Shown here: piece after piece, positions 1 through 12,415 of the stretch
How the letters are laid out: each line of letters begins with the position of its first letter
Numbering within the stretch: the first letter of the stretch is position 1
DNA from: a bacterium
Lineage (GTDB): Bacteria > UBP7 > UBA6624 > JBBIMK01
DNA: 12,415 nucleotides
NCBI GenBank assembly: GCA_037444445.1
Contig: JBBIMK010000033.1
Span: forward strand, 1-12,415
Direction of reading: 5' to 3'
Program-made: the position numbers and the translations under genes
The notes under the pieces: generated by a model
The model's input: only the letters and a program-made list of their open reading frames with translations
Databases searched by the model: none
What the model was told of the DNA's origin: nothing

Positions 1-202
1 GCGAGCCTCCCGGACCCTCGCCCCCGAGCCCCCCAGACTCCCCTGGGATGCCAGCGGTAAGTAGCCCGTAGAGATTGGCGAGTAGCGGTTCGGGGGTAGC
101 CTTCCACCCTCAAAAGCGGTAGAATAATGGTGGATGAGAAAGGTTGTGTAATGGAAAGAGAGAAAATGTTTTTAGTGCTTCCGTGATTCGGAAATGAGAA
201 GT

Positions 203-1285
203 TTATTTTTTGAGTGAGAGAATTATCAGGAACGCCAGGTTTGCGAGGAAGAGAAGGATGGCGATGGCGTTGAACAACCCACCCCACTGGCGAGCTGGAA
301 TCCAGAACATCAGGTCACCGGATAGCCGCAGAAGCAGGGAGAGGTGCAAAAGGCTTAAAGGGATATAGAGAGTGGGGGAGAAGGTGAAAGGAAGGTGTAA
401 GAGAGAGGGGAAGATTATCGGGGCGTGGCCGAAAATCATAGAGAAAACAAAGCCAAGAAAAAGGGAGTGGAGGATGGCATCGTAGGGGGGGGCAGCCGTT
501 GCGGTTCTGTAGAAAAGGGATAGAACACCGCCAACACCCAACCAGAGGTAAGCGAGGATGAGGCAGATGGAGATGTATCGGGGCAAGCCGACCTGGTGGA
601 GGTTGTGTCGGGCGATGTCATAGTTTACCAGCCAGAGGGCCAGGATGAGCATGCCCGCTCCTGCTATGGGAACTCCTGCACTATACGATTGTGGGAGTAA
701 AATCAGCCCGAGAGTGAAGGAGAGGATAGCGGAGAGGAAAATCGTGAGGCTCCCACGAGAGGGACGCAGGAGGCGGGAGAGTTCCAGTCGTTCGCCGGCG
801 ATGGTGATAAGGAGGAAGCCAGCCCACCAGAAAGCGACGATAGATAACCCGAAGCGGGCGAGCCAGAGAAGATTGCCAATGAACCAGAGGAGGGCGCCCA
901 ACCCCATCACAACGGTATAGAGGGCGTGCTGACGACGAATGAGAATTACGGACAGGGCCACCATTCCCAGACTTCCGGAGGTCATCAGGAGAATGCCCGC
1001 CTGATAGGGGAAGCCGAGGGAGAAGGAAAGAATGCCCAGGGCGGTGAGCAGGGGAACCGCATAAGACCAGGGTTTTTGTAGAGCGGTTGCTCGCTCCAGC
1101 CCGATGAGGGTGCCTAAAAAACCGGGGACCATCAAAGGGCCATGGAGGGCTGGTAGAGTTTCTGTCAGGGGAGGGAGGAGCCAGCCCAGGCGGAATAGCC
1201 CTCCATACAGCCCTGCCAGCAACGCCAGCATTCCCACCACCATTAAAGGGAAAAGAAAGACTGGCTTCTTCCTTACTTTATTCAC
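203..1285 (-). CDS. Polytopic integral membrane protein (about 11-12 predicted TM helices); family not recognised, only weak NnrS-like His/Gly helix motifs
   Basis: 360-aa ORF made almost entirely of hydrophobic helices with short loops. The start at 1285 is GTG; the first ATG would be M15 at 1243. It lies 39 nt downstream of the HD-GYP gene on the same strand. Two His-bearing helices are present (LHGPLMVPGFLG and HSLFLGFVFSMIFGHAP). Confidence 0.7.
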   Translation of the reverse strand: MNKVRKKPVFLFPLMVVGMLALLAGLYGGLFRLGWLLPPLTETLPALHGPLMVPGFLGTLIGLERATALQKPWSYAVPLLTALGILSFSLGFPYQAGILLMTSGSLGMVALSVILIRRQHALYTVVMGLGALLWFIGNLLWLARFGLSIVAFWWAGFLLITIAGERLELSRLLRPSRGSLTIFLSAILSFTLGLILLPQSYSAGVPIAGAGMLILALWLVNYDIARHNLHQVGLPRYISICLILAYLWLGVGGVLSLFYRTATAAPPYDAILHSLFLGFVFSMIFGHAPIIFPSLLHLPFTFSPTLYIPLSLLHLSLLLRLSGDLMFWIPARQWGGLFNAIAILLFLANLAFLIILSLKK

Positions 1286-1324
1286 AATTCATTCGGGGTG
1301 GAAAGATTTCACCGAAAGTATGTG

Positions 1325-3508
1325 CTACACATCTTTTAAGAGGGTAAGGAATTTCTCCAGCACCCGGGGGTCAAAATGTTTTCCTGCCTGCTCCTGGAGA
1401 TAATTCAGGGTTTTTTCCAGGGGCCAGGCTTTTCGGTAGGGACGGTCAGAAGTGAGGGCGTCCCACACATCCACGATGGAGAAGAGGCGGGCGGGTAATG
1501 GAATTTGCTCTCCTTTCAAGCCCCGGGGATACCCAGAGCCATCCCATTTCTCGTGGTGGCAGTAAGGAATATCTAAGGCGGGTCTGAGGAAATCAATAGG
1601 CGAGAGCATTTCGTAGGCAAACACGGGGTGCTTCCGCATAATAGCCCACTCCTCTTCCGTGAGGGGTCCGGGCTTGCAAAGGATGGCATCCGGGACACCG
1701 ATTTTCCCGATGTCATGAAGGAGAGCGCCCCGGCGGATATGCACCAGGGATTCTTCGGGGACATTCATCGCACGGGCGAGGCGCAGGGTCATCTCGGTCA
1801 CCCGCTGGGTATGCTGTTCCGTTTCTCGGTCCCTCAAGTCCAGGGCTTTCACCCAGCCTTCGAGGGTGGCATCATAAGCGAGGAGGAGTTCTGTATGGGA
1901 GCGCTGGAGGTTTTCAAATAGAGTGGCGCTATCTACGGCGACAGCGGCTTGCCCTGCGAAGGTGTCCAGGAACTCGCGCCATTCCCCGGTGGGGTCCAGG
2001 GGGGCGCGGTGGAAGACTTCCAGCACGCCTTTCACTTCACCCCTGGCGATGAGAGGAAAGCCGAAATAGGTGACGAAATCCTCCGCTGGAAGCAGAGGGG
2101 AGCGGGTGAACGAGTTTTCTCGTTTGAGGTCAGGGATATGGATTGTGCGGCGTTCCAGTGCGGCTTTACCCGCATAACCCTCTCCCAGGCGCAGGTGAGT
2201 TCGCTGGAGAGCCCGGGTGCGGAATCCTTTCCCTGCGGCGAACTCCAGAGTGAGCGTTTGTGGATTGAAAAGCAGGATGTCAACAGCATGAACCCCCAGT
2301 TGCCTCATCAATTGCTCCAGTAGCACATTCAGGGTAAGGCGGAGGTCCAGGCTTCCGGAAATAGCCAGGTCAATGGTTCGGAGGGCAGACATGCGTTCTT
2401 GATGGCTCTTCAGCGAAGTCACCATTTGATTGAAGGTTTTTGCCAGTGTTCCAACTTCATCCTCCTTTGTGGCAGGGATGGGCTCGGGCCAGGAGCCTTT
2501 GCGAAGGATTTCAGCGGCCTGGGTGACCGCACTGATAGGATTCGCGATTCCCCGAGCCACAAATAATCCAACGACTCCGGATAAGAGAAGGGAGAGGAAG
2601 CCAATAATCAATAGCATCCCGTGAACCTGCTGATAGGGCGCCAGTTCTTCTTTCAAAGATTTTTGACTTAAATACCACGCGTTCTTTGGGCCGATGTAAG
2701 AAGAGAGTAAAGAGGCATGAGAAAGGTATTTTTCCTTGCCTGAAGAAATGGTGAACGCAGTGACGGTGTGTGGATTCTGCGGGGAAGAGATTTGTTGATA
2801 CAGCGTTTGAATTTCTTTCCGGGTTGCGGGTTCCTGAAATTGGCGAAGATGGCTTTCTGGCAATGAAGAGGCGACCACTCTGTCCTCTACGAAGAAGGTG
2901 ATGTCGGTATGAGTGGCTTCTTTGAGATAATTTGCCAGGCTATCGTTCAGTAGAGCGCCCGTGAGCAATACGCCCCAGACTTTCTTCTCGGCGGCGCCCG
3001 GAACTGCAGTGAGTAAAGGGACAGCGGCAAATTGAAAGAGCTGGCCATCCAGGAGGGCAATCTCAACCGAGTCTTCCCCTTTCAACGCCTTCAGGATGGC
3101 AGGCTCGCTGAGGAGGGTTCCTCGTTCTCCGGGTTTGTCAGTTCTAACCAGTAGCCTTCCATTTTCATCCGTGAGCCAGATGAAGTCCACTTTCATCGTC
3201 TGGAGGTAAGATTTTGCGGTATCCAGGATGGTGGGGTAATCTGCTGCGACGAGCACTGTTCTTAAGATAGGAAGTTCAGTCACCAGCCGTGCCTGGGAAA
3301 GTAATTCCTGGCTCCGGGCATTCAGGAAATGCCAGAAAAAAGAGTCAGCCTCCTGCATTTTTTTATTCACGTTCTGGATGGTGTTTTTCTGAAGCACGAA
3401 GTGGTTTGCGAGGAAGACGGAGGTAGAGAAGCCTAAAATCACGAGAATCAAAGAGGTGAGGATTTTCGCCCTTAAGCTGAAACCGAGTCGGATTCGCGGT
3501 ATTTTCAT
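1325..3508 (-). CDS. Membrane-bound HD-GYP domain c-di-GMP phosphodiesterase with periplasmic Cache-like sensor, HAMP and GAF domains
   Basis: The C-terminus carries the HD-GYP signatures LLHDIGKIGVPDAIL and HHEKWDGSGYPRGL. Two TM segments (ILTSLILVILGF and LLIIGFLSLLLSGVVGLFVA) bracket a loop of about 260 aa. A HAMP-like linker (ANPISAVTQAAE...EVGTLAKTFNQM) and a GAF-like region follow. I place the start at ATG 3506-3508 (M43 of the track ORF), 7 nt after the upstream stop. An alternative ATG at 3559 would overlap the OMP gene. Confidence 0.92.
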   Translation of the reverse strand: MKIPRIRLGFSLRAKILTSLILVILGFSTSVFLANHFVLQKNTIQNVNKKMQEADSFFWHFLNARSQELLSQARLVTELPILRTVLVAADYPTILDTAKSYLQTMKVDFIWLTDENGRLLVRTDKPGERGTLLSEPAILKALKGEDSVEIALLDGQLFQFAAVPLLTAVPGAAEKKVWGVLLTGALLNDSLANYLKEATHTDITFFVEDRVVASSLPESHLRQFQEPATRKEIQTLYQQISSPQNPHTVTAFTISSGKEKYLSHASLLSSYIGPKNAWYLSQKSLKEELAPYQQVHGMLLIIGFLSLLLSGVVGLFVARGIANPISAVTQAAEILRKGSWPEPIPATKEDEVGTLAKTFNQMVTSLKSHQERMSALRTIDLAISGSLDLRLTLNVLLEQLMRQLGVHAVDILLFNPQTLTLEFAAGKGFRTRALQRTHLRLGEGYAGKAALERRTIHIPDLKRENSFTRSPLLPAEDFVTYFGFPLIARGEVKGVLEVFHRAPLDPTGEWREFLDTFAGQAAVAVDSATLFENLQRSHTELLLAYDATLEGWVKALDLRDRETEQHTQRVTEMTLRLARAMNVPEESLVHIRRGALLHDIGKIGVPDAILCKPGPLTEEEWAIMRKHPVFAYEMLSPIDFLRPALDIPYCHHEKWDGSGYPRGLKGEQIPLPARLFSIVDVWDALTSDRPYRKAWPLEKTLNYLQEQAGKHFDPRVLEKFLTLLKDV

Positions 3509-3515
3509 AAGATGT

Positions 3516-4472
3516 CTAAAAGGGCTGGATATAAAGGAGTTGGGCTTGAAGGTTTTCATCCTTCTCGCCGCCGATGATTTTTCTGGAAGCGTTGATGGAA
3601 AGAGTAATGAAGGGGCGAAGGAAATACTTTGCACCCACGATGACCTGCCGGATATTATCCGGGGGAGAGGCGTTGGTTCGGCGGAGGGTTTCTATTCTTA
3701 GAATACCTGTGAGTTTTGGGAGAGTGGGGAAGTGATAGAAGGTATCCTGATAAAAACCCCAGTAATCATGGGATTCTCCGTTTTGTATTTCGCCCAGAAT
3801 CCATTCACCCCGGAGAATGAGATACGGGAAAGAAATCCGCCAATCCAGGCCTTCTGCCCTGGATTTCTTTCTCACTGGAATAGCATTGATTGGGGTGAGG
3901 TAACTTCCGCGGTAGAAATTGACGCCGAGGATGAGAGGCTCCTGATAGGTTTGCAGGTGAAGAGAAAAATCTTTGAGACCATTTTCCAGGCCGTTCAGGC
4001 CGTCTGATTGAGAGTTCATCAGAGCGGATTCATAACTCAGTTTGGGGTTACCTCCGAGAAGGAGGATTCCCGCGTCTTCTTTCGCCAGCTGGAATGGCAT
4101 CCGGGCTTCGCTCTTGACCAGGGGCTTTTGAAGGATACCCATATAGTCCTGCTCCGAGCGCTGGTAGATGCCGAAAGGAAGGCGAAACTTTCCCGCTTTC
4201 ACTGTTCCCAGGGGGGTTTCCAGGGATAGAAAAGCCTCTTCTATAAAGAATTCTTCCTCTTCCACATTGAGATTGGTAAAAAATCGGAATATCTTCCTGT
4301 TCTGATAATCCAGCCTCAATTGGAGTTCCGGGCTTTCAATGGAGGCTTTTTTACTCCGTTGCTGTTCCCCAATCAGTTCCACCTGTGCTTCGCCCCGAAT
4401 GTCTGCTGAGGCAGGGGTGAAAAACAGAAGAGCCTGCAGGAGGCAGAAGGGAAGGAGGCATAGGAACTTCAA
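3516..4472 (-). CDS. Outer-membrane beta-barrel (porin-like) protein
   Basis: N-terminal signal peptide MKFLCLLPFCLLQALLFFTPASA. Amphipathic beta-strand pattern with alternating residues, ending in the OMP-type C-terminal motif LLYIQPF. The TTG start at 4470-4472 overlaps the TGA stop of the upstream gene (TTGA). Confidence 0.7.
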   Translation of the reverse strand: MKFLCLLPFCLLQALLFFTPASADIRGEAQVELIGEQQRSKKASIESPELQLRLDYQNRKIFRFFTNLNVEEEEFFIEEAFLSLETPLGTVKAGKFRLPFGIYQRSEQDYMGILQKPLVKSEARMPFQLAKEDAGILLLGGNPKLSYESALMNSQSDGLNGLENGLKDFSLHLQTYQEPLILGVNFYRGSYLTPINAIPVRKKSRAEGLDWRISFPYLILRGEWILGEIQNGESHDYWGFYQDTFYHFPTLPKLTGILRIETLRRTNASPPDNIRQVIVGAKYFLRPFITLSINASRKIIGGEKDENLQAQLLYIQPF

Positions 4473-5116
4473 TGGGTGGAATCTTTCTCCTTTTGTTCAG
4501 CGCCCCGTTTCAGGGTCAGGGTCAATTCCACATTCCCCCCGGGGGAAACATTCACCTTCCTCTCCAGTTCCGGGTAAAGTTCGTGCCACACCTTGAGGGT
4601 ATATTCTCCAGCGGGAATATCCTTGATGGAGAAAGTTCCTCGGGTATCGGTGGTGGAAAAGTAAGGGTTTTCAAGTACCAGGATATAGGCGTTCATATGA
4701 GGGTGGATATTACAGAAGATAGCGTGAACCCCGGGTTTATCAAATTTCACGGTTTTCTTGGCACCTTTAGGGAACAGTCCCAGGTCAAACTTTTTTCCGT
4801 GGAAAAGGGAAAAAACATTGTGCAAAACATCGTCGTTATTGGGAAAATCCACTTTGCTTCCCAGCAGAACTGGGAGAACATGAGGAATGAAATTTTTATT
4901 TCTCTGCTCCATAGATAAGTTTTTTGAGGGAGACTGTTTCACTTTTGGACCGTCTATATAAACTACGGAATCGGGGAGGGCTTTTTTCTTCTCGTCCTGG
5001 ACGATTCCGTGTATTTCTCCATTCTCCGAAGCGGACACCATAAGGATAGCCAACCCGTAGAAAAAAGCGAGCACACAAAAAGTGAAATGCCACCTTCTCC
5101 TACTTTGATGAACCAT
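4469..5116 (-). CDS. Periplasmic or membrane-anchored cupredoxin (amicyanin-like type-1 copper site) with a C-terminal carboxypeptidase-regulatory-like beta-sandwich domain
   Basis: N-terminal hydrophobic anchor/signal (FTFCVLAFFYGLAILMVSA). A complete T1Cu ligand set is present: H99 in VLHNVF, and C135-x2-H138-x2-M141 in FCNIHPHM. Compare amicyanin PHNV and CTPHPFM. The C-terminal GTFSIKDIPAGEYTLKVWHE...VELTL is typical of CarboxypepD_reg-like domains. Confidence 0.8.
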   Translation of the reverse strand: MVHQSRRRWHFTFCVLAFFYGLAILMVSASENGEIHGIVQDEKKKALPDSVVYIDGPKVKQSPSKNLSMEQRNKNFIPHVLPVLLGSKVDFPNNDDVLHNVFSLFHGKKFDLGLFPKGAKKTVKFDKPGVHAIFCNIHPHMNAYILVLENPYFSTTDTRGTFSIKDIPAGEYTLKVWHELYPELERKVNVSPGGNVELTLTLKRGAEQKEKDSTH

Positions 5117-5125
5117 CGCAATTTC

Positions 5126-5134
5126 ATTATACCA
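5126..5134 (-). promoter_or_regulatory. Candidate extended -10 promoter element (TGGTATAAT on the minus strand) for the cupredoxin operon
   Basis: The minus strand reads GGATGGTATAATGAAATTGCGATGG. Only 9 nt separate TATAAT from the ATG at 5116, and no Shine-Dalgarno lies between them. The -35 region is poor (TTCCAT). Confidence 0.3.
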
Positions 5135-5220
5135 TCCGGGGCAGAAGTATGGAATAGGGGAAGGGTGCTGGTTATTTCAACGGCAGGAAAAGAACTCTGT
5201 GTATTGGAAGGGGTGGGAGT

Positions 5221-5574
5221 TCAAGGGTTCTGGCGTCTGATTCTGGAAAGGAGGAAGTTTTTCAGGGCGACAGCGCTGTTGTGCTGGATGTCTCTGGCGC
5301 TGAAAAGAAGGGTGAGATTTCCCTTGTGTTCTGCCTCTACGAGAGGTATCCAGGCGGAGGGGTTGTTGTTCAATTCGGCGAAATAACGGCGCTGGAATTC
5401 CTTCCACTTCGCCGGGTCGTGGCTGAACCAGGTGCGCAATTGGGGGCTGGGCGCTACCTCCTTCAGCCAGGCATCCACCTTAACGGATTCTTTTTTCATT
5501 CCTCGGGGCCAGAGGCGTTCCACCAGATAGCGCAGGCCATCGTCAGGCTCCGGTGGGTCGTAGATGCGCTTCAC
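5221..5574 (-). CDS. DUF488 (YeaO-like) family protein
   Basis: KRIYDPPEPDDGLRYLVERLWPRGMKKE...WLKEVAPSPQLRTWFSHDPAKWKEFQRRYFAEL matches the DUF488/YeaO pattern. The track start is GTG 5574. The in-frame upstream codons read LIRV, and a GGAGG lies 7 nt before CTG 5583, so the true start may be non-canonical (see findings). Confidence 0.9.
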   Translation of the reverse strand: MKRIYDPPEPDDGLRYLVERLWPRGMKKESVKVDAWLKEVAPSPQLRTWFSHDPAKWKEFQRRYFAELNNNPSAWIPLVEAEHKGNLTLLFSARDIQHNSAVALKNFLLSRIRRQNP

Positions 5575-5596
5575 CCGAATCAGGACAGCACCTCCG

Positions 5597-6031
5597 TCAA
5601 GAAGGGCTTACCGCACTGGGTGGACGGATTCTACCAAAAATCAGATAGAAAAAGTAGAGAAGACTGAGGATTTGAAGTGTCATACCGATGAGAGCGAGGG
5701 TATAGGGCAATGAGCCACCTGCCCAGAAAGGCTCGGCTACGCTTCGGAGTAGGGTACCAGCATTGAACAGCCCATAGAGAATCATCCCTTCTCGCTCGGT
5801 GGTGTAGTGTGGAGGCTCTTTTTTCCTCGGGAACATCCAGAGAGCCACTCCCATAATGATTTGAATGACTGCTCCGAAAAGTATCAGGTGAACATGAACC
5901 GTTCGCCAGGATGTCGCCCACGCAAAAGCGGGGTAGCGATACCCTAAAAACATGAAAAGCCCGAGAATAATTCCTGTCAGTAGGTAAACGAGAGAAGTTT
6001 TCAGCATCCACCGCTGGTAGTTATATCTCAT
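5597..6031 (-). CDS. Small 4-TM integral membrane protein, function unknown
   Basis: 144-aa ORF with an ATG start, AAGGAA 9 nt upstream and four long hydrophobic helices. It has a conserved-looking His helix (VHVHLILFGAVIQIIMGVALWMFPR). Its stop lies 22 nt upstream of the DUF488 gene. Confidence 0.72.
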   Translation of the reverse strand: MRYNYQRWMLKTSLVYLLTGIILGLFMFLGYRYPAFAWATSWRTVHVHLILFGAVIQIIMGVALWMFPRKKEPPHYTTEREGMILYGLFNAGTLLRSVAEPFWAGGSLPYTLALIGMTLQILSLLYFFYLIFGRIRPPSAVSPS

Positions 6032-6162
6032 CGTTCATCATTCCTTACTGTCGTTGCTAAGATTTCACGATTCATACTGCTCTCCAGAGGATTGAAGAGC
6101 AAGTGGCTTACTCATCCGTTGCGCAGGGGCTGTTTTTAATTTCCGGATGAATTCGTGCCGAT

Positions 6163-6369
6163 TCACATTTCAACCTCAATTTGTTTTACCCGAACCTCCC
6201 GATGAAACAGAATTTCTTCCTCTTCTTCATCAACGGATATGCTTGCCTGATATTTTCTTGCAATTCCTGAAGAGTTTTTTTCCTGCTGAATACGCTGGAA
6301 CTTCCCTGACCCTGGCACATACCAGCCCTCCACCTCCCGGTAAACCATCGGAAAACACTTCTGAATCAT
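6163..6369 (-). CDS. Possible small hypothetical protein (68 aa)
   Basis: Open frame inside an otherwise empty 445-nt gap. The internal ATG at 6367-6369 is preceded by GGGAG with 7-nt spacing. The product is hydrophilic with an acidic run (DEEEEE). The opposite-strand 96-aa ORF is Pro/Ser/Phe-rich with no RBS and looks like its antisense shadow. No family recognised. Confidence 0.3.
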   Translation of the reverse strand: MIQKCFPMVYREVEGWYVPGSGKFQRIQQEKNSSGIARKYQASISVDEEEEEILFHREVRVKQIEVEM

Positions 6370-6476
6370 TCCCGTGCTCCCTTTTCTCATCTCCAGTTAA
6401 TCGTAAGATTTTTCAAGGGAGAAGTCAATTCTCATAAGACTGATGAGGGGACATAGTTGCTGACTTCAATGAAGTG

Positions 6477-6962
6477 CTAACCTTTCTTCAATTTTAGCAG
6501 TGTTTGTTTGACCTCTTCCGCATGGCCATCCACCTTCACGGGCATCCAGATGTAGGCAATCTTCCCCTCCGGGTCGATGAGAAAGGTGCTCCGGACTACA
6601 CCGGGGAGCACTCTTCCGTAAAGTTTTTTGGGCTTCCAGGCGCCGTAGGCAGAAAGGACCTGATGATTCGGGTCGCTTAATAAGGTGACCTTCAAGGAAT
6701 GCCTGGTTTGGAAATTGCAATGGCTTTTTACGGAGTCGGGGCTAATGCCCAGCACCGATGCACCCAGATTTTCAAACTCTTGCAAATGATGAGTAAAATC
6801 TATGGCTTCCCGGGTGCAACCCGGCGTGTTATCCCTGGGGTAGAAATAGAGAACCACCCACCTGTGATGGAAATCAGCGAGCCGCACGGGGGTGCCATTC
6901 TGGTCTGGGAGGGAGAAGTCTGGCGCCCTTTCACCCACTTTTACCCCTTTCTCCTTGTCCAT
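6477..6962 (-). CDS. bcp: Thioredoxin-dependent thiol peroxidase (peroxiredoxin Bcp/PrxQ)
   Basis: GERAPDFSLPDQNGTPVRLADF...VVLYFYPRDNTPGCTREA is the classic Bcp active-site block. I prefer ATG 6960-6962, preceded by AGGTGGTGAG, over the track GTG at 6974. Confidence 0.95.
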   Translation of the reverse strand: MDKEKGVKVGERAPDFSLPDQNGTPVRLADFHHRWVVLYFYPRDNTPGCTREAIDFTHHLQEFENLGASVLGISPDSVKSHCNFQTRHSLKVTLLSDPNHQVLSAYGAWKPKKLYGRVLPGVVRSTFLIDPEGKIAYIWMPVKVDGHAEEVKQTLLKLKKG

Positions 6963-6983
6963 ATCTCTCACCACCTGAAACTC

Positions 6984-7012
6984 ATTATACAGAAGTCAGG
7001 CATCACCCGCAA
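6984..7012 (-). promoter_or_regulatory. Candidate sigma70-type promoter of bcp (TTGCGG-17 nt-TATAAT)
   Basis: The minus strand reads TTGCGGGTGATGCCTGACTTCTGTATAATGAG, with the -10 element ending about 21 nt before the ATG. Confidence 0.4.
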
Positions 7013-7100
7013 TCCCTCTGACAGCACAGAAGGGAATTTCTATGGTTGGACATCCGGGATGGCAGAGTCTGGATGCAGAATATTTTATACAGAGGAAGAC

Positions 7101-7129
7101 TTGACGAACAATGGAGTAAGTGGTAATTT
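7101..7129 (+). promoter_or_regulatory. Candidate promoter of the ferredoxin gene (TTGACG-17 nt-TAATTT)
   Basis: Good -35, exact 17-nt spacer and a weak -10. It would give a leader of about 115 nt ending in a very strong SD (AAGGAAGGAGGAAGGAAG) before ATG 7249. Confidence 0.3.
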
Positions 7130-7248
7130 ATGATGGGTAACGGGTAGAGCGGGTTAAAAACCCTGCCGGTTCAGGCGGAGTTATTGCCCGTCTGCTGTGC
7201 CCTGCAGAGGCGATTGATAGGGCCTCGTAAGGAAGGAGGAAGGAAGAA

Positions 7249-7494
7249 ATGACCTATGTGATTTGCGAGCCGTGCATCGGCGTGAAGGACAAGTCCTGCG
7301 TGGAGGTTTGCCCGGTGGACTGCATCCACGAGGCACCGGATGGTTCTTCCCCGCAACTCTACATCAACCCGGCAGAGTGCATAGACTGCGGAGCCTGTGT
7401 ATCCGCCTGCCCGGTGGAAGCCATCTTCGCCGAGAGCGATGTGCCCGATAAATGGAAACACTTTATCCAGATTAACGCTGACTTTTTCAAGTAA
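7249..7494 (+). CDS. fdxA: 7Fe ferredoxin ([3Fe-4S][4Fe-4S], Thermus/Mycobacterium FdxA type)
   Basis: TYVICEPCIGVKDKSCVEVCPVDCIHE...CIDCGACVSACPVEAIF carries the Cys pattern C-x2-C-x7-C-x3-CP ... C-x2-C-x2-C-x3-CP. It closely resembles Thermus thermophilus ferredoxin. A strong SD precedes the gene. Confidence 0.95.
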   Translation: MTYVICEPCIGVKDKSCVEVCPVDCIHEAPDGSSPQLYINPAECIDCGACVSACPVEAIFAESDVPDKWKHFIQINADFFK

Positions 7495-7714
7495 CCCTCC
7501 CGCAAGGTCAGACGGTTTTCAGCGTTAGCCAATCAGATAGGCGGCGATGCCAGGACACAGGGCTACGCCGAAAAATCCATTAGATGCAAATATGCTTCCG
7601 GTCAGGGGCAACCTTCAAAAGATGAACGCTAAAATCAGCCAAAGGCGAGGAGACAGGCATAGTCGGATTATATCTTCTTCAGTCGGTAAGTAAGCCCATT
7701 GCCTCATCAGCAGG

Positions 7715-8251
7715 TTAGTAGCGGACGCCGATGTTCACATGCCAGAGCCCACTTTTCATAGGCTCATCGGAGGCCATGAATCCACCTTCAATGAAGGAAT
7801 CTATCCAGTAGTCACCGAAGAAATCAACGCCGAGGACGGCATCCCAGGCGAAGGAGGATTCATCTTGCAGTCCCATAGAGGGAATGGCGGAATCAGGGAA
7901 GTATAGACCTCCACCTGCGCCCAGATAGAGAGCGGTGCTCTGAAAGTTCTGGAAACGCCATCGGACTTTGACGAAAAGAGGATATAAATTCGCCTTTCCG
8001 ACGGTGGAGTCATGAATTTCCACCCAGTTTCCTGCCAGGGAGAGGCTAAAGGGGGATTTTTCCCAGACCTTCCAGTCCACTCCCACGGAGAATTCCGATT
8101 TCTCCTGGGTTTTTGCTCTTGTGGAGAAGACGCCGTAGGTGAAGCCGAAGTCCGCCCCGTTCACAGGCTGAGGAAGCCACAGGAGGCTGGAGATGAAAGC
8201 CAGCCCCACCAGAAGTTCCACCCCTTTACCTGCCCATCTACCTCCGTTCAT
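7715..8251 (-). CDS. Small outer-membrane beta-barrel protein (OmpW/OmpA-barrel-like)
   Basis: Signal-like N-terminus (LLVGLAFISSLLWLPQPVNGA), alternating beta-strand pattern and a C-terminal NIGVRY with a terminal aromatic residue. I prefer ATG 8249-8251, preceded by AGGTGGTGAGG, over the track GTG at 8260. Confidence 0.65.
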   Translation of the reverse strand: MNGGRWAGKGVELLVGLAFISSLLWLPQPVNGADFGFTYGVFSTRAKTQEKSEFSVGVDWKVWEKSPFSLSLAGNWVEIHDSTVGKANLYPLFVKVRWRFQNFQSTALYLGAGGGLYFPDSAIPSMGLQDESSFAWDAVLGVDFFGDYWIDSFIEGGFMASDEPMKSGLWHVNIGVRY

Positions 8252-8269
8252 CCTCACCACCTATCCTGT

Positions 8270-8297
8270 ATTATATACCATTTCTTGTAAAATGCAA
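8270..8297 (-). promoter_or_regulatory. Candidate sigma70 promoter of the small OMP gene (TTGCAT-16 nt-TATAAT)
   Basis: The minus strand reads TTGCATTTTACAAGAAATGGTATATAATACAGG. The -10 element ends about 18 nt before the ATG. Confidence 0.45.
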
Positions 8298-8307
8298 AAT
8301 GGTGCTG

Positions 8308-8362
8308 GGAAGTCCCGAATAAATCAAGACTTCCGCAGGAGCGGGCGGGACGCAACCTGCGG
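8308..8362 (-). terminator. Two tandem hairpins downstream of the toxin-antitoxin pair (possible terminator)
   Basis: CCGCAGG/CCTGCGG (8333-8339 with 8356-8362) and GGAAGTC/GACTTCC (8308-8314 with 8328-8334) form 7-bp stems. On the minus strand they are followed by T-rich stretches (TTGATTTATT and ATTTTGCATTTT). Not a canonical tight terminator. Confidence 0.3.
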
Positions 8363-8414
8363 TCTTCATCCCCTGCGCGTCTTATTTCTCACAGGGTTTT
8401 CAATGGAAAACGAA

Positions 8415-8597
8415 TCACATTGGCGAAATCAAGGTCAGGGTAATAAGACACAATTTTTGGGCACAGCATAAGTCATAGACCTGCTGGTCGGAAATCCCTT
8501 GAAGTCCCTGCTCCTGGAAGGTATGTGCTTCATAGCCTGCGTCCCGAAGGATTTTCACGATTCGTATCCCAAAATTCTCGTCCAGCTTGAACTTCAT
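8415..8597 (-). CDS. DUF5615 family PIN-like toxin, apparently frameshifted and 3'-truncated (probable pseudogene)
   Basis: MKFKLDENFGIRIVKILRDAGYEAHTFQEQGLQGISDQQVYDLC...LITL matches the N-terminal half of DUF5615/COG4634 proteins. The frame ends after 60 aa. A 1-nt shift at about 8436 restores the family motif DLDFANVIRFP, but that frame stops 14 codons later. The ATG overlaps the antitoxin stop (ATGA). Confidence 0.6.
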   Translation of the reverse strand: MKFKLDENFGIRIVKILRDAGYEAHTFQEQGLQGISDQQVYDLCCAQKLCLITLTLISPM

Positions 8598-8836
8598 CCG
8601 ACTGACTTCATCGGAATCTCCACATACCGCTCCCGGGACATTTCAGCGCCATACGCGATGCAAGCCCGAATGTCCTCATCGGTAAGGTGCGGATACTCCT
8701 GAAGAATCTCGCCCACGCTCATACCGCCGGCAAGCAGGTCCAGGACCAGGGACATCCAGATGCGGGTGCCACGAACGCACGGCTTGCCGAAGCAAACAGC
8801 TGGATCAATGCTAATGCGTGCCTGCCAGTCTTCCAT
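8594..8836 (-). CDS. DUF433 (COG2442) domain antitoxin-like protein
   Basis: MEDWQARISIDPAVCFGKPCVRGTRIWMSLVLDLLAGGMSVGEILQEYPHLTDEDIRACIAYGAE is a typical full-length DUF433 protein of 80 aa. GGAGG/GAAAGG lies upstream of ATG 8834-8836. The 118 extra N-terminal codons of the track ORF run through repeat/hairpin DNA and are not coding. Confidence 0.85.
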   Translation of the reverse strand: MEDWQARISIDPAVCFGKPCVRGTRIWMSLVLDLLAGGMSVGEILQEYPHLTDEDIRACIAYGAEMSRERYVEIPMKSVG

Positions 8837-9040
8837 CCTTTCCGCGCCTCCACACACGATTCTAACCCCTTTGTTCGGTAAAGAGAAGCAAGTTTGAGAA
8901 ACCTGCACCCTGCCACGCCGACGACCCCATTTTCGTCTACATCCCTTCCAGATTTCCATTATTACACACTTTCGGGGTCCCGAAGTTCGTAGTGGCACCG
9001 CTGAAATATAGCGGGGCTTTAAATCGCCCGATAAGGAGTT

Positions 9041-9100
9041 GTCATGCTGAACGCAGTGAAGCATCTCAATTGGGATTCTTCGCCTTCGGCTCAGAATGAC
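9041..9100. repeat. Imperfect palindromic REP/MITE-like element
   Basis: The arms are GTCATGCTGAACGCAGTGAAGCATCTC and TCTTCGCCTTCGGCTCAGAATGAC. The reverse complement of the second arm is GTCATTCTGAGCCGAAGGCGAAGA. They pair imperfectly around a loop of about 9 nt. Translated, the element gives the VILS.../...LHCVQHD-type peptides that recur in spurious small ORFs over such repeats. Confidence 0.5.
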
Positions 9101-9104
9101 ACTC

Positions 9105-9137
9105 GGGAGTCCCGTTTCAAAACAAGCGGGACTTCCC
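9105..9137. other. Strong stem-loop (10-13 bp stem, one bulge) adjoining the palindromic element
   Basis: GGGAGTCCCGTTT-caaaac-AAGCGGGACTTCCC. There is no flanking U-run on either strand, so it is not a canonical intrinsic terminator. Confidence 0.5.
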
Positions 9138-9180
9138 TGCGCTCCACCGGTTGAAATCCATAGTTGAGGTATAATACAAA

Positions 9181-10488
9181 GTGAAGGCAATGACCAAAAA
9201 GGGGGAAATCATTTCAAGGAGAATAGAAAGGGAGGGAAGGAAGTCCGTCAGCCAGCCCGAGCAGACTTACCCCTCCGCAAAGCCAGGGGTTCACACCGGC
9301 TGGAAGCATCCGGGCGGCAAGCTATTAGCGTGTGGAGCCGAATCCCTCACGGATGCAGAACTCCTCGCTATCCTGCTGGGAACTGGGATGAAGGGCAAGC
9401 CAGCCGAGACACTTGCCAGTGAAATTCTCTCCAGATACGGCACACTGGAGCAAGCGATTCTTCATCTGTCGTCAGCGGTGGGAAGATTTAAGGGAATCGG
9501 GAAAGTCAAGAGCGTTCGTCTTGCGGCCATAAAAGAACTTCTTCAGAGGCTTTTCCCGGATGTTTACTTGAGAGAATCCCTGGGCACTCCATCTCCGCCC
9601 CTTTTTGAGGTAGCGCCATTAAAACCTCCACCTTCCACAGAAACAGCAATACAAGGGGATAAAAAATTATTTTTCCAGGCAAACCATATAACGATTATCC
9701 ACGACGATTTTCTAACAACGGATGCTATTAAAGAGAATTCGGTTGACTTGATTGTCACTTCACCTCCCTATAATGTGGACATCAAATATAACTCCTACGA
9801 TGATAAGATGCCTTATGAGATTTATCTGGAGTTCACCCAGAAATGGATTGAGAGAGCCTATCAATTGGCTAAAGAAGATGGTCGCTTTTGCCTCAATATT
9901 CCTCTGGATAAAAATAAGGGTGGACAACAAAGTGTTTTTGCTGACATTGTGTCCATTGCCAAGAAAATGGGCTGGAAATACCACTCTGCTATCGTCTGGA
10001 ATGAGCAGAATATATCTCGGCGAACTGCGTGGGGCTCCTGGCTTAGCGCCACTGCACCTTTTGTGATTGCGCCTGTAGAAATGATTGTAATTTTATACAA
10101 GAAAAAATGGAGAAAAACCAGCGGGTCCAGGATGTCGGATATTTCTAAAAATGAGTTTATGGATTGGACAAACGGCGTTTGGTCTTTCTCGGGTGAAAGT
10201 AAAAAGAAAGTGGGGCATCCCGCTCCATTTCCTGTGGAGCTCCCGAAGAGGTGTATCAAATTGTTCACTTTCGTGGGGGATACGGTGCTTGACCCATTTT
10301 TAGGTAGCGGCTCTACCCTGATTGCTTGTGCCTTAACTCACAGAGCAGGAATAGGCGTTGAAATTGATAAAAATTATTGCGAGATTGCCAAACAAAGGCT
10401 GGTCAAGGAAACCCGTATTACTCAACTTACATCTCCGCATGCTGAGTTAAGAGATTCCACCGCGGGAAAGCATGAAAAAATCATATAA
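9181..10488 (+). CDS. Chimeric protein: RadC-family N-terminal helix-hairpin-helix region (no JAB/MPN domain) fused to a beta-class N4-cytosine/N6-adenine DNA methyltransferase
   Basis: aa 44-125 (GGKLLACGAESLTDAELLAILLGTGMKGKPAETLASEILSRYGTLEQAIL...FKGIGKVKSVRLAAIKELLQRL) align with the RadC/YicR N-terminus ([30 protein letters not shown]...). aa 165-410 carry methyltransferase motif IV (DLIVTSPPY, 9760-9771), then HPAPFPVELP, then motif I (VLDPFLGSGST, about 10297). Order IV before I defines the beta class. The start is GTG 9181 (GAGG 11 nt upstream) or ATG 9190. Confidence 0.9.
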   Translation: MKAMTKKGEIISRRIEREGRKSVSQPEQTYPSAKPGVHTGWKHPGGKLLACGAESLTDAELLAILLGTGMKGKPAETLASEILSRYGTLEQAILHLSSAVGRFKGIGKVKSVRLAAIKELLQRLFPDVYLRESLGTPSPPLFEVAPLKPPPSTETAIQGDKKLFFQANHITIIHDDFLTTDAIKENSVDLIVTSPPYNVDIKYNSYDDKMPYEIYLEFTQKWIERAYQLAKEDGRFCLNIPLDKNKGGQQSVFADIVSIAKKMGWKYHSAIVWNEQNISRRTAWGSWLSATAPFVIAPVEMIVILYKKKWRKTSGSRMSDISKNEFMDWTNGVWSFSGESKKKVGHPAPFPVELPKRCIKLFTFVGDTVLDPFLGSGSTLIACALTHRAGIGVEIDKNYCEIAKQRLVKETRITQLTSPHAELRDSTAGKHEKII

Positions 10489-11068
10489 GACTGTAGAGGG
10501 AAGGCAAAGTTTCGTCGCAAAAAGTGGAAAGGAGTTAGAGAAAAGGGTTACTGAATATCTGAGATTGGAACTTGGAAAACATGGAATACAAATCATCCAC
10601 GGAGATGAAATTAAAAAAAACAGAACAAAATACACAGGGCTTTACGAATATCTTTCTATTCCAACCAAAGAATCCTATACGAAGCAGGTATGGGGAGATA
10701 TAGATTTGATTGCGGTGGATAATCAGAAGAAGCCGATAGCCATTATCAGTTGTAAAACAAGTTTCCATGGTAGATTCACCGAAACACTTTTCTATAGTGT
10801 GATATTCAGGTTACTTACTCGCATTAAATTTGTCCTGGTCACTTCAGATGAAGGCAGGGGGCAAAAAGGGAAGTGGCAATCAGAATTGGGTAGTGAAAAG
10901 AAACCCACGAAAGATAGAATACTGGCAACTACTTTCCTGGATGGTCTTTACACGACGAATGATGGAACAAAACTGGGTGGAATCGTGAAATTTATCACGG
11001 ATTTACCGAAAGATATCCTGCATTGGAAGGAAGACATTATAAAAATCCATTCTTCACAGTTACCGTAA
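10472..11068 (+). CDS. Putative Type II restriction endonuclease (PD-(D/E)xK-like), cognate of the upstream methyltransferase
   Basis: 198-aa ORF overlapping the methyltransferase stop by 17 nt, with the same low GC. The candidate catalytic block is GDIDLIAV-x10-IISCKTSFHGRFTE (D76/D78 ... S93-x-K95 ... E104). This arrangement is reminiscent of the D...SxK...E variant seen in Cfr10I/NgoMIV-type enzymes. No specific family recognised by eye. Confidence 0.6.
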   Translation: MKKSYKTVEGRQSFVAKSGKELEKRVTEYLRLELGKHGIQIIHGDEIKKNRTKYTGLYEYLSIPTKESYTKQVWGDIDLIAVDNQKKPIAIISCKTSFHGRFTETLFYSVIFRLLTRIKFVLVTSDEGRGQKGKWQSELGSEKKPTKDRILATTFLDGLYTTNDGTKLGGIVKFITDLPKDILHWKEDIIKIHSSQLP

Positions 11069-11218
11069 ACAAGATATGCTGAATATGGCATCCATACTCG
11101 TATACCAGGACCCAAGGGGGGACTTATGCCGGGCTGGGGAGTGGTGAGTGAACTTTTGGAAGAAAAACTTGAGAGGATAGAAATACCTGATGAGGACGAG
11201 GGTAGGAGGTGAAAAAAA

Positions 11219-11446
11219 ATGGCAAAATACCAATGCCAAAACTGTGGCTATAAGGGTTCTGAACTGGTCTTCCAATTGACTGATTATACTTACTGCGTAG
11301 CGACAAATGACGATGAACCAGAATATAGGGCAACAATTCCGGATTGGGTGATACATAAAGCGGTTGGGGAGGCGGAGATCGAGCAACCAGTGGGCTGTCC
11401 TAAATGTCATGCCTGGGGTGCAACAAATTTTGAGATGATTGAGTAG
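11219..11446 (+). CDS. Small acidic zinc-ribbon protein, function unknown
   Basis: 75 aa with C6-x2-C9 and C60-x2-C63. There are 12 Asp/Glu against 5 Lys/Arg. A strong SD (GGTAGGAGGTGA) lies 7 nt before the ATG. Low GC, like the R-M genes. Confidence 0.55.
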   Translation: MAKYQCQNCGYKGSELVFQLTDYTYCVATNDDEPEYRATIPDWVIHKAVGEAEIEQPVGCPKCHAWGATNFEMIE

Positions 11447-11596
11447 CCTCACAGCAAGGGGTCAGACACCTGTTTGTGGTATATCGTATAATAATGCTGT
11501 GGAATTGGGAGATATAAGAACTGAAGTGGGCTATTTAGATAGGGTGGGAGGGGTCTGGTTGCTGGAAACTGGCATCTGGGAGGGGGGAATTGAGGT

Positions 11597-12322
11597 ATGA
11601 AGGGGAAGAAGGAAGAGGATTTCGGGCTGGATGTAGTGGCTTTCGGTGCCCATCCGGATGATGTGGAAATTGGAGCGGGCGCCTTTTTATTAAAGATGAA
11701 GCGGCTGGGTTATTCCACGGGCGTTGTGCATTTAACGGATGGGGATATGGGGAAGGGTGACCCGAAGAAGAGGCGAGAAGAAGCCCGAGCCGCCGCGCGC
11801 CTCCTGGAGGTGGATGTGCTGGAGTTTATGAACCTGGGCGACTGCCGGCTGGAGGATAATCAGGAGAACCGGGTGAAGGTGGCGGGGATGATTCGGCGTC
11901 TTCGTCCGCGTCTGGTTCTGGCTCCTTACTTTGGCACCGAGCCCGGGCGAGGGCTGGGGCACGCGGACCACATTGCAGGAGGCTATCTGGTTACCCACGC
12001 GGCCAACTTCGCGCATTTAGAAAAATTCCCTGCTTTTGGAAAAGCCCACGCCATCCAGCGCCTGATGTATTACCAGTTCAGCCCGTTCATCAAGCCCTCT
12101 ATCGTGGTGCCCGTGGATGAGGAATTTCCCATTTCCATAGAAGCGCTGAAACAGCATGAAACCCAGTTCGGGAAGATAGAGCACGAGTGGTTTCGTGAGT
12201 TGATAGAGGCGGGGGCAAAGCGTTTGGGCTGGATGGTGGGCGCCCGCTTCGCCCTGGGCTTCCTCCTGACCGCCCCCCTGCGTGTGGATGACCCCCTCAA
12301 ACTCCTTTGCCCCGAAGAGTAG
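11597..12322 (+). CDS. PIG-L/LmbE family N-acetylglucosaminyl deacetylase (BshB1-like)
   Basis: VVAFGAHPDDVEIGAGAFLLK...VVHLTDGDMG...LGHADH are the PIG-L family zinc-binding and catalytic motifs (AHPDD, HxDH). Host-like high GC. Confidence 0.9.
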   Translation: MKGKKEEDFGLDVVAFGAHPDDVEIGAGAFLLKMKRLGYSTGVVHLTDGDMGKGDPKKRREEARAAARLLEVDVLEFMNLGDCRLEDNQENRVKVAGMIRRLRPRLVLAPYFGTEPGRGLGHADHIAGGYLVTHAANFAHLEKFPAFGKAHAIQRLMYYQFSPFIKPSIVVPVDEEFPISIEALKQHETQFGKIEHEWFRELIEAGAKRLGWMVGARFALGFLLTAPLRVDDPLKLLCPEE

Positions 12323-12415
12323 CCAGTAGTGATGAAAGGGCAGGTTTGGAACCCGCCCATCCGTGCTTGTATGTTAAAGTTTTTTAAGCATACCGAGGAT
12401 AGAAAGAATCGCCAT

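Follow-up and report, generated by a model that had tools for sequence, protein, structure and literature searches.

An open reading frame joining a RadC-type (HhH)2 domain to a beta-class DNA methyltransferase in a bacterial restriction-modification locus

Organization of the locus and of the fused reading frame

We analyzed a stretch of 12,415 nucleotides from a bacterium of the GTDB lineage UBP7 (contig JBBIMK010000033.1, assembly GCA_037444445.1), which is referred to below as the window. It contains an open reading frame (ORF) that combines parts of two protein families and is followed by a restriction endonuclease gene. The features of this region are as follows:

9170..9177 (+): -10-like box TATAATAC, just 5′ of the start codon, conserved in the window and in the sister loci L001, L003 and L176
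9181..10488 (+): fusion ORF, 435 aa, GTG start
9181..9300 (+): basic low-complexity N-terminal tail, aa 1-40, beginning with GTG 9181 or ATG 9190
9301..9567 (+): predicted complete UPF0758_N (HhH)2 DNA-binding core, aa 41-129 (PF20582; WKHPGGKL at aa 41-48, GIGKVK at aa 105-110)
9568..9660 (+): Pro/Ser/Thr-rich linker, aa 130-160, with the putative recombination junction at about 9565-9618, placed from the family stop positions and the GC change point
9661..10488 (+): beta-class N6_N4 DNA methyltransferase domain, aa 161-435 (PF01555; SPPY at nt 9760-9771, motif I, LDPFLGSGS, at nt 10288-10314)
10472..11068 (+): gene for a BsaWI-like type II restriction endonuclease (RE_BsaWI, PF18643, E 4.2e-13), overlapping the methyltransferase ORF by 17 nt
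11219..11446 (+): ORF for a 75-aa four-cysteine zinc-ribbon protein with a strong Shine-Dalgarno sequence, inside the low-GC block; all zinc-ribbon matches sub-threshold (Pfam)
9601..11500: low-GC block, 41.9% GC compared to about 51% in the remaining window

In Pfam searches, residues 44-111 of the fusion ORF matched UPF0758_N (PF20582, E 8.5e-15) and residues 188-405 matched N6_N4_Mtase over its full length (PF01555, profile positions 1-221 of 221, E 4e-48). The RadC JAB profile PF04002, whose domain bears the metal motif HNHPSG, found no match in this ORF or in the neighboring ones, and NCBIfam RadC models aligned with the fusion ORF only via model positions 3-82 of 212 (PRK00024). The SPPY motif at residue 194 precedes the LDPFLGSGS motif at residue 370, which is the beta-class order. 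Pfam, NCBIfam and motif order agree with the initial annotation, which had recognized a RadC-family N-terminus without JAB and a complete beta-class SPPY methyltransferase in one ORF; the DUF433 and PIG-L genes that it had named as flanking genes were also recovered by Pfam. A database entry from a 17.3-kb NCBI contig is identical to the 435-aa protein, and an exact database record of the PIG-L protein of the window was not found.

The TATAATAC box does not vary between the window and the loci L001, L003 and L176, although the flanks upstream of it are unalignable. A generic sigma-70 scan called no full promoter at 9170..9177. The box is probably a promoter element of the HhH gene and hence of the whole operon of fusion and endonuclease. 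The statement that no in-frame ATG, GTG or TTG precedes motif IV of the methyltransferase had to be corrected, as TTG codons occur at 9568 (codon 130) and 9748 (codon 190). Neither has a Shine-Dalgarno-like sequence or lies at the start position of the homologues. The homologous methyltransferase start is ATG in locus L002, the homology of which to the window extends 5′ to about 9604, and ATA (9649-9651) in the window. The claim that the methyltransferase is made exclusively as a fusion thus retains its basis in that a plausible independent start appears to be missing, but weak internal initiation at TTG 9568 or ATA 9649 is conceivable.

Provenance of the two halves

The best 120 homologues of the N-terminal 140 residues have 91-183 aa and contain PF20582 alone. 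All of them are standalone proteins of 91-121 aa except P0121 (183 aa), which is a frameshifted L001 copy of the junction in the window. Likewise, stop-to-stop ORFs of 94-167 aa were found in 80/80 genome loci of the standalone family. With the motif located automatically, the stop lies 82-103 aa past HPGGKL in 76 of these 80 loci, corresponding to nt 9562-9618 here, and the ORF of the window extends 392 aa past this motif. Standalone proteins are up to 57% identical to the HhH part of the window and occur in metagenome-assembled genomes annotated as Nitrospirota, Thermodesulfobacteriota, Chloroflexota, Bacteroidota and other phyla. In the family alignment, W41, H43, P44, G45, G46, K47 and L48 are invariant, and GIGKVK and AAIKELLQRL of the window align with the standalone proteins through the last conserved helix. 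The 'MKAM..KK' start of the N-terminal tail is also present in L003 and L176, which are sister loci of the same HhH clade.

JAB genes were absent within ±5 kb of all 80 standalone-family loci, and JAB is also absent in L003 and L176. A JAB profile built from 34 RadC C-terminal halves was searched against the six-frame translation of the window and revealed no JAB remnant near the locus, its best match being at 3-314(-) with E 0.008. The same profile gave 82 matches in the control RadC loci. These controls are the canonical RadC-like genes (≤ 43% identity) that were the only genes retrieved when metagenomes were scanned with the N-terminal 135 aa.

(HhH)2 domains contact the backbone of DNA and do not recognize a specific sequence. 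The family profile aligned with topoisomerase V at its (HhH)2 repeats (E 5e-9); matches to Hef, XPF, DisA and NusA were weaker. An AlphaFold2 model of the HhH module was all-helical (pLDDT 79.9), and the top Foldseek hits with this model, HhH domains of XPF and Hef, were non-significant (E 0.3-0.8, TM 0.39-0.52). Pfam detected no HTH family in aa 1-160, and no operator-like repeat was found near 9100-9200. From these comparisons, the 5′ part of the ORF is a complete member of an (HhH)2 family of small proteins that natively lack JAB, predicted to bind DNA and equipped with its own putative -10 box and start codon.

The methyltransferase part was matched by the PADLOC model MTase_II (E 1.4e-93), and the best solved structure for it was 2zie (E 5.9e-29), followed by N4-cytosine methyltransferases and CcrM (6pbd); by sequence it is probably of the N4-cytosine type. 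Its closest homologues (80-87% identity) are standalone M genes with their own ATG in M-R cassettes. Standalone homologues have about 265 aa, and the best 120 matches span about 59% of the query and begin with MNKKLYFQ. In L088 and L089, an HhH/UPF0758_N gene upstream of the methyltransferase gene is absent. Three proteins of the same methyltransferase clade (P0099, P0108, P0111) carry N-terminal HTH_17/MerR domains, and homologues at 80% identity are paired with HNH endonucleases. The endonuclease of the window is intact, has a D...SCK motif and is 80% identical to the endonuclease of L002; its integrity suggests that a functional methyltransferase is needed. In terms of its relatives and motifs, the 3′ part of the ORF is assigned to the beta-class methyltransferase of a low-GC type II restriction-modification (R-M) cassette with a BsaWI-like endonuclease. 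The zinc-ribbon ORF at 11219..11446 is kept in L001. As it has no homology to the 75-aa ORF after the endonuclease in L089, it was rejected as a conserved cassette member and is at most a candidate component of the R-M cassette in the window.

The GC contents counted by hand on 60-nt lines in the initial annotation were exact, i.e., 58.3% (9301-9360), 60.0% (9361-9420), 55.0% (9541-9600), 45.0% (9601-9660), 31.7% (9661-9720), 40.0% (9721-9780), 36.7% (9781-9840) and 38.3% (9841-9900). The best single GC change point in the ORF is nt 9618 (54.2% to 42.0%, z = 4.2) and falls inside the linker, where the compositional switch had been placed. The break exceeds local noise, because positions 9601-11068 have 40.9% GC and equal-sized stretches elsewhere in the window have a minimum of 47.1% (mean 51.3 ± 2.7%). 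At third codon positions (GC3), the HhH part had 57.9% GC and the methyltransferase 44.4%, compared to 37.9% in the endonuclease and 68.0% in the PIG-L gene downstream. The low-GC block is most simply read as horizontally acquired DNA. The repeats ACTTGAGAGAAT (9566-9577) and ACTTGAGAGGAT (11167-11178), which agree in 11 of 12 bases, flank the M and R genes; they were not scored as a target-site duplication, because such matches are expected by chance in 3.6 kb. Rfam and tRNA scans of the locus found nothing, and so there is no sign of a tRNA-type integration site. A search of close PIG-L relatives yielded no cassette-free relative. The sole close one, L171 (97% identity), keeps the arrangement of the window, and the further relatives L172 and L173 (≤ 60% identity) share no synteny with the window.

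The sister locus L001 comes from an independent assembly (95.6% nucleotide identity) and has the same open junction, in frame up to nt 9706, which rejects an assembly chimera. L001 abuts L171, which stems from the same sequencing run and carries the 97% identical PIG-L gene, so the synteny of L001 equals that of the window. The fusion as originally called is confirmed. In L001, an additional A after position 9706 splits the fusion, and an A8 run in the endonuclease gene contains a frameshift, which points either to possible decay of the system in one lineage at least or to errors in the L001 assembly. The frame of the window keeps the conserved methyltransferase N-terminus (..NDDFLTT..) found in all homologues. 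Between the window and L001, the HhH core showed five synonymous and no non-synonymous changes and the methyltransferase 16 synonymous and four non-synonymous ones, which shows that both are under purifying selection. The corresponding numbers were one and three for the linker and zero and eight for the N-terminal tail, the latter being under weak constraint.

Association of HhH genes with methyltransferase genes in other genomes

At 46 of 55 assessable loci, defined by at least 2.5 kb of downstream sequence, the standalone HhH gene is directly followed by a type IIG gene, always on the same strand. Such a neighbor was found at 0/80 canonical RadC loci. Large ORFs downstream of standalone HhH genes were of the N6_Mtase/Eco57I/MmeI type in 30 of 31 cases, and PADLOC identified one downstream ORF as REase_MTase_IIG (E 1.3e-91). 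The window contains no type IIG gene; the partner here is a type II methyltransferase plus endonuclease. The stop codon of the standalone HhH gene usually overlaps the downstream start by 4-38 nt, so that a swap of the downstream gene readily removes the stop.

In-frame fusions of UPF0758_N with a methyltransferase were found in at least three other lineages (P0428, P0438 and P0393), where the methyltransferases are of a permuted class with motif I before SPPY. P0428 (516 aa, annotated 'DNA methyltransferase [bacterium JZ-2024 1]') is present on many long contigs and has a uniform GC content (HhH part 52.7%, methyltransferase part 51.3%); in its neighborhood an endonuclease gene occurs only as an MjaV-like fragment. 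P0438 (388 aa, 'DNA modification methylase') belongs to a cluster of seven on contigs of up to 1.56 Mb. Fusions are rare, numbering 0/80 among the genome loci, 0/120 among the best homologues and three among the 150 best representatives, and no single record in the plasmid and phage collections held both halves. Together with the type IIG coupling of the standalone family, these three fusions lend support to one of the two readings initially proposed, namely that an HhH module was recruited to a methyltransferase. The remark that the architecture is undescribed is uncontradicted in the searchable literature, where we also found no description of an association of HhH/RadC with type IIG enzymes (UPF0758, MmeI, Eco57I), but databases contain such proteins under the sole annotation 'DNA methyltransferase'.

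In one metagenome, HhH genes of the 'MKAM' type carry three different low-GC cargos at their 3′ ends. In L003, the HhH domain is cut short by the cargo, and L176 contains an internal in-frame stop in its fused methyltransferase. Tight co-evolution of HhH and type IIG proteins was rejected by a mirror-tree test, in which the protein distances showed no correlation (Mantel r = 0.115; 281 of 2000 permutations reached the observed value). Exchange of the cargo behind a conserved expression platform fits this lack of co-variation better than a co-evolving pair.

Possible origin and function of the fusion

We moderately favor the interpretation that the window encodes a real, lineage-specific in-frame fusion of a complete standalone HhH protein with the methyltransferase of an R-M cassette. 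It is probably no meaningless accident, because the HhH family is habitually coupled to type IIG R-M genes by stop/start overlap and because HhH was fused independently to another methyltransferase class elsewhere. Recombination at about nt 9565-9618 would have attached the cassette to the HhH gene at its 3′ end, with loss of the stop codon of this gene. The former 5′ leader of the cassette would now be translated as the Pro/Ser/Thr-rich linker, and the ATG of the methyltransferase would have changed to ATA. The HhH-linker-methyltransferase protein would be expressed from the signals of the HhH gene, with the endonuclease translated from the same mRNA. The (HhH)2 module might bind the DNA backbone without sequence preference and tether the methyltransferase via the flexible linker, and it would also provide the promoter and start from which the R-M module is expressed. 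On present evidence, the fusion in the window is a single-lineage event.

As a more tentative generalization, JAB-less UPF0758_N (HhH)2 proteins may represent an unrecognized accessory or expression module of R-M systems, i.e., a promoter-bearing 5′ gene with exchangeable methyltransferase cargo. In about 84% of the assessable loci, this cargo consists of a type IIG enzyme, and at least four lineages, the window included, carry a type II methyltransferase as an in-frame fusion. If the proposal is correct, the window would be a 'Rosetta-stone' fusion that names the methyltransferase as the working partner of the HhH protein.

The fusion could also be a neutral by-product of cassette exchange, a tolerated read-through in which the HhH part adds nothing to methylation and the gain consists of the borrowed promoter and start. 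Such an origin is consistent with the sharp GC break at the junction, the weakly constrained linker, the 4-38 nt overlap that allows a downstream replacement to remove the HhH stop, the lack of HhH-type IIG co-divergence, and the three low-GC cargos of the 'MKAM' genes with the truncation in L003 and the internal stop in L176. We nevertheless regard it as rather unlikely, as HhH fusions with another methyltransferase class are found repeatedly in unrelated lineages, where they are stable on many long contigs with uniform GC, the HhH core has accumulated five synonymous and no non-synonymous changes since the fusion, and the downstream partners are overwhelmingly methyltransferase-containing rather than random genes. 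A role of the HhH part as an autoregulatory domain that binds its own promoter and times methyltransferase and endonuclease expression, without acting in catalysis, seems to us distinctly improbable. In C-R operons, a small DNA-binding gene lies upstream of and overlaps the R-containing gene, and the position of the HhH gene mimics this order. The same methyltransferase clade includes the proteins with HTH_17/MerR N-termini, and the TATAATAC promoter box is conserved. However, (HhH)2 binding is sequence-independent, the profile matches are to topoisomerase V, Hef, XPF and NusA, and a conserved operator-like repeat was not found. In favor of autoregulation, a flexible linker in M.SsoII likewise ties a regulatory N-terminal region to the methyltransferase domain (PMC3978073).

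That the ORF reflects an assembly or sequencing error, or a remnant in decay without a functional fusion product, might be suspected from L001, where a 1-nt indel parts the halves and the A8 run disrupts the endonuclease gene, and from the stop in the fused methyltransferase of L176. This explanation appears very improbable, since the HhH-linker-methyltransferase frame is identical up to nt 9706 in two independent assemblies and preserves the ..NDDFLTT.. sequence of all methyltransferase homologues in the window, both domains are under purifying selection, the endonuclease is intact, and the identical 435-aa protein is known from the 17.3-kb contig. The other reading initially proposed was that a foreign R-M cassette interrupted a resident full-length radC gene (HhH and JAB), took over its promoter and start and deleted its JAB half. 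The foreign low-GC cassette behind the HhH gene is upheld by the M-R homologues without upstream UPF0758_N, but a decapitated radC as the resident gene is not supported. Although the N-terminal part matches RadC family models and the GC break lies at the junction, interruption of a radC gene is extremely unlikely: the closest relatives, which carry the clade motif WKHPGGKL, are standalone proteins without JAB and terminate at the junction position, the JAB profile was empty here and in the 80 standalone loci and gave its 82 matches in the control RadC loci, and the sister loci L003 and L176 lack JAB.

CcrM resembles the protein of the window in being a beta-class N6_N4 methyltransferase with an additional DNA-binding domain, which in CcrM helps DNA engagement. 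In CcrM, however, this domain lies at the C-terminus and is not related to HhH, and the enzyme is an orphan adenine methyltransferase. Proteins of the M.SsoII type agree with the window in their arrangement within an R-M operon, in which a DNA-binding domain at the N-terminus is followed by a flexible linker and the type II methyltransferase, but their domain is a sequence-specific HTH, whereas sequence-independent binding is expected of the (HhH)2 domain in the window. Type II R-M systems of the CCGG family (BsaWI, Cfr10I, NgoMIV-like, with N4-cytosine beta-class methyltransferases) have RE_BsaWI, the SPPY beta-class order and the M/R overlap in common with the window, whereas the 80%-identity homologues of its methyltransferase have HNH endonucleases instead. 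P0428, P0438 and P0393 show the same order of UPF0758_N, linker and SPPY N6_N4 methyltransferase in one ORF, but differ in the permutation class of their methyltransferases, none of which is closely homologous to that in the window. The standalone UPF0758_N-only proteins (about 95-120 aa) are of the same family and show the same same-strand methyltransferase coupling. The window differs from them by the missing stop codon, with a covalent fusion in place of a stop/start overlap, and by its partner, a beta-class type II methyltransferase with a separate endonuclease instead of a gamma-class type IIG enzyme of about 1,100 aa. Canonical RadC/YicR proteins (UPF0758) consist of an N-terminal HhH and a C-terminal RadC-type JAB domain (Iyer et al., 2011; PMC3239186). 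Their N-terminal (HhH)2 is homologous to that of the window (PF20582; model positions 3-82 of 212), whereas the window and its nearest relatives lack JAB, carry the motif WKHPGGKL and have a methyltransferase or R-M gene as genomic partner.

Type IIG enzymes and type II methyltransferases are regarded as self-sufficient, and catalogues of defense systems, PADLOC among them, represent type IIG by one gene. A small and conserved (HhH)2 partner, in some cases fused to the methyltransferase, would, if confirmed, extend these systems by one component. The widespread 'RadC N-terminal' domain, the role of which is still disputed, would also be placed in a concrete functional context for the first time. 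Should the module be a mere expression platform for R-M and toxin-antitoxin cargo, it would constitute a recurrent landing site for selfish genes. For both possibilities, the natural covalent fusion of the window lends itself to comparison with a truncated form.

Domain structure, composition and conservation of the fusion ORF

The ORF and its neighbor are organized as follows:
9181-10488 (+): fusion ORF, a single ORF with GTG start, 435 aa
10472-11068: endonuclease gene, overlapping the fusion ORF by 17 nt, RE_BsaWI (E 4.2e-13)

Pfam assigned UPF0758_N (PF20582) to aa 44-111 (E 8.5e-15) and a complete N6_N4_Mtase domain (PF01555, profile positions 1-221 of 221, E 4e-48) to aa 188-405 and detected no RadC JAB domain in the fusion ORF. 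The RadC models of NCBIfam matched only over model positions 3-82 of 212. The motif order is that of the beta class, with SPPY at aa 194 ahead of motif I at aa 370 (LDPFLGSGS). Pfam and motif order agree with the initial annotation, which had read this ORF as a RadC-type N-terminus without JAB joined to a complete beta-class methyltransferase. Its sharp GC break at the junction was recovered as well, with the best single change point within the ORF at nt 9618 (54.2% to 42.0%, z = 4.2), and all eight of its hand-counted GC values were exact. The 3′ half has a foreign composition: block 9601-11068 has 40.9% GC, compared to a minimum of 47.1% and a mean of 51.3 ± 2.7% for equal-sized stretches elsewhere in the window. 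The statement that alternative in-frame starts are missing is literally incorrect, as TTG codons occur at 9568 (codon 130) and 9748 (codon 190), but neither is plausible as a start.

The exact 435-aa protein is on record from a 17.3-kb NCBI contig. The sister locus L001, a Logan contig from a different sample (run SRR11582170), is 95.6% identical to window positions 9074-11526 and shares the open frame that connects the HhH part via the linker to the N-terminus of the methyltransferase, which excludes an assembly chimera at the junction. In L001, one additional A after nt 9706 splits the ORF into products of 183 and 262 aa, and the endonuclease gene carries a deletion within an A8 run. The gene order of the window is also that of the sister population, since the 3′ end of L001 overlaps by 17 nt with L171, a contig of the same run whose PIG-L gene is 97% identical.

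Synonymous and non-synonymous differences between window and L001
N-terminal tail (9181-9300): 0 synonymous, 8 non-synonymous
HhH core: 5 synonymous, 0 non-synonymous
Linker: 1 synonymous, 3 non-synonymous
Methyltransferase: 16 synonymous, 4 non-synonymous
Endonuclease: 6 synonymous, 9 non-synonymous
Zinc-ribbon ORF: 4 synonymous, 6 non-synonymous

Two complete domains are genuinely fused, and the fusion is conserved; the counts point to purifying selection on both folded domains since the junction arose. That the fusion ORF is an artefact or a decaying pseudogene appears very improbable. The linker resembles unconstrained sequence and presumably consists mostly of the cassette's former leader, which is now translated. 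The HhH part has a basic N-terminal tail that is fast-evolving or under diversifying pressure, next to a core with counts of 5 and 0.

Provenance of the HhH part and of the methyltransferase part

The best 120 homologues of aa 1-140 have PF20582 as sole domain and are standalone proteins of 91-121 aa, except for P0121 (183 aa), which is the junction copy of L001 with its frameshift. Standalone HhH homologues share a WKHPGGKL motif and end 8-12 residues past the last conserved helix. One genome per GTDB species was scanned, yielding 289 such relatives, of which 80 loci were kept. Stop-to-stop ORFs measured 94-167 aa in all 80, and the ORF stop lay 82-103 aa past the motif in the 76 loci with an automatically located motif. 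This interval corresponds to nt 9562-9618 in the window, i.e., to the GC break. A JAB profile built from the C-terminal halves of 34 canonical RadC proteins gave 82 matches across 80 control RadC loci, none in the 80 standalone HhH loci and none at the fusion locus (six-frame translation of the window). Since the standalone relatives end at the junction and the JAB profile found no match, the resident gene can be regarded as a complete, natively JAB-less (HhH)2 gene, minus only its variable C-terminal tail and stop codon. Of the initially proposed landing of a foreign restriction-modification (R-M) cassette in radC, the foreign cassette is supported by composition and homologues; the loss of a JAB half is not, because the relatives are natively JAB-less, and a decapitated radC is essentially refuted. 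As it has no JAB domain, the fusion ORF is not a member of the RadC family, and with neither the stop codon nor a type IIG partner it is not typical of the standalone HhH proteins either.

With the profile of the standalone family, topoisomerase V was matched at its (HhH)2 repeats (E 5e-9), and weaker matches were obtained to Hef, XPF, DisA and NusA. An AlphaFold2 model of the HhH module was all-helical (pLDDT 79.9), with Foldseek matches to XPF and Hef that were below significance.

The best 120 homologues of the whole fusion protein, mostly standalone methyltransferases of ~265 aa, cover only ~59% of its length and none contains PF20582; the question whether any relative spans both halves was thus answered in the negative for these proteins. 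They begin with sequences of the MNKKLYFQ.. or MLFFQ.. type, and their starts map to window codons 157-162. The window and L001 read ATA at 9649-9651, exactly the position of the ATG in L002, a related M-R cassette locus (84% nucleotide identity). The fusion ORF lacks the HhH stop as well as the methyltransferase ATG. Methyltransferase homologues with 80-82% identity sit in simple M-R pairs, the endonuclease being of the HNH type, and the contexts examined had no HhH gene upstream. The window endonuclease is intact and 80% identical to that of L002. PADLOC assigned the C-terminal part to MTase_II (E 1.4e-93), and its closest PDB relatives are 2zie, N4-cytosine methyltransferases and CcrM. Judging from SPPY and these relatives, the enzyme is probably an N4-cytosine methyltransferase. 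The C-terminal part appears to derive from a foreign type II R-M cassette.

The low-GC block also contains a 75-aa zinc-ribbon ORF (CxxC...CxxC; 11219-11446, +) with a strong Shine-Dalgarno sequence, which is kept in L001 and lacks a family assignment. A 12-nt direct repeat, ACTTGAGAGAAT (9566-9577) and ACTTGAGAGGAT (11167-11178), lies on either side of the methyltransferase-endonuclease gene pair; statistically, it does not exceed chance level, though it is located at the junction.

Partners of standalone HhH genes and fusions in other lineages

Among the complete large ORFs directly downstream of standalone HhH genes, 30 of 31 were of the N6_Mtase/Eco57I/MmeI type, most of them overlapping the HhH stop by 4-38 nt; one was classified as REase_MTase_IIG by PADLOC (E 1.3e-91). 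With a profile built from these proteins, a type IIG-type gene was found in 58 of the 80 standalone loci, always on the same strand and always downstream (adjacent in 44, with a gap of 445-1,988 nt in 14), in 46 of the 55 loci where downstream sequence extended for 2.5 kb or more, and in none of 80 canonical RadC control loci. The HhH protein is associated family-wide with methyltransferase-containing genes. HhH and type IIG distances did not co-vary (Mantel r = 0.115, not significant), which favors an exchange of cargo behind a conserved HhH gene over strict co-inheritance.

Where scanned, the intervening gene of gapped loci encoded ParE (84 aa), PIN (~139 aa), PBECR2 or PHD-like (94 aa) proteins, e.g., L019 5482-5733, L028 5510-5926, L016 5284-5586 and L023 5301-5582; the small intervening genes scanned among these 14 loci are all of toxin-antitoxin type. 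In four loci, a 101-aa PBECR2/DUF4258 (RelE-like) ORF overlaps the HhH stop, placing the HhH gene in antitoxin position. A PLP-dependent enzyme (PALP, ~322-345 aa) takes the place of a defence gene behind the HhH gene in L017, L024, L040 and L072 (about 5290-6260), so the family is not exclusively R-M-linked. In L006 (5001-8547) and L007 (1927-5473), the HhH-type IIG pair lies amid a type III CRISPR-Cas locus, flanked on both sides by RAMP genes and with Cmr2/Cas10 downstream.

Searching 1.84 billion representative proteins with the standalone family profile revealed further fusions:
P0428: 516 aa, "DNA methyltransferase [bacterium JZ-2024 1]", contigs up to 310 kb
P0438: 388 aa, cluster of 7, contigs up to 1.56 Mb
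P0393: 277 aa, from L176, ORF ending just after motif I

In all three, motif I precedes SPPY, a permutation class unlike that of the window enzyme, so that they are independent of the window fusion. P0428 has uniform GC (HhH part 52.7%, methyltransferase part 51.3%). The "MKAM" HhH clade of the window also occurs in L176 and L003 (71-75% nucleotide identity) from JGI sample 3300009943, the source of L002. Their similarity begins at a conserved TATAATAC box (about 9164-9170), and different low-GC cargo follows the HhH gene: in L176 a methyltransferase of the P0428 type, fused but interrupted by an internal stop (GC of HhH part 49.2%, downstream 37.7%), in L003 a 351-aa PD-(D/E)xK-like protein truncating the HhH domain (GC of HhH part 55.8%, of cargo 34.4%). 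In the L003 cargo protein (716-1771), a PD-(D/E)xK-like motif, DILLAAGDEILLIELK, is located N-terminally, a winged-helix region matches the Sso10a family below threshold (28 bits vs. a 60-bit cut-off), and PDC-S18 and PDC-S41, candidate systems of PADLOC, are matched weakly. Family members with the best scores include tandem proteins of ~190-215 aa with two UPF0758_N copies each (P0361, P0362, P0363, P0365, P0376, P0387, P0389, P0394); P0402 (711 aa) joins UPF0758_N to a long TPR array.

Possible origin and function of the fusion

Recombination at about 9565-9618 may have replaced whatever came after the HhH gene. As the family stop usually overlaps the start of the next gene, such a replacement would remove the stop and create a read-through fusion. 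Expression of the methyltransferase would now depend on the promoter and start of the HhH gene, with the endonuclease translated from the same transcript. Given the intact endonuclease, DNA methylation by the fusion or by one of its products is predicted. The (HhH)2 module might serve as a sequence-independent DNA tether for the methyltransferase. That the fusion is instead a neutral by-product seems unlikely, though worth considering. Rather improbable is an autoregulatory HhH module, which might be proposed by analogy to the N-terminal region of M.SsoII (PMC3978073). M.SsoII and M.Ecl18kI are likewise type II methyltransferases with an added N-terminal DNA-binding domain, a role that is predicted in the fusion, and P0099, P0108 and P0111 of the same methyltransferase clade carry the same kind of addition, an N-terminal HTH_17/MerR domain. 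Methyltransferases extended in this way are already known; the HhH version is apparently undescribed. The literature searched contained no description of UPF0758_N-only proteins, of their type IIG association or of HhH-methyltransferase fusions, in line with the initial remark that the architecture was not recognized, and PADLOC has no model for the standalone HhH protein. The window fusion is a single-lineage event, yet it points to a broader, apparently undescribed HhH-methyltransferase partnership.

Divergent from the fusion gene lies a toxin-antitoxin-like pair (8415-8836, -) composed of a DUF433 gene, whose start is probably near 8836, and a DUF5615/PIN-like gene at 8415-8597; together with the R-M cassette, the region resembles a small defence or addiction island. 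A 13-bp stem-loop (GGGAGUCCCGUUU...AAGCGGGACUUCC; 9105-9136, +; z = -2.78 vs. shuffles), mostly kept in L001 and without Rfam match, is located in the divergent intergenic region of 345 nt. Past the window end, L171 carries genes for a PemK toxin, Cas2, Cas1 and a 941-aa protein downstream of PIG-L (797-8258), placing a CRISPR-Cas locus ~3 kb downstream of the R-M cassette in the sister population.

Follow-up and report, generated by a model that had tools for sequence, protein, structure and literature searches.

The right end of the window (the whole stretch of DNA that was analyzed, 12,415 nt) contains a low-GC islet at 9600-11520 that a sequence-only reading had taken for a compact, horizontally acquired defense module. 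The question is what this module consists of, where it begins and ends, and what its small accessory parts might do. Judged by sequence families and gene linkage, its assignment as a Type II restriction-modification (R-M) operon is solid, and the R-M pair itself is routine. The segment from ~9163 to 11460 probably represents a horizontally acquired operon of this type that carries two accessory modules, an N-terminal helix-hairpin-helix (HhH) domain and a zinc-ribbon protein (referred to here as Zn), and that works in the way outlined below; the roles proposed for these two modules come solely from their gene neighborhoods. The features of the locus are as follows.

9163..9180, + strand: conserved module boundary on the 5' side; a TATAAT box (9170-9175) lies just 5' of the GTG start
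9181..10488, + strand: 435-aa ORF, an in-frame fusion of a RadC-N-type HhH module with a beta-class N6/N4 methyltransferase (M)
9310..9513, + strand: UPF0758_N (RadC N-terminal, HhH) domain, from Pfam; GC 0.54, GC3 0.58
9556..9660, + strand: linker/junction, in which GC falls; homology to the M-R cassette of contig L002 runs from 9621
9742..10395, + strand: methyltransferase catalytic domain (motifs IV and I, Pfam)
10472..11068, + strand: R, a 198-aa Type II endonuclease of the PD-(D/E)XK fold, BsaWI/AgeI/PfoI group (Pfam, fold)
11069..11218, + strand: 150-nt spacer containing the 28-aa “mini-ORF” and the Shine-Dalgarno sequence of the Zn gene
11126-11212, + strand: “mini-ORF” of 28 aa, not a conserved gene
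11219..11446, + strand: Zn, a 75-aa acidic four-cysteine zinc-ribbon protein (two CxxC pairs, pI 4.56)
11463..11492, + strand: promoter-like site CAGACA-18-TATAAT, 5' of the PIG-L/LmbE gene, at the right limit of the islet
11597-12322, + strand: PIG-L/LmbE gene (Pfam PIG-L, 1.1e-24; GC3 0.68)

The methyltransferase-endonuclease pair

Pfam recognizes two domains in the 435-aa ORF, UPF0758_N at aa 44-111 (8.5e-15) and N6_N4_Mtase at aa 188-405 (4e-48). The M part matches the PADLOC model MTase_II (1.4e-93), and the solved structure closest to it is 2ZIE (9.5e-29). Its motif IV, TSPPYN (aa 193-198, with SPPY at aa 194-197), precedes motif I, DPFLGSGST (aa 371-379, with FxGxG at aa 373-377), an order that places M among the beta-class methyltransferases, and both motifs form invariant columns across the aligned M homologs. 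The same arrangement of genes is found in the contig L001, at 96% nucleotide identity, whereas the M-R part of L002 is ~84% identical in nucleotides, with protein identities of 87% for M and 80% for R. Compared to these two contigs, M shows dN/dS ratios of 0.06 and 0.08, respectively; it retains intact motifs and is under strong purifying selection. The SPPY variant of motif IV suggests that M modifies cytosine at N4. Database sources label its homologs “adenine-specific”; the association of SPPY with N4-cytosine rather than N6-adenine is a rule of thumb.

The nuclease ORF that had been read as overlapping M by 17 nt is confirmed: the R gene begins within the M gene, with 17 nt in common, and its product matches the Pfam family RE_BsaWI (4.2e-13; score 49.7 bits, cut-off 26.2). 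The 46 homologs of R are ~200 aa long, some of them are named “BsaWI family type II restriction enzyme,” and their alignment reveals D76, D78, S93-C94-K95, H99-G100-R101, and E104 as invariant residues. Sequence searches returned no match of R to any solved structure. In a Foldseek search with the AF2 model of R (pLDDT 87), the top three matches were AgeI (5dwc, 5.5e-6), PfoI (6eko, 7.1e-6), and BsaWI (4zsf, 1.9e-4), with none below 0.1 beyond these. Thus, by both sequence family and fold, R is a CCGG-family (BsaWI/AgeI/PfoI-like) PD-(D/E)XK enzyme.

As with BsaWI, AgeI, PfoI, and NgoMIV, M and R are separate genes in one operon. Enzymes of the CCGG family have a permuted active site, PD...K-X12-13-(E/D), and read the CCGG core by an R-(D/E)R motif (PMC5389614). 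The acidic residues of R, its S-x-K, and the downstream acid resemble this permuted active site (PMC5389614), but the spacing from Lys to the acid, compared from the sequence rather than by residue-level superposition, is 8 residues in R (the K95-E104 region) and 12-13 in the family, and R has 198 aa versus 272-312 aa in the solved enzymes. The CCGG-reading R-(D/E)R motif is missing in R, in which the positions K+4 to K+6 are occupied by the invariant H99-G100-R101. With H-G-R in place of R-(D/E)-R, the specificity of R is not readable from its sequence, and this small BsaWI-fold enzyme may have a new one. The last Arg is all that R keeps of this motif, as is partly seen in AgeI. Site counts in the window, which at 12 kb have little power, showed no avoidance of CCGG-type sites.

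In 32 of the 33 genome loci examined (L003-L035), R adjoins a match to M, the exception being a partial copy (L034). The M proteins of WOR-3, Omnitrophota, Chloroflexota, Melioribacter, and Kryptonium are 74-80% identical, and R is found in bacteria and in many archaea. All three genes, M, R, and Zn, follow each other in the same order in a WOR-3 bacterium (L005), there at the genome's own low GC of ~0.33. The R-M linkage, this trio, and the foreign composition described below support the initial view of a compact, horizontally acquired M-R-zinc-ribbon defense module, set among variable or accessory genes. In such a module, M would methylate the host sites, probably as N4-methylcytosine given its SPPY motif, and R would cut unmethylated incoming DNA at the site that it shares with M.

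The zinc-ribbon protein and its proposed nuclease partners

The Zn gene is indeed preceded by a strong Shine-Dalgarno sequence, AGGAGG at 11204-11209, 9 nt before its ATG. The mini-ORF upstream of it, which the sequence-only reading had included in the module, is matched in no contig other than L001, the 96%-identical sister, and is best described as a lineage-specific spacer; the gap between R and Zn is 150 nt in the window, 4 nt in L005, and 2-42 nt in most other loci. Zn did not match any family above threshold: its best scores were 18.8 bits in Pfam (below the cut-off) and 17.8 in NCBIfam (cut-off 45), and PADLOC gave a single match at 0.031. A Foldseek search with its AF2 model (pLDDT 85.8) likewise gave no match, with best E values of 1.2 in PDB and 1.4 in BFVD. 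Representatives of this family form just 26 clusters among 1.84 billion proteins, so that Zn belongs to an unnamed, rare family that has no Pfam, NCBIfam, or PADLOC model. Its dN/dS ratio is 0.23.

Metagenome sequences yielded 68 pattern matches, of which ~60 align to Zn, ~55 of them over at least 60 residues. Upstream genes were counted in the 46 Zn loci that have at least 700 nt of upstream sequence. An upstream ORF in the same orientation is present in 41 of these, the gap is at most 50 nt in 30 of the 46, and 25 of the 41 co-oriented pairs are separated by 2-16 nt. The upstream partners include an EVE-like protein (18 loci) and a wHTH-HNH protein that follows the same M family (13 loci), as well as a BsaWI-like enzyme, ResIII with RE_endonuc, HNH_2, R.HinP1I (1.2e-78), and PD-T4-2_B (1.1e-59) after GmrSD_N. 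The largest partner class, a 327-aa protein, is called a putative nuclease from a sub-threshold EVE match and a D...ELK motif. Co-occurrence of Zn with restriction genes, which had been proposed as a check, therefore extends far beyond this M-R pair: Zn follows nucleases of no fewer than 7-8 unrelated defense families on their 3' side and shares their foreign composition. These neighbors are of unrelated folds, namely, Type II PD-(D/E)XK, HNH, R.HinP1I, Type III Res, PD-T4-2/GmrSD, and EVE-type.

This pattern points to Zn as a facultative accessory subunit of restriction-type nucleases. Most likely, Zn, made from the same transcript, would bind the nuclease or its DNA substrate and modulate cutting, acting, e.g., as a safety or regulatory factor. 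A rather unlikely alternative is that Zn is not a working part of the R-M system but a small gene in its own right, or a “handle” for recombination at the borders of cassettes, in which case its association with nucleases would reflect the exchange of defense cassettes and not a shared mechanism. Composition speaks against such a handle: in many loci, the GC3 of Zn follows the upstream nuclease rather than the downstream host genes, and in many independent loci it is 0.15-0.35 below that of the latter. The Zn tree is more favorable to it, as some of its clades share a downstream gene (PolX or the cluster c4) but differ in the type of the upstream nuclease; overall, however, the genes downstream of Zn fall into more than 20 unrelated clusters. 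The uniform orientation and the narrow gaps, typical of translationally coupled operon genes, argue for a working partner, as does the location of Zn between the nuclease and the methyltransferase in two loci (L102 and L083). On the other hand, the divergence of Zn is not correlated with that of its HNH partners (rho -0.23) and shows only a weak correlation with that of the EVE-type partners (rho 0.45, p ~0.03), and L005 contains a second, partial copy of Zn 2 kb downstream, past an AbiEii/AbiEi pair, as would be expected from recombination within Zn. A handle would also account for the solo Zn genes of L057 and L076, which have no nuclease neighbor, and for the presence of Zn in a single one of the 33 genome loci of this R family, most of which do without it. 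An M+HNH pair without an adjoining Zn is found on the plasmid pCALNI01.

If the link of Zn, and likewise that of the HhH module described below, is functional, restriction systems would gain accessory or regulatory components of a new kind. The nearest parallel is provided by the Type II operons with C proteins, which also contain, within a compact R-M operon, a small extra gene that is neither M nor R. By analogy with the C protein, such a gene plausibly tunes the nuclease activity on entry to a new host. C proteins are helix-turn-helix (HTH) regulators, usually encoded upstream of R, that act on a C-box. In contrast, the extra gene in the window encodes an acidic zinc ribbon without an HTH, located downstream of R, and among the nucleases next to Zn there are also Type III, Type IV-like, and PD-T4-2 enzymes, to which the C-protein logic does not apply. 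A C-protein-regulated R-M system was considered and rejected, since the Pfam search gave no HTH or C-protein match on any ORF in 9181-11446. As a nuclease-binding safety catch or activator, Zn could instead be a new class of R-M controller.

The RadC-N module as a proposed methyltransferase companion

The sequence-only reading had treated the methyltransferase as a separate gene; it is in fact the C-terminal part of the 435-aa ORF. At 9649-9651, the window has ATA at the position of an ATG in L002, so that M has no start codon of its own, and there is no stop codon between the two parts, leaving the HhH module fused to M. The sole other canonical in-frame start, TTG at 9568, is not preceded by a Shine-Dalgarno sequence. 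More than 7,900 homologs of M were found, and the aligned ones begin with MNxKLYFQ; the best 120 are mostly stand-alone proteins of ~265 aa, and none of these 120 contains UPF0758_N or is fused in this way. Some members of the M family (P0099, P0108, and P0111) have N-terminal HTH_17/MerR domains.

Among the best 120 of the 369 homologs of the HhH module, UPF0758_N is the only domain, and nearly all are 91-121 aa long. All five stand-alone HhH genes that were sampled lie directly upstream of MmeI/Eco57I-type enzymes, with gaps of -8 to +22 nt, and their downstream partners are N6_Mtase/Eco57I/MmeI proteins of 1,075-1,307 aa. One further protein (P0168) is probably a second, independent fusion of the HhH module, to the N terminus of another methyltransferase. 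These neighborhoods suggest that the 5' HhH module is a methyltransferase partner and not a broken radC gene. Its similarity to RadC comprises the UPF0758_N match and a partial match to the RadC equivalog models, confined to their N-terminal third (positions 3-88 of ~212-218) and far below the cut-offs; the JAB/MPN domain and the rest of RadC are missing from the ORF. Membership in the RadC family was rejected, as the ORF contains UPF0758_N only and lacks the C-terminal JAB/MPN domain. Most likely, the HhH module would bind DNA irrespective of sequence or tether the methylase to it. A DNA-binding module fused to the methylase N terminus is also seen in the methyltransferases of the M.SsoII type, which carry an HTH-bearing N-terminal DNA-binding extension; the extension in the window is a RadC-N helix-hairpin-helix and not an HTH, and this module is usually encoded by a separate small gene before MmeI-type enzymes.

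It is unlikely, though worth considering, that HhH and M were joined by chance, when a deletion or recombination event eliminated the stop codon of the former and the start codon of the latter, and that the system is turning into an orphan methylase or a group of pseudogenes, comparable to the truncated toxin beside it. The ATA codon, the unaided TTG, and the lack of similar fusions among the best 120 M homologs would all fit such a decay, but the stand-alone HhH genes abut or overlap those of their methyltransferase partners, making the fusion a small step, and P0168 probably provides a second example. Two frameshifts disrupt the genes of the L001 contig, +1 at the HhH-M junction (after 9706) and -1 within the A8 run of R (10613-10620), which may indicate decay of the system in that lineage; the window, in contrast, retains three uninterrupted ORFs and all the residues of M and R that are invariant in their families. 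Substitutions point both ways: versus L001, dN/dS is 0.40 for R and a relaxed ~0.5, calculated on few substitutions, for the HhH part with the linker, against the low ratios of M; versus L002, it is 0.18 for R. Finally, a cell would not survive R if M did not function, and the intact R of the window thus argues that M is expressed.

The neighborhoods of the HhH module thus show a rule that parallels the one for Zn: in each of the five sampled cases, a short RadC-N protein is encoded directly before an enzyme of the MmeI/Eco57I type, and in the window this module is fused to the methylase. The function of the RadC domain has, to our knowledge, been unclear since RadC was named; if the link is functional, it would give the RadC N-terminal domain its first functional context, with the fusion in the window as Rosetta-stone evidence. 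Taken jointly, the two proposals, that the Zn family is a portable partner of restriction nucleases and that the short RadC-N protein is a dedicated methyltransferase or Type IIG subunit, are put forward tentatively, as a possibility that falls somewhat short of even chances.

Composition, origin, and limits of the islet

The islet is real: the GC count over the whole window gives 0.419 for 9600-11520 versus 0.521 for the rest, and 200-nt segments within 9601-11600 range from 0.36 to 0.47, compared to 0.51-0.62 in both flanks. The sliding-window check proposed earlier for GC and tetranucleotides revealed this dip, along with a peak of tetranucleotide distance to the remaining window at 9601 (0.42 versus 0.17-0.25). 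The 1,921-nt segment with the minimum GC of the whole stretch starts at 9621, whereas the lowest such segment to the left of the islet has a GC of 0.474. The islet is not alone in its low GC, as weaker dips occur at 4600-5200 (0.41-0.455), but no other part of the window deviates as strongly in composition. With GC3 values of 0.44 (M domain), 0.38 (R), and 0.43 (Zn) versus 0.51-0.68 in the other genes of the window, the M-R-Zn genes are compositionally foreign, while the HhH domain is host-like, and the GC break sits inside the 435-aa ORF, at the HhH/M junction, away from any gene boundary. Probably, a donor of low GC supplied the cassette, which recombined into the locus 3' of the HhH gene. 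That these genes are instead old residents, with an AT-richness intrinsic to their families and an islet boundary that is merely a gene boundary, would agree with the sharing of the locus with L001 and L002, which makes it no single-strain novelty, and with the low GC3 of Zn partner cassettes in nearly every host examined, but is very improbable given the similarity of M across distant phyla, the spread of R over bacteria and archaea, the break inside an ORF, and the different low-GC cargo of related HhH genes.

As the sequence-only reading had stated, the module has no mobility gene, C protein, or terminal repeat: Pfam scans found no integrase, transposase, or recombinase in the islet, a tRNA scan found no tRNA, and the only repeats are short direct or inverted ones at chance level. 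Neither R nor Zn was found in the plasmid and phage collections, nor Zn in IMG/VR. A classical mobile element was rejected for want of such enzymes, terminal repeats, and a tRNA target. The decaying toxin-antitoxin pair and hairpins reported beside the islet are there, in the form of DUF433 (7.9e-26), a DUF5615 match covering residues 1-53 of the 110-position profile, and hairpins at 8995-9137. Low-GC cargo beside a toxin-antitoxin remnant and repeat hairpins is also seen in defense islands without mobility genes. Another likeness to such islands and hot spots is that the low-GC cargo following related HhH genes differs between contigs: L036 has another methyltransferase at this place, and L037 has a PD-(D/E)XK-wHTH protein. 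This supports the suggested hot spot in part; a hot spot at a single chromosomal site is not supported, as L036, L037, and the window share no homology with each other upstream of the HhH gene. No empty site was found among these contigs, as L001 and L002 carry the same insert, and L036 and L037 share only the HhH gene.

The extent originally given to the module needs correction on the left, where the fusion of M to the HhH part moves the edge from 9600 to ~9163/9181. Homology of L036 and L037 to the window starts at 9163-9166, and nothing farther upstream aligns. A scan for consensus promoters found no complete sigma-70 site at 9163..9180; judging from its TATAAT box, this segment is a probable promoter, from which a leaderless or short-leader transcript would possibly arise. 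The right limit of the islet is marked by the site at 11463..11492, which is the top consensus match in the region (10/12) and whose core is kept in L001.

Methyltransferase and endonuclease of the low-GC islet

The low-GC islet at approximately 9600-11520 very likely represents a Type II restriction-modification operon. The operon encodes a methyltransferase (M) and a nuclease (R), is compositionally foreign, and consists of genes that are widely spread across phyla. While this core is ordinary, the rules followed by its two accessory elements, a helix-hairpin-helix (HhH) module and a zinc-ribbon gene, are unexpected. Taken together, the restriction-modification assignment, the partnership of the HhH module with the methylase, and a role for the zinc ribbon make up a reading that appears probable. 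In contrast to the known Type II layouts, this operon has no C protein, its methylase is fused to HhH, and it ends in a zinc-ribbon tail gene. A literature search of incomplete coverage yielded no zinc-ribbon partner of restriction enzymes and no link between RadC-N and methyltransferases, an absence that is weak evidence. The relevant features are as follows.

8415-8836, minus strand: DUF433/DUF5615 toxin-antitoxin genes, overlapping by 4 nt
8995-9137: three hairpins
9181-10488, plus strand: 435-aa ORF, HhH module followed by the M domain (C-terminal 60%)
10472-11068, plus strand: 198-aa endonuclease R
11219-11446, plus strand: 75-aa zinc-ribbon protein

The M domain matches N6_N4_Mtase in Pfam (4e-48) and MTase_II in PADLOC (1.4e-93). 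Its homologues number more than 7,900; the descriptions given here rest on the best 120 of these, which are 62-98% identical to it (most of them 74-80%) and come from WOR-3, Omnitrophota, Chloroflexota, Melioribacter, Kryptonium, and other hosts. Motif IV (TSPPYN) precedes motif I (DPFLGSGST), both being invariant in the aligned homologues, and this order is, as judged from sequence motifs, that of the beta class. As a rule of thumb, an SPPY motif IV points to N4-cytosine methylation, which would be the predicted activity of this enzyme, whereas the database names of its homologues read “adenine-specific.” Exact-sequence look-ups of M (with two alternative starts) and R retrieved no identical record.

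The R gene, which had been described from the sequence as overlapping the methyltransferase stop by 17 nt and is indeed seen in the ORFs, encodes a protein that matches Pfam RE_BsaWI with 49.7 bits (cut-off, 26.2). Its 46 homologues, ∼200 aa each, share the invariant residues D76, D78, S93-C94-K95, H99-G100-R101, and E104. Comparison of the R sequence with those of solved structures gave no meaningful match, so a fold search was needed; the AlphaFold model (pLDDT 87) matched AgeI, PfoI, and BsaWI in PDB and no other entry below E = 0.1. Enzymes of this family have the permuted active site PD...K-X12-13-(E/D) and read CCGG by an R-(D/E)R motif (PMC5389614). In contrast, the K-to-E spacing in R is 8, and H-G-R is found at the R-(D/E)R positions, so that the fold family is clear but the specificity is not. 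With its altered recognition motif, the M-R pair adds a new and small member to the BsaWI/AgeI/PfoI fold group.

Of 33 genome loci that carry a relative of R, 32 have an adjoining M gene; the two genes are arranged in tandem among close bacterial relatives but convergently in most archaea. R and the zinc ribbon are absent from the plasmid and phage collections searched; the closest plasmid-encoded M, from Calditerrivibrio pCALNI01, is 63% identical and has an HNH endonuclease as its partner. M, as the HhH-M fusion, would methylate the host sites, and R would cut incoming DNA that is unmethylated at the same site. No avoidance of CCGG-type palindromes was detected in the window, whose 12 kb has no power in this respect. 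Three sites are over-represented there relative to the first-order Markov expectation: CCWGG (61 versus 37.9 ± 6.2), CCNGG (106 versus 74.4 ± 8.8), and TCCNGGA (14 versus 6.0 ± 2.3).

Fusion of the methyltransferase to a RadC-type HhH domain

The M-bearing ORF starts from either GTG 9181 or ATG 9190, and a match to UPF0758_N (8.5e-15), the helix-hairpin-helix domain found at the N terminus of RadC, covers its residues 44-111. Because M is fused behind this domain in a single ORF, the drop in GC falls within the ORF. UPF0758_N is found on none of the best 120 of the >7,900 M homologues, most of which are stand-alone proteins of ∼265 aa and a few of which have other N-terminal extensions. The aligned homologues start with “MNxKLYFQ,” where the window has “GDKKLFFQ.” The codon at 9649-9651 is ATA in the window and in its sister contig L001 but ATG in the 87%-identical copy from L002, a locus with an M-R cassette whose homology to the window starts at 9621. 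The sole canonical in-frame start from the HhH domain to motif IV, TTG 9568, has no Shine-Dalgarno sequence. With the original start lost to ATA and TTG 9568 in this state, M of this lineage is most probably made as an HhH-M fusion. In three other members of the M family (P0099, P0108, and P0111), the position of the HhH module is occupied by N-terminal HTH_17/MerR-type domains (PF12728, PF00376, and PF13411).

Insertion of the islet into a full-length radC gene with removal of its JAB domain is ruled out, and the truncated-radC reading was dropped, because the listed homologues of the HhH part (best 120 of 369) all consist of UPF0758_N only, without JAB; with two exceptions, they are 91-121 aa long. 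In all five stand-alone HhH genes with long contigs that were sampled (P0235, P0259, P0195, P0242, and P0206), the next gene, on the same strand and at a distance of −8 to +22 nt, encodes a 1,075- to 1,307-aa enzyme of the N6_Mtase/Eco57I/MmeI type. The short UPF0758_N protein thus regularly accompanies, on the upstream side, restriction enzymes that contain a methyltransferase; by its domain composition, the HhH-M fusion can be read as a Rosetta-stone example. The chances that this partnership is functional appear evenly balanced; if it is, the HhH module might provide sequence-independent DNA contact or tethering for the methylase. One pair of UPF0758_N and an MmeI/Eco57I-type enzyme (L108/L109, in the set of L106-L113 and P0206 contigs) is located among RAMP and Cas10/Cmr2 genes, that is, in a type III CRISPR-Cas locus.

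P0168 and P0169, to which the HhH part is most closely related, stem from the L002 metagenome and carry other low-GC cargo. In P0168 (62% identical), HhH is fused to a protein that, by a UPF0020 match (6.8e-5) and an alignment over motif I, looks like the N terminus of a different methyltransferase. P0169 (57% identical) is cut within the HhH domain and followed by a PD-(D/E)XK-wHTH protein. The sequence-only reading had viewed this site as a small defense or accessory hot spot. The finding of different low-GC cargo behind related HhH genes fits that view, but homology between the window and these contigs is limited to the HhH gene (9163 onward), so a shared chromosomal hot spot is suggested and not demonstrated.

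Zinc-ribbon family and its nuclease neighbors

The zinc-ribbon protein is acidic (pI 4.56) and has two CxxC pairs. It has nothing above threshold in Pfam, NCBIfam, or PADLOC, and its model (pLDDT 85.8) has no structural match in PDB or BFVD. The Shine-Dalgarno sequence noticed earlier is AGGAGG, 9 nt 5' of the ATG. When 1.84 billion representative proteins were searched exhaustively with HMMER, only 26 clusters came up at E ≤0.001, of which ∼20, with 63-126 aa, are credible relatives. Since no stretch of this gene is conserved enough for an alignment-based locus search, the loci were collected with a degenerate DNA pattern for the C-terminal motif P[VI]GCPxCxAWG, a criterion in which gene neighborhoods played no part. 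The pattern yielded 68 metagenomic stretches; ∼60 of them align to the protein in tblastn, ∼55 over at least 60 residues. A phage-borne anti-restriction protein was rejected as an identity, as neither IMG/VR nor the collections of phages and plasmids yielded a true match; the IMG/VR motif scan gave a chance match only, so this is not a phage gene. A 130-aa antisense ORF (11060-11452, minus strand) that covers the R-zinc-ribbon spacer and the whole zinc-ribbon gene has no family match; it is regarded as the shadow of the conserved gene on the plus strand.

A co-oriented upstream ORF is present in 41 of the 46 zinc-ribbon loci with at least 700 nt upstream, and in 30 of those 41 the gap does not exceed 50 nt (typically 2-16 nt). 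The proposed co-occurrence with an M-R pair was recovered in L005, a WOR-3 locus, and the genes found upstream elsewhere belong to a range of unrelated families.

Upstream partners of the zinc-ribbon gene (partner; loci; evidence)
wHTH-HNH nuclease, ∼195 aa, preceded by the same M family; 13; HNH 2e-06 (Pfam), REase_II 3.8e-07 (PADLOC)
327-aa protein, putative nuclease; 18; weak: sub-threshold EVE match and D...ELK motif
BsaWI-like R, as in the window; 3; as in the window
R.HinP1I, after an M; 1; 1.2e-78
ResIII plus RE_endonuc protein; 1; REase_III (PADLOC)
HNH_2 nuclease, M downstream; 1; HNH_2 (Pfam)
PD-T4-2_B, after a GmrSD_N protein; 2 (L043, L103); 1.1e-59
HATPase protein, 629 aa; 3; HATPase_c_3 (Pfam)

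In L043 and L103, the zinc-ribbon homologue lies 73 nt 3' of a PD-T4-2-type defense pair, so that the family is not confined to methylation-linked systems. Among the loci of the window R family, it is found only in the window, L001, and L005. The L005 protein (3353-3595) is 59% identical and begins 4 nt after R; the M-R-zinc-ribbon arrangement there is followed by an AbiEii/AbiEi-like pair on the opposite strand. A second copy 2 kb on (5520-5642), just before tgt, comprises the C-terminal half only, a sign that recombination may have taken place inside the zinc-ribbon gene or at it.

What lies downstream varies widely: PolX follows in 10 loci, and over 20 further clusters are represented. In locus after locus, the GC3 of the zinc-ribbon gene equals that of the nuclease gene and is far under that of the downstream host genes.

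GC3 of the nuclease, zinc-ribbon, and flanking host genes
L041; 0.37; 0.39; 0.60
L067; 0.37; 0.45; 0.67
L086; 0.42; 0.44; 0.63 (both sides)
L096; 0.41; 0.40; 0.76
Window; 0.38; 0.43; 0.68

By this composition test, the zinc-ribbon gene appears to move together with the nuclease, and the matching low values make a low-GC islet ending in a zinc ribbon a recurrent pattern. The protein might be co-translated with the nuclease, bind either it or its substrate, and tune cutting, although such a direct functional role is proposed only tentatively. That the gene is a passenger or a cassette-border handle appears rather unlikely. The gene is, however, optional in each of the partner families, and in a few cases (L057/L076) no nuclease lies next to it. 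Its tree, which is noisy, contains clades that go with the downstream gene. Co-divergence results are mixed and do not settle co-inheritance: in Mantel tests, there was no tracking of the HNH partners (rho −0.23) and weak tracking of the EVE group (rho 0.45, p about 0.03). No zinc ribbon was found downstream of the MmeI-type enzymes behind stand-alone HhH genes, and no HhH gene was found upstream of the zinc-ribbon loci; the two are therefore independent accessory modules.

Sister copies and selection

Positions 1-2528 of L001, a Logan contig, align to window positions 9074-11523 with 96% identity and the same order of parts. The 28-aa mini-ORF (11126-11212) that the sequence-only reading had placed in the module is rejected as a gene: both this ORF and the 150-nt spacer between R and the zinc ribbon have a counterpart solely in L001. 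Two frameshifts are present in L001: a +1 shift after window position 9706 breaks the fusion, and a −1 shift within the A8 run (10613-10620) breaks R. L001 also has a compensating indel pair beside the second CxxC of the zinc ribbon. The dN/dS values, all from small counts, are 0.06 (versus L001) and 0.08 (versus L002) for M, 0.40 and 0.18, respectively, for R, and, versus L001, 0.23 for the zinc ribbon and 0.51 for the HhH part. The L001 copy may be decaying or may contain assembly errors. The window copy looks functional, and decay of the module as a whole is improbable.

Composition and surroundings of the islet

The low-GC claim is borne out by three measures. In a 200-nt sliding window, GC is 0.36-0.47 across 9601-11600 versus 0.51-0.62 on either side, averaging 0.419 in 9600-11520 and 0.521 in the remainder of the window. 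Of all 1,921-nt windows, the one starting at 9621 has the lowest GC; to the islet's left, such windows do not fall below 0.474. The tetranucleotide distance to the remainder peaks at 9601 (0.42 versus a background of 0.17-0.25). Finally, GC3 is 0.44 in the M domain, 0.38 in R, and 0.43 in the zinc ribbon, versus 0.58 in the N-terminal part of the M-bearing ORF, 0.51-0.68 in other window genes, and 0.68 in the downstream PIG-L gene. That the low GC is intrinsic rather than a mark of transfer is a very improbable explanation of these figures.

Family scans matched no integrase, transposase, or HTH protein in the islet, and the direct and inverted matches flanking it (11-23 nt) are at chance level, in agreement with the earlier view that it has neither mobility genes nor terminal repeats. 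Scans of the window found no tRNAs and no Rfam families. The toxin-antitoxin neighbors and the hairpins proposed next to the islet are both there. The DUF433 antitoxin domain is intact (7.9e-26), whereas the DUF5615 toxin ORF ends after 60 aa, covering profile positions 1-53 of 110. The 198-aa ORF at 8594-9190 is probably over-extended, the true start of the DUF433 gene likely being near 8836. The hairpins separate the DUF433 gene from the HhH-M ORF and include a long imperfect one (9036-9104) and GGGAGTCCCG...CGGGACTTCCC at 9105-9137; this region (DNA fold, −30.2 kcal/mol; z = −2.5) looks like a MITE/REP-type repeat. The remaining genes are ordinary chromosomal ones, such as those for a dCache-HAMP-GAF-HD signaling protein, a peroxiredoxin, and the PIG-L deacetylase. 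A milder second low-GC stretch (4600-5200; GC 0.41-0.455) overlies one ORF:

4469-5116, minus strand: CarboxypepD_reg/PEGA-domain protein, GC3 0.51
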